IMG/VR virus record: IMGVR_UViG_3300013114_000098
DNA: 64,000 nucleotides
Source: a virus
Reading direction: 5' to 3' (one strand)
In this document: positions 1-64,000 of the stretch, in pieces
How the letters are laid out: each line of letters begins with the position of its first letter
Numbering within the stretch: the first letter of the stretch is position 1
The notes under the pieces: model-generated
Told to the model about the DNA's origin: nothing
What the model saw: only the letters and a program-made list of their open reading frames with translations
Database searches by the model: none
Made by a program: the position numbers and the translations under genes

Positions 1-198
1 TAAATTCTTTTCTACTGCTTCTATAATTTCATCATCTAACTTAGTGTTCTTTTTAACATCACCTAACATTTCTTTAGTAAGAGAAACTGCATTCTTTGAT
101 TGCATTGCCAATGCTTCCATTGTTGTTTCACTTGCCCAAGCTGGTACCTGAAGTATTAAATCATCTGAAATTGGTATTTGATTTGTTTTATCAGCCAT
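1..198 (-). CDS. 5' part of a tape-measure-like/virion protein, paralog of 198..2153; runs off the window edge
   Basis: ATG at 198-196 overlaps the upstream TAA (TAATG). The frame is open to position 1: MADKTNQIPISDDLILQVPAWASETTMEAL. PAWASETTM resembles PWATEITL in the upstream ORF. Confidence 0.6.
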   Translation of the reverse strand, partial: MADKTNQIPISDDLILQVPAWASETTMEALAMQSKNAVSLTKEMLGDVKKNTKLDDEIIEAVEKNL

Positions 199-2153
199 TA
201 TTCAACTGTTGCCTCCTCTTTTCCTAATAATTCAACTTTCTTTGCTTGTAACTTTTCTTGGTATGATAATAATTCATTTAATTCATCTTGTTGATCCATT
301 AATAAGTTCTCTAAGTTTTGTCTTTGTTCATCTGTAATTTTTTCTCCCTCAATAACTTCACCAGTTTCAGGATCTGTCCAATCAGGTGCCATTCCATCTT
401 TAGCATCTAATATTGCTTGTAACTCATCTGTAGATTCTCTCATTTGTTTAATTTGCATCTCAACTATTTGGACATTAGATACAACATTACCTTCATTTAT
501 TTGTGATAACCTTTTGTCATGTATTGAAGCTCTGTGTTCTTCCCAAAAAGTTTCAAATCTATTATCACCTTGTTCGTCACCATGAAAAAGTTTGCTTACG
601 CCTCTACCAAATCTCATCAAACTTCCAGATAACGTTCTAAATCCAGTTGCCATGCTACCAAATCCAGGTGTTAATAGCTCTTGCATTTCTTGGAATGCAA
701 TTGCCATATTATTCATTACTTCTATACTAGTATCTGCATTATCAGCAAGATTTGCATAATAACCTGATGTTAATGTATCTGTGTCTGACATTAAAAACTC
801 TTCAGCACCTGCCGCTGTTTTAGCTGATGCAAGTAATGCGTTAAGTGCTTCAAGGTTAGGATCACCTGCTGTTACTTTAAATGGTACATCTCTTATTAAT
901 TTAAAAAACTTCTTATAAGCATCTACTGTTTCTGCTTCAGTTTTAAATTGCCCTGTACCTATTTTTTCAACAAGATCAATAAGTGCTTCTGACGCACCTG
1001 GAGCACCTTGTAAAGTTTCTATCATTGTTTTGCTTATATTATTTGCCGCTGTCTGATCAAAACTAATATCACCCACGAATCCTGTTATGACACTTTCCAT
1101 GGCTCCAGCAAAATCTGCACCAAATAATTGTTCATTTAATACTCTAACAAGACCGGTTGCGTCTGAAATGTTTTTACTAGCTTGTTCGCCATATGTTTTT
1201 TCAATAAATGCTTTATTTTGCAACAACCCAACCCTTAAATCAACATTATTCCTTGCCTCATCTCTTAATCTTAATGCTTCTTCTCTTTGCATTCCAAAAA
1301 CATCACCAGTAAATAATGCAAGGTTATTTGCTGATCTATATGAATCGATTACTCTTTTTCTACCAACTTCATTCATGGAAGTTAATTCTCCTAGCTGATA
1401 TAATGTTTGTATTTCTTGAGCAATGAATCTAGTTTGGTCTTGTATTCCCATTCCAAAGTCTCTAAATGTTTTGTCTTGATCAATTTCTTTTGCAAACTCT
1501 GCTAATCTTAAAGCACCTTCGAATAAATTTTCTTCTGCTTGAACAAGAAACGGTTTAGACTCTGCCATTAAATCAGTAAAGTCTTTTAGTCCCATTCCTA
1601 AATCTCTAGTTGCAAATCTTAAGTTAGTCCAATGATCTACATCACTTACTACTGCACCAAAGTCTATTAACTGTCTAGCTTGTTTTTCTTGCTCGGTTAA
1701 TAACTTTGCAAAAATTATACCCATACCTGTTGCTACTACAAGTGGAGTACCTGCATGTCTTGCCACCATTTTAAGACCCGAAGCCCATTTTCCCATTCCT
1801 GCTCCCATGTTTGACACACCTATACCAGCATTTGCCATAATCTTTGCTGCCTCGTGTGCTAATTCAGCGGTAGCATTAACAGGATCACTGCTTTTCATTA
1901 TTACATTCATTGCACCGCCTGCTACTTTTGTGGCTTTTACAGTAGCTTCACCGGATGCTGTAACTAGATCTTCTGCTTCTTCTGCGTCAGCACTTAATGC
2001 TCTTATAGACGCCGCATCTTTTTTACCTAGCACAGCCGCAATCATGGCCATAGTAGAATTGTTTATGGTCATGCTAGAGCTTACTTTTTCTAATGTAATC
2101 TCAGTTGCCCAAGGATACTGTTGATAAATTAGGTCTATTTGTTGTTGGTCCAT
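198..2153 (-). CDS. Helical Ala/Gly-rich virion protein, tape-measure-like (651 aa)
   Basis: Ala/Gly/Met-rich amphipathic helical composition with a C-terminal coiled coil. It lies next to the hub/chaperone gene and has a late-promoter-like CATAAATA upstream. Confidence 0.5.
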   Translation of the reverse strand: MDQQQIDLIYQQYPWATEITLEKVSSSMTINNSTMAMIAAVLGKKDAASIRALSADAEEAEDLVTASGEATVKATKVAGGAMNVIMKSSDPVNATAELAHEAAKIMANAGIGVSNMGAGMGKWASGLKMVARHAGTPLVVATGMGIIFAKLLTEQEKQARQLIDFGAVVSDVDHWTNLRFATRDLGMGLKDFTDLMAESKPFLVQAEENLFEGALRLAEFAKEIDQDKTFRDFGMGIQDQTRFIAQEIQTLYQLGELTSMNEVGRKRVIDSYRSANNLALFTGDVFGMQREEALRLRDEARNNVDLRVGLLQNKAFIEKTYGEQASKNISDATGLVRVLNEQLFGADFAGAMESVITGFVGDISFDQTAANNISKTMIETLQGAPGASEALIDLVEKIGTGQFKTEAETVDAYKKFFKLIRDVPFKVTAGDPNLEALNALLASAKTAAGAEEFLMSDTDTLTSGYYANLADNADTSIEVMNNMAIAFQEMQELLTPGFGSMATGFRTLSGSLMRFGRGVSKLFHGDEQGDNRFETFWEEHRASIHDKRLSQINEGNVVSNVQIVEMQIKQMRESTDELQAILDAKDGMAPDWTDPETGEVIEGEKITDEQRQNLENLLMDQQDELNELLSYQEKLQAKKVELLGKEEATVE

Positions 2154-2182
2154 AATGCTTTATTAAGTGGTATTTTAATTCA

Positions 2183-2219
2183 GATAAATACTATTGTATA
2201 TACGTTACTACTATTTATG
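2183..2219. promoter_or_regulatory. Face-to-face pair of T4-type late-promoter-like boxes
   Basis: GATAAATA on + at 2183-2190 and CATAAATA on - at 2212-2219. The T4 gp55 consensus is TATAAATA. Confidence 0.6.
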
Positions 2220-2259
2220 GAAATCATAATATACGTATATAATTGGAGAAATACAAAAC

Positions 2260-3090
2260 ATGACAAACCCATTAATTCAAGCATATAGAAAGCCTGCTTT
2301 ATACATTCCATTACCAAGTGGCGGTAAATTCTACAAAAAGAAGCCGAAACTTAGCATAGATAATGAACTGGCAGTATATGCTATGACAGCAAGGGATGAA
2401 CTTATTACTAAAACCCCAGATGCTTTGTTTAACGGAGAAGCCACAATTAGTTTGATTAAAAGTTGTTGCCCTGATATTGTTGAACCAGAAACAATGCCAG
2501 TAAGCGACTTACTTGTAATCTTAGTAGGTATTAGACAAGCAAGTTATGGAAAAAATATAGACATCGATGTTAAATGTCCTAAGTGTGAGTTTGATAATCA
2601 ATTGCAATTAGATGCAAATATAATGTTATCAAACGCAAAAACTGGCACAATTGAGCAAAGTGTAACATTACCAAGTGATTTTAAAATTATTTGTAATCCA
2701 TACACATTAAACGATAGAACTATGTTACAAGTTCAACAAATTAAACAAAACAAAATGATACAAGGATTGGCTAGTGAGAAACTAGAAGATGCTGAAAGAC
2801 AAGATCTTTTTGGAAAAACATTTGTTGAAATTGCAGAACTTACTGTTAGTTTAATTACTAATAGTATTGTAAGTGTACAAGGTAAAGACACTGATGTTAT
2901 CACAGATAAAGATACTATTAAAGAATGGCTACAAAATATTACTAAAAATGATTACGAAGTAATCAGAACTAAAATAGAGGAACTAAGCGAAAGTGGCTTA
3001 GAAACTAAATTTGCTGCCAATTGTCAAGACTGTGGACATAGTTGGAAGACTGGTGTGGACTTAGACGTCGCAAATTTTTTCGGGGGTTGA
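2260..3090 (+). CDS. T4 gp26-like baseplate hub assembly protein / tail assembly chaperone
   Basis: NPL..YRKP.LYI.LPSGG, MTARDEL..KTPDALFNG, two CxxC pairs (CPKC, CQDC) and a C-terminal D..NFF. Confidence 0.75.
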   Translation: MTNPLIQAYRKPALYIPLPSGGKFYKKKPKLSIDNELAVYAMTARDELITKTPDALFNGEATISLIKSCCPDIVEPETMPVSDLLVILVGIRQASYGKNIDIDVKCPKCEFDNQLQLDANIMLSNAKTGTIEQSVTLPSDFKIICNPYTLNDRTMLQVQQIKQNKMIQGLASEKLEDAERQDLFGKTFVEIAELTVSLITNSIVSVQGKDTDVITDKDTIKEWLQNITKNDYEVIRTKIEELSESGLETKFAANCQDCGHSWKTGVDLDVANFFGG

Positions 3091-3314
3091 TAGCTTCTCG
3101 TCAACCCGAAGACATTGTAAAATTAGTTGAACAGTATAATAAGGATTTAGAAACTACAGAAGGTAGCTACTTAGATGTAGTTATTCGTAGTGAAGGTGCG
3201 GTTAGTTATAAAGACATTCTGCAAATGCCTGTGAGCAGTATTAAACTCTTAATAGAACGTATGAATAGTCGTGTTGAGGAAATTAATAAAGCAAGAAAAG
3301 GTAATAGACGTTAG
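3087..3314 (+). CDS. Small baseplate/tail assembly protein (gp51-like position); TTG start or -1 frameshift extension of the upstream gene
   Basis: This is the -1 frame relative to 2260..3090. TTG at 3087 overlaps the TGA stop, and slippery AAATTTTTTC lies at 3072-3081. Confidence 0.55.
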   Translation: MIASRQPEDIVKLVEQYNKDLETTEGSYLDVVIRSEGAVSYKDILQMPVSSIKLLIERMNSRVEEINKARKGNRR

Positions 3315-3754
3315 TGGCCTGTTATTAAATTATAATAATCTTCTGGCCAACTGTCATAATATGTGGTGTTTTTGTGTAAATGTTTACGTTTTTCATGTAA
3401 ATCGCTTTTTCTTTGAACAAACACACAGTCAGTAAAGTTCTTTACAAAATGTCCACTTGTTCTTGTACTAGTAAAATATAATAAGTGAGGATGTTTTTCT
3501 CTAAGCTCTGCACAAGTCTTTTCTATAAAAGACATATCATCTACATCACCCAACCAACAAATAGCCATTTGGTACTTAACATGGTCAAATGATTCTAAAG
3601 CCAGAACATTGTCACGTGCATCAACAAACTGTAATGCATTTTTAATTCTTGCACTTTTTGCATACGGACATATAGGATATCCATCATCCTTTAAAGGCTC
3701 AACTGATTCTTCTGCAAACTTTAAAAATTTAATCCGAAATTCGTCCAACGTCAT
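3311..3754 (-). CDS. Hypothetical protein, DUF1415-like N-terminus
   Basis: 147-aa ORF with a PICPYAK motif, an AGGA RBS and a late-like CATAAATA at 3850-3857 (-). Confidence 0.55.
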   Translation of the reverse strand: MTLDEFRIKFLKFAEESVEPLKDDGYPICPYAKSARIKNALQFVDARDNVLALESFDHVKYQMAICWLGDVDDMSFIEKTCAELREKHPHLLYFTSTRTSGHFVKNFTDCVFVQRKSDLHEKRKHLHKNTTYYDSWPEDYYNLITGH

Positions 3755-3879
3755 GTATATGTTTTCCTGATATAATTGATGTCTTCGACATCATCAACTT
3801 CGCAAAGCTAATCGCTTTGCTCGTTGTTGTTGCTTACGCTTTATACACTTATTTATGTTAATTTATATTGAATTTAAAT

Positions 3880-4350
3880 GACTACTTGACAAGATGCTTT
3901 ATTCACACTTAGCCTTATACAGGCCAAGTGTAAATTGTTCTTGACATAGAACTCTACCCACAGATACTATAGTAAACCTAGTTTAGCACCTAGGAAGGGC
4001 GGTTACGCGGTACCCTTATTACATACTGCTTTATAACGCAGAAACACCCATTGCCATAGTATCAACTTTGGGTTGTCCTCAAGTTCCAAATTGTCAGGAG
4101 AGCTTGATCATTTTGATTTGTCAAATCAGTGCATTGACTTATAGGCACACCAGTTCTGGTCACAATGAAGTAACCTCAAGGTGAGTCGAGCGAATCTCGA
4201 CCAATCAGGGCCTTGTAGCCTATGTTAGTTTTTATTAGCCTAAAATTGTATTTGAGTTGGAGCCGGACTTTAAGTCTGTATGAGTTTTGGTTTTACACTA
4301 TTAGTTATCTTATGCTTTAATTATTAGCTGATAATAAAGTTAAAACGCTA
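3880..4350 (-). ncRNA. Candidate large structured ncRNA (structured core ~3880-4215)
   Basis: ORF-free, locally GC-richer, with at least 10 helices, an 8-bp long-range pairing (3963-3970 with 4056-4063) and a sigma70 promoter at 4359-4387. Confidence 0.65.
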
Positions 4351-4358
4351 CTTTTGTT

Positions 4359-4387
4359 ATAATAACAAAAATTTAATACGTTGTCAA
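4359..4387 (-). promoter_or_regulatory. sigma70-type promoter reading into the ncRNA candidate
   Basis: TTGACA (4387-4382), 17 bp, then TGnTATTAT (-10 at 4364-4359). The -35 overlaps the GIY-YIG stop codon. Confidence 0.65.
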
Positions 4388-4830
4388 CCTTTCTTTAAGT
4401 GTTCCGTAAGAATTTTTGAACTACCCACCCTTACGTTAATAATGCCGTTATAGTATTCATCGGTTTCTAATACTCTACGGTCAAATTGTTCTTTTGCTTC
4501 CATGTAACTTAATACACCTTTACTAGGACAATAATGTAAAATTTCTCTAGTAAATTTATTTGAACCAAGTGTTAGGACATCTGCGTTTAAATGATCTGAT
4601 GACCCCCAATAGTCTTGCCAATCACTTTCTTTATATCCACGTCTTTTATTCTTTTTACCTTTAAGTGGTGGCTTAGTTGTTTTAAATCTTGCTAGTTTTT
4701 TACCTATGTATTTTTTATTGTTAGTAAGATTTGTAATTACATATACAAATCCTTCGCAATCATTAGGTAATTCATTGACTATTTTATTTTTATATGTCCA
4801 TGGACAATTATTCTTCTTTGACCCATTCAT
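4384..4830 (-). CDS. Stand-alone GIY-YIG endonuclease (Seg-like catalytic domain)
   Basis: GFVYVITN...KYIGKK, YWGSS, FTREIL, conserved Glu (YMEAKEQ) and YYNG. 148 aa with no appended DNA-binding domain. Confidence 0.85.
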   Translation of the reverse strand: MNGSKKNNCPWTYKNKIVNELPNDCEGFVYVITNLTNNKKYIGKKLARFKTTKPPLKGKKNKRRGYKESDWQDYWGSSDHLNADVLTLGSNKFTREILHYCPSKGVLSYMEAKEQFDRRVLETDEYYNGIINVRVGSSKILTEHLKKG

Positions 4831-4966
4831 TTATTGTTTTCCTAATCAAGTCTAAAGTATCTATACCTAGTTCGTCCTTTTTTATTGTTTCCGGTGCATG
4901 TAATAATACATAAGTCCATTTTTCGTGTAATTCTAATTCTTCTTGTTTGTTATATGTATTACGCAT
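4808..4966 (-). CDS. Small hypothetical protein (52 aa), not in the ORF track
   Basis: MRNTYNKQEELELHEKW...EWVKEE*. It fills the gap between gp46 and the GIY-YIG gene and overlaps both. Confidence 0.4.
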   Translation of the reverse strand: MRNTYNKQEELELHEKWTYVLLHAPETIKKDELGIDTLDLIRKTINEWVKEE

Positions 4967-6737
4967 CAATTACTTCTACTTCAGTGTCAAATGTAGTGAA
5001 GCCATTTTCTTTAGTAACTTGTAGCACTCTGCTAACTCTACCTACTAATTCATCTCTGTGTGAAATAAGTAAAATATTCTTATTTCTATCACGTTCAAAT
5101 TTCTTTAACACACCTAATGCACTATCAACACCAACTGTGTCCATACCACTATCAACAAGTTCGTCTATACAAACAAAGTTAATAGGATGATTCATACTTT
5201 CAAATACATCACGGAATGCCCAACTAAGTCCAAGTATAAGTCTATTACGTTCTCCCCTTGATAAATTATCAAAATCTAAATCTTGACCAAGTTGTGTAAT
5301 AGTTACAGTTAAGTCACTTTGAAATTCTACTTCATGCGGTAAACCTAGTCGTGTAATATAATATTCTAAACGTGTGTTTAAAAATTGTAAGTTTTGTTCA
5401 ATAATCTTTTTACGAATAAAACTATCTTTGTTAGTTAATAGTTTTAATAAAAAGTCTTGATGTTCTCTTAATTCTTCAAGTGTATTTACTTCTTCCCAAT
5501 CTACATCTTGTAATCCTGTATTTTTTAAAACATCAATTTGTTCTATATACGGATTAGTTTCGTTTGCGGCATTAGTCATTGATGATTGTAACTTATCTAT
5601 TTTACTTTGATGCTTATATGCTTCTTGTAAGGTATTATATTCAATTGTGGGAGCATTTCCAATTTCACCAATGGCAGTAATTGCATTTGTGTACGATTCA
5701 ATTAATTCGTTCTCTTCAGTAATTTGAGTTTGACTTTCATTTACAAGTTCTGTTTTTTGAGAAACTATTTTATCATGTTGTTCATCATGAATATCTTGTC
5801 CACATGCATAACATTTATGTTCTAATGTAGCAGTTAAATCTTCTTGTGCCTTATCTAAACGTTTCTGTTCACGTTCAGAACTACTTGTAAGTCTAGCTAT
5901 TTCAGCATTTAAAGTATCTATTTGGCCTTTCTTTTCATTAAATTCAGCAAACTCTTCGTGTGCTTTTATTTCTTTATCAATGTCAATATGTTCTAATGCT
6001 TGTATCTCACTAGTATATTCTTGAATACGTCCTTCTAGTTGTGAAGCCCATGTCTTTTCTCTACGTTCAAGATCTTTAATACTATTATTAATACGTTCGT
6101 TTGCATCTTCTACTCCTTTAAGTCTATATGTTTCTTCAGTTATTCTGTCTTTAGTATTTTTTAATAGTTCTTTAAGTATATCAGCCTTCTCACTAAGTTT
6201 AGTAATTCCTAACAATTGCTCAATCATGTCACGTTGATCATTTGCTCTCATACTTAAAAATGGTTCAGTGTATGTATTCAGTGCAATAATATGCTTAAAC
6301 ATATTATGAGTCATACCAAGTGTTTGTTCAATTACGTGTTGGCTTTCTCTGCCTTGCCCTTGCATTTCATCTGTAATGTCGTCGTCATTGCTATCTACGT
6401 CATTGACTAGATATTTAAATACATTGGGTTTGCGTCCACGCTCAATACGATAATTTACACTGTCTATTTCAAAATCAACAGTGACCATCATATTTTTATT
6501 ATTAGTTTTATTAACTAAGTTATCTTTTTTAATACTGTATAACGCACTACCAAATAATGCATAACTTAATGCATTAATAATTGTTGTCTTACCTGTACCA
6601 TTACGTGATCCATCACCACCTAAATCTAAATTATTACCTAATACAAGTGTTAGCCCTGCATCATCAAAGTGAACAGCCTGTGTGACATTGCCCACACTCA
6701 TAAAGTTCTTTACGGTGATATTTTTAATTATTAGCAT
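4959..6737 (-). CDS. gp46-like recombination endonuclease subunit (Rad50/SbcC ABC ATPase)
   Basis: Walker A NGTGKTT, zinc-hook CYAC within a coiled coil, signature LSRGE, Walker B CIDELVD and H-loop ISH. Confidence 0.93.
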   Translation of the reverse strand: MLIIKNITVKNFMSVGNVTQAVHFDDAGLTLVLGNNLDLGGDGSRNGTGKTTIINALSYALFGSALYSIKKDNLVNKTNNKNMMVTVDFEIDSVNYRIERGRKPNVFKYLVNDVDSNDDDITDEMQGQGRESQHVIEQTLGMTHNMFKHIIALNTYTEPFLSMRANDQRDMIEQLLGITKLSEKADILKELLKNTKDRITEETYRLKGVEDANERINNSIKDLERREKTWASQLEGRIQEYTSEIQALEHIDIDKEIKAHEEFAEFNEKKGQIDTLNAEIARLTSSSEREQKRLDKAQEDLTATLEHKCYACGQDIHDEQHDKIVSQKTELVNESQTQITEENELIESYTNAITAIGEIGNAPTIEYNTLQEAYKHQSKIDKLQSSMTNAANETNPYIEQIDVLKNTGLQDVDWEEVNTLEELREHQDFLLKLLTNKDSFIRKKIIEQNLQFLNTRLEYYITRLGLPHEVEFQSDLTVTITQLGQDLDFDNLSRGERNRLILGLSWAFRDVFESMNHPINFVCIDELVDSGMDTVGVDSALGVLKKFERDRNKNILLISHRDELVGRVSRVLQVTKENGFTTFDTEVEVIDA

Positions 6738-7760
6738 TTATGTTGTTAGTCCTCTGTAAATATCTACTAGTAGTTGCTTTTTAATAGTATCACTTTGTAC
6801 TGAGTTAAGTTGCGACAGTACAATGCTATCTACGTTTTCTACTTGGATATCAACTCCTTTATTCCAGTCTTGTGTATGTTCTTCTTTTTTGCTAGGCATA
6901 AGAGCAATCTCACGTAAGTTGTATTGTTTAATAAATGTTTCTTTAATAAAGTTTGCTTCTTCGTATGTAATACCAACATCTAATGTAACACGGCAATGTG
7001 TTTTATCAGATAAGTATTTGTCTGGGTTATCTATTAATTTACTTAATGTTAAAGTTCTATACTTAGGAGCATCTGGCCATGCTAGATATTCTATATTGCC
7101 ATCCCAATCTAAAAACATGCATCCTCTGTCGTCGTCCCATGTATCAGCATAGTTATGTGGGAAACAATTGCCTGGGTAAATTACATTGCCACGTTTTTGT
7201 CTTTTATGAAAGTGTCCACTAAAAACCATCTCAGGTTTTGATAAGTCTTCTGCTTTAAGACCTCCTGTGTCTGGCATTTGTACAAGGGCATTCATATAAA
7301 AGTCTGGCAATTCAAAATGACCAAACATAAATTTACATTCAATTTGTTTTAACTTTTTCCATTCGTCATCACATAGCCAAGGAATAAATGCTACGCCATC
7401 TTCAATAAGCATTTCCTTGTTTACCATTCTAATTTTTTTGAAGTCCTCAATCATTGATAAACTATGAATCTCACGCTTTTCACGATAATATAAATCATGA
7501 TTACCAGTGATCATTATAATCTCATCAAAGTTCTCATTAAGTCTTCGTAAGTTACTAGTGGTATAATTTAGTGTGCTAACATTGATACTAGCACGATTGT
7601 GATGCCAATCTCCTAAGAAGAAACATTTTTTAATGCCTCTTTTATGAGCTTCAGCAATCATCCATATGATAAAATCTTCACAATCCTGGTTATGATATCT
7701 ACTGTTATTCTTCATGCCAAAGTGAATATCAGTAAAGATCACTGCTTTGTCAAAAAACAT
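6738..7760 (-). CDS. gp47-like recombination nuclease (Mre11/SbcD metallophosphoesterase)
   Basis: DIHFG, GDWHH, GNHD, GHF and SGHFH motifs; adjacent to gp46. Confidence 0.93.
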   Translation of the reverse strand: MFFDKAVIFTDIHFGMKNNSRYHNQDCEDFIIWMIAEAHKRGIKKCFFLGDWHHNRASINVSTLNYTTSNLRRLNENFDEIIMITGNHDLYYREKREIHSLSMIEDFKKIRMVNKEMLIEDGVAFIPWLCDDEWKKLKQIECKFMFGHFELPDFYMNALVQMPDTGGLKAEDLSKPEMVFSGHFHKRQKRGNVIYPGNCFPHNYADTWDDDRGCMFLDWDGNIEYLAWPDAPKYRTLTLSKLIDNPDKYLSDKTHCRVTLDVGITYEEANFIKETFIKQYNLREIALMPSKKEEHTQDWNKGVDIQVENVDSIVLSQLNSVQSDTIKKQLLVDIYRGLTT

Positions 7761-8678
7761 TTACTCTCCTGTTTCTTCAGTTTCTTCGTCGGGAATTTCG
7801 TATGTTGTTACTTTTAACGTAGGATTTTCTAGTTTCTTTTTTTCTTCACTTCTAAGATGAGCTTCCCATTCTGCATTAAATGTTCTAGTGCTACTTGGAT
7901 TTAGCCCTTCTTCTTCTAGTAAGTCATCTCTAATATTTTGACTACGTTTTTCTAAGTTTAAAACTCTTGTAAAACTATTATTAATTGCCGCAGTATAATA
8001 AGCAAATGGGTTTTGACTCTTAAGTTCATTAAATTGTAAGCCAATTTGTGCAAGTTGTAACAACGCCTGCCCACGCATCTCATCTACATATGTGTATCCA
8101 CGCCAGTTACCTCGCATACTATAACGTTCGCATAGTTTAATATACATTTTTGCTAAAGAATCTGTTGTTTGTCCATGATGAACATTAAAATGACCGTTAT
8201 CTTTTCCACCTTCCCAATGGCTTCTAACTACTTCATTCCATTTGCCATTCTGCATTGCATAATGTTTAAATGGAGGAAAATTACATTTACTATGTAAATC
8301 TGCTTCTGATTTTGGTTTATTTTTTCTATTTTCTTCTGGTATATGATCAAATGTCATTACACGTACTACAATGTCATCATCTTTAATAGTATCAATATCA
8401 ACTGCAAAATCTGCAGCTCTTGGTTTAGTTTTCTTTCCTGTTAAACCTTGCTCCCATCGTCCTACTTCAACTTGGTGTGCTAACTTTTGTAATCTTGTTG
8501 CTCTGTTTTGTTTTGCTTCTGCAATTGCTTCTTTTGTTATTTCTTCAAATCCGGTTACAATAAGATCAAAATGTGTATAATTATCATCTTTAGTCCAACA
8601 ATACGTCATTTTACTATTATGTATTTCTCTTAACAAATCTTTATTTGTTAAGTAAAAAGTTTTCTTTTTGGTTGTCAT
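7761..8678 (-). CDS. gp55-like late-transcription sigma factor
   Basis: YLTNKDLL, NWRGYTYVDEM and F...KSQNPFAYYT...NSF motifs; gp55-gp47-gp46 order as in T4-like phages. Confidence 0.85.
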   Translation of the reverse strand: MTTKKKTFYLTNKDLLREIHNSKMTYCWTKDDNYTHFDLIVTGFEEITKEAIAEAKQNRATRLQKLAHQVEVGRWEQGLTGKKTKPRAADFAVDIDTIKDDDIVVRVMTFDHIPEENRKNKPKSEADLHSKCNFPPFKHYAMQNGKWNEVVRSHWEGGKDNGHFNVHHGQTTDSLAKMYIKLCERYSMRGNWRGYTYVDEMRGQALLQLAQIGLQFNELKSQNPFAYYTAAINNSFTRVLNLEKRSQNIRDDLLEEEGLNPSSTRTFNAEWEAHLRSEEKKKLENPTLKVTTYEIPDEETEETGE

Positions 8679-8706
8679 AATGTGAAAGTTCCTTTATGTA
8701 ATTAGT

Positions 8707-8736
8707 ATTATACGGCATATGCCATGTCTGTGTCAA
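8707..8736 (-). promoter_or_regulatory. sigma70-type promoter for the gp55-gp47-gp46 operon
   Basis: TTGACA (8736-8731), 18 bp, TATAAT (8712-8707). Confidence 0.7.
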
Positions 8737-8752
8737 CCTGTTTTTTTAAATT

Positions 8753-8760
8753 GATAAATA
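8753..8760 (+). promoter_or_regulatory. Late-promoter-like box for the baseplate operon
   Basis: GATAAATA 20 nt upstream of ATG 8781. Confidence 0.6.
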
Positions 8761-8780
8761 CTACGAACGGAGAAGTAATT

Positions 8781-9392
8781 ATGTTAATTGAACATGTTTT
8801 AAAAGAGGGCGTAGACAACATAGCTGTATTTTATGGCGGTCGTTTTCAACCTATGCACCAAGGACATCACGATGTTTATAAACATCTAATCCAAAAGTTT
8901 GGTGCTGATAATGTATTTATCGCCACAACATTTAGCCAAAAAGCTGTGAAAGCACACTCACAGGGCGACTACGGTAGTGATCCTTTTACATTTGATGAAA
9001 AGGCAAGTATCATGAATAAGATGTTCAATATACCCGGTGATAAGATTATTAAAACTAATCCATATAGACCAGACATGGCAGCGGCAGGTAAAGACCCAGA
9101 AACTACTGCACAAATACTTGTGTATGGTGAAAAAGATGCTAATAGACTTGCTACAGGTGGTGAAGGGTTCTTACATAAATTACCAACCGATATGAATGAA
9201 TTAGTTCCTACAGCACAAGAACGAGGCTACGTATATGTAGCACCACTTATGCAAGGTGGAATGAGTGCAAGTGATTTCCGTGCAACAATGGCTAAAACAA
9301 TGGACGAAAAAGAGAAACAACAAGCATTTACAAAGTTTTTTGGCAAATTTGACGAACAAGTTTATCGTTTTATTGAGGAGAGATTAACATAA
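8781..9392 (+). CDS. Cytidyltransferase-like (HIGH-motif) nucleotidyltransferase
   Basis: YGGRFQPMHQGH and MSASDFR motifs. Start moved to ATG 8781 (GGAG RBS, downstream of the late box). Confidence 0.75.
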   Translation: MLIEHVLKEGVDNIAVFYGGRFQPMHQGHHDVYKHLIQKFGADNVFIATTFSQKAVKAHSQGDYGSDPFTFDEKASIMNKMFNIPGDKIIKTNPYRPDMAAAGKDPETTAQILVYGEKDANRLATGGEGFLHKLPTDMNELVPTAQERGYVYVAPLMQGGMSASDFRATMAKTMDEKEKQQAFTKFFGKFDEQVYRFIEERLT

Positions 9393-10036
9393 TGGCAGGC
9401 GTAACAAACAAAGCAAAATTACTAATGAAAGAAAAAGGTAAACCATTTTTCTTAGGTTCTGGTAGATTAACTCATGAGCAAAGTATATTAAACCCACTTA
9501 GTAATGACGGTGGTGTAGTGTTTCCTTTAACACCTACTATTCAAATGTCACATAGTGCTAACTATGGAACATATGATGTGACTGGATCAATATATCAACA
9601 AAATTATTATATTAACACACCAAATCCGCCTATATCAATAACAGCATTGTTTCCTTCTAATACAGCAGAAGAAGCGGCATATACAGCGGCGTCATTACAT
9701 TTTTTTAAATCATGTATGAAATCTGATTTTGGTTCACAAGCAGGAGCTACAGCAGGTACTCCACCACCAATATTAAAGTTTAGTTGTTATGGCTCAGTAC
9801 ATGCCTCAAACGTTCCGTGTGTTATTAGAAACTTTACATACACATTACCAGAAGACACAGACTACGTAGAAGTTAAAGCAGGAAACGGTGAAATGATTGC
9901 CGTTCCTACATTATCACTAGTATCAGTAGAACTAGTACCTCAACTTCCACCAAAAGCAGTTAAAGATCGGTTCAACATAAGAACATATGCAAGTGGAATT
10001 GCATTAAATGATGGCAACCCAGACGGATTTATATAA
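9392..10036 (+). CDS. Baseplate/tail-tube initiator, gp48/gp54-like
   Basis: FPLTPTI..SHSANY and PPPILKFSCYG...VPCVI motifs; position in the baseplate module. Confidence 0.55.
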   Translation: MAGVTNKAKLLMKEKGKPFFLGSGRLTHEQSILNPLSNDGGVVFPLTPTIQMSHSANYGTYDVTGSIYQQNYYINTPNPPISITALFPSNTAEEAAYTAASLHFFKSCMKSDFGSQAGATAGTPPPILKFSCYGSVHASNVPCVIRNFTYTLPEDTDYVEVKAGNGEMIAVPTLSLVSVELVPQLPPKAVKDRFNIRTYASGIALNDGNPDGFI

Positions 10037-10037
10037 T

Positions 10038-10322
10038 ATGGCAAATTACAGAACAGACAGTTTATACAGAGATACAAAAATCATTAATAAACAATATTTA
10101 GATGTATTAGATGTTAACAGTATTGATATAGCTAATACAGCAACTAAACTATTAATACTAGAAGAAAAATATAATGAGAAACCAGATCTGTTAGCATACG
10201 ACTTGTATGGTAACGCAAAATTATGGTGGGTGTTTGCTTTATTTAATCAAGACGAATTAGCAGATCCTATTGTAGATTTTAAAACAGGCTTAAAAATATC
10301 AGTTCCTATAAGGTTCTCATAA
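10038..10322 (+). CDS. gp53-like (LysM-type) baseplate wedge protein
   Basis: KPDLLAYDLYGNAKLWWVFALFN motif; start taken at ATG 10038. Confidence 0.75.
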   Translation: MANYRTDSLYRDTKIINKQYLDVLDVNSIDIANTATKLLILEEKYNEKPDLLAYDLYGNAKLWWVFALFNQDELADPIVDFKTGLKISVPIRFS

Positions 10323-10323
10323 C

Positions 10324-12228
10324 ATGGCATTCGAAGATACAACAGGAACATCAACAGTTAAAGAAATTAGAGAAATAAGAAATCTAACTACTTTAAAAAA
10401 CACTGTTTCTCCTAATTGGTTAAGTTTAGTTGATAGTCCAACATATCTTTGGACATTATATCTTGTAAGCAATGAAATCTGGAATGATCCTAACTTAATA
10501 GGAAATGATGATGCGGCCTTAAACAACAAACAAGCATTTATTGTTGCTAAACAAGGAGTAGACGCTGAATTTAGTTTAGACAATTTTATGTCGTTAGCAA
10601 CAATCACACCAGGACAAAAACATGGTAATGCTACTCCTGGTATAATACAATTTGATTTATTTGAAACTTTAGGATTTACATTTATGGATAGAATTCTAAC
10701 TGCTGGTAAAAATCTTGGCAAACCATCTAACTTATATTCACAAAACTTTATATTAAAATTAGAATTTAAAGGAAGAGATCCAGTAACTAGTGCAAGTGTT
10801 CCATTTCCTGGTGTATACTTATATCCAGTTAAGTTTAATCAAATAAGGAGTACTACAGGACCAGAAGGAACACGATATAATATTATTGCATGGTCTTCTC
10901 TTAAACACGCACAGACAGAAGGGGTATTAGATTCTGATGTTACTATAGAAAACATTAGAACAGTAGAAGATTTTGTTAAAGGATTTGAAAAAGAATATAA
11001 TGATGGACAGTTAAGTCTTATGAGTCCAATGGACCAAAGAAATGGAATGCCAGCACCTAAACAAATAGAAATAAATTTTGATAAAAAAACTTCATATGCA
11101 AAACCAGGTACAGAAAGAAAAATTAAAGGAAATCCGTTATCTTGGTTTCATTTGCCATCAAAACCTTTTTCAGGCACAACAGACCAAGCAACCAGTTCTA
11201 GAACTGGACAAGGTTTACACAATGATTATAAAGACACAAATACAGTTACAGTTGAAAGAGAAACTAACATCGGTATGTGGCTTCAAAAAACAATATCTAA
11301 TAATTGTACTGCTTGGAGCGAATGGGTAATTGAAGCAAACAAGTTTGGATTAACGCCTCATATAGTAGTTGAAAGTGAAGTAAAATATCCACCAGGTACA
11401 AAAAAAGAAAACTATGGTAACGTGGAACCAACATTAATTGTATATACTATTAAAATAGGATATGGTGATACAACATACGACGCTAGTATAGCTGAAGGAA
11501 ATAAAAAATTAAATGATACAAAACACCAAGTAGATAGATTTAAAACATTACCTATTGAAAAAAGTTACACATATTTGTATACAGGTTTAAACACAGAAGT
11601 AATAAATTATCAATTAGATGTACAAAATTTATTCTTTGTATTAGATCAACCAGGGGCGGCTACATTTGTAGCAGGTAAAACTTCAGAAGGTAAACAGCAA
11701 TTTACGCCAACTCAAATAACAGATTCTATATATCTATCAGATATAAAACAATCATCTGTTGAATTGGGATATTTTAATCCAGTAGTAGGTGGTGTTGCAA
11801 AAACAGATTCAGCTGAAAAGGCGCAAGTAAATGAATATAATTTAAATGAAAACTCAGCACTAGCACGTAGATTACAAGACATGGCTAAGAGAGAATATGA
11901 TGCATTAAATGTTTCTATAGAAATTAAAGGTGATCCACATTGGATGGGCAACATGCAGGCAGTAATAAAAGGAAAGTTAGAGAAACCAGACTATGCTAAA
12001 CAAGATGCACTTATAACGTTCTTACAGTTTAACCCTAATGCTGATAAGTTATTAACTGAACAAGTTAAAGGTGAAATTGATCCAATTAGTACAGGAATAT
12101 ATAAATTAACTACAGTAGAAAGTAGATTTCAAGGTGGACGATTCACCCAAACATTAAACGGATACAAAGATGTTAATTCAAATACGTCTTTATTGTTACC
12201 GAGCATAATAGAACTATCAGGAGTATAA
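10324..12228 (+). CDS. Baseplate hub protein (gp27/late control D-like position)
   Basis: IEIKGDPHW and GIYKLTTVESRFQGGRFTQTL at the C-terminus; lies between the gp53-like and gp5-like genes. Confidence 0.55.
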   Translation: MAFEDTTGTSTVKEIREIRNLTTLKNTVSPNWLSLVDSPTYLWTLYLVSNEIWNDPNLIGNDDAALNNKQAFIVAKQGVDAEFSLDNFMSLATITPGQKHGNATPGIIQFDLFETLGFTFMDRILTAGKNLGKPSNLYSQNFILKLEFKGRDPVTSASVPFPGVYLYPVKFNQIRSTTGPEGTRYNIIAWSSLKHAQTEGVLDSDVTIENIRTVEDFVKGFEKEYNDGQLSLMSPMDQRNGMPAPKQIEINFDKKTSYAKPGTERKIKGNPLSWFHLPSKPFSGTTDQATSSRTGQGLHNDYKDTNTVTVERETNIGMWLQKTISNNCTAWSEWVIEANKFGLTPHIVVESEVKYPPGTKKENYGNVEPTLIVYTIKIGYGDTTYDASIAEGNKKLNDTKHQVDRFKTLPIEKSYTYLYTGLNTEVINYQLDVQNLFFVLDQPGAATFVAGKTSEGKQQFTPTQITDSIYLSDIKQSSVELGYFNPVVGGVAKTDSAEKAQVNEYNLNENSALARRLQDMAKREYDALNVSIEIKGDPHWMGNMQAVIKGKLEKPDYAKQDALITFLQFNPNADKLLTEQVKGEIDPISTGIYKLTTVESRFQGGRFTQTLNGYKDVNSNTSLLLPSIIELSGV

Positions 12229-12229
12229 T

Positions 12230-13435
12230 ATGGCAGGATTAATAAAACACGACGGTGTACATGTTTCAAACAGAGGCAAACAAAGTAGTGAAATAGGTAT
12301 CAACAACCTTAGTGGAATATATGTTGGTGAAGTTATTAATAATACTGATAGTTTATATACAGGCAGAATAACTGTACGCATATCAGAGTTTGGTGCAAAA
12401 ACTTCTGAGAGGATTTGTTTATTAGTTACACCATATGGTGGGCATACAAAAATTCAAGATAGCGGTAAAGATGTAAAAAAAGAAGCACAGGCACCAGTAA
12501 GTTATGGTCTATGGCCACAGCCACCAGAAATAGGAACAAATGTTGTTATAGCATATACTGGTAGCATGGAGCAAGGTATTGTAATTGGTTCTCTAATAGC
12601 CAAAGACAGAAATGCAATGATGGGTGGTAAAGCAAGTGGACAAGTTTATGCTAATGATCAAACAAGTTTAGGAACTGCCGTAGAGAAAAATCCACACGAT
12701 ATAAATGATGCCGACACCAAACCACTAGATGAATACTTTCAAGCGATATTAAATCAACAAGGACTAAGTCTTGACTATGTTAGAGGACACAGCCAAAGTA
12801 GTGCAAGAAGAGAATCACCTAGTAAAGTTTTTGGAATTACAACACGACAAGGGCATGTTCTTACAATGGACGATGGTGATGCTAATGGTACCAGTAACAA
12901 TATTAGATTGAGAACCAAAGGTGGTGCTCAAATATTAATGGACGATAGTAATGGTTTTATTTTTATTACAAACCAACAAGGCAGTGCTTGGGTTGAAATG
13001 GATATTGCAGGACACATAGATGTTTACAGTCAGTCAGGTATAAACATGCACACAGAAGGTGATTACAATGTACATGCTAAAGGCAGTATTAATATGCAGG
13101 CTGAAATTGGAGTCAATATAAAAAGCTCAGGCGGTGAAGGAATAAAATTAGAAACAAGTGTAGCTGGTGTTGATGTATATAGTGCGTTAGATATAAATTT
13201 ACAAGCAGATGCTAATTATAATTTACTAGTAGCAGGAAACATAATTTCTAAAGGTACTAGAATAGATATGAACGGCCCTGAACCAGGTACTGCAACAAAA
13301 CCTACAGTACAAAATCAAATATCAAACACTAGTGTAAAGACTAGTATAGCAAGTAGAGTACCCGAACATCATCCGTGGCAAGGAGTTAGTGGAGTAGAAG
13401 AAACATTTACAGCAGGAAAAGGGAACACATCATAA
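12230..13435 (+). CDS. gp5/VgrG-like central baseplate spike (OB-fold + beta-helix, no lysozyme domain)
   Basis: GRITVRI and PPEIGTNV (OB-fold), GHVLTMDD...IRLRT.GGAQILMDD, beta-helix repeats and a RVPEHHPW tail. Confidence 0.8.
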   Translation: MAGLIKHDGVHVSNRGKQSSEIGINNLSGIYVGEVINNTDSLYTGRITVRISEFGAKTSERICLLVTPYGGHTKIQDSGKDVKKEAQAPVSYGLWPQPPEIGTNVVIAYTGSMEQGIVIGSLIAKDRNAMMGGKASGQVYANDQTSLGTAVEKNPHDINDADTKPLDEYFQAILNQQGLSLDYVRGHSQSSARRESPSKVFGITTRQGHVLTMDDGDANGTSNNIRLRTKGGAQILMDDSNGFIFITNQQGSAWVEMDIAGHIDVYSQSGINMHTEGDYNVHAKGSINMQAEIGVNIKSSGGEGIKLETSVAGVDVYSALDINLQADANYNLLVAGNIISKGTRIDMNGPEPGTATKPTVQNQISNTSVKTSIASRVPEHHPWQGVSGVEETFTAGKGNTS

Positions 13436-14142
13436 TGCCAAGTTTTAGTTTACAATCAACTGTTGATAGTAAAAATCTAATAGATTATGGATTGTTTACC
13501 GTAATTGACAGTACAGCGGTTAAAACATTAATAAACTTGTCTGAACACGAAGCAAGTGATAAATTAATTAATTTTAAAATTAGAAGTACTAGATGGTTAG
13601 GCTATGCAAAGAATTCAGTTATTGGATATAAAGGAACAGTAGGTTTAACTAGTAAAGGATTAACTGAAGCAGAATCTTATACAAACTGGTTAGAAGAATT
13701 TAAAGACAAAGAAAGAAGTTTTAAAAAACAACTTCCATTAACTACATTATCACAATCACAATATGATGCAATGTTAAGTTTATATGTAGATACAGGATCA
13801 TTTACTCATGTTGGTACTAAAAACAGACAATTTGAAATATTAGAATTTATTTCTAATAGACAATGGGAACATGTGGCCACTGCATTAACACTTAGTGGTG
13901 CCGATAGGCTTACTAGGCAAGTAGAAGCAAAAATATTAATATTAGGTGACTATGGAACATATAAAAATAGATCTTATATTAAAGAAGAAGGTATACGAAC
14001 TCTTATAAAAGATTATAGTACTAATCAATTAAATGATGAACAAACGAAACAAGCAGAGTATGTTTATTACGCAGAAACAAAAAGATTCTTACCTAATATG
14101 ACTGAAAGTAGAAAGAGACTTCTAGCAAACGAACTCAGTTAA
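13435..14142 (+). CDS. GH24 lysozyme-fold-like baseplate protein, apparently degenerate
   Basis: IGY, LT..E, LSQSQYDAMLSL and RQVEA align with phage lysozyme motifs, but no catalytic Glu motif is seen. Confidence 0.5.
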   Translation: MPSFSLQSTVDSKNLIDYGLFTVIDSTAVKTLINLSEHEASDKLINFKIRSTRWLGYAKNSVIGYKGTVGLTSKGLTEAESYTNWLEEFKDKERSFKKQLPLTTLSQSQYDAMLSLYVDTGSFTHVGTKNRQFEILEFISNRQWEHVATALTLSGADRLTRQVEAKILILGDYGTYKNRSYIKEEGIRTLIKDYSTNQLNDEQTKQAEYVYYAETKRFLPNMTESRKRLLANELS

Positions 14143-14183
14143 TTCATAATAATCCAATCATAAACTACATAGTTAATCTTTTG

Positions 14184-14191
14184 CATAAATA
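14184..14191 (+). promoter_or_regulatory. Late-promoter-like box
   Basis: CATAAATA 5 nt before the gp25-like ATG, which implies a near-leaderless transcript. Confidence 0.6.
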
Positions 14192-14196
14192 GTTGT

Positions 14197-14580
14197 ATGA
14201 GCAATATATTTGGATATACAACATTAGACCAACCTTACACAAGTAAGAGTCTGAGTGGCTTAGAATTAGCCAAACAGGATCTGTTAAATCATTTTAAAAT
14301 CCGTAAAGGTGAGAAATGGTCAGACCCTACGTTTGGGTGCGACTTAGAATTATATGTATTTCAACCGTTAGATCAAGAAACACAAGATAGCATCAACGAA
14401 GAGGTTTATAACGTAATAAGTTATGATCCTAGGTTTGAAATATCTGATTCAACTATAAATGTTGTACATGATGCCCATTCGGTAACAGTTAATGTAAAAT
14501 TAACTTACTTACCAACAACAACTGCGACCGAGTTGCAGATTAAATTCGATAAAGAATTCACAGAAAACGAAGAGTTTTAA
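14197..14580 (+). CDS. gp25-like baseplate wedge subunit
   Basis: DLLNHFKIRKGEKWSDPTFGC and ISYDPR motifs. Confidence 0.88.
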   Translation: MSNIFGYTTLDQPYTSKSLSGLELAKQDLLNHFKIRKGEKWSDPTFGCDLELYVFQPLDQETQDSINEEVYNVISYDPRFEISDSTINVVHDAHSVTVNVKLTYLPTTTATELQIKFDKEFTENEEF

Positions 14581-14582
14581 TT

Positions 14583-17500
14583 ATGGCACAGAAATCAAGA
14601 CAAAATAAACTTTTTGCGGCAGAGGACTTTACAGTAATTTATGAATCATACATTAATGCAAACTTTCAAGCATTTGATTATGATACTATTAGAACTGCAA
14701 TGGTTGACTATGTACGCAATAATTATCCAGAAAACTACAATGACTGGATAGAATCAGCTGAATTTGTTTCACTACTCGATGTAGTCGCACAATTTGGGCA
14801 CAACTTAGCATATAGAGTAGATATGAATGCTAGGAATAATTTTTTAAGTACATCAGAACGACAAGAATCAGTTTACAAATTAGCAGAATTTTTAGGTTAT
14901 CAGCCAAGACGTAATGTGCCAGCGTATGGCGAGCTAAAAGTAGTAAGTGTTAAAACAAACGAAAATATTATTGGAAGCGATGGAACAAGTTTAGGTGGAA
15001 CTGATATTAAATATGAAGTTTCAAACAATGTAAGTAACTTAGATGATTTTATTACTATAATGAATTCAGTTTTACAAAATAGTAATCATTATGGTAGTCC
15101 AAAAAAATCAGTAGTAATTAATAACATAACAACAGAATTTTATGATCTTAATAACAATCCTAATCAATTTAAATTTGATGTTAATGGAGCAGTATTAGGT
15201 TCTTCATCTACATTTAATGTTATAAGCAGTGACTATGATAATACTACAAAATCATTTGCAGAAAAATCTCCAGACTCTGCAGGAAGTTTTGGAATATATT
15301 TTAAAAATGATGGCAAGGGTATAAACAGTGTTAATACTGGATTTTTCTTTGGCGTTAAGCAAGGAACATTACAATATGAAGATTTTACTATAGATACCCC
15401 AATTGATAGTATGTCATTAGATGTAACTTCTAAAAATGTAAATGACACAGACGTATGGGTACAGAATATTGATAGCACAGGTGGCATTGTTAAAGAGTGG
15501 ACAAAAGTAACAGATGTTAATAGTAATGTAATTTATAATAATCTAGCAACAGGTGAACGAGATATATTCAGTGTAAAAACAAGAGAAGATAATAAAATAT
15601 CAATTTTATTCCCTGATAGTACTTTTGGTAATATTCCAAAAGATACAATTAGAGTTTGGTATAGAACAAGTGCTAATAGTACATATGTTTTAAGACCAGA
15701 TGATTTAACAAGCAAAAAAATACAAATAAACTATACTGGGTTTGATGGTAACACATATGTAGCGGCATTTACTATGCAACTTAAACAATCAGTATCAACA
15801 GCAAGTTCAAATGAAACTATAGATGAAATAAGAGAAAACGCACCAAAGAACTATGCTAGTCAAGACAGAATGATTACCGCACAAGACTATAATACTATGT
15901 TAGGAAATTCTAATGGAGGTATTGTAAAAATTAAAAGTGTTAATAGAACATTCAGTGGGCATAGCAGATATTCAAAATTTATCGATCCTACAGGAACATA
16001 CAGTAATTTATATTTAACAGGAAACGATGCAGAAATAAGATCAGCTGACAACTTAGAAGAATCTGCAACAGCATCAACTGAAAATGCAAAGTTAATATAT
16101 GAGAAATATGTAAAAGATATTTTAAATAATGATGAGTTTGTAAATTTATATTATACAAGATTTAGAAAACATTTTGTAGCATTGGCAGTTACAGCTGGTC
16201 ACTTTGATGGCACAATTGATTCGGGTACTGGATTTTCTGCAGACACTACGGAAACTGTAGAAGCATCATCTACATATACATGGAACACAGATAGTACTAC
16301 TGCAAGTAACATTTTAAATGGCTATTTTACAGATCCAGCAAATGCTATTAAACGAGTAGGTACTACAGTAACTGATTATACACAATACATTACACCAGGT
16401 GCCTTAATTAAATTTAAGCATATTGATACAACAGTAACTCCTAATGTAACTACAACTAAGTGGGCAAAAGTAGTTGACATAGTTGGGCATGGACTTGGTA
16501 TAGAAGGTACAGGAAGTAATGCAGGACAACCAACTGGTAAAAAATCAGATGGTACGGGTGCTATTGTATTAGATGTTGGAATACCAACTGGTAGCACTAT
16601 TGAAATTGTATATCCAGGATTATCTAAAAAGTTTTCTACTAGAGAACAAGAAATAATTACAGATCTGTTAGAAGCAAAAAGATCATTTACTATAAAGTAT
16701 AGCCCAGCAACTAAAGCATGGGTTGCAGATGTAACACCTGCTGTATTTAATGCGACAACTACTTTCCCTACAGACTTTGATACTGCAGATGCAAGTTGGG
16801 TTATTTATTTTAATTATGCAGACACATCATATAATATTTACTTGAGAACACTAGGAATTAAATTTAAAAGTTCTAAAGTAAACTTAGGAAACATTAGAAA
16901 TGAATTAGAGATAGGAACATATACTAAAAAAGCAAAACGAGATATTATTACTATGTTAGGCTCAGATGGCACAAACATAACTAACAAAGGAACTTTCTAC
17001 GTATATGGTTATAATGTTTATGTTAATTATAGTGATTACAGACTAACGTTAATTGATGGCAATGCTGACGCTAGACCAGATAATCCAGATACATTTAGAG
17101 ATGTAGTAGGCGTAGGAAAAACAACATTACTTGCTACGGCTGATGTTCCAGTAAACTTTCAATGGGAACATATTGCCGCAGACAATCAAGTAGTAGACCC
17201 TAGCTTTACAAACATCATTGATGTATTTGCTTTGTCAAAAACATATGACACAGAATATAAAAATTACTTAAATGATGTAATCATAACAGAACCTACACCA
17301 CCTACTAGTTATCAACTAGGAACACAATTTGCTGGCCTTGATGGCAAAAAAGCAATAAGTGATACTATTGTTTATAAACCTGTTAAGTATAAACCAATGT
17401 TTGGAACACATGCAGAATCACATCTTAAAGCAAGGTTTAGAATAATTAAATTATTTGGTTCGAACATTACTGACAGTGATTTAAAATCAAAAACAGTATC

Positions 17501-17762
17501 AGCTATAAATGCTTTCTTTGAATCAAGCAATTGGGAATTTGGTGAAACATTTTACTTTACAGAACTAGCGGCATATGTACATAAAGAACTCGCTGGTGTA
17601 TTAAGTAGTTTTGTTATTGTACCACAAGGAGCAGGTAGTGTATTTGGTGATATGTTTGAATATACACCAAACACAGATGAACTTATTATAGCAGATGTAG
17701 ATGTAGATGATATTGATATTATTGAAAACATCACAGACGCAAACATTAAAGCAGGAAGTTAA
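14583..17762 (+). CDS. gp6-like baseplate wedge subunit (1059 aa)
   Basis: DYDTIR..MVDY, ENFL-like NNFLST, LAEFLGYQP, FPDSTFGNIP and ETIDEIRENAP...QDRMITAQDY motifs. Confidence 0.85.
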   Translation: MAQKSRQNKLFAAEDFTVIYESYINANFQAFDYDTIRTAMVDYVRNNYPENYNDWIESAEFVSLLDVVAQFGHNLAYRVDMNARNNFLSTSERQESVYKLAEFLGYQPRRNVPAYGELKVVSVKTNENIIGSDGTSLGGTDIKYEVSNNVSNLDDFITIMNSVLQNSNHYGSPKKSVVINNITTEFYDLNNNPNQFKFDVNGAVLGSSSTFNVISSDYDNTTKSFAEKSPDSAGSFGIYFKNDGKGINSVNTGFFFGVKQGTLQYEDFTIDTPIDSMSLDVTSKNVNDTDVWVQNIDSTGGIVKEWTKVTDVNSNVIYNNLATGERDIFSVKTREDNKISILFPDSTFGNIPKDTIRVWYRTSANSTYVLRPDDLTSKKIQINYTGFDGNTYVAAFTMQLKQSVSTASSNETIDEIRENAPKNYASQDRMITAQDYNTMLGNSNGGIVKIKSVNRTFSGHSRYSKFIDPTGTYSNLYLTGNDAEIRSADNLEESATASTENAKLIYEKYVKDILNNDEFVNLYYTRFRKHFVALAVTAGHFDGTIDSGTGFSADTTETVEASSTYTWNTDSTTASNILNGYFTDPANAIKRVGTTVTDYTQYITPGALIKFKHIDTTVTPNVTTTKWAKVVDIVGHGLGIEGTGSNAGQPTGKKSDGTGAIVLDVGIPTGSTIEIVYPGLSKKFSTREQEIITDLLEAKRSFTIKYSPATKAWVADVTPAVFNATTTFPTDFDTADASWVIYFNYADTSYNIYLRTLGIKFKSSKVNLGNIRNELEIGTYTKKAKRDIITMLGSDGTNITNKGTFYVYGYNVYVNYSDYRLTLIDGNADARPDNPDTFRDVVGVGKTTLLATADVPVNFQWEHIAADNQVVDPSFTNIIDVFALSKTYDTEYKNYLNDVIITEPTPPTSYQLGTQFAGLDGKKAISDTIVYKPVKYKPMFGTHAESHLKARFRIIKLFGSNITDSDLKSKTVSAINAFFESSNWEFGETFYFTELAAYVHKELAGVLSSFVIVPQGAGSVFGDMFEYTPNTDELIIADVDVDDIDIIENITDANIKAGS

Positions 17763-17765
17763 TAA

Positions 17766-20700
17766 ATGGCTAAGAAACGATCAGGACAGCAAACGGTCAA
17801 TAATGTAAAATCTAGTAACTTCTTACCTACTGTTTTTCAAACAGAACTTAATAAAAGTTGGTTAGATAGTACACTTGATCAAATGGTTTCTAAAGGACCA
17901 CTTGAGAATATAGATGGTTACATTGGAAGTAGAAACGGAAAAGTATCATTAGCAAGTGACGACTACTTAGAAACAAAAGAAACTAAAAGCCAATTAAAAC
18001 CTGCAGTCGTTTCATATAATAAACAAAAAGAATTAACTAATGCAATTACATTTGATGATATTGCAAATTCTATTAATACAAACTTTAGCACATATAACTA
18101 TAATGCGGCATATGCTTCAGACAGATATAGTTTTAATCCGCCAATTAATATTGATAAGTTTGTTAACTATACCAACTATCGTTGGGTAGAAGAATTACCT
18201 GTATACGAAAGTATATGGACAGGTTCAGCTAAAAATCCAATAACAGATATACAAACTAACGGCAAGTCACAACTAGTAGATGATAACAATACATTTACAG
18301 TTGAGAACAATATGCTTATTAAGTTTACTGGTTCTGGATGGAACGCAAGTGTTTTAAACAAAACATATATAGTAGCAGGCTCGGCAGGTAAACATAAATT
18401 ATACGAATATATAGATGAGAACGGTGTTAGAGTATATAACAACACAGTAAAACATTCAGAAAACAATGATGGTGTGTGGCATAACAATGTATTATTTAAT
18501 GCAGAATTAAATACAAACTACAATGGATATAATGCTGGCACTGTTGAGTCACCAGAGCAATTAGTAACACACTACAATAATACTAATCCAAGATTACCAT
18601 TTTTTGATGGGTTTAACTTCCCACAACTAACATCTAATCCTACACAACTTATTAGTGATATGCTTGTAAAATTTACAGGCAGTTGGGTACACAGTGGTAT
18701 AACAAATAGTACTGATATATTTTCAATAACAATTAATGCTACTACTGGTGATATAGCAATAACAGCGGCAACAGCTGCCCAAATAATATCTGCAAATGAA
18801 ACATTATCACCTGACAATAATTTAATGTATGATGAAGGCAATGCAGTAACCCCACAAAAAGATTATATTGTTATTACAAAAGATGACCCATTTCAAACTG
18901 CATGGAGTAGAGCTAACCATTGGGTTAATATTAGTACAATTAATAAACTAGTTGACCTGATACCTACTTACGATTTTACTGAAATTAAAAATATTAAAAG
19001 AAAAGCACAAAGGCCTATCATAGAATATAATGCTGGTATAAACTTATGGAACCAAGCAGAACACACAGGCGTTCAATACTTAGGAGCAGTACACGGATTA
19101 GCACAAGCAGACGCTAAGCCAACTACAGTAGGTGACAAGTATCTTTACATTGATAATAGTGATTACAAACTTTATACAGTTGCATCAGGAACAGATACTT
19201 CAGTAGATTTAACAGACAATGATACGTTCTCTATTAAATCTACTTTACATACTTCATGGGTAGAAGCAGATGGTTATTGTATTGATGGTACAATTACACT
19301 AGCACAACAAAAAACAAAAATCAATCAATATCCTTTATATAAATTTTATAACATGGAAGGTGAATCATTAGAAGGTGGATGTGGTAAGTCATTTACAGGT
19401 GATAAGATTTTTGGTTACAAAGTAGGAACAGGTACAAACGATACAGAGCTAGGATTTCCATTAAGTTTTAAAGATACACCAAAGGGTGCTGAATATGAAT
19501 TTGAAAACTTTATTTTAACTAACAAGTATTATACTAATCACTCAAACGCAGAATACTCAAAAGCAACTTATTCAAAAGATCAAATAGGATACAATTTATT
19601 TAAGCAGAACAATGTACTAAAAACTATATATACACCAGCTGGCAATATAGCAGGTGCATTTGAAAATGCACAATATAAAATAGAAGCAATAGATGCACCA
19701 TTAACAATCCCATATGGATATAATAACTGGAGACCAACATCAACATATTTAATTCATAATATAGACAACGATGTTTCTATTACTATTGCTCATGACAATG
19801 GAACTACTCACACAACACGCACAGGTAATGCAGAACTATATACAGTAGGTGAAAACCAAACAGTTGTATTTGAGAATTTAACAGGATTAGCATTAACAGT
19901 TGTTTCATATGGTGTAGATATTGAATCAACATCTATACCAGAAATTTCATTTGCAAGGTCAGGACAAAAAATAACTTTAGTAACAAGTGCATCTAGTAAC
20001 AATACTCATTTTGATATTGTTGCAGGCGGAACAACAGTATTACAATCATTTATTGTAACTCAACAATGGGATAATTCATTTTACAAACTTACAGTAAACG
20101 GTAACAACATAGAACCAGCAAAAGTAACTATAGGTGCAACAACTGTTACAATAGACGAAAGTGCATTTGCAATTAATGACTTAGTTGACTTTAGTTGGCG
20201 AAATAATGACTTAGCAAATAAAACAACTAATATAAGTTTACCAGATGTACATATCCATAACGCAAACAACACAGCTATTGAAACATTTACAATGAGCGAA
20301 ACTATTAACCACTGGACAGATAAACTAAATGCAATGCCAGGGTTCGATGGCAATATGCTTGGTGATAATAATTTTGCTAGTATACCTCATACAACACACC
20401 ACGGTGGCACAATCTTTATGCATGAGAATATTAGTGCAATGCATGATATTAATTATTCTAATAACAATTTAACAATTACAGGAGCATTAGTTGAGCAAGG
20501 AAAAGAGTTTGATGCATTTAGAACAAGAGTAGGTGCCCAAGCAAGACGATTATATACATTAGGTACTACAACTATACAAGCATTAACAGATAGTGCAATA
20601 ACTGAAATTCTTAGAAACAAACAAAAAAGTAAATTATACAACACGTCTAATATGCTTTATACAGATTTAATTAATAAACATGAATTTGATTTAGAAGATG

Positions 20701-23700
20701 CAGACCCGGCAAACTTTACTAAAACATTTAAAACAAGATTTACATTTAACGGTGATACTAATATTAGAGATCACGTATACGTTTACTTAACAGAAAACAA
20801 TGGTAGCAACGTACAAGTAAGAAAACTTCTTTTAAAAGATAGAGATTATACATTTCTAAGTGATACAGTTACATTAAATGTTACTTATGCCGCATTAGAC
20901 ACTGCTAAGACAGCTCCTAAAGTAGAAGTTTATCATATTAAAATGGACGAGGAATCTTATGTTCCACCTAGTATGGTTAAACTTGGATTAGCATATGGTG
21001 TTGAACCGCAAGTACATGGAAACATTTTATACACACATGATGGTAAACAAATAGATGTAACGGGCAAAGATATTGAAAACATTGGAGCAGGTGCAACGTT
21101 TGATCCTGTTAATGCAGTAATATTTGAAATGGAAAAACGTATATATGCTGGACTAGTTAAAGAAGATGCTATGTACAATGATGAGAGTGAAGGAGTAGAT
21201 AGATTTAATTCTCCAGTAGAATACATACCAACTGAACATGTAGGTACATGGTTTAAATTAAATGATTTAAATAATTACGTAGAAAAACATTATTACAAGT
21301 GGGCAAGACTTAATAAAATTACAAGCCTAAACACAGCTAATTATTATGATGCCGCAGATCCATTTACATGGAATTATAGCACCATAACAATTAGTGGACA
21401 CTTTACAGGCAATACATTACCAGGACATTGGAAGGGTGCGTACACACACTTATTTGGAACATGCACACCACACATTACTCCGTGGCATATGTTAGGTTAC
21501 GCATTTAAGCCAACTTGGTGGGATGCAAATTATAGTTGGACAGATGCAACTAAACGTACAGCATTATTAAATGCATTGAGTAAAGGTATTATTTCAAATC
21601 CAAGTAGCAATACAACACAAGTAATAAGAAATGCAAGACACTCTTGGGATTTTACAACTAAGTGTCCAGTTAAAGCAGATGGCACACTGGAAGATCCTAG
21701 CACAGTATTAGGCATGCCAGCAAATATTGATAAAGAAAAAGAATTTGTATTTGGTGATTGGGGACCTGTAGAAGCACAATGGAGACTAAGTGCATTTGGT
21801 CAATCTATGATGCTAGACGCAGTATTAAAATTAAATCCTGCAAAAGCATGGACAGACTTTTTTCAACCTGGTGTTATTGGCAAACATAACGCAATTATAA
21901 GAAATACAAATCATTATAATAAATTATTGCCTGCAACAGGTGATTATAAAATTCCAGGAAAAATATATGAGAACAGCATTGAGAGTTTAACACTTAATAG
22001 TAACTCATCAAACACATTAGAAAAAACAGGATATTTTAATATATTAGATGATAGCAAAAGTACTATTGCTAGAGCAAGATATAGACTTACTGTACCAAGT
22101 GCAAGTACAGGAACAGCAGAAGTTCTTAGTTTAATAGAACGTGGGCTAGACTTTACTGGGCAACCAATTGTTTCATATGTTGGATCTGATTCAGTACTAA
22201 ATCCTATAGATGTTGCAATAAAACTTAAACAAGTTCCATTTACAGCAAATGGAATAGCACAAGCACAATACAACTATATAATTAGAAATAGCATTGACGT
22301 TAGTTTAGAAGACTTATATAAAAATTTAACAACTAAATTACAAGCAAAACTAAACGGTTTTACTAGTAAACATTTAATAAATGTATCTGCAGAAACTAGT
22401 GTAGTGGGTGACTTTGAATTAGGAATTGCTGATTTTAATGTTAGCATGTATGAAGGTTCTGTTACAGAACTAGTTACAGCAAGTTTATTAGTTATTACAA
22501 AAACACTTACTGGTTATAAAGTAGCAGGTATTAATAATAACACTAGAGAGTTTAAATTTTATGAACCGAACTTAGTAAGCCCAACAGATTATACAACACA
22601 AACTATTGCTGGGCAAACAGTAAGACGATATAATAAATTTGTTACAACACCAAGTATTGTTGAGTATGATGCAGAATTTGAAAAACTACAAGACATGTAT
22701 AATTTTATACGAGGCTATTGGAATTGGATGGAAACAAGCGGGTATACACCTGCTTACGATGGTGACAGCTCTGCTAGTGATTTTGTTACATGGGCATTAC
22801 GTGCAGAAGTTAATAACGGATATATTTTACAAATAGGTAGAGAAATTAAATTTAAACCAACAAGTGGTCATGTATATGAGTATAACCAATTAGAATATAA
22901 TAGCAATGATATTTTATTAACGGATTCTACTAGAATAGAAAATAGCAAGTTAGGTATTAAACGTGCTGATGGAACAACTTCAATTGAAACAAAAAATAAA
23001 GAATTTATAGGAAGTGTTACCAGTGCTGTTTTAGATTACGAACATATTATTATATTTGAAAACAAAACAGCATTAGGAGTAAATATTTTTGATGACGTTA
23101 AAAATAATAGTCAAGAACGACTTCGATTAAAAGGACAAAGAACACAAAATTGGACAGGTGAAAAGAAAGCACCTGGTTACTTAGTATTTAATGATAGCAT
23201 TGTACAAAACTTTGACAGTGCAGTACAAAGCATTGATGATATGTACAGAACAGATGTAGATCATTTTAATGAGTCATTTTCAAAAGCAAAAGATTTAACA
23301 ATAGGAAATGTAGAAGGACTGTTATTAGATAATTTAGGTATTAATAAAAACGTACTAACAAACTATCATCAAGGTATGATAAAAGAAAAAGGTACAAAGG
23401 GTGCAGTAGAACATATAGGTAAAAGTGATATACTACATAATAGTGAAACAAAAGTTTCCGCATACGAACAATATATGTTTAGGCAATCACATTTAGGTAA
23501 TGACGATTTTGATAATGCACTTGAAATAGAAATAGTTTCGAGCGATGTTAATTCATCACCTCAAGTAATAACCCTTGATAAAACATCTACAGATTCTAAT
23601 GTAATTGTAGCAACTAGTGATAAAATTGTTAATGATAAATCTATTACATTTGATACATTAAGTTATGAAGATTCAAATTCTGACATACTTACAGGAGGCG

Positions 23701-26700
23701 AGGCTCTAGCTACTGAAACAAAATATAGAGTATTAAATTCAACTAAATTAAGTTCTGTATTTGACAGTACTGCTGATTATGCAATAATTCCTACATGGAG
23801 CCCTATAGTTAGTTATAAAAAAGGTGATCAAGTACGTTTCAGAGGTGAGTTGTGGAAATGTAATACAAACTTTACTGGCTTAGATGTAGTAGCACCAGCT
23901 ATAGAAGTAACAACACCATTAGCAACAGATCAACAAATACTTACATACGGAACAGTAGCAAACATTGCTGGAACAACAGTTACTATTGAGAAAACAAATC
24001 TAGCATATAATGATATTGTTGCTACAGGTTCATCTTTTACTCCATTCTTAGAAAGCGAAACTCTTAGTATCGCAGGTGAAACAATTACATTTAATAAACA
24101 AGAAAGTATACCTACAGTAATAGGACCAGCAGTTATACTTGGTGAAGCAGGACCTGTTTCATTTACTGATGTAACTGGCAAGAGCATTACTATTAATATT
24201 AGACATGGTACAAATGGTGATAGTAATACAGTAATTGATTTTGATACAACACCAGCAAACGTAGTTGAAAACTTTACAGGCGATGGAACTACAACACAAT
24301 TTACAATAGCACAAACAATGTCGGGTGCTACTTACATGGTAGACAGTATAACAGTTAACGGTGTAACACAAAATGTAACAACAGACTATACACAAAATTT
24401 GCAAATTATTACTTTTGTAAATGCACCAGCAAATAGTGCCGCTATTGTTATAACATTAGTACACACGCCACACCAGATGAGTTCAACACAAATTAGAGAT
24501 CGTATTAATTCTTATGGTATAGCAAACTTAACAGCATCACTTGAAACAGCAGGCACTATTGAAGTATTACAATTAAGTTATCAAGATACTGATGTAGAAA
24601 ATGAATTAGTCTTGGAAGCGGGTTCAACTAATAACGATTTAGGATTCATTACAAGTCCAATAAATCAACAGATAGTTAAAGCACAACCACAACAAGGAGT
24701 ACTTACTCCAACTAATTTAACTGTAGAAGAAGTTAGAGATCAGATTAATAATACATCTGTTCTTCCAACAAATATAACAGCAACAGTCGCTAGTGGTAAT
24801 ATTGTATTAACAGATACAACAGGATCAACCCCATTATTAATATCTGGAACAGCAAGAACAAAATTAGGTTTAGATGCAAGTTATCCAGTAAGTACATATT
24901 CAGCTAATCGCTCAGCAACATATTCAGAAGCAGTAGCAGATATACAAGCGGCTCTTACAGCGGCAAGTATAACAGATGTTAGTATTGTTGTAATTGGAAA
25001 CGCAATTAAAATAACATCAACTGCGGCAAGTTTAACTTTAGGTGATACTACTTTTAATAGCCAAACAGGATTACAAACAGGAACTATATATGCGGCAGAA
25101 GGTAATATTGATAATATATGGGACAGCGATCATGCATCTTACTTTGATGCAATAACTGCCGACCCAGCATTATATAACATACTAGTAGCAGACGATAGTG
25201 ATTTTGAAATTACTTCTTCTGGTGCAGTACAAACAAAGTTCTGGGGATGGAATGTTCTTCAAGTAACACAAAGACGACAAGATGTTTCAGGAGTACTTAC
25301 TACTACACCATTATATAGTTTACCAAGTGCGGCTAAAAATGCGGCTTCATCAAATCCTACTACATGTGGTATATGTGCAGGTACTTCAAGTAAAGATGGT
25401 AATGATGCTGAAATAACAACTAACCTTCCACACGGATTACAAGTAGGTGATTGGGTACAATTATTAAACACAGATACTACACCAAACATAGATGGAATAC
25501 ACAAAGTAACAAAAGTAGATGCAAACGACAATCAAATATTTTATATAGACGAGTACATTGAACATTGTGGTAATGCAGTATCAATTATGCCATTAGTAAC
25601 TACTAGATTTACAAACATAGATCAAAGAGACGGAGATGGTACTGTAACATATAATAATATAACAGGTGCAGAGAGTCTTGCACGTTGGAATATTCCAACT
25701 GATGCATATACTTTCCTTAGTTATGTAGATGCAGTTAGAGGAACATATGTATACAAAAAAGGTACAACACTTGCTACTAGAATTAATAAAACAAGGCCTA
25801 CTAATAAAGATATAGACAGTGTAGTAATTTATAATCATAAAGAAAATAAATCAAAAGTGCAATTAGAAGTATGGGATCCAATGAGAAAGATTATTCCTGG
25901 TATAGCTCAACAAAATTTAGATTATATTAATTTCTCTGACAATGCAATTTATACCACATCAACTGATACTAATCATCTTGTAGACTTAGATAATGCATGG
26001 GGTGAAGAACAAATAGGAACTAGATGGTGGGATATAAGTAAAGCAAGATACTATGATTACGACCAAGGCGGGTCGGTTAATAAGACAGCCGCTTGGGGAT
26101 ACTTATACCCAGGAGCAGAAATTGTTGTTTGGGAATGGATTAAATCAAGTGTAGCACCAGATGATTATGCTGATGCAGTAACTAATTTAACAGAAATGTT
26201 TGGAACAATAGCAACTGGTGAAGCATACTCTGTTTACGATAATGTTGCAAAAGAAACATTATATTACTATACAACAGAAAAAGAATATAATAGACAAACA
26301 GGATCTTATAATGATGTATATTATTATTGGGTTAAAGATAAAACAACAATGTCAGATACAAGAACATTATCAGCATATGATGTTGCTAGTATGATTGAAA
26401 ATCCAACAGCAAGTGGTGTTAGTTGGTTTGCAGTTATAAGCGAAAACGAAATTATCATTGATAATATTAATTATTATATAGAAGATAAAAATACTGTATT
26501 ACAAATTAATAAAGCAGGTAATAAATTTAACTCACATAACGAATGGATGCTTATTGCAAAAGATTCAGATTTAATTCCAGAGTATTATATAAATGCTATG
26601 AAACGTAATTTTGCTGGTAGAGATGGTAGTAAAACACCATTGCCATATTCAACATTACATAAGTTTAATAGATACGGTGATGATATGACTATTGGTCAAA

Positions 26701-28160
26701 CATGGTTTAATAATTTATCGGATGCCAGAAGAAATGCTATAGTAACACTTAATACTCAATTGAAAAATATTAATCTAAATGATGAATTTGAACATACATG
26801 GGATAGAACATTTATAACTAATAACTTTCCTACATTGTTATGGAATTGGGTAGACTATGAATTAAAATCATATACAGGAACACTTAATCATACAACAACA
26901 ATTACAATATATTCAGATTTAGATACTATAGATAAAGATTATCATTCAGTAGCTAAATTAAATATATTTGATAACACTGATCAACTTGACAGAAGTGAGA
27001 TATACGCATACAACGAATCAACTAGTAAGTGGGAGTTAGTATTTAAAAAGAATAATACAATTAAATTTGATGAGGCACTATTATCCGCAGTAGGTGGATG
27101 GGATAGAAATGTATGGGATTCTACACCGTGGGATTTTGCAGACATTGCTGAATATTGGGAAACATTACTAGATGCATTAAACAACGATATATTTGTTCAT
27201 TATAATAAACATCAAATGAATACTTTCTTCTTTAGTGTTATTCACTATGTATTAAGTTCAATGGAACAAACAACTTGGGTTAGAAAAACAACATATATTA
27301 GATTAGAATTTGCTGACGCAATTAATACAACTACTAAAAAATATACAAAGAGTAAAATTAATAATGTAATAGGATACGTACAAGAAGTTAAACCTTTCCA
27401 TACTAAGTCAAGTACAGTACTTACAAAACATACTAACTTAGATGAAGTTGGCCTTACAATAACAGAGGATCCAAAAACAAATATAACTATTAAGCCACAA
27501 GCATATGATGGTGTATTTGGTGGCAACACATATGCAGGTGCATCGGATTGGGGCACAACATATGATGATTACATTACAGGTGAAGGTACAAATATATACA
27601 GTGGCCCTGACTTTATAGCTCCTGAGTTATTCAACTATACAGTTGATGGGCATAACAGAAATAGTTTAGTAGAAATTAGCCCACTTGAATTATTAAGAAT
27701 TAACGTACAAACAAATGCTTCAGGTAGTACACATGCAACTACTTCAAGAACATTTGCACACGTACAAGATAATAATGGATATGTAAATGCATATTCATTA
27801 ACAGAAGCAAAAGAAACAACATTAACAGCCGCACTAGATTTAGATGACACAACTATAAGTGTAGCAAGTACAACAGCATTTGATAGTGTTGGTATTGCTT
27901 ATATAGGCGGCGAGCTAATAGAATACGTTGTAGCAGATGCTACAACATTAGGAATTACAAAACGTGAGATTGCTGGAACATTTAGTGTTATAGCAAGTAT
28001 AGGAGACTCAATAATAAATGTAACTAACTCAAAACTTACATTTGCTAATGATGATCCAAGTCATTATCAGTATAACACGTTAAGTGATACAATTTTAAAC
28101 AGCCCAGGCTCAACACAGGCACAAGAGTTGCAATCATTAGGCAAGGGTGTAGAATTATAA
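17766..28160 (+). CDS. Giant virion structural protein (3464 aa), gp7-like baseplate wedge position
   Basis: Follows gp6. N-terminal FLPTVFQT, a CBM5/12-like WSPIVSYKKGDQV, Thr-rich beta modules, HGLQVGDWVQL and C-terminal YVQEVKPFHTK. Confidence 0.65.
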   Translation: MAKKRSGQQTVNNVKSSNFLPTVFQTELNKSWLDSTLDQMVSKGPLENIDGYIGSRNGKVSLASDDYLETKETKSQLKPAVVSYNKQKELTNAITFDDIANSINTNFSTYNYNAAYASDRYSFNPPINIDKFVNYTNYRWVEELPVYESIWTGSAKNPITDIQTNGKSQLVDDNNTFTVENNMLIKFTGSGWNASVLNKTYIVAGSAGKHKLYEYIDENGVRVYNNTVKHSENNDGVWHNNVLFNAELNTNYNGYNAGTVESPEQLVTHYNNTNPRLPFFDGFNFPQLTSNPTQLISDMLVKFTGSWVHSGITNSTDIFSITINATTGDIAITAATAAQIISANETLSPDNNLMYDEGNAVTPQKDYIVITKDDPFQTAWSRANHWVNISTINKLVDLIPTYDFTEIKNIKRKAQRPIIEYNAGINLWNQAEHTGVQYLGAVHGLAQADAKPTTVGDKYLYIDNSDYKLYTVASGTDTSVDLTDNDTFSIKSTLHTSWVEADGYCIDGTITLAQQKTKINQYPLYKFYNMEGESLEGGCGKSFTGDKIFGYKVGTGTNDTELGFPLSFKDTPKGAEYEFENFILTNKYYTNHSNAEYSKATYSKDQIGYNLFKQNNVLKTIYTPAGNIAGAFENAQYKIEAIDAPLTIPYGYNNWRPTSTYLIHNIDNDVSITIAHDNGTTHTTRTGNAELYTVGENQTVVFENLTGLALTVVSYGVDIESTSIPEISFARSGQKITLVTSASSNNTHFDIVAGGTTVLQSFIVTQQWDNSFYKLTVNGNNIEPAKVTIGATTVTIDESAFAINDLVDFSWRNNDLANKTTNISLPDVHIHNANNTAIETFTMSETINHWTDKLNAMPGFDGNMLGDNNFASIPHTTHHGGTIFMHENISAMHDINYSNNNLTITGALVEQGKEFDAFRTRVGAQARRLYTLGTTTIQALTDSAITEILRNKQKSKLYNTSNMLYTDLINKHEFDLEDADPANFTKTFKTRFTFNGDTNIRDHVYVYLTENNGSNVQVRKLLLKDRDYTFLSDTVTLNVTYAALDTAKTAPKVEVYHIKMDEESYVPPSMVKLGLAYGVEPQVHGNILYTHDGKQIDVTGKDIENIGAGATFDPVNAVIFEMEKRIYAGLVKEDAMYNDESEGVDRFNSPVEYIPTEHVGTWFKLNDLNNYVEKHYYKWARLNKITSLNTANYYDAADPFTWNYSTITISGHFTGNTLPGHWKGAYTHLFGTCTPHITPWHMLGYAFKPTWWDANYSWTDATKRTALLNALSKGIISNPSSNTTQVIRNARHSWDFTTKCPVKADGTLEDPSTVLGMPANIDKEKEFVFGDWGPVEAQWRLSAFGQSMMLDAVLKLNPAKAWTDFFQPGVIGKHNAIIRNTNHYNKLLPATGDYKIPGKIYENSIESLTLNSNSSNTLEKTGYFNILDDSKSTIARARYRLTVPSASTGTAEVLSLIERGLDFTGQPIVSYVGSDSVLNPIDVAIKLKQVPFTANGIAQAQYNYIIRNSIDVSLEDLYKNLTTKLQAKLNGFTSKHLINVSAETSVVGDFELGIADFNVSMYEGSVTELVTASLLVITKTLTGYKVAGINNNTREFKFYEPNLVSPTDYTTQTIAGQTVRRYNKFVTTPSIVEYDAEFEKLQDMYNFIRGYWNWMETSGYTPAYDGDSSASDFVTWALRAEVNNGYILQIGREIKFKPTSGHVYEYNQLEYNSNDILLTDSTRIENSKLGIKRADGTTSIETKNKEFIGSVTSAVLDYEHIIIFENKTALGVNIFDDVKNNSQERLRLKGQRTQNWTGEKKAPGYLVFNDSIVQNFDSAVQSIDDMYRTDVDHFNESFSKAKDLTIGNVEGLLLDNLGINKNVLTNYHQGMIKEKGTKGAVEHIGKSDILHNSETKVSAYEQYMFRQSHLGNDDFDNALEIEIVSSDVNSSPQVITLDKTSTDSNVIVATSDKIVNDKSITFDTLSYEDSNSDILTGGEALATETKYRVLNSTKLSSVFDSTADYAIIPTWSPIVSYKKGDQVRFRGELWKCNTNFTGLDVVAPAIEVTTPLATDQQILTYGTVANIAGTTVTIEKTNLAYNDIVATGSSFTPFLESETLSIAGETITFNKQESIPTVIGPAVILGEAGPVSFTDVTGKSITINIRHGTNGDSNTVIDFDTTPANVVENFTGDGTTTQFTIAQTMSGATYMVDSITVNGVTQNVTTDYTQNLQIITFVNAPANSAAIVITLVHTPHQMSSTQIRDRINSYGIANLTASLETAGTIEVLQLSYQDTDVENELVLEAGSTNNDLGFITSPINQQIVKAQPQQGVLTPTNLTVEEVRDQINNTSVLPTNITATVASGNIVLTDTTGSTPLLISGTARTKLGLDASYPVSTYSANRSATYSEAVADIQAALTAASITDVSIVVIGNAIKITSTAASLTLGDTTFNSQTGLQTGTIYAAEGNIDNIWDSDHASYFDAITADPALYNILVADDSDFEITSSGAVQTKFWGWNVLQVTQRRQDVSGVLTTTPLYSLPSAAKNAASSNPTTCGICAGTSSKDGNDAEITTNLPHGLQVGDWVQLLNTDTTPNIDGIHKVTKVDANDNQIFYIDEYIEHCGNAVSIMPLVTTRFTNIDQRDGDGTVTYNNITGAESLARWNIPTDAYTFLSYVDAVRGTYVYKKGTTLATRINKTRPTNKDIDSVVIYNHKENKSKVQLEVWDPMRKIIPGIAQQNLDYINFSDNAIYTTSTDTNHLVDLDNAWGEEQIGTRWWDISKARYYDYDQGGSVNKTAAWGYLYPGAEIVVWEWIKSSVAPDDYADAVTNLTEMFGTIATGEAYSVYDNVAKETLYYYTTEKEYNRQTGSYNDVYYYWVKDKTTMSDTRTLSAYDVASMIENPTASGVSWFAVISENEIIIDNINYYIEDKNTVLQINKAGNKFNSHNEWMLIAKDSDLIPEYYINAMKRNFAGRDGSKTPLPYSTLHKFNRYGDDMTIGQTWFNNLSDARRNAIVTLNTQLKNINLNDEFEHTWDRTFITNNFPTLLWNWVDYELKSYTGTLNHTTTITIYSDLDTIDKDYHSVAKLNIFDNTDQLDRSEIYAYNESTSKWELVFKKNNTIKFDEALLSAVGGWDRNVWDSTPWDFADIAEYWETLLDALNNDIFVHYNKHQMNTFFFSVIHYVLSSMEQTTWVRKTTYIRLEFADAINTTTKKYTKSKINNVIGYVQEVKPFHTKSSTVLTKHTNLDEVGLTITEDPKTNITIKPQAYDGVFGGNTYAGASDWGTTYDDYITGEGTNIYSGPDFIAPELFNYTVDGHNRNSLVEISPLELLRINVQTNASGSTHATTSRTFAHVQDNNGYVNAYSLTEAKETTLTAALDLDDTTISVASTTAFDSVGIAYIGGELIEYVVADATTLGITKREIAGTFSVIASIGDSIINVTNSKLTFANDDPSHYQYNTLSDTILNSPGSTQAQELQSLGKGVEL

Positions 28161-28177
28161 TATTATTTAATGAATAG

Positions 28178-28185
28178 CATAAATA
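28178..28185 (+). promoter_or_regulatory. Late-promoter-like box
   Basis: CATAAATA upstream of ATG 28205. Confidence 0.6.
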
Positions 28186-28204
28186 GTGTATAAGGAATAG
28201 GAAT

Positions 28205-28819
28205 ATGAAAACATTAAACGAAAACTCAATAGTTAAAGTAGAAGGACACGTTGTAATCACAGATGTTGATACAGGTGAAGTTTTACTTGACAAATATAAC
28301 GCGATTAATTTTCAGAACTTTGCATATGCTGTAGCGAAAGCTATGGCTAATCAAACAAATGTCTCTACTGGCAATGGATATTATATATCTAAACTAGCGT
28401 TTGGTTATGGAGGTACTGAGATTGACGTAAACGGAAATATGACATACAAAGATGCAAGAGTATCAGGTGAGTCAGTTGATGGATTGTATAACGCAAGTCC
28501 AGCAACAATAGGAGCTGACCCGGCAGTAAGTCCATTACAAAAAGCAGTAACTACATTTACTGTTAACAATGCCGCTAATCAACCATACTCAGATTTAGAG
28601 TGTAAGGTTGTATTAGACTACAACGAGCCAGACGCAACAGGACCAGCTACAGACAATGCATCAGACTTTGACGATGCAGACAGTTTTGTATTTGACGAAA
28701 TTGCATTAATGACTAATACAGATACTTACTTAACACATTTAATATTCCATCCTATTCAAAAAAGTAATAACAGAAAATTAGAGATATTATATACTCTAAG
28801 AATTAGAGCAGGAGTTTAA
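28205..28819 (+). CDS. Virion structural protein (baseplate/fibre attachment)
   Basis: VEGHVVITD, FDEIAL and LTHLIFHPIQKS motifs; late box and module position. Confidence 0.55.
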   Translation: MKTLNENSIVKVEGHVVITDVDTGEVLLDKYNAINFQNFAYAVAKAMANQTNVSTGNGYYISKLAFGYGGTEIDVNGNMTYKDARVSGESVDGLYNASPATIGADPAVSPLQKAVTTFTVNNAANQPYSDLECKVVLDYNEPDATGPATDNASDFDDADSFVFDEIALMTNTDTYLTHLIFHPIQKSNNRKLEILYTLRIRAGV

Positions 28820-28821
28820 TT

Positions 28822-29766
28822 ATGGCATCAGGATATACAATTAGCAAACACGGTGTTACAGGCACTAATAATGGCGGAAGTTTTAATATCGCTGATGATA
28901 CTGTAAACGTAACAGATACTAGTTTAAGTTTAGTGGGCAAGTATCATGTTGGATATGGTGCAGACATTGCACAAAACTCGGTTAGCTTATTAGAAAATTT
29001 TGCAAGTGACACAGAACCATCTAATCCAATTGAAGGTCAACTATGGTGGCACCCAGCAGAAGAACAATTAAAGATAAGACATGACGGTGCATGGTTAGGA
29101 ATAGATTCAGATTCAAAAGTAGCTACAGTAAAAGATACTCTGAACGTAAACCATACTGTAGTATTAACTAAAGTAAATGGTGTTTATGTTTCTTTAACAA
29201 GTTCAGATAATGCAGATTGGATTATTAATGTATCTGAAACAACAATTGAACCTTACTTTAGAAATAACGGTTTAGTAGGTACAGCGGATAACGCAACTAT
29301 TAAACCAGGTATTAATTTAAGTACAGATAGTACAAGAGGAATGAAGTTTCATGGAACAGCAACCACTGCACAATATGCTGACGTTGCAGAGCTTTATACA
29401 TCTGATATAGAATATGCTCCAGGTACTGTCCTAACAAACAACACAGATGATTCACAAGAAGTTACCCAAACAACACATTCATTAGACAATAATGTTATTG
29501 GCGTAGTAACTACAGACCCAGCATTATTAATGAATAGTGTATTGCCAGGAACTACGGTTGGGGTAGCATTACTTGGCAGAACACCATGTAAGGTTACCGG
29601 CGAAGTTACTAAGGGTGATAGAATTATCAGTAGTGACGTTCCAGGACACGGTCAATCAGTAAACGCTGTTGAAGAATTTTCATATCAACATGTTGTTGGC
29701 AGAGCGATTGAATCAAAAACAACTCCAGGCGAAGGTATAATAGAAGTAGTAATCGGAGTAAAGTAA
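28822..29766 (+). CDS. Tail-fibre-like protein with a C-terminal intramolecular-chaperone-like domain
   Basis: LLENFAS..PSNPIEGQLWW at the N-terminus; YADVAELY...GVVTTDPA...VALLGRTPCKV at the C-terminus. Confidence 0.6.
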   Translation: MASGYTISKHGVTGTNNGGSFNIADDTVNVTDTSLSLVGKYHVGYGADIAQNSVSLLENFASDTEPSNPIEGQLWWHPAEEQLKIRHDGAWLGIDSDSKVATVKDTLNVNHTVVLTKVNGVYVSLTSSDNADWIINVSETTIEPYFRNNGLVGTADNATIKPGINLSTDSTRGMKFHGTATTAQYADVAELYTSDIEYAPGTVLTNNTDDSQEVTQTTHSLDNNVIGVVTTDPALLMNSVLPGTTVGVALLGRTPCKVTGEVTKGDRIISSDVPGHGQSVNAVEEFSYQHVVGRAIESKTTPGEGIIEVVIGVK

Positions 29767-30993
29767 ATGCTAACAAAGCCTTTACCAGTTGTCACAGGCG
29801 AACTAATTGAAGCCGAGCACTTAAATGATCTTGTTGCTTACTACAATGAGATTTGGAATACCCCTTCAACGGGCCCATTTGCATTTAATACTCATAACGA
29901 TGCCACAGGTAACAATCTTGATAGAAGATTTGGCTGGGGGCAATCATTAGCAACAATTGTTCCAACTCCAATAGCATCTACTTCAGCAAATAGTTATAAT
30001 GGAACAAAAGTAACTCTTAGTGATATTAATCAAATTACTGCTCAAATAAACGCAGGTGGATATCATAAAGAAGACGATCCAAGTCTTGCAGGGTTAATAG
30101 TACTTACTAGTTTTTCAGTAGGTGACAAAATTCCAACTACATTATATAATAGTGTATGCACTCACGCAGAAAATTTAACAACAAACAAATACAAAGTAGA
30201 CTGGATTAATTTAAGTTTAGCAGAAGTCACATCAACAAACACAGCATCTTGGACAGAGGATCTAGAAGTAGTTCATAAATTTGCATTTACAGATTATAAC
30301 GAAGCAAGATACTTTTTTAATAGTGGTGGTGAACTTACTTTTGAATTAACAATGGCATCGGGTGGAACAGCCGCCAATCAAATATGGCAAGATATATTTA
30401 ATCAATTTGACAGCATTAGAATTGGTGCTGAAACTTGTAGAGTTGTTACTGATGATGACGCAGGTGAAACACAATGGGATGTTATAGGTACAAGTAGTAT
30501 TAATAAAGGATTTTATACTGGAATAATATATTCAGCCACACCAGCATTCAATACTATACTAGATGCAGGTGTTTTTAGTTATCTTGATAGTCCAACTAAC
30601 GAAAATGCCTATGTTTACATATACAGTGAGTATAACAGCAGAAGAATTAGAATACAATTAAAAGCAGATGAAGTAGGTGGAACTTTTAATGTATATGTTA
30701 AGGTTATACTAATTGAAGATGCTGATGATACGTTTGCTATTACACAAGCCATAACATTAGAATCTGGATATGTGCAACCAAGTACTACTCCATTAACAGC
30801 AGATACTAATAAATCATTTATGACTGTAGGCAGTACAATGTATCAATTCTTAGAAAGAAATGCTCCTACTGTTACAGAAGAACAACCATGGACACCTGTA
30901 GATGCACCAGATGGTGAACAATTAAATTGGGCATCAACTGACCCGGGTACTATATGGCAAAATACCGGCGGATCAAAATTCACTAAGATTTAA
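29767..30993 (+). CDS. Virion structural/fibre-associated protein
   Basis: GWGQ and ARYFFNSGGEL motifs; Thr/Ser-rich; last gene of the structural module. Confidence 0.5.
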   Translation: MLTKPLPVVTGELIEAEHLNDLVAYYNEIWNTPSTGPFAFNTHNDATGNNLDRRFGWGQSLATIVPTPIASTSANSYNGTKVTLSDINQITAQINAGGYHKEDDPSLAGLIVLTSFSVGDKIPTTLYNSVCTHAENLTTNKYKVDWINLSLAEVTSTNTASWTEDLEVVHKFAFTDYNEARYFFNSGGELTFELTMASGGTAANQIWQDIFNQFDSIRIGAETCRVVTDDDAGETQWDVIGTSSINKGFYTGIIYSATPAFNTILDAGVFSYLDSPTNENAYVYIYSEYNSRRIRIQLKADEVGGTFNVYVKVILIEDADDTFAITQAITLESGYVQPSTTPLTADTNKSFMTVGSTMYQFLERNAPTVTEEQPWTPVDAPDGEQLNWASTDPGTIWQNTGGSKFTKI

Positions 30994-31002
30994 CAAACCC
31001 CA

Positions 31003-31031
31003 TTGACAAACAAGACTAAATAGTGTATTAT
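31003..31031 (+). promoter_or_regulatory. sigma70-type promoter with an embedded late-like box
   Basis: TTGACA 31003-31008, 17 bp, TATTAT 31026-31031. The spacer contains CTAAATAGT. Confidence 0.6.
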
Positions 31032-31057
31032 ATACATATATAATAAAGGAGTATTCT

Positions 31058-31405
31058 ATGGACGAAAGACTCGAGAAGGCACTAGAGTTTAGTAATTATG
31101 CTTTAACCATTAATAATCAAAAAAGAAATATTAGAAATAGAGTTGCACAATTACAAATTGTACATCACTTAGGTGGTGTGTTTATTGCTAATCACGAAAC
31201 AATTGCTTTTGTAAAGGCATTAATTGACTTAAAACATAAGAATTCTGTTGTTATTGATAGTAAAAACAATCCTATTACAGTAAAAAGTTTAAAGGATTTA
31301 CTAGAAAAACTTGTAGATGCATACACAAGTGCTACTACTGAATTTGATATTGAGAACGAAAAACTTAAGAAAGCACGAAACATTAAGAAAATAATGGATT
31401 GGTAA
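31058..31405 (+). CDS. Hypothetical protein
   Basis: 115-aa ORF with an AAGGAG RBS; first gene of the glycan island. Confidence 0.65.
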   Translation: MDERLEKALEFSNYALTINNQKRNIRNRVAQLQIVHHLGGVFIANHETIAFVKALIDLKHKNSVVIDSKNNPITVKSLKDLLEKLVDAYTSATTEFDIENEKLKKARNIKKIMDW

Positions 31406-32304
31406 TGGGAGAAATTCTTGCACCAAAGGGCATATGCTTCTTTGCCTATAACAATGATCAACTAGACTATGTAAAAATGGCACTTACCGCTGGTAAGTAT
31501 GCTAAGAAAAATTTACATTTGCCTGTATGTTTAATTACAGATGATGGTTCTGAAAGTTGGCTAACCGAAAGTCAACCCAAAAAACTTATTAAAGAAGTGT
31601 TTGATTACATTGTGATTACTAATGATAAGTTGAAAGAAAATCGCAGACGTCACTTTGATAGCCCGTGGTCGGAATTCGCTGCACAATTTAATAACAGTAA
31701 CAAACATAAAATATATCAATACAGTCCATTTGAACAAACATTATTATTAGACATTGATTATATTGTAAAGACAGATGCATTATTAAAATACTTTGACAGC
31801 ACCCATCCAGTATGTATGTTTGATAATGCATTAACTATTAGAAACGAACTACCACTGTTACCTGAACGTTTCTTATATGATGCAGGAATTAAAATGTGGT
31901 GGAGTACTGTTGTTTATTTTGATCGTAGTGATTGGAGTAAATTATTTTTTGATACGTGGGCACACGTAGCTGATAACTATGAATTCTATCAGTACTTGTA
32001 TAACTTTCCAAGTAAGTTATTCCGTACAGACTATTGTGTAAGCATAGCAGTGCATATACTTGGCGGTATGCAAGAAACTCAAGTATCTCTAGGTAACTTT
32101 GATGATACTCCTATAGTGAACATGAGTCAGAAAGATGATATTATAGAAGCAAATGATATTAATGAATGGATAATGATTGCACATGATCAAAAAGAAGAAT
32201 GGAAAAACATTTTAGTTAAAGTAGGTAAACAAGATATACATGTTATGAACAAGAGAGCATTTGAAAGAGTAATTCCAAAGTTAATGGAGACATTAAATGG
32301 ATAA
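31405..32304 (+). CDS. Glycosyltransferase, GT-A fold (GT8-like)
   Basis: PVCLITD, SPFEQTLLLDIDY (DxD) and a C-terminal HVMNK. Confidence 0.65.
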   Translation: MGEILAPKGICFFAYNNDQLDYVKMALTAGKYAKKNLHLPVCLITDDGSESWLTESQPKKLIKEVFDYIVITNDKLKENRRRHFDSPWSEFAAQFNNSNKHKIYQYSPFEQTLLLDIDYIVKTDALLKYFDSTHPVCMFDNALTIRNELPLLPERFLYDAGIKMWWSTVVYFDRSDWSKLFFDTWAHVADNYEFYQYLYNFPSKLFRTDYCVSIAVHILGGMQETQVSLGNFDDTPIVNMSQKDDIIEANDINEWIMIAHDQKEEWKNILVKVGKQDIHVMNKRAFERVIPKLMETLNG

Positions 32305-33148
32305 GGAAGATAGAGGCTATGTAATATTGGCTATGCAAGACTTTGAATATGAACAAGCCACTGCTCTTGCATATAGTATTAAGATACATAACAAAGATGC
32401 TAGTGTTACATTAGTAACTAACTATGTTGATCGTGTACCACATCATTACGAAGAAGCATTTGATTATTTGGTCGACTTGCCGTACCCTAGCAACGATATT
32501 ACTAGAGTAAATGATTGGCAATTATATTGGGCTACTCCATATGTACATAACATTGTAATTGATTGTGCAAGTCTTGTAAAAGAGAATCATGATAGTATTT
32601 GGGAATACTTGGAAGACCATTATGATATTTACTTTTTTAATCAATCATTTAATTTTAGAGGAACACAATTAGAAAACAAAACATTTAAATTACTTGAAGA
32701 AGAATATAAACTTAGTACAGTATACTCACATATGTTTTACTTTAAACACGATACGGATTTAGCACTTGCATTTTTTAAACTAGCTGACGTGTATATGCAG
32801 AACTGGAGAGAAATTTTTGCACATTATATAGGAGAAGCACACCGCCCAAGTACATATGTTAATGACATAATGTATAGTTTATTAAACACAATAATATTAT
32901 TTGAACAGCCGGCATTGCATAACAACATTATAAACACAATTAACATGCCAGCTACATTAATGGCAGGCGACATTGGGCAATGGGACAAATGGACTGATAG
33001 ACTAAATGTTTGGAACAGCTATGGAGCAAAAGTAAAAATTCAAAACTTTGCAGTCGCTACCAATTTATATTATGGAGAACAAGAGTTCATGACGGAAGAT
33101 ATTTTTAATGGCCACCGAGACACTTATAGAGCAACAGCAAAACGTTAA
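32297..33148 (+). CDS. GT-A-like paralog of the preceding gene with a degenerate DxD
   Basis: Same layout (RGYVILA, VTLVT, ATPYVHNIVIDCAS); DxD is replaced by DCA. Confidence 0.5.
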   Translation: MDKEDRGYVILAMQDFEYEQATALAYSIKIHNKDASVTLVTNYVDRVPHHYEEAFDYLVDLPYPSNDITRVNDWQLYWATPYVHNIVIDCASLVKENHDSIWEYLEDHYDIYFFNQSFNFRGTQLENKTFKLLEEEYKLSTVYSHMFYFKHDTDLALAFFKLADVYMQNWREIFAHYIGEAHRPSTYVNDIMYSLLNTIILFEQPALHNNIINTINMPATLMAGDIGQWDKWTDRLNVWNSYGAKVKIQNFAVATNLYYGEQEFMTEDIFNGHRDTYRATAKR

Positions 33149-34088
33149 ACGTTCTTACTTTATAGTATTTGATGAGAGCGGAAAGATACGTAAGATCAAT
33201 AGCACCCCAATAACAAAGTTAAATGATAAAACATTAACTCAAATTGAAAGTACTAATCCAGTCTGTAAAAAACTTATTAAGGGCGAGGTTGGTTTAAAGA
33301 AGTATGGAATTATATGGGACATACTTAATGAGAAATGGGATATTGATCTTCGTCGTACTAAATTAGTGCTAGAGTTAAAGCATAATAAACTATTACCATT
33401 TGTATATGGAACTGATATAACAACTACAGAAATGTTTGTTAATATATTTTATAATGATAATGTTGCTGTAGTACAAGTCAATAAAGATAAAATTAAACGT
33501 ATTAAAAATTTAAGTGATATAACAGAAATATCAACACACGAAACAGAGTTACTAGATATATACATTACAAGAAAGAATGATCCAGATTATTTAATTACTG
33601 TACTTAAATTAGATCCATTAACTCTTTTTAGAACTGGGTTGCAAAAGATAGAACTTGGTATTACTGAACACGTAGACTGGCAAAATATTAGTATGTATAC
33701 AAAGCCAGTGTTTAGTAATTATGGTTGGAATTTATCAGACTCTATGGCAGACGTTCCTATAATAACAAACACAGTTTTACAGAAATCAAATAACAAAGAT
33801 AAAAATAACATAAATATTAACGTAGTAGATAATACTTTATATCTTAATAGTAAGTTAACTAAAGCACAAGAATATTATTTTGATGGACAGGCTGTACTAC
33901 GTGTTGTTGTATGCGACCATACTCCAGATAACTTAGTAGGTGCGTTTGAGGTACCTGTTAAACTTTTATTAGATAATGAAGTAAGCACGACAACAATAAA
34001 CTTTAAATGGCCTAAACAGCCATTGCTGTTATATAAAAATAATTATTTAACAGTTAGCACAGGAGATACACATGAGCAAAATGACTAG
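33108..34088 (+). CDS. Hypothetical protein
   Basis: 326-aa ORF overlapping both neighbours. Confidence 0.55.
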   Translation: MATETLIEQQQNVKRSYFIVFDESGKIRKINSTPITKLNDKTLTQIESTNPVCKKLIKGEVGLKKYGIIWDILNEKWDIDLRRTKLVLELKHNKLLPFVYGTDITTTEMFVNIFYNDNVAVVQVNKDKIKRIKNLSDITEISTHETELLDIYITRKNDPDYLITVLKLDPLTLFRTGLQKIELGITEHVDWQNISMYTKPVFSNYGWNLSDSMADVPIITNTVLQKSNNKDKNNININVVDNTLYLNSKLTKAQEYYFDGQAVLRVVVCDHTPDNLVGAFEVPVKLLLDNEVSTTTINFKWPKQPLLLYKNNYLTVSTGDTHEQND

Positions 34089-35058
34089 CATTAATGAGTT
34101 TGATATTGTATTCATTAGCTATGACGAACCAAATGCAGACGAAAACTATAATGATTTAATTAACAAAGCACCGTGGGCTAAACGTAGTCATGGAGTATTT
34201 GGAAGTGATGCGGCACACAAGGCCGCGGCAGACTTAGCAGAAACAGATAGATTTATTGGAATTGATGCTGACAATATTGTACATGATGATTTCTTTGGTG
34301 TTGAAGTTGATATGAAAAAAGTTAGAGATACTGACGTTATTAGTTGGGCTGGAAAAAATATAGTTAATGGATTAGTATATGGCAACGGTGGGATTAAGTG
34401 TTGGCCTAAAGAAGTTGTGTATGGAATGCAAACACATGAGAACGCACCTAAGGGTGACAAGAGAGCACAAGTAGACTTTTGTTGGAATATTAATTACGTG
34501 CAAATGAATAATATTTACTGTGATGTAATGAACAATGCTAGTCCACTACAAGCGTGGCGAGCAGGTTTCCGTGAAGGTGTTAAGATGGGATTAGTTAATG
34601 GTGATGTTATTGATCCTTTACAACTTAGAGAAAAGGTACACGACAAGAATTATAAACGATTGCTTACATGGATGAGTGTTGGTGATGATTGCGAAAACGG
34701 ACTGTGGGCTATTTACGGTGCAAGGTTAGGATGTCATATGACAAACATTACTAGAGAAGATTGGGATTGGAAAAACGTTAGAGACTTTGATTGGCTAACT
34801 AAATTCTATCACAGTGATGTGTTACCAAACTTTGAAGAGAGTAGTGATCAACTTTGTCCACGTACTGGAATGAAATGGAATTATAAAACATTACAAGATG
34901 AAAGTAATAGACTTGGTTATGAGCTACGTTCTAAATTAGATCTTGAAATTGCTGACTTAGGTAAAGAAGGCTCACGCTTCTTTAAGAAAGTATATATAAA
35001 CCCTAGCAGAATGGGTGCTCAGATTAGAGAAGACCAAGTAGAAGATACATTGGAGTAA
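34072..35058 (+). CDS. Glycosyltransferase-like protein (GT-A)
   Basis: IVFISYDEPNAD, IDADN (DxD), NGLVYGNGG and QAWRAGFREGVK motifs. Confidence 0.6.
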   Translation: MSKMTSINEFDIVFISYDEPNADENYNDLINKAPWAKRSHGVFGSDAAHKAAADLAETDRFIGIDADNIVHDDFFGVEVDMKKVRDTDVISWAGKNIVNGLVYGNGGIKCWPKEVVYGMQTHENAPKGDKRAQVDFCWNINYVQMNNIYCDVMNNASPLQAWRAGFREGVKMGLVNGDVIDPLQLREKVHDKNYKRLLTWMSVGDDCENGLWAIYGARLGCHMTNITREDWDWKNVRDFDWLTKFYHSDVLPNFEESSDQLCPRTGMKWNYKTLQDESNRLGYELRSKLDLEIADLGKEGSRFFKKVYINPSRMGAQIREDQVEDTLE

Positions 35059-35060
35059 TT

Positions 35061-36284
35061 ATGTCTAATACACGACAAAATCTGAGTCCAGGAGAATCAT
35101 CAATTAGGTGGACAAAAGATCCTTTGTTTGGTAACGTATGGATTAAAGATACTACAGGACTAGACTTTGATGAAGATCCTGACTTGAGTGGTAAGTATTG
35201 TCAGAAACTTTACACATGGTTTGAGGTTGATACGTATGGGAACGCCTGGATGTGTTGTCCTGCTTGGTTGCCTTATAGTATTGGTAATATATTAGAAAAT
35301 AGCATAGAAGAACTTTGGAATGGCAAACGAGCACAGGAATTACGTAATCAAGTTTTTACTGGTAAGTGGAAATACTGTCAAGCTAGTTTTTGTCCATGGA
35401 TACAAGGAGACCATCTTCCTGACATAAAAGATGTGTTATTAAAAGAAAACTCAACATTATATATTTCAGATGCAGAAATTAATGCATTACAAAATAAGTC
35501 ATTAATATCTACACGATTGCCTACAAACATTAACTTTAGTAATGATGAGAGTTGTAACTTAAGGTGCCCAAGCTGTAGAATAGAAAAAATATTATACACC
35601 GAAGGACCATTATATAATAAACGAAAGAAAATTAATGATAAAATTATTGAGACATTTTTAACAACACCAACAGACAGACATTTTAGTATTTTTGTAACTG
35701 GCAGTGGAGATCCATGGGCTAGTAAAATTTATAGAGAAATGTTGTATAACATAGACGGAAACGACTTTCCTAATCTCGGAATTAGTATGCAAACAAATGG
35801 TGTTATGTATACTCCTAAATTATGGAATCGTATTAGTAAGATACATAAAAATTTAAGAGACTGTCGTATTAGTTTCGATGCTGGAACTAAAGAAACATAC
35901 GAACACAAAACAAGATTAAATGGAGATTGGGATTTATTATTATCTAATTGTGATTTCTTAGATAAAAAAAGTAATGAGCTTTCTGGATTTAACATTCATT
36001 ATGACTTTGTTGTACAGTATGACAACTACAAAGAAATGAAAAGATATATAAGGCTTGTGCAAGAACGTTTTCCTAATCACGCAGATATTTGTTTTAGCTT
36101 GGTTGCCGATTGGGGCACATGGTCTGATACGTCTGCAGAAAATTATAACAGTAAATGTATATGGAAAAAAGATCATCCAGAGCATCAAAATTTTTTAAAC
36201 ATTTTAAAAGATCCTATATTTGATAGCAAAGGAGTTGTCTTAGGCAATTTAACATCAATGAGAAAGAAAGCGTTATCGCAATGA
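35061..36284 (+). CDS. Radical SAM protein with an N-terminal SPASM/twitch-like Cys cluster
   Basis: CNLRCPSC, GSGDP and TNG; N-terminal C...CC...GN...C...C. Confidence 0.85.
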   Translation: MSNTRQNLSPGESSIRWTKDPLFGNVWIKDTTGLDFDEDPDLSGKYCQKLYTWFEVDTYGNAWMCCPAWLPYSIGNILENSIEELWNGKRAQELRNQVFTGKWKYCQASFCPWIQGDHLPDIKDVLLKENSTLYISDAEINALQNKSLISTRLPTNINFSNDESCNLRCPSCRIEKILYTEGPLYNKRKKINDKIIETFLTTPTDRHFSIFVTGSGDPWASKIYREMLYNIDGNDFPNLGISMQTNGVMYTPKLWNRISKIHKNLRDCRISFDAGTKETYEHKTRLNGDWDLLLSNCDFLDKKSNELSGFNIHYDFVVQYDNYKEMKRYIRLVQERFPNHADICFSLVADWGTWSDTSAENYNSKCIWKKDHPEHQNFLNILKDPIFDSKGVVLGNLTSMRKKALSQ

Positions 36285-37762
36285 ATGAAAACGAATTAAA
36301 ACATGCATTAGTTATGAAAGACCGACTTAATAAAGTTGGTTCGGGATTCTGTTTGGCTAAGTGGGATCAGGTAACAATGCATTTACATAATGGCATGACT
36401 CATAGTTGCCATCACCCAGCACCTCATAAGATACCGTTGATAGAGATTGAAAATAACTATAAAGCAATTCATAATAGTAAAGAAAAAATCAGTGAACGAC
36501 AAGCAATGATAAACGGAGAACGTCCTAGCCCTTGTAACTTTTGTTATAAAATGGAAGATAATAATTCTGAAGCAGTTAGTGATCGTTATCTCAAAAGTGC
36601 TAATCTATTTGAAAAGAGTTTTGATAAAATTGTTAAGAGCGGCACAGGAAAAGAATATGTTCCAGAGTATGTTGAGGTTAGTTTTAGTAATGTATGTAAT
36701 TTAAAATGTACGTATTGTGGCCCACACTTTAGTAGCAAGTGGCAACAAGAACAAGAACAAGAAGAACCAATTATGTTACAAGATGAGCATGGACCTAATT
36801 GGGATTATCATAGTCTTGACTATCTTAAAAGCAAAGACGAACTTCCTATACCACATAAAGATCATAATCCATATGTTGAAGCATTTTGGAAATGGTGGCC
36901 TGAATTAAGAAACAATCTTAAAACTTTACGTGTTACTGGCGGCGAGCCTTTAATGGCAAAGGACACATTTAAACTTTTAAAAGAGTTAGAAAACATTCCA
37001 GCACCTGAAATGCAATTAGGAATAAACACAAATTTAAATGCTCCACAGAAAAATTGGGAACAACTAATAGACTTTATAAAGAAAAACGAACAGGAGAACC
37101 TTGTTAAGAAAATAACATTGTATACTAGTTTAGACGGATGGGGAGAACAGGCAGAGTATATACGTAGTGGATTAGATTTTAAATTGCTATGGGATAGATT
37201 GCTTTATATAATTGAAGAGCATCCTTCAGTAGACAATACTATTATGACAGCGTACAGTGTATTAAGTTTACCAAGTTATAAAAAAATGCTTGAAGAAGTA
37301 TTAGCTATAAAGAGAAAACATAATATGTATAACGGAGGTCTAGAAAGTAGATTCTATCAATACAAAAACTGGATGCAAGAAAATGGAAACGGTGATTTCT
37401 TTGTTAGAGGTGAAAAGCCATGTAGTGTACATATAGATATTAGCCCTATACGTTTTCCTTGGTTTCTTAGTTTAGCAAGTGCCCCTAAAGAATTATCAAT
37501 GCCTTATCTTTGGGATCAATATAAATTTATGATGGGAAATTTAACACTAGGCAACGACAACAGAAACTTTTATGACTTTGAAGCAGAAAAGATGGGTCGT
37601 GTAAATGACTTGGCTTTCTACAGAGAAATGTCAGATAAATGGTCAAGAATTAACATGTCTAATTTTAGAAAGTATATTGATACAATAGACAAACGTAGAG
37701 GTACTAACTTTTGTAAAGTATTTCCTGAACTAGAAGAATACTACAGAGGTTGCAATGAATAA
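36281..37762 (+). CDS. Radical SAM protein
   Basis: CNLKCTYC, TGGEP, NTN and SLDG; N-terminal CLAKW...SCHH...CNFC. Confidence 0.88.
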   Translation: MNENELKHALVMKDRLNKVGSGFCLAKWDQVTMHLHNGMTHSCHHPAPHKIPLIEIENNYKAIHNSKEKISERQAMINGERPSPCNFCYKMEDNNSEAVSDRYLKSANLFEKSFDKIVKSGTGKEYVPEYVEVSFSNVCNLKCTYCGPHFSSKWQQEQEQEEPIMLQDEHGPNWDYHSLDYLKSKDELPIPHKDHNPYVEAFWKWWPELRNNLKTLRVTGGEPLMAKDTFKLLKELENIPAPEMQLGINTNLNAPQKNWEQLIDFIKKNEQENLVKKITLYTSLDGWGEQAEYIRSGLDFKLLWDRLLYIIEEHPSVDNTIMTAYSVLSLPSYKKMLEEVLAIKRKHNMYNGGLESRFYQYKNWMQENGNGDFFVRGEKPCSVHIDISPIRFPWFLSLASAPKELSMPYLWDQYKFMMGNLTLGNDNRNFYDFEAEKMGRVNDLAFYREMSDKWSRINMSNFRKYIDTIDKRRGTNFCKVFPELEEYYRGCNE

Positions 37763-39044
37763 AATTTTTGATATTATTAATAACAATGCTTCTGAAAAAG
37801 AAATTATAAAACAAACAGAAAGTTATTGCCCATTGCCGTGGAGCCACTTACATGTCAGTGCAAGTGGTGATGTGCTTCCTTGTTGCATAGGGCAATGGAA
37901 AATGCCATTGGGAAATATAAACAAACAAAGTTTTGATGACATATGGCAAGGTGATGAAATTAATAAAATACGCAAGGCACTTGTAGATGATAAGAAAGTA
38001 CCTCAATGCAGTACGTGTTACTTAAAAGAAAAGGATAGTGGATTTAGTTTACGGCATGATGCTATTGCGAAGTTTCATAATGTAAGTAAGGACATGGTGC
38101 TTAGTACTAATGAAGATGGGTCGGCTCCTGATGCACGTCCAGTGTATTGGGATATTAGGTTCAGCAATATATGTAATATGCGTTGTAGAATGTGTGGACA
38201 CTTTAGTAGTAGTAAATGGTATGCTGATGCTAAAAAGTTAGCAGACGATGGCATATACAATTATGGCACTGATAAAGATCAAGCTATAATACATGGTGTG
38301 GAAGATAGTGAAAAATTATTAACCAGGTTAGAAGAGTATTTGCCTTACGTGCAAGAGTTATACTTTGCAGGAGGTGAGCCACTGTTTATGGAAGAACATT
38401 ATACTATATTGAATAAACTTATTGAGATGGGGATAACAGATGTGTTCATTCGTTATAGCTCTAACCTTAGTATAATGAAATATAAAAATACAAATGTAGT
38501 AGACTTATGGAAACATTTTAGTAATGTTTATTGTGCAGGCAGTATAGATACATACGGTGCTCGTGCAGAAAACATACGCAAGGATACAGTGTGGTCTGAG
38601 ATAGAAGATAATATGAGACTAATAAAAACAACAGCACCAAAAGTTTGGCTAGGCATTAGTCCTACAATACAAATTATGAATGCATATACAGTATGTGAAT
38701 TAAACGAGCAATGGATTAGTAATGGTTGGTTAAATCGTTGGACTATGTATTGGAATATTTTATCCAGCCCTAGTTTTTATAATATACAACACTTACCAGA
38801 TCATATGAAACAAGAGCTTATAGAGATATGGACTAAGCATTTGAAATGGCTTAAGATTAAAAAAAATAGTCCAGTGCATCACACAGTTAATGCTACTATT
38901 AAGTGGATGCTTAGTGGAAAACACAATCCAGAAGAGTTGATTAAAATGTGCGACCACACCAAACGTATTGACAAGTTGCGTAATGAAGATACACGTTCAG
39001 TTTTTCCAGAGCTTAATTATATATGGGAAAACTATTGGGAATGA
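37755..39044 (+). CDS. Radical SAM protein with an N-terminal SPASM/twitch domain
   Basis: CPLPW...PCC...GN...CSTC followed by CNMRCRMC, AGGEP and SID. Confidence 0.88.
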   Translation: MNKIFDIINNNASEKEIIKQTESYCPLPWSHLHVSASGDVLPCCIGQWKMPLGNINKQSFDDIWQGDEINKIRKALVDDKKVPQCSTCYLKEKDSGFSLRHDAIAKFHNVSKDMVLSTNEDGSAPDARPVYWDIRFSNICNMRCRMCGHFSSSKWYADAKKLADDGIYNYGTDKDQAIIHGVEDSEKLLTRLEEYLPYVQELYFAGGEPLFMEEHYTILNKLIEMGITDVFIRYSSNLSIMKYKNTNVVDLWKHFSNVYCAGSIDTYGARAENIRKDTVWSEIEDNMRLIKTTAPKVWLGISPTIQIMNAYTVCELNEQWISNGWLNRWTMYWNILSSPSFYNIQHLPDHMKQELIEIWTKHLKWLKIKKNSPVHHTVNATIKWMLSGKHNPEELIKMCDHTKRIDKLRNEDTRSVFPELNYIWENYWE

Positions 39045-40270
39045 TACCTTACATAGAACAGAACGAATATTGGAGAGATAATCTCATACTTGAACTACTT
39101 GATTCTAGATATAAGCTGATACAAAGAGATAATGGTGTTTACATACACTGGTGTGAAATTACTAAAGACCCTGACAGCCATGACGCTATACAAGGTAACA
39201 TACTGCCGTTTATTCCTACTAAAGTAATAAACGACTTACGTACAAACGACGCATGTATTGTTTTTAGCACATGGCAAGAAAGTACTAACCCAGTGGATGA
39301 TTATCCAATAGAACATTGTATTGATTTTGACTTAGTATTAGAAAAGTTTTGCGATGATAATAATATACCTTGTCGCAATGTTGTGTGGGTTAGTGGAGAC
39401 TTAAAAGTACAAGAGAGGCAAAAGAGTAAACGTATTAAAGCATATGGATTTACATGCTATGGGCATGATATACTACGACACGTAGAAACTGAGATAGACA
39501 AGACACAATGGAACTTGCAACCAATTACTAAGCGAACGTTTGAAAAAGACTTTATATGCTTACAACGTTTTATGAAGCCAGGTAGAATATACTGGAGTTT
39601 ATTATTGTATAGGAATAACTTTATACATTCACAGTATGTTAGTATTGCAGATAAAATAGCAGGCTGGAGTTTTTTTGAAAAGGCTAAAGCATTTTATTTG
39701 TCAGCAAAGAAACATTATAAACATATGTCTGCTTACAACTTATCGTGCGACCAATACTTTAAAGATATGTGGCATGACTTAGCAGATTTAGGACTTAGTG
39801 TTCCTGTAACAGTAGATGTACAAGACCATGATAAGAATTGGTGTGCAGGTTGGGATACTACATTAAGTAGTTTGGAATTTTATAATAAAAGTTTTGCAAG
39901 TGTAATAACTGAAACAGACATGCAGAGCAATGGATTGTATATTAGTGAAGCTACATTTAGGCCATTTATATATCAACAACCCTGTGTCTGGGCAGGACAA
40001 GCAGGCATTGTTAAGCAATTAAATGATTGGGGATTTAAGACCTGGTCTTGGTTAGCAAGTGAAGATTATGATAATTGTCATTATATGATTGACAGATTAA
40101 ATATGTGCAAGGATAGTTTAATAGAAATGATATCAACAAGTAGAGATAAAAAAGTTTTAGAACGTATACACGAACAAAATATCTATAACTGGAATCATCT
40201 ACAGAATAAATTTGTGGAAGACCAAAGAACTAGATTTATTAAATTGTTAAATGATATTGTAAATAAATAA
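39041..40270 (+). CDS. Hypothetical protein, possibly GT-B-like
   Basis: SVITET...ISEATFRP...GFKT...E.YD C-terminal motif of phage glycan-island proteins; ATGA coupling to the upstream gene. Confidence 0.45.
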   Translation: MIPYIEQNEYWRDNLILELLDSRYKLIQRDNGVYIHWCEITKDPDSHDAIQGNILPFIPTKVINDLRTNDACIVFSTWQESTNPVDDYPIEHCIDFDLVLEKFCDDNNIPCRNVVWVSGDLKVQERQKSKRIKAYGFTCYGHDILRHVETEIDKTQWNLQPITKRTFEKDFICLQRFMKPGRIYWSLLLYRNNFIHSQYVSIADKIAGWSFFEKAKAFYLSAKKHYKHMSAYNLSCDQYFKDMWHDLADLGLSVPVTVDVQDHDKNWCAGWDTTLSSLEFYNKSFASVITETDMQSNGLYISEATFRPFIYQQPCVWAGQAGIVKQLNDWGFKTWSWLASEDYDNCHYMIDRLNMCKDSLIEMISTSRDKKVLERIHEQNIYNWNHLQNKFVEDQRTRFIKLLNDIVNK

Positions 40271-40281
40271 CATAGGAGTAA

Positions 40282-41145
40282 ATGGTGATTTTATTAACAG
40301 GTGCAAATGGATTTATAGGAAACTATTTGCGTAATAATATAGACTGTATCACAGTTGACTATGAAAACTGTGACTTCAATGGAGATTTAAATGACTGGAA
40401 TTTTATTCAGAGTTTGCCAGATGTTGATACAGTAATACATTTAGCCGCGTTTAATAGTACAAAGAATTTTTATAGTACGCCGTTTAGTGTAATAGATAGT
40501 ATTATAACTCCTACAATGAATTTATTAAAGCGTTACACTAATGCTCACTTTGTATATGCCGGAAGTAGTGAAGGATATGCTGGTACTGTAAATTTGGGTT
40601 GGACTGAACCACCCACACCAGAAAATGTTCCTCTAACAATAGAAGACATAACTAATCCACGTTGGAGTTATGCTAGTGGTAAGATTGCAATGGAGAGTGC
40701 AGTAATCAGTAATAGCGTACAAAATGGGAACACATATACTATTATTCGTTTTCATAATATATACGGGCCTGGACAAAAGAATCATTTTATTCCAGAGTTT
40801 GTAGATAGAGTACGCAATAAAGATTTTGTTCTATATGGATATGATAACACTCGTAGCTTTTGCTATATTGATGATGCAGTAGACTTAATAACAAAAGTAT
40901 ATAATACTAAAAATGAGATTATTAATATTGGTTCTCCAGATGAGAATAAAATAATAGATGTAGCTCGTGTTATTATGTCGCAACTAGAATTAGATAATGA
41001 GAAATTAGAACTACATCCAGACCCACCTGGTAGTACACGAAGAAGACTACCAGACTTAACTAAACTGAATAGTCTTGTTACTGACTTTCAGTACACACCG
41101 TTAGAAGAAGGAATAAGGAGAATATTAAATGGTATTAAAAACTAG
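40282..41145 (+). CDS. NAD-dependent epimerase/dehydratase (extended SDR)
   Basis: TGANGFIG, HLAA, YASGK (YxxxK), RFHNIYGP and RSFCYIDD. Confidence 0.9.
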   Translation: MVILLTGANGFIGNYLRNNIDCITVDYENCDFNGDLNDWNFIQSLPDVDTVIHLAAFNSTKNFYSTPFSVIDSIITPTMNLLKRYTNAHFVYAGSSEGYAGTVNLGWTEPPTPENVPLTIEDITNPRWSYASGKIAMESAVISNSVQNGNTYTIIRFHNIYGPGQKNHFIPEFVDRVRNKDFVLYGYDNTRSFCYIDDAVDLITKVYNTKNEIINIGSPDENKIIDVARVIMSQLELDNEKLELHPDPPGSTRRRLPDLTKLNSLVTDFQYTPLEEGIRRILNGIKN

Positions 41146-41641
41146 CGACAACATGATTGGCCAGAAAGCATGGGCTATTGGAGATATGGTAAATGGCACA
41201 CCAAGTCTTGTAATGATTATTTGTAACCACTGTCCTTATGTATTATTTAGAATGCCAGCAATATCACAGTTAGTTAAAGATTATAATGACAGAGTATATT
41301 GCATAGCAGTGAATAGCAATGATAGTAGCAAGTATGAAGAAGATGCTCCAGAGCTTATGCCAGAGTTTAAAAACAAATATGGTCTTGCATGTGAATATAT
41401 GTTTGACGAAGATCAAAGTATAGCACGTGCATACGGAGCAGTATGTACTCCAGAGTTTTATGTAGTTAACAGCGAAGGCATTATAGTGTATCATGGCGAA
41501 CTAGACGCAAGTCATACAAGCAATGACTTAATGCCCACAGGCAGTAGTTTACGTCATGCATTAGATTTAACTCTTGCTGGAAAAGAAATTACATGGGATG
41601 TAAATCCAAGTTTTGGTTGTAGTGTAAAATGGAAAGCATAA
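41129..41641 (+). CDS. Thioredoxin-fold (AhpC/TSA-like) protein
   Basis: CNHCPYV, DEDQSIARAYGAVCTPEF and GCSVKW. Confidence 0.85.
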   Translation: MVLKTSDNMIGQKAWAIGDMVNGTPSLVMIICNHCPYVLFRMPAISQLVKDYNDRVYCIAVNSNDSSKYEEDAPELMPEFKNKYGLACEYMFDEDQSIARAYGAVCTPEFYVVNSEGIIVYHGELDASHTSNDLMPTGSSLRHALDLTLAGKEITWDVNPSFGCSVKWKA

Positions 41642-42378
41642 TGGAAAGACAAAGCCGTAAGTATAAAAATGATTATAGAGATTTGAGTTATCGTTGGCAA
41701 GACGAACTTAAATCTATAGACAACGAAGAATGGAAAAAAGAAATTGCATACAACTGTAGTCCATTTACTGTTACGCAATTGCCAGCAGTTTTAGATTTAA
41801 TAGATACAGTTGAAGATATTATATTAAATGACATACCAGGAGACTTTGTAGAATGCGGAGTCTTTATGGGCGGCAGTTGTATGATCATAGCTGAGGTTTT
41901 AAAACATTATAATGTTAATCGTACTATATGGCTTTTCGATACATTTGATGGAGTACCTATGCCGAGTGAACATGATGTTACTCCTGAAGGCGAAAGTTTA
42001 AAGGATTGGTATAAGAATAAAAAATTAGATACTAATAATAAAAGCACATGGTGTTATTCTGCATTAGATGATATAAAAGAAAACTTTACAGAATGTAATT
42101 ATAAAGGTGATACAAAATTTATAATAGGCAAAGTAGAAGATACTATACCTAATAATGCTCCTGATAACATTTCTCTTTTAAGAATAGATGTTGATCTTGC
42201 AGAGTCAACAAGACATGTATTAGATCATTTGTATCCAATACTAGTTACAAACGGGCATTTAATTTTAGATGACTATGGACATTTTCCTGCTGTTAAAGAA
42301 ACAGTAGATGATTATTTTAAAAATGATCCTAAGACATTACAAGAAATTACATATACAGTTAGGCATATAATAAAATGA
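41641..42378 (+). CDS. TylF/MycF-family sugar O-methyltransferase
   Basis: PGDFVECGVFMGGS, FDTFDG, LRIDVD and DDYG. Confidence 0.9.
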   Translation: MERQSRKYKNDYRDLSYRWQDELKSIDNEEWKKEIAYNCSPFTVTQLPAVLDLIDTVEDIILNDIPGDFVECGVFMGGSCMIIAEVLKHYNVNRTIWLFDTFDGVPMPSEHDVTPEGESLKDWYKNKKLDTNNKSTWCYSALDDIKENFTECNYKGDTKFIIGKVEDTIPNNAPDNISLLRIDVDLAESTRHVLDHLYPILVTNGHLILDDYGHFPAVKETVDDYFKNDPKTLQEITYTVRHIIK

Positions 42379-43166
42379 AAATAGGATTAATAGGATTAGG
42401 TGTTGTAGGCAAAGCCTGTAAAGAAGGCTTTGAACATTGTGGCTACAATGTAGTTGCACACGACATAGCACTTGATACAAAAATAGAAGATGTATTAGAA
42501 ACTGAGATTACATATCTTTGTGTTCCTACACCTACTAATGACAAAGGCGAATGTGACACTAGTATTATTGAAAGTGTTATTCATGAGTTAAGGCAGTTAA
42601 AATATAAAGGCGTTATAGCAATTAAGTCAACTGTTGAGCCTGGAACAACAGCAAGGTTAATAAAACAGTACGATGATAAAATTGTATTTGTTCCTGAGTT
42701 TCTTAAAGAACGTAGTGCAGAATATGATTTTATATTTGACCACAGACTGTTATTAGTAGGAACAGAAAACGTAAACTATTATTATCTAGTACAGCGTTCA
42801 CATGGTAAGTTACCAGATGACATAATGAGAGTGCCACCAACAGAAGCAGAACTAATGAAATACTATCACAACACATTCAATGCATTACGTGTAGTATTTG
42901 CAAATGTAATGTTTGAGATAAGTGATAAACTTAATGTGTCATATGATACAGTGAAAGAAGCATTTTTAAAGAACAGCGATTTACCTGATGAGTACCTTGA
43001 TGTTAAACCTGAACTGCGAGGATACGGTGGTGCTTGTTTACCTAAAGATGTTTTAGCAATGAACAACGCATGTAAAAAATTAGGAATACCAAACAAGTTG
43101 TTTGAGTATATTGATAAAGAAAATAAACTATTTAAGAAAACAGTATTCAAAGGAATGAGACTATAG
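42375..43166 (+). CDS. UDP-glucose/GDP-mannose dehydrogenase family protein (short form)
   Basis: GLGVVG, CVPTP, KSTVEPG, PEFL and GYGGACLPKD. Confidence 0.9.
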   Translation: MKIGLIGLGVVGKACKEGFEHCGYNVVAHDIALDTKIEDVLETEITYLCVPTPTNDKGECDTSIIESVIHELRQLKYKGVIAIKSTVEPGTTARLIKQYDDKIVFVPEFLKERSAEYDFIFDHRLLLVGTENVNYYYLVQRSHGKLPDDIMRVPPTEAELMKYYHNTFNALRVVFANVMFEISDKLNVSYDTVKEAFLKNSDLPDEYLDVKPELRGYGGACLPKDVLAMNNACKKLGIPNKLFEYIDKENKLFKKTVFKGMRL

Positions 43167-43825
43167 TGAGTTATTTAGAAGACAATAAAGAAAATGTATA
43201 TTTTAATAATGATGCTAATCTGTTTTGGGGGGTCATAGAACATTTTAGACACAGTGATAATAACCGTCTTTGTATCGATATTGGCACATTTTATGGAGGC
43301 TATGCAGAGAGATATGTATCTTTATTTGAAAACGTAGTTTGTTTTGAAGCTAATTATTATATTGAAAAAGATTTAAGAAATAGAATGGCTAAAACAAAAC
43401 ATGATAATTATAAAATTTATATGAATGGACTAGGCAAACCCGAAGACCATAACACTGAAAAGTTGTTCTATGCAGTTACTTGGGCGCCTCCTCACAATAC
43501 ACGTTGGAGTGGCATCAGCAGTTACAAAAGCGATCACTTCACAAACTGGCCCGAGAAAGAAGTGAACATAACTGAAATTACTACTACGGTTAGGACATTA
43601 GATAGCTATAACCTAGCACCTAGTTTTATTAAAATGGATGTAGAGAATTCAGAATCAGATGTTATTATGGGTGGAATAGAAACTATATCAAAGCATAAAC
43701 CCACACTACAAGTAGAAGGCAAAGGAAGTATAGAATTAATAAAAAGTTTAGGATATCGTTTAGTAGCTCAACGAAAATGTCATGGCGCACTACACGATAA
43801 TATATATGTATATGGACAAATGTAA
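43166..43825 (+). CDS. FkbM-family methyltransferase
   Basis: IDIGTFYG, VVCFEAN, TLDSY and FIKMDVENSE; GTG start. Confidence 0.8.
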   Translation: MSYLEDNKENVYFNNDANLFWGVIEHFRHSDNNRLCIDIGTFYGGYAERYVSLFENVVCFEANYYIEKDLRNRMAKTKHDNYKIYMNGLGKPEDHNTEKLFYAVTWAPPHNTRWSGISSYKSDHFTNWPEKEVNITEITTTVRTLDSYNLAPSFIKMDVENSESDVIMGGIETISKHKPTLQVEGKGSIELIKSLGYRLVAQRKCHGALHDNIYVYGQM

Positions 43826-44186
43826 AATACTTACAGCAGATTTATTTGAAGATGAAAGAGGAACTACTCGTAGTTTCTATCCTGACGAAGATATTGTAGA
43901 GTATAATCTAATGATTACTAAAAAGGGCGATGCTCGTGGTTATCATTATCACCCACACTTTGTTGAGTATATGATTATAGTAGATGGTGAATGTTTGTTT
44001 AAAGAGTACAGCGATAGTATACATGAAACAGTGCTAACCGAAGGCGACAGTATACGTATACCTAGTGGCACAGCACACACGTTTATAGCATTAACAGACT
44101 TTAAGTTTGTTAGTATGCTTACAAAAAGGTGGCACGATAGCGACCCGCCAATAGTAAAGGTAGATGAATATGGCAAACCCATTTGA
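43812..44186 (+). CDS. Cupin (RmlC/FdtA-like sugar isomerase/epimerase)
   Basis: FEDERG, RGYHYH...E and IPSGTAHTF. Confidence 0.75.
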   Translation: MDKCKILTADLFEDERGTTRSFYPDEDIVEYNLMITKKGDARGYHYHPHFVEYMIIVDGECLFKEYSDSIHETVLTEGDSIRIPSGTAHTFIALTDFKFVSMLTKRWHDSDPPIVKVDEYGKPI

Positions 44187-44778
44187 TACAGTACATAAGT
44201 TTGAGAGAGTAGTTGCAGATTATTCTGGTGCTCCTTATGCTATTGCTACTGATTGTTGTAGTCATGCTATATTCCTAAGTGCAATATACTACAAACAAAA
44301 ACACGGAACATGCACAGTTACAATGCCCAAGAACACATATGTAAGTGCGCCTGTGCAAATGATACACGCTGGGTTTGATGTAGAGTTTGTAGACAAACAA
44401 TGGTCAGGTGTGTATAAGATTAACCCAACAAACATTATAGATGGTGCTCCTAGGTTTACATATAATATGTATATCAAGGGAAGTTATCATTGTTTAAGTT
44501 TTCAATTTAAGAAAATATTAAGCACAGGCAGAGGCGGAATGATACTAACAGACGATGAAGAGTTTTATGAGTGGGCTCAACGTGCAATACACGATGGAAG
44601 AGATATGAGTATACCATATGAAGAAGATACTGTTACTATGCTGGGCTATCATATGTTTATGACTCCTGAAGTTGCACAAATTGGATTAGATAAGATGAGA
44701 ACTATGCCACGTATCAATAGTGATGTTGCAACCAACAACACTTATCCTGATATTAGTTATATAAAAGATTTCAAATGA
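44170..44778 (+). CDS. DegT/DnrJ/EryC1/StrS sugar aminotransferase (short form)
   Basis: FE..VADY.G..YAIATDCCS and SFQFKKILSTGRGGMILTDD (PLP lysine). Confidence 0.8.
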   Translation: MANPFDTVHKFERVVADYSGAPYAIATDCCSHAIFLSAIYYKQKHGTCTVTMPKNTYVSAPVQMIHAGFDVEFVDKQWSGVYKINPTNIIDGAPRFTYNMYIKGSYHCLSFQFKKILSTGRGGMILTDDEEFYEWAQRAIHDGRDMSIPYEEDTVTMLGYHMFMTPEVAQIGLDKMRTMPRINSDVATNNTYPDISYIKDFK

Positions 44779-45734
44779 GAATACATTTTAAAAGTGGAAT
44801 AGTAGAAATAGAATTACTAGACAACGAGTTTGTAACACAATGGCACAACACTGTTAGCAAACTACAGCCTATAGAAACTTGGAATGAAAACTTAATTCCA
44901 AAAGTAACTATTAGTGATGAAGAAGTTTTTCGTATACGTTCTACGTATGTACCAAAGTTTAATGCTCATGTTAAAGAATTAAAAGACAAATATGGTTTAG
45001 AGTTTCCAGGAGAAATGGAATTAAATATGAAACAAGAGCGTCTTAATTTATTGCACAAGTGGGTAACACACGGTGCATTTACAAAGACTAATTGGGATTT
45101 GCCAAATGCTACTGTAGAAGATATTAATAACAGTAAATGGAATCATTGGCAAGACTATAACTTCGCAACTGATCATGAACCAGAGTTTGAAGTTCCTGTA
45201 GATGCTATTGATGACATTACACATATATTATTTGAAATGAACTGTGATATACACTGGTATGAAGAAACAATTACAAGTCCTAGAGTACAACAATTATATG
45301 ATTGGGGTTACAATTATAATGATGGTAACCATATTATACAACGATACACTAGTGGTGCAGACAGAGCATTTGATGTAGTTGATATACCTAACGAGTATAG
45401 AAAGTTATGTACATATGACACAGAGCCAGACTTATGGTTACCATTTGCAGTTCTAGGAAAAGAATATTATACGTGTTGGGTTAATATGGATAACCCTAGC
45501 CAGTTTGATATAACAAACATTGATAAAACATATTGTCCAGGTTGGGAATTACAACCTAATGCGTTTACTAATAAAGTATTAGCACATGATGAGTTTCAAT
45601 ATTGGTTAACACAGCACGGCGTGCCAACGGATGCATTTTGTATTGCTAAGATGCCATTAGGAAAATGTATTAATAAAGAACAATTAAATTTTAATCAAAT
45701 ATTATTAGAGCCAGTACAACATGTTGAATGGTAA
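44775..45734 (+). CDS. Hypothetical protein
   Basis: 319-aa ORF with ATGA coupling. Confidence 0.55.
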   Translation: MRIHFKSGIVEIELLDNEFVTQWHNTVSKLQPIETWNENLIPKVTISDEEVFRIRSTYVPKFNAHVKELKDKYGLEFPGEMELNMKQERLNLLHKWVTHGAFTKTNWDLPNATVEDINNSKWNHWQDYNFATDHEPEFEVPVDAIDDITHILFEMNCDIHWYEETITSPRVQQLYDWGYNYNDGNHIIQRYTSGADRAFDVVDIPNEYRKLCTYDTEPDLWLPFAVLGKEYYTCWVNMDNPSQFDITNIDKTYCPGWELQPNAFTNKVLAHDEFQYWLTQHGVPTDAFCIAKMPLGKCINKEQLNFNQILLEPVQHVEW

Positions 45735-46314
45735 GAAAAACATTGTAATAGTAACGCCTGCTAGAAGCGGAAGTAGTTGGCTAGTCAGTTCGTTTGGTAG
45801 AGAAAATTATAACGAGCAACCTCTTAGTCTAAGTGAAACAAACAATGATAAGAAACTAAGTTTACAACAAAGAATAGATATACTAAACTCTAATAAGCCT
45901 TTTGTAACAAAAGTGTTTACTGATGAAATGATTGACTTGGAATTATTAAAGGATGATGATGTTGAATTTATATGGTTGTATAGACGTAACCTTGTTGAAC
46001 ATTTTTTAAGCAATGTACTTGCTTGGCGAACACAAGTGTTTAATGTACACCAGCACGAATGGTACTGGCCTCCTACAACACTTAATATAACAGATGATGA
46101 TTTAAATATATATGAGAACATTGTTAAGTGTCAAAAGAAAGCATATAAAAAATACAAGGATTGGTTTACATATGAAATTGCATACGAGGATTTGTTTACT
46201 AACAATCCGTGGAATTTCAAATCAACAGACGACAAGACTGTTAAGTTAAATCATTATTCAGATGAATGGATTGCGTTAGCAACTAATAAACTACAAGAGA
46301 GAAATATAATATGA
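45721..46314 (+). CDS. Sulfotransferase-like protein (Stf0-like P-loop)
   Basis: 5'-PSB-like TPARSGSSWL, 3'-PB-like LYRRNLVEHFLS and IAYEDL. Confidence 0.65.
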   Translation: MLNGKKNIVIVTPARSGSSWLVSSFGRENYNEQPLSLSETNNDKKLSLQQRIDILNSNKPFVTKVFTDEMIDLELLKDDDVEFIWLYRRNLVEHFLSNVLAWRTQVFNVHQHEWYWPPTTLNITDDDLNIYENIVKCQKKAYKKYKDWFTYEIAYEDLFTNNPWNFKSTDDKTVKLNHYSDEWIALATNKLQERNII

Positions 46315-47501
46315 GACAAGTAAAAAAAGTAAACGTATGCCGTAGTTGTGGTTACGATAACATGCCTACAGTATTTGATATGGGTGACTTAAAAATTAAT
46401 GCATTTATGAAAGAGCCTAACACTGATGTAGGTACTGCACCACTTACACTTGTGCATTGTCCTGAGTGTGACTTAATACAACTAGACCATACAGTACGTG
46501 AGCAAGAGTTATATGAAAACTATTGGTACTTGTCAAGACTAAACAAAAAGATTGTTGACAATTTAGAAAGCATTACTAAAGCAGTAACTATTAATGACGG
46601 AGATATTGTACTAGACATTGGTGCTAATGATGGAACCCTATTAAGTTTTTATCCTGACACAGTTACTCGTGTTGGATGTGATCCTGCTAAAAATATTCAT
46701 AACGAATTAGTTAAGCATACTGACATTATGATACCAGACTTCTTTAATTGGGATAACTGGATTAGACATGTAGGTTTAACTCGTCGTGCTAATGTAATTA
46801 CTACAGTAGCTATGTTCTATGACTTAGACGATCCTAATGCATTTGTGCAAGACATTGTTCGTGTATTAAGTAAAGACGGTGTGTGGCTATGTCAACTTAT
46901 GACGGCTCGTCCTATGCTAGACAGTAACGACCTTGGAAATATTATACACGAACACATAGAGTATTACAGTTACAAGAGCTTAGTAACATTAATGGAAAGA
47001 CATGGGCTTGAGATATATAAGGTACGTGAGAATGATATCAACGGAGGTAGCTATCAGTTATTCATTAGACATTACAATACTGGCAGTGTAGACTTCCAAG
47101 AAGATATTAGTAGTGAACGTATCAGTGCTTGGGCAGATAACATTGCAACGAATCGTACAGACACTATGGAGTTTATTCATAGAGAAGTTGCTAATGGTAA
47201 AAAGATTTACATAATGGGTGCTAGTACTAAAGGCAATACTATTATGCAGTACTATGGATTAGATAGTGATACTATTACTGGAGCGGCTGAAATACATCCA
47301 GACAAGGTTGGAAAGTATTTAGTAGGAAGTAGTATTCCTATTGTACACGAAGATGATGCAAAGAAAGATGCAGACTATTTTCTAGTGTTCCCATTTCATT
47401 TTAAAGAATTATTTGTAAACAAGATTATGAAAGACTGGATAGCTGAAGGTGGACAACTAATATTCTGCACACCAAAGTTTGAGGTAGTTGGTAATGAGTA
47501 A
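46311..47501 (+). CDS. NDP-sugar C-methyltransferase (zinc-binding N-terminus)
   Basis: CRSC...CPEC, DIGANDG, HEHIEYYS, NGGS and GASTKGNT. Confidence 0.88.
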   Translation: MRQVKKVNVCRSCGYDNMPTVFDMGDLKINAFMKEPNTDVGTAPLTLVHCPECDLIQLDHTVREQELYENYWYLSRLNKKIVDNLESITKAVTINDGDIVLDIGANDGTLLSFYPDTVTRVGCDPAKNIHNELVKHTDIMIPDFFNWDNWIRHVGLTRRANVITTVAMFYDLDDPNAFVQDIVRVLSKDGVWLCQLMTARPMLDSNDLGNIIHEHIEYYSYKSLVTLMERHGLEIYKVRENDINGGSYQLFIRHYNTGSVDFQEDISSERISAWADNIATNRTDTMEFIHREVANGKKIYIMGASTKGNTIMQYYGLDSDTITGAAEIHPDKVGKYLVGSSIPIVHEDDAKKDADYFLVFPFHFKELFVNKIMKDWIAEGGQLIFCTPKFEVVGNE

Positions 47502-48216
47502 AATAGTATTAGCCACAGGTGGGTTTGATCCACTGCATGGTGGACACATAGAATACTTTGAAGCGTCTAAGAAGTTAGGTGACAAACTAATTGTAGGTAT
47601 TAATTCTGATGAGTGGTTAGAACGTAAGAAGGGTAAAGCATTTATGCCTTGGAACGAACGTGTTAAAATTATAAACAACTTGCAAATGGTAGACGAAGTA
47701 TTTACATTCATGGATGACGATGACTCTGCGATTAACTTTATAAAACAAGTTAAGGCACACTATCCTGACGATCAACTAATCTTTGCTAATGGTGGAGATA
47801 GAACTGCAGACAACATTCCAGAAATGATATTTAATGATGTTGAATTTGTATTTGGTGTTGGTGGTACTAATAAAATAAATTCTTCTAGTACTATTGGCAG
47901 GGTTCAAAGAAATTGGGGTTGGTACAAAATATTATATAATGCAATGACTACAAAGGTAAAAGAATTACAAATAGAACCTGGACAGTCAATAAGTGTACAA
48001 CGTCATTCTAAACGAAATGAATTTTGGTTTGTAGTTAAGGGAGAATGTACTGCAAATAAAGATGATAAGTCTGTTATACTAACAGCACACAAACAATTTA
48101 CTGTACCAACTAATACTTGGCACACTTTATATAATCATACAAACAAACCTTGTAACATAGTAGAAATACAATATGGAGAGTGTTGTGAGGAATCGGACAT
48201 CGAACGTTTAGAATAA
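47494..48216 (+). CDS. Cytidylyltransferase (RfaE/TagD-like) fused to a type II phosphomannose-isomerase-like cupin
   Basis: GGFDPLHGGH, NSDEWL..KKG and FANGGDR; C-terminal RNWGWY...SVQRH...E...H...EIQYG...E.DIER. Confidence 0.85.
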   Translation: MSKIVLATGGFDPLHGGHIEYFEASKKLGDKLIVGINSDEWLERKKGKAFMPWNERVKIINNLQMVDEVFTFMDDDDSAINFIKQVKAHYPDDQLIFANGGDRTADNIPEMIFNDVEFVFGVGGTNKINSSSTIGRVQRNWGWYKILYNAMTTKVKELQIEPGQSISVQRHSKRNEFWFVVKGECTANKDDKSVILTAHKQFTVPTNTWHTLYNHTNKPCNIVEIQYGECCEESDIERLE

Positions 48217-48227
48217 ATATAATTATA

Positions 48228-48827
48228 ATGATAGATACTATAATATTTGACTTAGACGGAACGTTAGCAGACTGTAAAGAGTTACATCAGATTGCTTTCC
48301 GAGATGCTGTTATGGCATTATGCCCAACTGCAAAATATGAAGACGAAGACATAGAAGGTAGACCAACACGTGAGAAGATACGTATACTACACACAATGGG
48401 TTATGAGTTTAACGGTGACAAGTTAAACGAGATTAAACAAGCACAAACACAAGACCGCTTAGAAGAATATGTGAAGTACAACGAACCGTTATGTAACGAA
48501 ATGCTACGACTACAAAAGAAATATAAACTATGTTGTGCAAGTAATGCTACTGCTAATTTTGTACATAGAGCTTTAAAGATTATGCAACTACATCATAGAG
48601 GCGATGGGAATCAAGTGTTCACAAAGATTAATACTGCTACAGACTTTCCAGCAAAGCCAGACACAACAACATTCTTTGATTGTATGCGTTGGACAAAGAG
48701 TACACCAGATAATACTATTATATTTGAAGATTCAATTGTAGGTATACAATGTGCATTGGCTACAGGTTGTACAACTATACGAGTAGTTGATGTAGCACAT
48801 ACAATTGAAGAAATGAGGAAACTATGA
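48228..48827 (+). CDS. HAD-family phosphatase
   Basis: FDLDGTL, ASN, KP and FEDS..G. Confidence 0.88.
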   Translation: MIDTIIFDLDGTLADCKELHQIAFRDAVMALCPTAKYEDEDIEGRPTREKIRILHTMGYEFNGDKLNEIKQAQTQDRLEEYVKYNEPLCNEMLRLQKKYKLCCASNATANFVHRALKIMQLHHRGDGNQVFTKINTATDFPAKPDTTTFFDCMRWTKSTPDNTIIFEDSIVGIQCALATGCTTIRVVDVAHTIEEMRKL

Positions 48828-49525
48828 AATTAATAATGCCAATGGCAGGACTAGGCAGTCGCTTTACAGAACAAGTTAAACCTTTAATACCTGTAGGAGA
48901 TGTTCCTATGTTTGTACATAGCGAACGTTGCATTGAACTAGACTTTGACGAACGTATATTTATTGTACGCAAAGAACATGATATTAAAGCAAGAGTTCTT
49001 GAATGGTATCCTGATGCAACTGTAATTGAATTAGATTACTTGACAGAAGGCACAGCATGTACTATACTAACAGCACGTGAACATTATGAAGATGGTAGTA
49101 GTATCTTTGTTGCTAATTGTGATCAGCATATAGAATGGGATAGTGATTGGGCTCAGGCTATAATTGATTCAGGTGTTCCTGGATTAATACCTAACTTTCA
49201 TTGTCCAGGTGGCAGTAAGAAGTGGAGTTATGCAATGGTAGACGATAGACAAAACATTAAACGTGTAGCTGAAAAGGATCCTATTAGCGAATGGGCAACT
49301 GTAGGTTATTACTATTGGAAAGACGGAAGACAATTTATACAAAGTGTTGATATGATGATGGAAGCTAACGATAGAGTTAATAATGAATTTTATACTTGTC
49401 CAGTATACAACTACACATTAAAGATACCAGGCATAGGTAATGTCAAACACATAGAAGTAGATGTTATGCAAGGTATTGGTACTCCAGAAGATTTAAAAGA
49501 ATATGAAACAATTTATTGCACATAG
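48824..49525 (+). CDS. Sugar nucleotidyltransferase-like protein
   Basis: PMAGLGSRF, KPLI, TEGTACT, NCDQ, EK and GTPEDL. Confidence 0.85.
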   Translation: MKLIMPMAGLGSRFTEQVKPLIPVGDVPMFVHSERCIELDFDERIFIVRKEHDIKARVLEWYPDATVIELDYLTEGTACTILTAREHYEDGSSIFVANCDQHIEWDSDWAQAIIDSGVPGLIPNFHCPGGSKKWSYAMVDDRQNIKRVAEKDPISEWATVGYYYWKDGRQFIQSVDMMMEANDRVNNEFYTCPVYNYTLKIPGIGNVKHIEVDVMQGIGTPEDLKEYETIYCT

Positions 49526-49940
49526 AGGAAACACAGAAGGTAAGCAACCTGAGTTTGAGAATACTATTGAATACTTAAACCACGCATATGATTTGTGTGG
49601 TGGTATTGAATGTGATATACGAACCTACAATGGCAAACTATATTACGGACACGACGAACCAATAGAGTTAGTAGATACAAATCTCATTAGACAATATCAT
49701 TGGTTCTGTCATGCTAAAGATTTAGAATCCCTATCAACATTAATAGCATTTGGAGCAAATACATTTTGGCATCAAAAGGATACAGTTACAATTACTACTA
49801 AAGGATACATTTGGTGTTACCCACACGTACATCTACAAGACTCACACAGAGCTATCTGGACTGACTTTGATGATGAGTTTACTAGTATGGATCAGATTGG
49901 TGGGTGGGGATTATGCAGTGACCGTCTACCAACTAGTTAA
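49503..49940 (+). CDS. GDPD/PLC-like phosphodiesterase
   Basis: IAHRGN, EN, ECD, GHD, HAK, FWHQ.D and CSD. Confidence 0.75.
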   Translation: MKQFIAHRGNTEGKQPEFENTIEYLNHAYDLCGGIECDIRTYNGKLYYGHDEPIELVDTNLIRQYHWFCHAKDLESLSTLIAFGANTFWHQKDTVTITTKGYIWCYPHVHLQDSHRAIWTDFDDEFTSMDQIGGWGLCSDRLPTS

Positions 49941-50094
49941 TTATAATTGGTAATACCCACAACTTGGCAATTGCCCAAATCAATATAGGACTTATTACAA
50001 ACAATGCAAAGTAAACGTCACGTTGACTTGGCTTAATCCATTTTACTTCCTGTGGGTCTTTGTTAAGATACCTCAATCGTCTTGAACCTTTCAT
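49933..50094 (-). CDS. Small membrane protein (53 aa)
   Basis: AGGAG RBS, ATGA coupling and a hydrophobic C-terminus; below the ORF-track cutoff. Confidence 0.45.
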   Translation of the reverse strand: MKGSRRLRYLNKDPQEVKWIKPSQRDVYFALFVISPILIWAIAKLWVLPIIIN

Positions 50095-50255
50095 CTAAAT
50101 GGTCTCCTGTGATTTAGTCTATGTTCCTCTGCTAATGCTTTCTCAGACTTCCATACATATCGTAGCACAGAAACCCCTAACAATACAATTAGTAACATAT
50201 ATAATATGGGATGTGAATTGAACAATTCGTCGCGAAGTGTAGTTACCCAGTTCAT
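50091..50255 (-). CDS. Small membrane protein (54 aa)
   Basis: ATGA coupling to the DUF2061-like gene; one TM segment. Confidence 0.45.
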   Translation of the reverse strand: MNWVTTLRDELFNSHPILYMLLIVLLGVSVLRYVWKSEKALAEEHRLNHRRPFR

Positions 50256-50461
50256 GATTTAGCCTTTAGATGTTTATACACCTTACCCCATGCACGTTCA
50301 TGCATGAAGTATACCACAAACTTTATAACTGCGTCAATGCTGGCTATACTGCCTGCTATTGTTGCGTTGCCTGTTAGGGCTAACGATATACAGAATGTTA
50401 TAGCAACACTCAATATACGATAGCTAATGCTCTTGTACAAATGTACATGTAATGCTCTCAT
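50252..50461 (-). CDS. DUF2061-like small membrane protein
   Basis: KSISYR...TG...A.SI...K...Y.MHERAW motif. Confidence 0.75.
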   Translation of the reverse strand: MRALHVHLYKSISYRILSVAITFCISLALTGNATIAGSIASIDAVIKFVVYFMHERAWGKVYKHLKAKS

Positions 50462-50595
50462 ATCCTATTCTCTTTTATTAAGTGTATAGTCTTTCCTGAG
50501 GATTCACATATACGTCTTGCTATTAGTATTTAAGTATAACCAGCTCGGTATTAACTTATACTAGTATACCAAGAGTTCTTACCCAATAAAAACAC

Positions 50596-50623
50596 TTGAC
50601 AAATCTAATATAAGTGCTATAGT
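50596..50623 (+). promoter_or_regulatory. sigma70-type promoter
   Basis: TTGACA, 16 bp, TGnTATAGT; ATG 5 nt downstream. Confidence 0.55.
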
Positions 50624-50628
50624 ATAGA

Positions 50629-50847
50629 ATGAAAAATTTACTATTAATATTAATACTTGCAATCGCAACTAGTGGTTGTGCTGTTGTACAATCAGTTACA
50701 AACTTACCACCAAATCCTGCTATATCTTTTGGAAAGAAATGTAGTGTGGACGAAGAAGGTAATGTAGTCTACAGTTCTATTTGGATATACAATAAAGAAT
50801 CTGGACTACAAGCATCCAAAGAAGCCTGCAAAATCCTTAAAAAATAA
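50629..50847 (+). CDS. Small lipoprotein
   Basis: Signal peptide with a lipobox-like ATSGC. Confidence 0.6.
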   Translation: MKNLLLILILAIATSGCAVVQSVTNLPPNPAISFGKKCSVDEEGNVVYSSIWIYNKESGLQASKEACKILKK

Positions 50848-50850
50848 TAC

Positions 50851-50878
50851 TTGACAAATAGCTAATCTGTTGTATACT
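50851..50878 (+). promoter_or_regulatory. sigma70-type promoter with no downstream + strand ORF
   Basis: TTGACA 50851-50856, 16 bp, TATACT 50873-50878. Confidence 0.6.
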
Positions 50879-50885
50879 GTTCTAT

Positions 50886-51185
50886 TGGGCTGTGAGTACA
50901 GGCAGATGCAAACTGTCACCTTTATTATTAAAGCAGGCAAACACAGCACCATTATTTTTTTATAAGGGAATCGCCTTAAAAAACAAAAAATAAGATTCCC
51001 AGACCCTAAGGTGCAAGTTAGGGATATCATATTCTTGCATGTAACTACGTAGTCGAGGCCTGCAGATGTACGTTCTGGTTGGAAGGTTACTCCATAAGAA
51101 CTCTTGCCTTAAGGTATGAACGAATACTTTGTTTGGATTTGATTTGCGAGTGTACCAACCCTTTGAACAGCGAAGCTCTGCACAA
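50886..51185 (+). ncRNA. Candidate structured ncRNA(s): a ~65-nt three-way junction ending in ACCA plus a ~220-nt pseudoknotted domain
   Basis: Promoter directly upstream and no credible ORF. Helices: GCTGTG/CACAGC, GGCAG/CTGTC, GGGAATC/GATTCCC, CCCTAA/TTAGGG with TGCAAG/CTTGCA, TGCAGA/TCTGCA and GGTTGG/CCAACC. Confidence 0.5.
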
Positions 51186-51280
51186 AAAATTTTTTACCCC
51201 CTTATTTTTAACTTATAGAGAATAGACCTAATAGTGTACATAGGTCCTTTGACGGTACTGTATATAGTGAGTAGAATAGT

Positions 51281-51736
51281 TTAAATGAGTCTTAAATGAC
51301 TAGATGTAGTAGTGTATTGCCTTGAGCCTGGACCTAGTATTGTATCCCAATATTCCACTTTACTAATATGTGATTGGAATACTTTCTTATACCAGAGTTC
51401 CGTGTATTGATGTTTAGGATTAAGTATAGTATCCAATCCAACATCCGCAACGTGATCACTCCAATTGAAAGTAGCAAACACGTCAAATAGTTCTCTCACA
51501 CTCAATGAGTTCCAATGATGTACTATTCGTTTTAACTTGAATCCAAAGTCCTCACATACAAGTTCATAGTCTTTGCTTAGTGGATGTACTGCAAATACAA
51601 CCTGACTGTGCCTCTTCTTGTCGTCTAATATTTGATTGTATGGATGTCCCATAGTCACATGTCGATAATCTGCTCCTATACACATTAAGTCGTGTAAACA
51701 AGCGTGTCCGTGTATGTAGTGGAAGTGTGTTTGCAT
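51281..51736 (-). CDS. Hypothetical protein
   Basis: 151-aa ORF with a late-like AATAAATA just upstream on -. Confidence 0.5.
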   Translation of the reverse strand: MQTHFHYIHGHACLHDLMCIGADYRHVTMGHPYNQILDDKKRHSQVVFAVHPLSKDYELVCEDFGFKLKRIVHHWNSLSVRELFDVFATFNWSDHVADVGLDTILNPKHQYTELWYKKVFQSHISKVEYWDTILGPGSRQYTTTSSHLRLI

Positions 51737-51875
51737 ACAGTTATTTATTGTATGGAGCAGACATAAGATGCCGTAGGCGCATGACCTTTTCCTTTACAGT
51801 AAAATGCCGAAAAAATTGCTAGTAAATTTTTTTATATACAAAAGTAAAAATATCAATCTAAATAGCATAATCCTT

Positions 51876-51919
51876 ATAGTGGACATAGTAGAGAATAGTT
51901 AGAATAGTTATAACATAGT
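51876..51919 (+). repeat. Phased ATAGT array (left)
   Basis: ATAGT at 51876, 51885, 51895, 51904 and 51915. Confidence 0.7.
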
Positions 51920-52147
51920 AAAGAACTGTATATCAAGGTCTAATTATATCCCTTGTAGGAACAGTTATTCAAATTGAATAACAATACCTTTCGGTTTACT
52001 TATAGTATACAGAATGATCTTTTGTACAGAATTGTGAAAAAATACAGAATTTTGTTGGGCGCCATTCAAAATTTTCACCGACCTCTAGCTGTGCCATTAG
52101 ACCTCACCGGTTTTGGGAATCTGATTTAATTTTTATTGAATTGTTTT

Positions 52148-52167
52148 TTTTGCATACGTATGCAAAA
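52148..52167. repeat. Perfect 20-bp palindrome
   Basis: TTTTGCATACGTATGCAAAA; the 16-bp core recurs at 53145-53160. Confidence 0.85.
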
Positions 52168-52432
52168 GTCAGAAGGCTAGACACCAAGAAAGATGCCTAA
52201 AGGCTGATATTAAATTATATTAGATTATTATTTCTTCACAAGTCTTCTCTTTGACTCTACCTTAACTAATCTGCTCAGCATAAGTTCATGCTTAATAACT
52301 ATAAGCAATGTACACATACCGGCCCCTACTATTGATAACGTAATAAAGTATTCCATATCGCTTAGTACCAACCCATCTCGATATGCAATACAAGGTTAGC
52401 AATCATCACACCTACTACTAATAGTTCTGACA

Positions 52433-52597
52433 TTACTTGCTCCTCTTAACAGCACTCACAGGCAACTTATAACAACTGCCTGGACATTCAAATACTGTTA
52501 TCCAAGGCCCCTCGACCTTAGTAACAGTTCCCCTTATAGTTCTGTTCGCCGTATTGGTGAACTTAACTGTATCATCAACTGCGATTGCTTTACGCAT
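52433..52597 (-). CDS. Small SH3/KOW-like protein (54 aa), paralog of the C-terminal half of 52590..52883
   Basis: MRKAIAVDDTVKFTNTANRTIRGTVTKVEG...YKLPVSAVK with a GGAGG RBS; not in the ORF track. Confidence 0.55.
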   Translation of the reverse strand: MRKAIAVDDTVKFTNTANRTIRGTVTKVEGPWITVFECPGSCYKLPVSAVKRSK

Positions 52598-52883
52598 TCT
52601 CAACCTCCGCAACTCTTAATAAGCTGGCTGGCACTCTCCATTTGCCCTTACCAGTATCAACTGTAACGTTCTTAATTGCTTTCTTGGTTACAGTTCCTGT
52701 AACTAATACTCCACCACGTCCAGTAAATTCAACGGCATCGCCTACATTAAATGAACTAACTGCTTTCCTTGCAATACGAGTTCTACGTAATTTAATAGCT
52801 TCTACGACTGCATTCACCTGATCGTTAGTCATATTGTGTATTAAACCGAATACATCTGTTAGCATTTTATCTGTTACTGTCAT
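52590..52883 (-). CDS. Small early protein with an SH3/KOW-like beta-barrel
   Basis: FNVGDAVEF..RG...TGTVTK...WRVPASLL; AAGGAG RBS and a consensus promoter upstream. Confidence 0.65.
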   Translation of the reverse strand: MTVTDKMLTDVFGLIHNMTNDQVNAVVEAIKLRRTRIARKAVSSFNVGDAVEFTGRGGVLVTGTVTKKAIKNVTVDTGKGKWRVPASLLRVAEVENA

Positions 52884-52916
52884 AATTGTCGCTCCTTTAT
52901 TGTATAATATAAGTAT

Positions 52917-52945
52917 ATTATAACATAAGATGTCTTGGTTGTCAA
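52917..52945 (-). promoter_or_regulatory. Consensus sigma70 (early) promoter
   Basis: TTGACA, 17 bp, TGnTATAAT; the spacer carries CAAGACATCTTA. Confidence 0.85.
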
Positions 52946-53100
52946 CCAGAACTACCGTTATTGACCTAGATACTTGGCCGAATTGTTAGACATCTTGGTG
53001 AGAACCACGGTGGTTTAGCGTTTATCAATCGGCATTAGCGTGAGATAATAGGTATTATATGCGTATGACATGTCATTATGCGTGGGTTCCATGTTACTTT

Positions 53101-53175
53101 TTGTTGTATTTTTACAACAATTGTTGCAATAATGCGACAATCCGTTGCATACGTATGCAATAGATCTCCGATCTA
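53101..53175. repeat. Four consecutive palindromes/hairpins
   Basis: TTGTTGTA-tttt-TACAACAA, TTGTTGCA-ataa-TGCGACAA, TTGCATACGTATGCAA and TAGATC-tcc-GATCTA. Confidence 0.8.
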
Positions 53176-53254
53176 TCAAAGAATTTAACATAACAACTCA
53201 ATTATGCGTACCGAATTGTAGCGTTTGCGTGGCGGTCCAGCGTATGAATTAGTC

Positions 53255-53291
53255 AAAAGAAACCCGCTAACACGGTCTACATTAGCGGGTT
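53255..53291 (-). terminator. Intrinsic terminator
   Basis: 10-bp stem AACCCGCTAA/TTAGCGGGTT followed by a U-rich tract on -. Confidence 0.65.
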
Positions 53292-53370
53292 GTATAGTTA
53301 GTTAAGGAGCCAACCCCATAACACAAGGGATGGTGACCGTTTTTATACTGTAGATATCCAGCTATCTACA

Positions 53371-53595
53371 TTAATCGCCTGGCGGCTCTGCGGTTTCGTT
53401 ACCAGTTAAGGGAACTAATTCCACTTCAGTGTCCGGATTTGTGGCTTTGACCCGCCTGCGATTACGGGTCCATTGCCCAACTTGAGCTTCCTCAGTATGA
53501 GCACCGGGGTCACATACCGTGATTTTTCCACCACGGGCTAGATATTCTTCTACTGTTTCTTCTTTGTATTCGCTTTTTTCACCTATCAATCGCAC
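53371..53595 (-). CDS. Small acidic protein with a SutA-like RNA-polymerase-binding motif
   Basis: ETVEEYLARGGKITVC resembles the EEFL.RGG.V helix of SutA. It has its own promoter and GGAGG; the true start may be TTG 53589. Confidence 0.5.
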   Translation of the reverse strand: MRLIGEKSEYKEETVEEYLARGGKITVCDPGAHTEEAQVGQWTRNRRRVKATNPDTEVELVPLTGNETAEPPGD

Positions 53596-53617
53596 CTCCA
53601 GGTATTAATTTTTACAT

Positions 53618-53646
53618 AGTATACAACAAAACTACCGCTTTGTCAA
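53618..53646 (-). promoter_or_regulatory. sigma70 (early) promoter
   Basis: TTGACA, 17 bp, TATACT. Confidence 0.75.
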
Positions 53647-53647
53647 T

Positions 53648-53884
53648 CTAAATATCAAGAATTCTTGGTGTATCAATGCTACAACTAAATGATCTGTTAC
53701 GACCTAAGTGTTGCAACTGCGAAATTGGTTCAACATTTCCGCTTATTTGGTCTAATAATTCAATAGTATAGTCTGAAGAACCTCGCAAATAGTCCAAATC
53801 TTCTGCCATTTTAAGCATCACATAAGCTGTAAACAGCATCCAAGCAATGATAAAACACATAAAACCAATTCTTACTACTTTCAT
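53648..53884 (-). CDS. Small membrane-anchored protein
   Basis: Start moved to ATG 53884 (GGAGG RBS); N-terminal TM segment. Confidence 0.45.
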   Translation of the reverse strand: MKVVRIGFMCFIIAWMLFTAYVMLKMAEDLDYLRGSSDYTIELLDQISGNVEPISQLQHLGRNRSFSCSIDTPRILDI

Positions 53885-54262
53885 TTCGGCCCTCCTACAG
53901 ACCCATAGTGGTCGCAAAGCTATGAAAGAACCAATATATACCGATTCCAAGCCCTATTAAAAACAATAATCTCCACATAACTAACCTTTCTAATTATGAT
54001 AGTTATTCACGCCGACCCTTATTACTATCAATTGGGGGCCGAATCCACGTTTACTATTCACAACATTAGTACAGTCCTCCTATTGGAACTGAATGCGTTC
54101 CACAAGAATTCATAAGTATCAGCAATAATAGTATAATTACGCATGATTTATAAAACAAAATGTGGCTCCGGATAGGCACGCGACTGATTTAGTCCTGATT
54201 TAAATATGTTAACTAGTATTACCTGCATATACCACATCTACATTTTCCTGTATTATACTTAC

Positions 54263-54291
54263 AGTATACACGATTTGAACACATTTGTCAA
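54263..54291 (-). promoter_or_regulatory. sigma70 (early) promoter
   Basis: TTGACA, 17 bp, TATACT. Confidence 0.7.
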
Positions 54292-54697
54292 CCGAAATGT
54301 CTTACTTTTTATACACTTTTACCACAATTTTGGGAATAGGTATTGCCCCTGGCAAAGACACCCTAGCAAACCTATGACCATTGTGAATAAAGTGGTGTAA
54401 GTCATTGATTTATATAGGAATTTCGGTTCATAGCGTACAAAACGACCATACTATACGCTATAAAAAGGCCTTCCTGATTTTTTCGAGCCCTTTACCCACC
54501 ACGGTTTTAGAAAAAGAATACCTATTCTAAACCACTCTAAAACAATACCTATTCCCCATACTTCAGGCATTAAAGCATACTCCGTATGCCTTTCCCAACA
54601 TGCCTTCTTCGTTGACAACGTTCTAAGAACTACGACAACGTTGCATAGCACCGTGGTCCAACGGATGCAACGAGCAGACGTTGTTTACTGTATAACC

Positions 54698-54988
54698 ACT
54701 ATTCTCTACTATGTCTAACTATGCTTTACTATTAAAACTATTAGCATTAAGGAATAGCATTGTGGTATTGCTATTATTAATCCTTATACTAAGTTTAATT
54801 ATGTTTAGTAAGATATCTTACTTGTATTCGGCCTAGAACTATGTATTACTATTAAAAGACTTGGACTCACGGAGCAAAGCGGAGCGACGATTTACACACA
54901 AAACTATATCGTTGTTTAGTTTAACTATACTTTAGTGGCCTGGTGGATATTCACTATGTAACTACTATCATTTACTATAAAGAACTAT
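54698..54988 (-). repeat. Phased ACTAT arrays (right; inverted relative to the left ATAGT array)
   Basis: ACTAT at 54698, 54708, 54718, 54728, 54737; 54838, 54848; 54903, 54924; 54953, 54964, 54974, 54984. Confidence 0.75.
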
Positions 54989-55256
54989 GTGAGGCAGATT
55001 TGAGTTGGAGTGGGAGACGCTTTCCATCCCTCGCACGACAACGAAGGACCCTTAAAGGGTAATGAACTCCTAATGATCTTTATGATTTACTAAATGATTA
55101 AGAATAATAGAGGGTGAAAAAAATTTTTGCAGATCTCCGATGGGTATTATTATTCTTCTTAAACTTGCAACCAGAACCAACGAAAACCGTTAAAACAGTA
55201 GTAAAAGGGTATTTGTTTGGAATAGAATAGATGTGGATAAAACATTATGCAGATCG

Positions 55257-55285
55257 TTGACAACCTAGACCTTTTATGTTATATT
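55257..55285 (+). promoter_or_regulatory. sigma70 (early) promoter
   Basis: TTGACA, 17 bp, TGnTATATT. Confidence 0.7.
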
Positions 55286-55334
55286 AACAGAGTAATAAAT
55301 TATTATTACATACACAGACACACAGGAGAGCAAT

Positions 55335-55559
55335 ATGGTTGCAAATAAAAATGCGTATGAGATTCGTACTGAGATACTTAGTATGGCCCAAGGTTTTGTA
55401 ATGTCAAAGTTTGACAATGCACATAGCAAATGGGAGAGCTCAGTGGAAAGACACCCCGAATCGGGTGTTGTTTTATCTACAAAAGACGCACCAAAGTTTC
55501 CATCATCTGATGATATACTTAAAGAAGCTAATAAGTTATATTCATTTGTTGATGGTTAG
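55335..55559 (+). CDS. Hypothetical phage protein
   Basis: NAYEIRTEILSMAQ...FPS..DIL..A.KLYSFV; AGGAG RBS, with its own promoter and terminator. Confidence 0.7.
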   Translation: MVANKNAYEIRTEILSMAQGFVMSKFDNAHSKWESSVERHPESGVVLSTKDAPKFPSSDDILKEANKLYSFVDG

Positions 55560-55568
55560 GAGGAGACT

Positions 55569-55596
55569 AAACCCGGTGTAAAAAGCCGGGTTTTTA
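55569..55596 (+). terminator. Intrinsic terminator
   Basis: AAACCCGG-loop-CCGGGTTT followed by further Ts. Confidence 0.8.
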
Positions 55597-55597
55597 T

Positions 55598-55626
55598 TTG
55601 ACAAGCAAGATATCTTGTGTTATACT
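55598..55626 (+). promoter_or_regulatory. sigma70 (early) promoter with a palindromic spacer
   Basis: TTGACA, 17 bp containing CAAGATATCTTG, then TGnTATACT. Confidence 0.8.
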
Positions 55627-55657
55627 ATGTATATAATTTAATAAAACGGAGTATATA

Positions 55658-55999
55658 ATGGCATTAAACAGTTGGACAGAAGTATTAGTTGAAGCAACAA
55701 ACAAAAAGGATATGACTTATTCATATTCCTTTAAGAATCAAAGAGGTCAACCGATATGGGGTACTAAAGTAAGACCTTTGCCTGGTGCAAGGAACTTTTT
55801 AGTTGGATTAGACTGTAAAAAGAACATAGATTACGATTACACCGCTGATAAAAAGACAGGACAATACTGTTATAAGTTTAAAGAACCAGAGAATGCCTTT
55901 CTATTTAAGTTGTGGTGGGATAAAGATAGTCCTAAGAATGCCAATTCACATACATTTATGCACACTTGTCCAGAGTGTGGGAATCAATTTAAGGATTAA
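55658..55999 (+). CDS. Hypothetical protein with a C-terminal CxxC
   Basis: GGAG RBS; HTCPECG. Confidence 0.6.
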   Translation: MALNSWTEVLVEATNKKDMTYSYSFKNQRGQPIWGTKVRPLPGARNFLVGLDCKKNIDYDYTADKKTGQYCYKFKEPENAFLFKLWWDKDSPKNANSHTFMHTCPECGNQFKD

Positions 56000-56037
56000 T
56001 ATGGTAATTGCATCCGCTATAGGAGACGATTTTGATC

Positions 56038-56220
56038 ATGGCCAAGAATAAAGAACCAACATTAGAAGAAGCCTGGAATGCTATTGTCAAAGGATTAGGT
56101 ATTCTTGTTGATTACCCTAATAAGGTAGTACAGGAATACCTATTAGATGACGAAATAGAAGACGGGAATAGAGATAAACCCAAGAAAGAAAAGAAGAAAC
56201 CCAAAAAAAAGAAGTTATAA
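56038..56220 (+). CDS. Hypothetical protein with a basic tail
   Basis: ORF with an upstream GGAG; Lys-rich C-terminus. Confidence 0.45.
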   Translation: MAKNKEPTLEEAWNAIVKGLGILVDYPNKVVQEYLLDDEIEDGNRDKPKKEKKKPKKKKL

Positions 56221-56339
56221 ATGGATAAGTTGTATACAATTTTTGGATATTTAGGAATTGCAGTTGCTATATGCGTTCTTATATATCTAGTTGCTACTGG
56301 TAATCTACTGCATTACCTATTATAGTAGGAGAATAAACT

Positions 56340-56609
56340 ATGAGTAAACTATATGACAAAGCAATAATGGCCAATGTAGCCAGGACTGAAATATCTGGTA
56401 AATACAATACAAAATGGACACCAGATGCTATTAAGATCCATAATAAGAATAAACAAGACGAAGAGCTGGAAAACAGAGCTACTTTGGAATGTATTGTATG
56501 TGGATCAGTATTACATGGAGAAGAACCACGAATCCAAATCGTTTGTGATGATTGCAAAGATGTAAGGTTTTCACCATTGCCACCAATGAGTCCTTTTACT
56601 AACAAATGA
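56340..56609 (+). CDS. Small zinc-finger-like protein
   Basis: CIVC...CDDC; AGGAG RBS. Confidence 0.55.
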   Translation: MSKLYDKAIMANVARTEISGKYNTKWTPDAIKIHNKNKQDEELENRATLECIVCGSVLHGEEPRIQIVCDDCKDVRFSPLPPMSPFTNK

Positions 56610-56670
56610 AACATTTAATAATAACAATTGCAATTATAACCATAATTGTATTAATAACAGGATTTGCAAT

Positions 56671-57036
56671 ATGATTAATACTTGCCTAAGTTTAGCACTT
56701 GCACTAGGATTCCATTTAGGATTGGAAGGCAATTACAATAATGTACATCCACATCTTAGATGTGATATTAATAATACAATAGCAGGAGTGTATTATAATA
56801 GTGAAGAAAAGATATCTGCATATGTTGGCTACCAATTCGATACCCCATTTGATTCAACATTAGAAGTAGGTTGGGTAACAGGTTATCCCGAATACCACAC
56901 AAGACATGGATTAGATATTGTACCTATGTTGAGATTAACTAAAGGCAATTGGTATCTAGCACCTGCTTACGAAGTAGCACCTGATAAAAATTGGGGTATA
57001 ACTTTAGGATATGAATTTAAAATAATGGGAAATTGA
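56671..57036 (+). CDS. Secreted/outer-membrane beta-strand protein
   Basis: Signal-like N-terminus, alternating aromatic strands (AGVYYNS, AYVGYQF) and C-terminal GITLGYEF. Confidence 0.5.
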   Translation: MINTCLSLALALGFHLGLEGNYNNVHPHLRCDINNTIAGVYYNSEEKISAYVGYQFDTPFDSTLEVGWVTGYPEYHTRHGLDIVPMLRLTKGNWYLAPAYEVAPDKNWGITLGYEFKIMGN

Positions 57037-57195
57037 AATGGGAAAGAGACAAATACCGTTTGTAATAGTTGCGAGAGGCAAGAAACCATCCAAGAAACAT
57101 ATGAGTCATGGATCGTTTAGATGTAAACGACACCCTAACAGTAAAAGATGTAACAATGGTAGTATGTAATTCTGGAAAAGTGATTGGAGAAAATA

Positions 57196-57462
57196 ATGTT
57201 TAGACTAGAAGAAAGAATTATGGATTGCTGGAGAGTAGTAGATGATATTAAAGTTATCTATGAAGAACACTTAGATTCTCCAGAACAAATGAGTGAGGAT
57301 GAGATGGCTAATATTCTACTGGGTCTTAGCACATTATACAACCGTAAGTTCGACAGATTATTCACCGAGTTTGAGAAAGTATGTAGACACGGAGGCATAT
57401 TCTTAGACAAAGACTTGGTTGAAGTTGCGAAGCAACAAATGCAATGTCAGATGAAGAAATAA
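57196..57462 (+). CDS. Hypothetical phage protein
   Basis: FRLEERIMDCWRVVDD...ANILLGL..LY..KF; GGAG RBS before ATG 57196. Confidence 0.55.
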   Translation: MFRLEERIMDCWRVVDDIKVIYEEHLDSPEQMSEDEMANILLGLSTLYNRKFDRLFTEFEKVCRHGGIFLDKDLVEVAKQQMQCQMKK

Positions 57463-57570
57463 GGGATTTTATAGAATATTTTGGAGATGAAATACCAAAC
57501 CCCGACCAATATCCATTAAAAGTTAAGTGGTTAATAAAATGGTATATCTCAATTGTTTTAAGGAATAAGT

Positions 57571-57819
57571 ATGAAAACGAAAACAGAAATAGATAAAGCG
57601 TTCGAACCAAAGGATAATTGTAGTATCTGTGACAGCCCATATGACGCTGATGCAGGTGGAATACAAGGACACTTTGGTATAATGCCTGTTACCTTTTGTG
57701 AATGGTGTGCAAGTAGCATTTACGATATGGTTTATCAAGACGTAAAAGAAGAAGTTATTGACCAATATAAAGAATGGCAGTTAAATAACCCAGAACCCTG
57801 TGGAATGAGTCATAAATGA
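57571..57819 (+). CDS. Small zinc-binding protein
   Basis: CSIC...GIMPVTFCEWC. Confidence 0.55.
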   Translation: MKTKTEIDKAFEPKDNCSICDSPYDADAGGIQGHFGIMPVTFCEWCASSIYDMVYQDVKEEVIDQYKEWQLNNPEPCGMSHK

Positions 57820-58088
57820 AGAACTTTACAGTCATTTGGGAAGTTAACTACTATGATGCTGAAAAGGTATTCTTTGTACCAGAAGGAAATACCGCAGAAG
57901 ATTTAGATGAATTGCTGGACGAATTGGGTGAGAATGCAATAGATCACGAACCAGAAGTTGAAACACCAACCGGTCTAGGAGACTTTGACATTGAATGGAT
58001 TAGGATTTTAGATGAAGACGACAATGAGGTTTGGAGAGATGAATACTACGATTTTAAAAACAAAGATTGGTTAGAATATATAAAATGA
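57816..58088 (+). CDS. Acidic hypothetical protein
   Basis: ATGA coupling; very Asp/Glu-rich. Confidence 0.5.
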   Translation: MKNFTVIWEVNYYDAEKVFFVPEGNTAEDLDELLDELGENAIDHEPEVETPTGLGDFDIEWIRILDEDDNEVWRDEYYDFKNKDWLEYIK

Positions 58089-58309
58089 CAGATGATTATG
58101 AAAAAGAACAAGAATTACCAACAATTACAAACGATCAAGGAATGACAACAATGATTCTTAATTCTTTAAACTTTATGTGTGCCGGTGAATCACCACCAAT
58201 GGATCATCCTCATGTTTACTTAACATTTGGAAACCTAAAGGAAATGAATTGTCCCTATTGTGGGACAAGATTTGTGTATAAACCTAGAATAAAAGGTAAT
58301 AATGAATAA
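58085..58309 (+). CDS. zf-CHCC zinc-finger protein
   Basis: C.G....DHPHVYL......CPYCGTRF. Confidence 0.8.
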   Translation: MTDDYEKEQELPTITNDQGMTTMILNSLNFMCAGESPPMDHPHVYLTFGNLKEMNCPYCGTRFVYKPRIKGNNE

Positions 58310-58594
58310 AACAAAGATTATGCCAGTATTAGTATTGTGCTGTATTTTTATTAGTGGTTGTGAGCTATTAGAAAAAATGCAGAAAGATGCCGCAGAAGCA
58401 GGATTAGATGTAGACTGCAATGTGCATCCTCAAACTGAATATTGTGCAAGTAAAGAAGCAGAAGCTACTTTATTATAGGAAAATAAAATGAGAAAAAGTA
58501 AGAAGATCTGTATAGCTATCTTGGCTATAATACCACCCGGCTTAATATGGTTGTATTTTTATTTAGATAGCATAATTAGACCTATCTTTATAAC

Positions 58595-60109
58595 ATGAGC
58601 ACAATTTGGGGTATAAACGTTGGAACTCACGACAGCAGTATTGCGAGTGTAGTAGATAATGAATTAGTATTTGCCGCACACAGCGAACGAAGTAGTAGAA
58701 TTAAGAACTACAAGTTCCTTACTAAACAAGTAGTTAAACAAACTATAGAAGCAAGTGGATTTCCAGATAGAATAGTATATTATGAACGTGATTTATGGAA
58801 ACGTGCTAGACAGTTGTGGGCAAAACAATACAAAACAGCATTTACTAAACCCAGCATAAACAGTTTAATACCAATTATAGACGCTCGATCGTTTCCATTA
58901 GCGTCTAGTGAAATTCCAACAAGCAGTGTTGCACACCACTATTCACACGCGGCCGCAGGCTATTATACAAGTCCATATAGAGAAGCCGCAGTATTAGTTA
59001 TAGACAGCATTGGCGAATGGGAAACACTAACAATTTGGAAAGGTCAAGGAACTAAATTAAAACGTGTATATTCTCAAGGATATCCAGACAGCGTAGGTTT
59101 ATGGTATTCTGCTATGACCCAGCGTATAGGTCTTAAACCTAACGAAGATGAATACATATTAATGGGTTGGGCCGCTTTAGGTGACCCAGACAAGTATAAA
59201 AAGAAGATATTTGACGACTTCTTTCACGGGCTACACTCAGACAGTCCTAGTATAAAATTCAAACATAATCTACATCGTGGTTGTAAGTGGTGGGCTCCAG
59301 AGCTTAATACATTACAAGACTATGCAGATATTGCCGCAGGAACACAAGCAGTTTACGAATATATATTCAAACATCTAGTAAAACAAACAAAAAGATTAGT
59401 AGATAGTGATAACTTAGTTGTTATGGGTGGATGTGCATTAAATTGTGTTGCAAATAGTATAGCATATGAAATGTACAACGGTAATGTTTGGATAATGCCT
59501 AACCCAAGCGATGCAGGTAGTAGTTTAGGAGCAATATTAGGGCATCAACGTGATTTTATAAACTGGCGTGGTCCTTATTTAGGTTACAATATACCTGGAG
59601 CATATCCAGTTAAAAATGCAATACATGAACTAAAGAAAACAGGTTTAGTTGGGATCGCAAACAGTTATGCAGAGTTTGGTCCTAGAGCATTAGGAAATCG
59701 TAGTCTACTTGCTGATCCACGTGGTAAAGATGTTAAGGATAAGGTAAATACTGTTAAGCGTCGACAAGAATTTAGACCTTTCGCACCCGTTATACTTGAA
59801 GAACATGCAACAGAATACTTTAACGGACCAACAGGACCATATATGCAATATACAAGCAAGTGTAAACATCCAGAGCAGTTTCCAGCTATTACACATTATG
59901 ATGGCACAAGCAGAGTACAAACTGTAAACAAAAAACAACATCTTGGATTATATAATTTGCTTACAGAATGGAAAAAAGAAACAGGTTGTCCTATGTTATT
60001 GAATACAAGTCTAAATATTAAAGGCGAGCCTATGGTAGACACAGAAGAAGATGCAATACGTTGGCAAGAAGAATACGGAGTTACCGTATTAACTAAGGAG
60101 CAGTCATGA
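58595..60109 (+). CDS. O-carbamoyltransferase (NodU/CmcH/TobZ family)
   Basis: HDSS, ER..R.K, HHYSHAA, DSIGE, GGCALNCVAN, EFGPRALGNRS, RPFAP, DGTSRVQT and LNTSLN. Confidence 0.93.
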   Translation: MSTIWGINVGTHDSSIASVVDNELVFAAHSERSSRIKNYKFLTKQVVKQTIEASGFPDRIVYYERDLWKRARQLWAKQYKTAFTKPSINSLIPIIDARSFPLASSEIPTSSVAHHYSHAAAGYYTSPYREAAVLVIDSIGEWETLTIWKGQGTKLKRVYSQGYPDSVGLWYSAMTQRIGLKPNEDEYILMGWAALGDPDKYKKKIFDDFFHGLHSDSPSIKFKHNLHRGCKWWAPELNTLQDYADIAAGTQAVYEYIFKHLVKQTKRLVDSDNLVVMGGCALNCVANSIAYEMYNGNVWIMPNPSDAGSSLGAILGHQRDFINWRGPYLGYNIPGAYPVKNAIHELKKTGLVGIANSYAEFGPRALGNRSLLADPRGKDVKDKVNTVKRRQEFRPFAPVILEEHATEYFNGPTGPYMQYTSKCKHPEQFPAITHYDGTSRVQTVNKKQHLGLYNLLTEWKKETGCPMLLNTSLNIKGEPMVDTEEDAIRWQEEYGVTVLTKEQS

Positions 60110-60288
60110 AAGTATTAAAAGTTTTAAAAGATGCTGAATTAATACTAGCAGATATAGAAGTTAATCTAGGAGTGAATCAGAGGCACGCCGTTACATTGTG
60201 CGTAAGGCACAACGGCAAGATTATTCCTTTAAACACTCCAGATATGCGACCAGTATTAATGACACAAGAAAATGCTATACAGGAATAA
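60106..60288 (+). CDS. Hypothetical protein
   Basis: AAGGAG RBS and ATGA coupling. Confidence 0.5.
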   Translation: MKVLKVLKDAELILADIEVNLGVNQRHAVTLCVRHNGKIIPLNTPDMRPVLMTQENAIQE

Positions 60289-60412
60289 CACATGATTAGA
60301 TGGATCAAGATTAAAATTGCGGAATGGAAATATAAACGCAAACTGAAGAAGAAGATTGAAGAATTGAAAAAGAAAGATCCGTTTATTTACGATTAACAAC
60401 AAGGAGTTACCA

Positions 60413-60607
60413 ATGAAATGGGATGAACTTAGAAAACAGTATGCAGGTATTATAAAAAATCTGTTAAACAATATTGATATTTGCAATGAACGATATGTCA
60501 AAGATGGCAACGAGGGGTATATGTTTGCCAGAGCAAAGTATATAAAAGAACTAGAAGAACTTAAAACGTTTATCAAAAAAGAAGAAAAACGTTTAGGTTG
60601 CTACTAG
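60413..60607 (+). CDS. Hypothetical protein
   Basis: AAGGAG RBS. Confidence 0.5.
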   Translation: MKWDELRKQYAGIIKNLLNNIDICNERYVKDGNEGYMFARAKYIKELEELKTFIKKEEKRLGCY

Positions 60608-60692
60608 TTTAGTAGATAACAGCAAATAGAAACAAATAGAAGCAGATAGAAACAGTTATCGAACGATAGACAATTTTAAGGAGAACAAAATA

Positions 60693-60938
60693 ATGTCAGA
60701 TGATAATACATTAGATATACAACAAAACATTGGTGATGTTTCGGGTGATTTCACAAAAACTATAGTTGTAGATTCAGGTAACACTACAACAGGCTCAACA
60801 ACTACTGGAGATGTTGCCGCAACAATTGAGTTTATTGAAAAGATTTACAATTACCTACCCGAATTAGCATTTGCAACACTATATGGACTAGCAGTCTATG
60901 CCGCAGTACTTTGGATTACTAAAAAAATAAAAGGATAA
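60693..60938 (+). CDS. Small membrane protein
   Basis: AAGGAG RBS; C-terminal TM helix. Confidence 0.55.
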   Translation: MSDDNTLDIQQNIGDVSGDFTKTIVVDSGNTTTGSTTTGDVAATIEFIEKIYNYLPELAFATLYGLAVYAAVLWITKKIKG

Positions 60939-61610
60939 ATGGAATACCAAGGGCTTAACACAAACTTTAACCACGTTGATTCATGGGGCGATTGGCGCCG
61001 ACGAGTTAATATAGAAGCCAGCACAAGATGTAATTTGTTATGTCCAGGTTGCAGTAGAACTTGGTCAAGAGGCGACTTTGCTATTACTGATCTAAGTATG
61101 GAAAACTTTAAACTGTTGGTCAGGCCAGAAAACAATCTACAAGGTTTAACCTATAACATGGCATTAAGTGATCCAATTTACAGTGGAACATTATTTGAAC
61201 AATTGGAATACCTATCTACTTTAGAACATAGACCACAATTGCATTTCAGTACAAACGGAAGTGGACGCAATGCACAATGGTGGAAGCAATTTGCAAAATA
61301 TCTAAGAGACATTGACATGGTAGAGTTTGCAGTAGATGGGTTAGAAGATACAAATCACATATACAGAGTAAATGCAAAATGGGATAGTATTATCAATGGA
61401 ATGCGTACACTAAAAGAACATTTTAGTGGAAAGATATTATGGAGATACAATGTATTTGAACACAACTATCATCAAGTTGCTGAAGCAAAGCAGTTAGCAA
61501 CAGATTTAGATTTAGATGGATTTCATGCTATACTTGGCGATAATAGAACTCCAACTGAAATGATATTAACTAGCATAACTTGGAAAGAAGTATTAAATGA
61601 TTTATCCTAA
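60939..61610 (+). CDS. Radical SAM protein (core only)
   Basis: CNLLCPGC, STNG and AVDGL...YR. Confidence 0.85.
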   Translation: MEYQGLNTNFNHVDSWGDWRRRVNIEASTRCNLLCPGCSRTWSRGDFAITDLSMENFKLLVRPENNLQGLTYNMALSDPIYSGTLFEQLEYLSTLEHRPQLHFSTNGSGRNAQWWKQFAKYLRDIDMVEFAVDGLEDTNHIYRVNAKWDSIINGMRTLKEHFSGKILWRYNVFEHNYHQVAEAKQLATDLDLDGFHAILGDNRTPTEMILTSITWKEVLNDLS

Positions 61611-61950
61611 ATGCAAGAACATAGTAGCAAGACATCCAGGTAATGCAATGGGTGTTAGGTATGATGGGTATGTAATACCTTGTTGTTTCTTTGGAGCAGA
61701 CTTCAGTTTTAATGACTTAAAAAAACTACTAGGTGATGATATTAAAAACATTCACTTAGCATCTGGTAAAACATTAGACGAGATTAATAAAAGTGTAGAG
61801 TATCAAAAGATAGAAGCAACATGGAACACTAACAATCCACTTAAGACTTGTGCATTGACATGTGGTAATGCAGAACATATTGGAAACAAAGATAAAACAT
61901 CTACAGGTACTGATAATGTTATAATAAATAAGAGGAGAACAAATGAATAA
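61597..61950 (+). CDS. Stand-alone SPASM/twitch-like Fe-S domain
   Basis: PKC...DGYVIPCC...C...C. Confidence 0.7.
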   Translation: MIYPKCKNIVARHPGNAMGVRYDGYVIPCCFFGADFSFNDLKKLLGDDIKNIHLASGKTLDEINKSVEYQKIEATWNTNNPLKTCALTCGNAEHIGNKDKTSTGTDNVIINKRRTNE

Positions 61951-62101
61951 AATAACTAGACGAAATATTAGAAAGTCCAATCAACTGAAACACACTAAAG
62001 AAAAACTATACGAAATGAGGCACGAGGTAAGTCATAAAAAAGATAATCTTGTTAAAACTTTAAAGAATTTATTAAAACGGCAAAAGAGAAAAGGATTATG
62101 A
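61943..62101 (+). CDS. Small basic protein (52 aa)
   Basis: GAGGAG RBS; its TGA overlaps the bL33 ATG. Confidence 0.45.
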
Positions 62102-62253
62102 GAACAAAAATTAGAATGCAATCATCAGAATCAGCACATTTTTACACACGACATAAGAATAATAGACTACATCCAGAAAAGATGAAGTTGAATATGTATG
62201 ATCCATTTGTACGTAAGCATGTAGTGTATAATGAAAAAAAGATTAAGAAGTAA
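62098..62253 (+). CDS. rpmG: 50S ribosomal protein bL33 (zinc-free type), phage-encoded
   Basis: [51 protein letters not shown] matches the bL33 pattern R.KI.L.SS..HFYT..KN.R..PEK....YDP.VR.HV.Y.E.KIK. Confidence 0.9.
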
Positions 62254-62263
62254 GAAAGGATGT

Positions 62264-62422
62264 ATGAAAACAGAACAAGAAGTAAGAAAAGAATATAACA
62301 AGATGAGAAATGATGACCCTACATTTGCTGAATGTTGGTCGGAATCAAATATTGATTTCTATGAGTGGTGTTCGGGTTATCTTGATTATAAACATATAAA
62401 ACCAAAAGGAGATATTATATGA
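62264..62422 (+). CDS. Hypothetical protein
   Basis: Start moved to ATG 62264 (AAGGA RBS, after the bL33 stop). Confidence 0.5.
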   Translation: MKTEQEVRKEYNKMRNDDPTFAECWSESNIDFYEWCSGYLDYKHIKPKGDII

Positions 62423-62570
62423 GTTTTATTATTTGGCATCTATTAGCAATTTGCTCTGTAATGGCAGTAGCATTTGGAATAGGTGTATGGTATGGCAGTA
62501 ATATATACGGGCGATATCCTAAGAAAAAAGTAAGATGGACTTCAAAAAGAGGCACGGGTATTGAAGATAC

Positions 62571-62822
62571 ATGGAACTTCCCCTTACACTAGAAGATAAA
62601 ATAATGTATTTGGAATCAGCAATGCGTAGGCATTTTGTTCCTTATCAGTGGGTTGATGACGGTGTATTAGATTACTTTGAAATGTTACGACGTGGTAATA
62701 ACACAGAATTTTTACAAAACTTACACACCGTAGCAGAGCTACACGAATACTCGCACACACTAAGAGATAAAATAAATCGAGGAGAACAAGATAAAGATAC
62801 TAGTATGCGGCCTACCAGGTAG
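62571..62822 (+). CDS. Hypothetical protein
   Basis: 83-aa ORF in the + strand gene run. Confidence 0.45.
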   Translation: MELPLTLEDKIMYLESAMRRHFVPYQWVDDGVLDYFEMLRRGNNTEFLQNLHTVAELHEYSHTLRDKINRGEQDKDTSMRPTR

Positions 62823-63204
62823 TGGCAAGTCAACACTCGCAGAGCCATTAGCAAAGTTACTTGATGCAGTATGGATTAATTCAGATTGTACAAGAACAAA
62901 ATATAATGATTGGGATTTTAGTGCAGACGGTAGAACTAGACAAGCAGACCGTATGCGACATTTAGCAGATGGTGTAACACTAGCAGGCAAGATTGCTATT
63001 GCAGATTTTATTTGTCCTACAGAAGAAACAAGAAAAAACTTTAATGCAGACTTTACCATATGGATGGATACTATTGATGCAGGCAAGTACGATGACACTA
63101 ATAAAATGTTTGAAACTCCAACAAAGTGTGATTTTATTGTAACTAAATGGTACAATGATACGCATGATGTTTTAAACAAGATAATTACTAATAGGAGAAA
63201 ATAA
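62791..63204 (+). CDS. Adenylylsulfate (APS) kinase-like P-loop kinase with an inferred ATA start
   Basis: In-frame extension IKILVCGLPGSGKSTLA...DWDFSADGR.RQ..RM...DFICP; GAGGAG 6 nt before ATA 62791 and an in-frame TAA at 62773. Confidence 0.75.
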   Translation: MKILVCGLPGSGKSTLAEPLAKLLDAVWINSDCTRTKYNDWDFSADGRTRQADRMRHLADGVTLAGKIAIADFICPTEETRKNFNADFTIWMDTIDAGKYDDTNKMFETPTKCDFIVTKWYNDTHDVLNKIITNRRK

Positions 63205-63205
63205 A

Positions 63206-63523
63206 ATGAGTGGATTATATGATTTTATAATTTATGGTATAGTGGACAATGGCGTTATGATAGCTGGTGCTATATTAGGTTTAAGATTTGAAAAATTTAT
63301 GCCAAAACAATTACAAAATGGTTTAAGTGGAGTGCTAGGAGCAGGCATAGGAAATGCATTATCAGACTTTATGGGCGGAGCAGTAACAGCATCGTGGCTA
63401 CTTGCATTTGGTACAGCATTTGGTTGCATAATAGGTTTACTTTGGATACCAATATTTTTACAAATGAAAAAAGTTAATTGGAAAAAAGCAAAAACAGTTT
63501 TTGACCCAGACTGGTGGAATTAA
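63206..63523 (+). CDS. Gly-rich membrane protein (TMEM65-like)
   Basis: GIVDNGVMIAG...GAGIGNALSDFMG...GCIIG. Confidence 0.55.
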   Translation: MSGLYDFIIYGIVDNGVMIAGAILGLRFEKFMPKQLQNGLSGVLGAGIGNALSDFMGGAVTASWLLAFGTAFGCIIGLLWIPIFLQMKKVNWKKAKTVFDPDWWN

Positions 63524-63567
63524 TTCAGCTAATTTAAGTTATTAAGTACGAACTTATCCTGAAATTA

Positions 63568-63575
63568 TATAAATA
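63568..63575 (+). promoter_or_regulatory. T4-consensus late promoter
   Basis: Intergenic TATAAATA upstream of ATG 63604. Confidence 0.6.
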
Positions 63576-63603
63576 AGTGTATTATTATATAATTAAAGGA
63601 AAT

Positions 63604-63882
63604 ATGAGAACATTCACATTTGAAACATTAGATGGATCAGAAATAGAATCAAAAGACTATAAAGGACTGAAACAAGCATTGTTTGATGTACAAAAACAAA
63701 TTAAAGGACATTATGTCCGTGTACAGTATACAAATAAAAAAGGCAATGCTATTGACAGGTGGGCAAAGATTCCAATTGGAAGAAAAAAGAGAGGGTTCCA
63801 AATACCCGAACCTTATATGACATCAGCAATGAAAAAGAAAGCAGAAAAGGATAAAGAGAAAAAAGGAATGAGGAGATTTTAA
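63604..63882 (+). CDS. Basic hypothetical protein
   Basis: AAGGA RBS before ATG 63604. Confidence 0.55.
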   Translation: MRTFTFETLDGSEIESKDYKGLKQALFDVQKQIKGHYVRVQYTNKKGNAIDRWAKIPIGRKKRGFQIPEPYMTSAMKKKAEKDKEKKGMRRF

Positions 63883-63886
63883 AATT

Positions 63887-64000
63887 ATGGCAAACGGAGT
63901 AGATTTAACACAACATGGTAAAGTAAACATGGACATCAAAAGTCTTGTAGGCATTGCTATAATGATAATGTCAATAGCGGCAGTTTACTTTTCATTGCAG
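63887..64000 (+). CDS. Partial ORF with a TM segment; runs off the window edge
   Basis: GAGGAG RBS; frame open to the window end. Confidence 0.45.
   Translation, partial: MANGVDLTQHGKVNMDIKSLVGIAIMIMSIAAVYFSLQ

What the first reader, a model, noticed from the sequence alone, without database searches (positions are those of the whole stretch)
3880..4830. Large pseudoknotted ncRNA candidate directly behind a stand-alone GIY-YIG nuclease
Seen: a ~630-bp ORF-free gap in an otherwise gapless region. Its core is almost fully paired, with helices at + coordinates 4185-4201, 4149-4160, 4114-4128, 4079-4107, 4046-4073, 4026-4041, 3995-4017, 3977-3994, 3937-3952 and a long hairpin at 3902-3934. The loop sequence ATAGTATC (4056-4063) is perfectly complementary to GATACTAT (3963-3970), and the TGACA/TGTCA loop sequences offer a second kissing pairing. 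A sigma70 promoter overlapping the nuclease stop codon points into it. Known: Seg-type GIY-YIG homing enzymes normally carry extra DNA-binding domains, whereas this one is a bare 148-aa catalytic domain. Inference: this is an unrecognised structured phage RNA, possibly an RNP partner (scaffold or guide) of the nuclease, or an independent ribozyme or structural RNA. I cannot match it to a family I know.
Basis: partly seen in the sequence, partly recalled or inferred. Interest (0 to 1): 0.85.

Follow-up and report, generated by a model that had tools for sequence, protein, structure and literature searches.

The report
Twin-box knotted RNA of marine phages
The gene-free stretch behind the small nuclease gene encodes a real, intricately knotted RNA of about 350-470 bases that is in no RNA catalogue; the nuclease is a swappable neighbour rather than its partner, and two short matching "boxes" suggest the RNA pairs back onto its own DNA.

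Summary
Window 3755-4383 (minus strand) is ORF-free. The gap is 72-96% identical in relatives whose flanking protein is only 47-88% identical. On 30 diverse members, 90% of cells pair (34-40% when partners are slid) and 45 of 68 pairs show double changes. No Rfam family, tRNA or tmRNA matches.

The nuclease-RNP idea is not supported. In 127 unique members the upstream slot holds GIY-YIG (68), an unrelated PD-(D/E)XK nuclease (22), a serine recombinase (5), once a tyrosine integrase fragment, or other genes. An 80% identical GIY-YIG sits beside nrdB in phage Melnitz, whose genome lacks the RNA.

Two 7-8-nt direct repeats flank the long hairpin (3946-3940 and 3891-3885). They are identical within a phage and differ between phages. 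Where they differ, box 1 has G where box 2 has A (37:2). This fits box 1 RNA wobble-pairing with the complement of box 2, that is its own template DNA, next to a 78% AT tract. My best guess (about 30%) is a ColE1 RNA II-like R-loop anchor or primer.

This scan met the same family before on other DNA ("twin-box RNA").

The parts
4359..4387 (-). Sigma70-type promoter of the RNA: -35 TTGACA (4387-4382), 17-nt spacer, TG-extended -10 TATTAT (4364-4359). It overlaps the GIY-YIG stop codon. Predicted start is near 4352.
   Evidence: 11 of 12 matches. The hexamers are conserved and the spacer varies across relatives.
4232..4352 (-). 5' leader, variable in length between relatives. It holds an A/U-rich hairpin (4346-4340 with 4320-4314) and repeated CUAAYA words just before the core (for example 4229-4223).
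   Evidence: The leader is absent or replaced in subgroups where the upstream ORF ends about 220 nt before the anchor motif.
4114..4231 (-). 5' third of the core. It has hairpin 4201-4185, helix CACC/GGUG (4183-4180 with 4151-4148) enclosing hairpin 4175-4158, and hairpin 4128-4114 with a UGACA loop.
   Evidence: nhmmer core hit 4231-3895. Helices 1-5 are 79-85% paired and most pairs covary.
3963..4113 (-). Pseudoknot domain. It has helix 4107-4103/4083-4079 with an inner hairpin and hairpin 4073-4070/4049-4046. The loop of that hairpin (4063-4054) pairs with 3972-3963 across three hairpins (4041-4026, 4017-3995, 3994-3977), which gives a four-way junction.
   Evidence: helices 6-12 are 90-100% paired, and 8 of the 10 pseudoknot pairs show double changes. 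Covariance model R1 scores 157.6 bits here and finds no other copy in the window.
3937..3952 (-). Box 1 hairpin GUUCU-AUGUCA-AGAAC. Box 1 is UGUCAAG at 3946-3940.
   Evidence: The stem covaries (AUAUC/GAUAU, ACUUC/GAAGU, AUACC/GGGUAU). Box comparison.
3904..3932 (-). Long conserved hairpin (H12) UACACUUGGCC...GGCUAAGUGUG between the two boxes.
   Evidence: helices 13-14, 91% paired. GGCUAAGUGUGA is nearly invariant across the family.
3885..3891 (-). Box 2, UGUCAAG. It is identical to box 1 and starts 12-13 nt after H12.
3821..3884 (-). A/T-rich, length-variable spacer with a T4-late-promoter-like ATATAAAT (3868-3861) and a GCGUAAGC mini-hairpin (3839-3832).
   Evidence: across 88 members the spacer is 78% A+T, the core 56% and coding flanks 65%. 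YATAAAT occurs at a fixed distance in 42 of 88.
3773..3820 (-). Two conserved, covarying hairpins (A: 3820-3802; B: within 3795-3773) about 20 nt before the ATG of the next gene.
   Evidence: double changes at pairs 700/727, 701/726, 735/744. At least one hairpin is kept in subgroups that lack the downstream gene.
4384..4830 (-). Stand-alone 148-aa GIY-YIG nuclease gene. It is a neighbour of the RNA and is not shown to be part of it.
   Evidence: Pfam SegE_GIY-YIG 2.6e-34; PHROG 447; motifs intact; 80% identical copy beside nrdB in phage Melnitz.
3311..3754 (-). 147-aa gene of unknown function, the usual but not universal downstream neighbour.
   Evidence: No Pfam or NCBIfam hit. The AF2 model has pLDDT 77 and no convincing fold match. 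The gene is absent downstream in at least 14 members.

Best explanation
The gap encodes an autonomous, promoter-driven, non-coding RNA of an uncatalogued family. It has a core of about 350 nt, or about 470 nt counted from the predicted start, and occurs once per genome. It folds into about a dozen helices, including a loop-to-downstream pseudoknot that closes a four-way junction. It ends in a hairpin flanked by two identical 7-8-nt boxes, followed by an A/T-rich tract and two more hairpins. These points are shown: the fold, the conservation, the single copy, the independence from the nuclease, and the concerted and asymmetric evolution of the boxes. The rest is inferred. Box 1, presented on a hairpin, base-pairs with the template DNA strand at box 2. 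This anchors the transcript to its own gene and favours a persistent RNA-DNA hybrid over the A/T-rich tract. The hybrid could prime or open DNA for replication, as ColE1 RNA II does. The GIY-YIG gene upstream is a free-standing homing-type nuclease gene parked beside a highly conserved RNA gene. The confidence given (0.3) is for the inferred mechanism. That this is a real, uncatalogued structured RNA independent of the nuclease I hold at about 0.95.
For: Reality of the RNA: plus contigs covering 3908-4214 in four metatranscriptome runs.
Autonomy: the neighbours vary.
Boxes: they are identical over at least 7 nt in 76% of 46 unique members, against 12% when box 1 of one member is paired with box 2 of another. 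There are about 15 distinct box words. No complementary partner lies within 3 kb, even when wobble is allowed.
Asymmetry: box 1 G with box 2 A occurs 37 times against 2 for the reverse, or 23 to 1 by distinct local context. Box 1 U with box 2 C occurs outside the AGAUAGA group, where the reverse is nearly absent. Only pairing of box 1 with the exact complement of box 2 predicts this direction, and the template strand is that complement by definition.
Setting: the tract after box 2 is 78% A+T. The position, at the end of an early-type unit next to recombination genes gp46/gp47 and facing late baseplate genes, recalls T4 origins, which use promoter-driven R-loops (my own knowledge of Kreuzer-lab work and T4 oriE).
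Precedent: ColE1 RNA II is a 550-nt structured primer whose fold decides hybrid formation (PMC5043065). That an upstream RNA loop pairs with template DNA near the origin is my recollection of Masukata & Tomizawa 1990 (the reference is listed).
Against: There is no direct evidence of replication initiation. T4-like genomes give no usable skew signal. The transcript ends are not mapped, because contigs cannot show them. A 7-8-bp anchor only 55-64 nt upstream is much closer than in ColE1. So elaborate and conserved a fold, with a four-way junction and many invariant single-stranded bases, is more than a primer seems to need and suggests binding of a protein or another function. The G/A asymmetry could partly reflect local constraints on box 1, which is partly within a hairpin stem, and the events are not all phylogenetically independent. 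The A/T-rich tract also carries a late-promoter-like motif, which explains its composition more simply. No antisense regulator like RNA I was looked for.
Confidence: 0.3

Rival explanations
1. The RNA acts in trans and grips two copies of one outside partner, such as a host or phage RNA or a nucleic-acid-guided protein. Each box binds one copy. The boxes evolve fast because the partner differs between hosts or phages, giving specificity or immunity in the manner of the P1 c4 and P4 CI antisense systems.
For: The boxes evolve together with no complement in cis. All differences between the boxes are transitions, which one partner base can tolerate through wobble. The RNA has its own strong promoter and varied neighbours, and it also sits on recombinase-bearing modules in bacteria. 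Phage RNAs that act through duplicated short target boxes are known (P1 c4, P4 CI; my own knowledge).
Against: A common partner predicts no direction in the differences, yet box 1 holds the wobble base 37:2. No candidate partner was found. The whole genome is not held, so a genome-wide covariation search was not possible. Box changes between near-identical phages (TGTCAAG versus TGCCAAG in cores about 97% alike) would need the partner to change just as fast.
Confidence: 0.2
2. The RNA is a structural or catalytic 'ornate' RNA that works as a folded particle or protein scaffold, as proposed for GOLLD, ROOL, OLE and raiA. On this reading the boxes are tertiary or protein contacts.
For: It is large and has a complex, well conserved fold with many invariant unpaired bases. 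It is carried by phages and mobile islands, like GOLLD and ROOL (bioRxiv 10.1101/2024.12.08.627333 found; details from my own knowledge). RNA-library contigs cover mainly the core 4220-3908 and not the leader.
Against: Protein or tertiary contacts do not explain why two boxes must be identical yet free to vary. There is no homology to any ornate RNA.
Confidence: 0.2
3. The RNA is a long cis-regulatory leader, such as a riboswitch or attenuator, that controls the downstream 147-aa gene.
For: It lies on the same strand directly upstream of that gene in 71 of the 127 unique members. Two conserved hairpins sit just before the ATG.
Against: The downstream gene is missing in at least 14 members, where a convergent baseplate gene follows. 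In bacterial-type modules it is replaced by unrelated genes of 126-151 aa, and elsewhere by others. A separate late-type promoter motif lies between the RNA and the gene. No alternative pairing that uses the boxes was found.
Confidence: 0.08
4. The RNA is the guide or scaffold of the adjacent DNA-cutting enzyme. Box 1 acts as a short guide and box 2 as its DNA target.
For: About 85% of members with enough flank have a nuclease or recombinase gene directly upstream. The box asymmetry fits RNA-to-DNA pairing.
Against: Four unrelated enzyme folds occupy the slot, and some members have non-nuclease genes there. The same GIY-YIG at 80% identity works in a genome without the RNA, and this nuclease family is common in cyanophages. 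A guide that targets its own locus would be self-destructive for a homing enzyme.
Confidence: 0.05

Closest known systems
ColE1 RNA II (plasmid primer transcript) and T4 R-loop origins (oriF/oriG, oriE)
   Same: It is a promoter-driven, untranslated, highly structured transcript of several hundred nt. A sequence in an upstream RNA loop matches a downstream DNA site, and an easily opened tract follows. It lies in a T4-like phage, where an early-type unit meets late genes.
   Different: There is no sequence or structural homology. The anchor is 7-8 nt long and only about 55 nt upstream. No RNase H site, DNA start or antisense regulator is known. Origin function is untested.
GOLLD (RF01998), ROOL (RF03087), OLE and raiA: large ornate RNAs of unknown function
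   Same: It is a large, intricately folded RNA rich in covariation, carried by phages and mobile elements, with its own gene and no known function.
   Different: There is no homology (no cmscan hit). It is smaller. It has the twin-box feature and a fixed place between the gp46 module and the baseplate genes in this phage group.
Polynucleobacter-1 RNA motif (RF01718)
   Same: Earlier notes of this scan say the first third of freshwater relatives matches this catalogued but unexplained motif, which comes from Burkholderiales and fresh water (PMC2864571).
   Different: RF01718 gave no hit here, even at permissive E-value limits of 2 to 10, on the window or on seven relatives including the bacterial copy. 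It also gave none at gathering score on 15 diverse loci.
Free-standing homing endonuclease genes beside conserved RNA genes (for example T4 SegB in the tRNA cluster)
   Same: A small GIY-YIG gene sits in an intergenic slot next to a very conserved non-coding gene. The slot is filled by a different nuclease family in relatives, and a near-identical copy lies in another phage at another locus (beside nrdB).
   Different: No extra DNA-binding domain is present. Cleavage and homing are untested. The gene is stably inherited within this clade (65-95% identity).
P1/P7 c4 and P4 CI antisense immunity RNAs
   Same: Short boxes duplicated on one transcript evolve together and set specificity.
   Different: Those systems contain a complementary box in the processed RNA between the repeats. 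No such complement exists here.

Membership tests
Any Rfam 15 family | Covariance-model match at the gathering score | tested here: not met
   There were 0 hits in the whole window and 0 in 15 diverse relatives. Permissive scans gave only chance-level hits at E of 0.39 or more.
Polynucleobacter-1 motif (RF01718) | Match of the 5' third to the RF01718 model | tested here: not met
   No RF01718 row appeared at permissive E-value limits (10 on the window and the Njordibacter copy, 5 on L016, L024, L061 and L017, 2 on L097, L147 and L109). The freshwater relatives named in earlier notes were not examined here.
Group I intron | Interrupts a gene and has the P3-P9 core with the order P3-[P4-P6]-P7-P3'-P8-P7' | tested here: not met
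   It is flanked by complete ORFs. There is no Intron_gpI hit. The 5' strands of the local hairpin and the pseudoknot are only 6 nt apart, which leaves no room for a P4-P6 domain.
tmRNA, including two-piece forms, and tRNA-like RNA | tRNA-like domain with T-loop and acceptor/CCA end; tag reading frame | tested here: not met
   ARAGORN finds nothing in the window or in 12 relatives. There is no tmRNA Rfam hit. No UUCGA-type T-loop is seen in the alignment. A CCA-adding enzyme gene lies next to the RNA in L265 and two genes upstream in L134; this remains an unexplained lead.
ColE1 RNA II-type primer / R-loop origin | Untranslated, promoter-driven structured transcript running into the site | tested here: met
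ColE1 RNA II-type primer / R-loop origin | An upstream RNA segment pairs with template DNA near the initiation site | tested here: inconclusive
   Twin-box identity and the 37:2 wobble-compatible asymmetry fit this, but the evidence is indirect.
ColE1 RNA II-type primer / R-loop origin | Persistent hybrid, RNase H processing and DNA synthesis starting at the site | not testable with these tools
   This needs infected-cell experiments.
Seg-type free-standing GIY-YIG homing endonuclease | GIY-YIG catalytic domain with conserved Tyr, Arg, Glu and Asn | tested here: met
   Pfam PF19835 at 2.6e-34. GFVY, YIGKK, KRR, E111 and N128 are invariant.
Seg-type free-standing GIY-YIG homing endonuclease | Sporadic, mobile distribution | tested here: met
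   An 80% identical copy lies beside nrdB in Melnitz (Kyanoviridae). PDDEXK_15 fills the same slot in 22 relatives.
Seg-type free-standing GIY-YIG homing endonuclease | Additional DNA-binding domain; site-specific cleavage of the allele that lacks the gene | tested here: not met
   No domain lies beyond residues 11-131 of 148. Cleavage cannot be tested here.
RNA-guided nuclease RNP | Obligate co-occurrence of the RNA and one effector family | tested here: not met

The most novel reading that the evidence does not exclude
The twin-box RNA is a self-addressed RNA. Box 1 acts as a short guide that invades its own gene at box 2, and the resulting site-specific R-loop serves as a programmable replication origin or recombination hotspot of jumbo T4-like phages and small bacterial islands. 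The box word would then be an origin or incompatibility specificity label. The nuclease and recombinase genes that crowd the upstream slot would be exploiting, or acting on, this opened DNA.
Probability: 0.12. Interest if true: 0.85.

Novelty: new variant of a known kind. Interest (0 to 1): 0.66.

Why it matters
Large structured RNAs with unknown jobs are rare, and they have often revealed new biochemistry. It also occurs on recombinase-bearing modules in bacteria, and it is not catalogued. Its twin boxes give a concrete test: mutate one box, then restore the match. If the RNA anchors to its own DNA, it would be the first phage counterpart of the ColE1 primer mechanism and would locate an origin in a phage group with no cultured member. 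The work also corrects the annotation: the neighbouring GIY-YIG gene is a mobile nuclease gene and not a partner of the RNA.

Tried and rejected
Known RNA families: Rfam at gathering and permissive thresholds on the window, 22 relatives and the bacterial copy gave nothing. A 23.6-bit 'drum' hit at E 0.94 is chance. ARAGORN found nothing.

Cultured phages: blastn of the gap against 50,697 phage records gave no match.

Cis partner for the boxes: the exact reverse complement within 3 kb and a wobble-tolerant search within 800 nt found nothing syntenic.

Other box models: I considered boxes as -35 elements of antisense promoters, as a target-site duplication of a mini-insertion, and as a recombinase crossover core. 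I rejected the first because most variants are not promoter-like, the second because no empty site exists, and the third because the spacing is only about 57 bp and the asymmetry points to RNA pairing.

The 147-aa downstream gene: Pfam, PHROGs, NCBIfam, PADLOC, the Atlas, AF2 with Foldseek and VIA-align gave no informative match. The best was Z 6.8 to AglA, within noise.

Cultured genomes: PA5oct, the closest cultured relative by gp46 (50% identity), and Melnitz have no homologue by BLAST, nhmmer or model R1.

Bacterial relatives: a BLAST search of 401 genomes of the Njordibacter order found only the one copy.

Read laying: it used contigs only, so parts without cover and contig ends give no transcript boundaries. 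That three RNA-library contigs stop at 4206-4214 is at most a weak hint.

Literature: I found no paper describing this RNA.

Full report
**What is there.** The window is part of an A/T-rich marine T4-like or jumbo phage. On the minus strand it carries a late sigma factor gene, then gp47 and gp46 (4959-7760). Next come a 53-aa ORF, a 148-aa GIY-YIG gene (4384-4830), a 629-nt ORF-free gap (3755-4383) and a 147-aa gene (3311-3754). The last of these faces a baseplate gene on the plus strand. The gap folds better than shuffled sequence (z -4.1) and its centre is richer in G+C than the surroundings. A near-consensus promoter, TTGACA-17-TG-TATTAT (4387-4359), overlaps the nuclease stop codon.

**Conservation and structure.** The downstream protein led to 29 related viral contigs. 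The gap is 72-96% identical at the DNA level in these relatives, although that protein is only 47-88% identical. RNAalifold on 18 sequences gave 108 pairs, 42 of them with compensatory changes.

A family-wide motif then found 98 viral contigs, one bacterial chromosome and more than 120 metagenome contigs. I wrote the helices out on an alignment of 30 diverse members:
- 90.2% of cells form standard pairs, against 75.4% in shuffles and 34-40% when partners are slid by 1-3 columns.
- 45 of 68 pairs change on both sides.
- That pairing closes a four-way junction of three hairpins.
- Many G-U pairs fix the minus strand as the RNA strand.

Covariance model R1, built on the pseudoknot domain, finds exactly one copy in the window. 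It also finds one copy in a 3-Mb Njordibacter chromosome, one in a 221-kb phage contig and one in a 124-kb phage contig.

**Not a known RNA.** Rfam 15 gives nothing at gathering or permissive thresholds for the window, 22 relatives and the bacterial copy. ARAGORN finds no tRNA or tmRNA. The topology does not fit a group I intron, and no gene is interrupted. Contigs from four metatranscriptome studies cover 3908-4214. This is weak evidence of expression, because the runs were chosen with this stretch and contigs show neither strand nor ends.

**The nuclease is a neighbour, not a partner.** The upstream slot in 127 unique members holds:
- GIY-YIG in 68;
- the unrelated PDDEXK_15 nuclease in 22;
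- a small serine recombinase in 5;
- a tyrosine-integrase fragment in 1;
- a CCA-adding enzyme or small unknown ORFs in others.

The same GIY-YIG protein, at 80% identity, lies beside nrdB in the cultured Methylophilales phage Melnitz. The complete genome of that phage has no copy of the RNA by BLAST or by R1, and R1 found its positive controls in the same run. The 148-aa form is the normal length of this family (PHROG 447), and its catalytic residues are intact. The simplest reading is that mobile nuclease genes collect next to a highly conserved non-coding gene, as SegB does in the T4 tRNA cluster (my own knowledge).

The downstream 147-aa gene is also dispensable, and its fold told me nothing.

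In bacteria and some metagenome contigs the RNA sits in a recurring module of recombinase, RNA and an ORF of 126-151 aa. Among 401 genomes of the Njordibacter order, only that one genome carries it, so it was acquired horizontally.

**Twin boxes.** Two segments flank the long hairpin: UGUCAAG at 3946-3940, partly in a hairpin loop, and UGUCAAG at 3891-3885, 12-13 nt after the hairpin.
- They are identical within each phage and differ between phages. Variants include UGCCAAG, UGUGAAG, GGUGAAG, GGGAAAAGU, GGGAAAUAG, UGGUAAAGU, GGGGUAAUGAC and AGAUAGA.
- Own-pair identity of at least 7 nt holds in 76% of unique members, against 12% for cross-pairs.
- No complementary sequence exists nearby.
- Where the copies differ, the difference has a direction. 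Box 1 has G where box 2 has A 37 times, and the reverse occurs twice (23 to 1 by local context). Box 1 has U where box 2 has C in several lineages.

Box 1 can therefore always pair, with G-U or G-T wobble, to the exact complement of box 2. The converse would give A-C mismatches. A shared outside partner predicts no such direction. The template DNA strand at box 2 is the exact complement by definition.

**Most likely mechanism.** Box 2 is followed by a length-variable tract of 78% A+T, against 56% in the core, and then by two conserved hairpins. I therefore favour, at about 30%, an RNA that anchors to its own template. This would promote a persistent R-loop, as ColE1 RNA II does (PMC5043065; Masukata & Tomizawa 1990 from memory, reference seen) and as T4 origins do. 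The R-loop would prime or open DNA. This step is inference. The ornate, conserved fold suggests further or other functions, the A/T tract also holds a late-promoter-like motif, and nothing here shows replication. The rivals are a trans-acting RNA that binds two copies of a partner, an ornate structural or catalytic RNA, a leader of the downstream gene, and a nuclease guide. They are listed with their odds.

**Verdict.** The structured-RNA reading is supported and the RNP reading is not. The family is absent from Rfam and from the literature I could search. This scan has met it repeatedly on other DNA under the nickname 'twin-box RNA'.

Noticed in passing
L265:1518-2732 (+), and L134:5225-6490 (-): A tRNA nucleotidyltransferase (CCA-adding enzyme) gene lies directly upstream of the RNA in one contig and two genes upstream in another. 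No tRNA genes are nearby. This could hint at a tRNA-like 3' end or be chance.
   Followed up: partly
L088:12571-14390 (Njordibacter chromosome); also L173, L217, L221, L225, L190: There is a recurring module: a divergent small serine recombinase (a tyrosine integrase fragment in L190), then the RNA, then a conserved ORF of 126-151 aa with no known family. In Njordibacter, ORFs of 687 aa and 318 aa with no known family follow.
   Followed up: partly
L070:8868-9530 (Pseudomonas phage PA5oct): The closest cultured relative by gp46 has an ORF-free gap of about 660 nt at a similar place, before a 150-aa gene and the baseplate hub. It folds with z -5.5 but shows no homology to this RNA by nhmmer, BLAST or the covariance model.
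   Followed up: partly
window 3861-3868 (-): An ATATAAAT motif, like the T4 late promoter TATAAATA, lies between the RNA and the 147-aa gene. It occurs at a fixed distance after the long hairpin in 42 of 88 family members.
   Followed up: partly
window 4220-4240 (-), and relatives such as L091, L016, L099: There are two to four copies of a CUAAYA word spaced about 11 nt apart just before the first core helix. Copy number varies between subgroups. They could be protein-binding or iteron-like repeats.
   Followed up: no
window 4808-4969 (-): A conserved 53-aa ORF lies between gp46 and the GIY-YIG gene and overlaps the nuclease start by 23 nt. It has a weak DUF5623 hit (E 0.005).
   Followed up: no
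L212 and L275 (metagenome contigs; L212 lies on a 665-kb contig): These loci match the search pattern but score only 14-18 bits with model R1. They share a 64-65-aa upstream ORF. They may be very distant members or chance matches.
   Followed up: no
L062 (IMG/VR contig of 221,643 bp): CheckV rates this 221-kb relative as about 60% complete, so phages of this group may exceed 300 kb.
   Followed up: no

What the first reader, a model, noticed from the sequence alone, without database searches (positions are those of the whole stretch)
51177..55133. Mirror-symmetric 4-kb region with inverted, helically phased repeat arrays: candidate genome terminus, packaging locus or origin
Seen: (1) ATAGT every 9-11 bp at 51876-51919, and its complement ACTAT every ~10 bp at 54698-54741, 54838-54852 and 54953-54988. 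(2) An exact 18-bp inverted repeat, GACATAGTAGAGAATAGT (51882-51899) / ACTATTCTCTACTATGTC (54698-54715). (3) An outer imperfect ~35-bp inverted repeat TCTGCA..AAAAATTTTTT.ACCC at 51177-51211 and 55098-55133, whose midpoint (~53155) falls on the palindrome at 53145-53160. (4) The coding strand switches, and five consensus sigma70 promoters diverge from 54.3-55.25 kb. Known: short-repeat arrays flank the T7 terminal repeat, and 10-bp phasing places protein sites on one DNA face. Inference: terminase or initiator binding arrays bracket a collapsed terminal repeat or an origin that carries first-expressed genes.
Basis: partly seen in the sequence, partly recalled or inferred. Interest (0 to 1): 0.78.

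Follow-up and report, generated by a model that had tools for sequence, protein, structure and literature searches.

The report
Phased ATAGT arrays at early-gene hub
An uncultured marine giant phage has arrays of the 5-letter word ACTAT/ATAGT, spaced one per DNA turn, on both sides of its first-expressed genes; they are conserved, occur nowhere else in the DNA sampled, and the same word marks the genome ends of its nearest cultured relative, so they may mark where the genome is cut and packaged.

Summary
ATAGT x5 (51876-51919) and ACTAT x5, x2 and x4 (54698-54988) are the only pentamer arrays at 8-12 bp spacing in the 64-kb window. None of 300 simulated sequences reached 4 copies.

The arrays are conserved. 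Relative L164, about 75% identical, has 21 co-oriented ACTAT in the same promoter-free spacer. The spacers between copies differ but the core is kept. No such array occurs elsewhere in about 220 kb of related genome.

Most of the rest of the "mirror symmetry" is ordinary. It comes from inverted copies of early sigma70 promoter modules (PeSL-like), a conserved A/T-box module, and operator palindromes. The midpoint coincidence is not conserved in relatives.

The arrays are best read as sites for an oligomerising DNA-binding protein, one protomer per helical turn (about 0.8).

Their role is unproven. I favour a packaging or terminal-repeat boundary signal (about 0.4). The closest cultured TerL relative, PA5oct, has fixed ends with a 39-kb terminal repeat. 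Its only phased ATAGT array and its densest CTATAGT cluster lie next to the two repeat boundaries. An oriE-like origin (about 0.15) and local early-gene control (about 0.2) remain open.

The parts
51876..51919 (+). Left array: ATAGT x5, spacing 9, 10, 9, 11. It is the inverted copy of right array 1.
   Evidence: L163 has only 2-3 copies at the homologous place.
51216..51280 (+). Loose outer-left cluster: ATAGT at 51231, 51264, 51276, plus degenerate copies.
54698..54741 (+). Right array 1: ACTAT x5, spacing 10, 10, 10, 9. It ends in ACTATTAGCATT. L164 has 8 copies here.
54838..54852 (+). Right array 2: ACTAT x2.
54899..54929 (+). Conserved block D with two ACTATA 21 bp apart. It is present in L164 and, inverted, in L151.
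54953..54988 (+). Right array 4: ACTAT x4, spacing 11, 10, 10.
54292..55256 (.). 965-bp gene-free spacer between the divergent early promoters. It holds 14 ACTAT and 0 ATAGT. The homologous spacer in L164 holds 21 and 2.
54469..54541 (+). Most conserved block of the spacer, 93% identical in L164. It overlaps a possible micro-ORF that ends SSPLPTTVLEKEYLF.
54772..54812 (.). 85% A+T stretch directly after array 1. It is a candidate easily melted region.
51177..51203 (-). Left A/T-box module (the outer inverted-repeat arm). It is conserved in L163.
55113..55140 (+). Right A/T-box module (the outer inverted-repeat arm). It is conserved in L164, L151, L147 and L149. A third, degenerate copy at 55226-55255 abuts the -35 of the 55257 promoter.
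   Evidence: (D2)
53145..53160 (.). Perfect palindrome TTGCATACGTATGCAA, exactly conserved in L163 and L164. A second copy lies at 52150-52165.
54807..54822 (.). Palindrome with the AAGAnnTCTT core. The same core lies in or next to the early promoters at 50571, 52927, 53657 and 55607.
52917..52945 (-). Consensus early promoter TTGACA-17-TATAAT with an upstream TG.
53618..53646 (-). Early promoter TTGACA-17-TATACT.
54263..54291 (-). Early promoter TTGACA-17-TATACT. It forms the left edge of the array spacer.
55257..55285 (+). Early promoter TTGACA-17-TATATT. It forms the right edge of the array spacer.
55598..55626 (+). Early promoter directly behind the terminator at 55569-55593. This is a PeSL-type terminator-promoter cassette.
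49941..58594 (.). 8.6-kb island of small early-type genes inside the glycan-tailoring operon. It is absent from relative L005 and syntenic in L163 and L164.

Best explanation
The ACTAT/ATAGT arrays are cis-acting DNA sites for a protein that binds head-to-tail, one protomer per helical turn, and so coats one face of the DNA. The locus carries 13-23 co-oriented sites in a roughly 1-kb gene-free spacer, plus a smaller inverted array 2.8 kb away. It is a single genome-level site set inside the phage's immediate-early promoter hub. I think the most likely role is a packaging or terminal-repeat boundary signal recognised by the terminase. On that reading the region next to or between the arrays is where concatemers are cut, and the strong host-type promoters beside it sit near a physical genome end, as in jumbo phage PA5oct. 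Shown: the arrays exist, are phased, are non-coding, are conserved with a selected core, are unique to the locus, and evolve in concert between left and right. Inferred: that a protein binds them, and which process they serve. About 0.8 for protein-binding arrays; about 0.4 for the packaging or terminus role.
For: Non-random and unique. Phasing of 10 bp, which is not a multiple of 3, so the repeats are not coding. Strand bias of 14:0 in the window and 21:2 in L164. Conserved core with divergent spacers and variable copy number (5 against 8). Left and right arrays share an exact 18-mer in the window, while L163-left and L164-right share a different exact 17-mer, which points to concerted evolution or pairing. 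No Rfam hit and no excess RNA folding in the flanking modules. Packaging link: the TerL of relative G005 is 54% identical to PA5oct TerL. PA5oct has a 39,080-bp direct terminal repeat rich in early genes (PMC7318152; record annotation). PA5oct's last 235 bp before the repeat start hold 5 co-oriented CTATAGTR, against a genome mean of 1 per 4.8 kb. PA5oct's only phased ATAGT x3 array in 287 kb lies 269 bp beyond the repeat end; my estimate of the chance expectation is about 0.19 per genome. A/T-run promoter-like modules and rightward small early genes follow directly in both phages. Both large IMG/VR contigs that carry the island end between the two arrays, and G005 ends 292 bp before array 1.
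Against: There are no reads, so no ends or 2x coverage could be seen. The window's own assembly runs straight through. The arrays are inverted here but direct in PA5oct. PA5oct's terminal cluster is not 10-bp phased. Four other jumbo phages of the TerL neighbourhood have no ATAGT arrays. L151, L147 and L149 keep the A/T-box but carry a gene where the arrays should be. The contig ends of L163 and L164 fall at featureless, non-homologous points, typical of assembly breaks in a hypervariable region. The terminase is a T4 gp17 homologue, a family best known for headful packaging without fixed ends. No small terminase or other binding protein was identified. ATAGT also resembles a -10 hexamer (TATAGT).
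Confidence: 0.4

Rival explanations
1. Local transcription control. A small winged-helix or ribbon-helix-helix regulator (Cox/Apl/Xis/BldC-like or OmpR/ArcA-like) polymerises on the arrays to activate, silence or insulate the neighbouring early promoters.
For: The arrays sit in a hub of early promoters and operator palindromes. One protomer per 10 bp on direct repeats is typical of such proteins (PMC11963761). The left array lies about 49-92 bp upstream of a conserved -10-like block in front of the 151-aa gene. Copy number is labile, and the arrays are lost where gene content changes.
Against: The arrays overlap no strong promoter: array 1 is about 400 bp and 520 bp from the two flanking ones. 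The right arrays have no gene downstream before the next strong promoter. A regulator of early genes should have sites at other early regions, yet none occurs in 121 + 38.7 + 64 kb. No DNA-binding fold was recognised among the island proteins.
Confidence: 0.2
2. Replication origin of the T4 oriE or iteron-plasmid type. The evenly spaced repeats bind an initiator or accessory protein next to an A+T-rich stretch, early transcription activates the origin, and the inverted array acts as a control (handcuffing) partner.
For: [quoted passage not shown] An 85% A+T stretch follows array 1. The window's single perfect DnaA box is at 55232-55240. This is the largest gene-free stretch I saw in the ORF lists of the window, and the arrays are unique to it. 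From my own knowledge: inverted iteron sets flank genes in F and P1.
Against: A 5-bp core is shorter than any known initiator iteron. No initiator gene was recognised. The DnaA box lies in a 48-bp segment absent from L164. Cumulative GC skew shows only a local dip, and the main switch in the window is near 9 kb. The role of the T4 iterons themselves is unproven (PMC3016281).
Confidence: 0.15
3. RNA-level element. ACUAU repeats in outward transcripts bind an RNA-binding protein or form a regulatory leader or non-coding RNA.
For: The motif lies on the sense strand of outward transcription on both sides. A weak TATACT -10 follows array 1 in both the window and L164.
Against: There is no strong promoter upstream of the arrays in either genome, no terminator, no Rfam match and no excess folding in the flanking modules. 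A 10-bp period is a DNA-helix property.
Confidence: 0.07
4. No function. The arrays are slippage-generated short tandem repeats or decayed promoter fragments in a hypervariable region.
For: Copy number varies, and the arrays are absent from some relatives. ACTATG also follows the -10 of two early promoters.
Against: The core is exact in every phased unit while the spacers are unrelated. The arrays persist in lineages about 75% identical. The strand bias is extreme.
Confidence: 0.05

Closest known systems
Terminal-repeat boundaries of Pseudomonas jumbo phage PA5oct (MK797984.1; Lood et al. 2020, PMC7318152)
   Same: TerL is 54% identical. The genome has about 33% G+C. ATAGT-core repeat clusters are unique to the two repeat boundaries. 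A/T-run promoter-like modules and many small early genes follow directly.
   Different: The PA5oct clusters are in direct orientation, and the larger one is not 10-bp phased. Its repeat is 39 kb. Nobody has shown that its clusters are terminase sites. Here the arrays are inverted, 2.8 kb apart, and the ends are unknown.
Short-repeat arrays beside the T7 terminal repeat, and pac sites with flanking repeats (SPP1 pacL/pacR, P1 pac); recalled from my own knowledge
   Same: Short repeated words flank the place where terminase acts, and protein binding is thought to bend or loop the DNA.
   Different: Those sites span about 100-300 bp and lie near the terminase genes. Here the arrays are 2.8 kb apart and about 95 kb from terL.
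T4 oriE iterons (review PMC3016281)
   Same: Evenly spaced short direct repeats lie in an early-transcribed region at a transcriptional divergence, and small early genes lie within the region.
   Different: The T4 repeats are 12 nt, and their function is unproven. No RepEA or RepEB homologue was found here.
Filament-forming winged-helix proteins on phased direct repeats (P2 Cox, 186 Apl, lambda Xis, BldC, RdfS; PMC11963761)
   Same: One protomer per roughly 10 bp, head-to-tail, with a short core and a variable number of sites.
   Different: Those arrays lie at attachment sites or overlap promoters. No such protein was recognised here.
PeSL promoter-terminator cassettes of T4-like hyperplastic regions (PMC2839356, PMC4122927)
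   Same: This explains the repeated, inverted early promoter modules, the terminator-promoter unit at 55569-55626, and the island's presence or absence among relatives.
   Different: PeSLs do not include phased pentamer arrays.

Membership tests
Terminal-repeat boundary / packaging recognition arrays | Fixed physical ends, or a 2x coverage step, next to the arrays | not testable with these tools
Two relatives' contigs end between the arrays, but at featureless points.
Terminal-repeat boundary / packaging recognition arrays | The terminase belongs to a lineage that makes fixed ends with direct terminal repeats | tested here: inconclusive
   The nearest cultured TerL (54%) is PA5oct, which has a 39-kb terminal repeat (PMC7318152). 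The protein is also a T4 gp17 homologue, and two neighbours in the list are deposited as circular records.
Terminal-repeat boundary / packaging recognition arrays | The same repeat word lies at known ends in a relative | tested here: met
   PA5oct has 5 CTATAGTR in the 235 bp before the repeat start, and its only phased ATAGT x3 array lies 269 bp after the repeat end.
Terminal-repeat boundary / packaging recognition arrays | Conserved in all close relatives | tested here: not met
   Present in the window and L164, reduced in L163, and absent from the fetched parts of L151, L147 and L149.
Iteron-type replication origin | Evenly spaced direct repeats next to an A+T-rich stretch | tested here: met
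Iteron-type replication origin | Initiator gene next to the iterons | tested here: not met
   No Rep, RepE or replication family was found among the island proteins.
Iteron-type replication origin | Compositional skew switch at the site | tested here: not met
   There is only a local dip that follows the minus-strand genes.
Winged-helix / RHH filament operator arrays (Cox, Apl, Xis, ParR) | Short direct repeats, one per helical turn | tested here: met
Winged-helix / RHH filament operator arrays (Cox, Apl, Xis, ParR) | Cognate small DNA-binding protein encoded nearby | tested here: inconclusive
   No HTH or RHH hit was found. The 97-aa protein folds as two helices plus an SH3/Tudor-like barrel.
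PeSL regulatory cassettes | A terminator stem-loop followed by an early sigma70 promoter, repeated in a variable region | tested here: met
   The cassette is at 55569-55626. Promoter modules are 80-87% alike in both orientations. The island is absent from L005.

The most novel reading that the evidence does not exclude
Helically phased ATAGT arrays are the terminase recognition signal of a lineage of jumbo phages that includes PA5oct and this marine phage. Here an inverted pair of arrays brackets a short terminal repeat that carries the first-expressed genes, and pairing of the two arrays, seen as concerted evolution, sets the cut sites.
Probability: 0.25. Interest if true: 0.72.

Novelty: new variant of a known kind. 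Interest (0 to 1): 0.55.

Why it matters
How jumbo phages with long terminal repeats choose their genome ends is unknown, and no packaging signal has been defined for the PA5oct group. If the ATAGT arrays are that signal, ends of uncultured giant phages could be predicted from sequence. Metagenomic genomes could then be oriented correctly, and the first-injected gene set could be read off directly. If the arrays instead mark an origin or an early-gene switch, they still give a concrete, conserved DNA bait for fishing out the binding protein. In either case, the PA5oct parallel can be tested at once in a cultured system.

Tried and rejected
- Coding repeat: rejected, because a 9-11 bp period puts the core in all three frames, and the ORFs across the arrays differ between the window and L164.
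- Mobile element with terminal inverted repeats: rejected. There is no transposase and no target duplication, and the island is syntenic in L163 and L164.
- Single mirror axis through the 53145 palindrome: rejected as coincidence.
- Structured RNA in the A/T-box modules: z-scores were +0.8 and +1.1. Rfam gave nothing.
- The 151-aa gene as the array-binding protein: unlikely. Its homologue in L001 sits inside a radical-SAM/glycan operon without arrays.
- Candidate binder among the island proteins: none was found. The 97-aa protein is a DUF7205/MscS-beta-like barrel (AlphaFold pLDDT 93, no PDB hit below E 1e-3). The 74-aa protein carries a SutA-RBD-like motif.
- DnaA-box cluster: 22 matches against 25.8 expected, with one perfect box.
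- The exact 18-mer and the phased pattern in IMG/VR: only chance hits or unrelated tandem repeats, none homologous to the window.
- The original T4 oriE paper (PMC94188) is not held.


Full report
**Context.** The window has about 33% G+C and comes from an uncultured marine jumbo myovirus with T4-like core genes. It carries gp46/gp47-type nuclease subunits and baseplate wedge proteins. Earlier notes of this scan place terL about 42.6 kb before the window's start. There is no megablast match among cultured phages, and no whole genome is held for the window.

- ATAGT occurs at 51876, 51885, 51895, 51904 and 51915.
- ACTAT occurs at 54698-54737 (5 copies), 54838 and 54848, and 54953-54984 (4 copies).
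- Among all pentamers these are the only arrays of 4 or more copies at 8-12 bp spacing in the window.
- None of 300 second-order Markov simulations of 64 kb exceeded 3 copies.
- In 375 kb of other marine phage loci, the only comparable arrays were two true tandem repeats.
- The period is 10 bp (R=0.91). That is not a multiple of three, so the repeats are not coding.
- The 965-bp spacer 54292-55256 holds 14 ACTAT and 0 ATAGT, where about 1.9 of each is expected.
- The exact 18-bp inverted repeat is confirmed. It is part of about 45 bp of inverted homology.

**What surrounds the arrays.** Seven of the strongest sigma70-type promoters found in the window (TTGACA, 16-17 nt, TATAnT) lie between 50.6 and 55.6 kb. 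Each drives one or a few small genes, and some stand directly behind a terminator (55569-55626). This is the promoter-terminator cassette (PeSL) architecture described for hyperplastic regions of T4-like phages (PMC2839356, PMC4122927).

In relative L005 the glycan-tailoring operon runs straight from the homologue of the 49.5-49.9 kb gene into a radical-SAM gene and the carbamoyltransferase. So window 49941-58594 is an 8.6-kb island of early-type genes.

The highest-scoring inverted matches in the region are these promoter modules. They account for a good part of the "mirror symmetry".

The region is also dense in operator-like palindromes:
- TTGCATACGTATGCAA occurs twice. The copy at 53145 is exactly conserved in two relatives.
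- AAGAnnTCTT occurs seven times in the window, all between 48.99 and 55.6 kb, and mostly in or beside early promoters.

**The outer inverted repeat.** Within the window it is weak. Its core, GGGT, an A6-7T4-6 run, then (GT)GCAGAnCTYCGnT, recurs in L164, L151, L147 and L149 on the right side, and in L163 on the left. A third, degenerate copy abuts the -35 of the 55257 promoter (D2). I therefore read it as a promoter-upstream (UP-element-like) module. It has no excess RNA structure. The coincidence of its midpoint with the 53145 palindrome does not hold in relatives.

**Relatives.** Two IMG/VR contigs carry the island in synteny at about 70-80% nucleotide identity.
- L163 (121 kb) covers window-equivalent 48.2 to 54.385 kb.
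- L164 (38.7 kb) covers 52.815 to 59.2 kb.

In L164 the spacer between the same two divergent promoters has 21 ACTAT in the window's orientation and 2 in the other. Array 1 has 8 units there against 5 in the window. Both arrays are preceded by AGACGTTGYTTACTGTA and end in ACTATTAGCATT, while the spacers between units differ. The core is therefore under selection and copy number drifts.

The left array is reduced to 2-3 units in L163.

No array of three or more units occurs elsewhere in the 121-kb or the 38.7-kb contig, nor elsewhere in the window. The locus is therefore unique in roughly 220 kb sampled.

The left and right arrays of the window share an exact 18-mer. L163-left and L164-right share a different exact 17-mer. 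That suggests homogenisation between the inverted arrays. L163 and L164 are different genomes, so this is suggestive only.

Metagenome contigs L151, L147 and L149 keep the A/T-box and a neighbouring conserved block, but carry a minus-strand gene where the arrays would be. The arrays are therefore dispensable or relocated in that lineage.

**Role: what changed my reading.** I first discounted a genome end, because the terminase of the island-bearing relative is a full-length T4 gp17 homologue, and T4 itself is circularly permuted (PMC3016281).

The nearest cultured phages by that TerL are PA5oct-type jumbo phages (54% identity). PA5oct has fixed ends with a 39,080-bp direct terminal repeat that carries 105 genes, many highly transcribed early (PMC7318152; record annotation).

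I read the PA5oct record and found the following:
- The last 235 bp before the repeat start hold five co-oriented CTATAGTR. The genome as a whole has 60 such sites in 287 kb.
- The first 250 bp of the repeat hold three modules of an A/T run plus TGCTATATAGG, followed by rightward small genes.
- The only phased ATAGT x3 array of the whole genome lies at 39349-39372, which is 269 bp beyond the annotated repeat end. My estimate from base composition is about 0.19 such arrays per genome by chance.

The same pentamer, which is unique to one locus in the marine phage, is thus tied to both terminal-repeat boundaries in the nearest cultured relative. The order of elements is also the same: arrays, then A/T-run modules, then early genes.

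Both large IMG/VR contigs break between the two arrays, and L163's contig ends 292 bp before array 1. The break points are featureless, however, and fit assembly breaks in a variable region equally well.

Four other jumbo phages (1.69 Mb) have no such arrays. The word is therefore not general to the TerL neighbourhood.

**Weighing.**
- Protein-binding arrays, one site per helical turn: about 0.8.
- Packaging or terminal-repeat boundary signal: about 0.4.
- Local early-gene control by a filament-forming regulator: about 0.2.
- oriE-like origin: about 0.15.
- RNA-level element: about 0.07.
- No function: about 0.05.

Against the favoured role:
- The orientation is inverted here but direct in PA5oct.
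- The arrays are missing from L151-type relatives.
- There are no read data.
- No binding protein was identified.

The island's conserved small proteins gave no DNA-binding assignment. The 97-aa protein belongs to a large viral family and folds as two helices plus an SH3/Tudor/MscS-beta-like barrel. The 74-aa protein has a SutA RNAP-binding-domain-like motif below Pfam's cut-off.

**Verdict.** The arrays are a real and conserved cis element. It can be tested directly in PA5oct.

Noticed in passing
window 48991-55616 (seven sites): The palindrome core AAGAnnTCTT occurs 7 times in the window, all inside the early region. It fills or abuts the spacers of early promoters, and it is kept in L164, L151, L147, L149 and L146. 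It is a likely operator of a dimeric early-gene repressor.
   Followed up: partly
window 53145-53160 and 52150-52165: The perfect 16-bp palindrome TTGCATACGTATGCAA occurs twice. The 53145 copy is exactly conserved in L163 and L164. A split version, TTGCAT-N18-ATGCAA, lies at 54641-54670.
   Followed up: partly
window 53371-53595 (-): A 74-aa early protein has a strongly conserved core, EYLARGGKITVC...QVGQWTRNRRR. It matches the SutA RNA-polymerase-binding domain below Pfam's cut-off (E 3e-5). It is a possible host RNA polymerase modifier.
   Followed up: partly
window 52590-52883 (-) and 52433-52612 (-): Two adjacent genes behind the consensus promoter look like paralogues. The 97-aa one is DUF7205/MscS-beta-like, belongs to a family with 703 representatives, and folds with AlphaFold pLDDT 93 as two helices plus an SH3/Tudor-like barrel. 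Its function is unknown.
   Followed up: partly
window 54405-54530 (+): A possible micro-ORF ends SSPLPTTVLEKEYLF. The three differences from L164 in this stretch are all synonymous third positions, but the start is not conserved.
   Followed up: no
window 55232-55240 (-): The only perfect DnaA box (TTATCCACA) of the window lies 17 bp upstream of the -35 of the 55257 promoter. It sits in a 48-bp segment absent from L164.
   Followed up: partly
window 51281-51736 (-); L001 9989-10432: The His-rich 151-aa protein (HFHYIHGHACLHD) has a homologue embedded in a radical-SAM/glycan operon of another phage. It probably belongs to the glycan-tailoring set rather than to the early genes. Its cluster holds truncated variants of 115-143 aa.
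   Followed up: partly
L164 3293-3688 (-): In the relative, the gene behind the rightward early promoter is a 131-aa protein with a weak HNH_3 endonuclease match. It is a likely homing-type insertion.
   Followed up: no
PA5oct MK797984.1 39112-39200: Directly after the annotated terminal-repeat end, PA5oct has GTCTATAGGTTC x3 and ACTTATAAGYCACTTTC x2-3 tandem units. I saw no mention of these in the passages of the PA5oct paper that I read.
   Followed up: partly
L157 2235-2996: ACTAT recurs about every 60-85 bp over 760 bp upstream of the 113-aa gene homologue in a more distant relative. This could be a longer-period repeat or a coding repeat.
   Followed up: no
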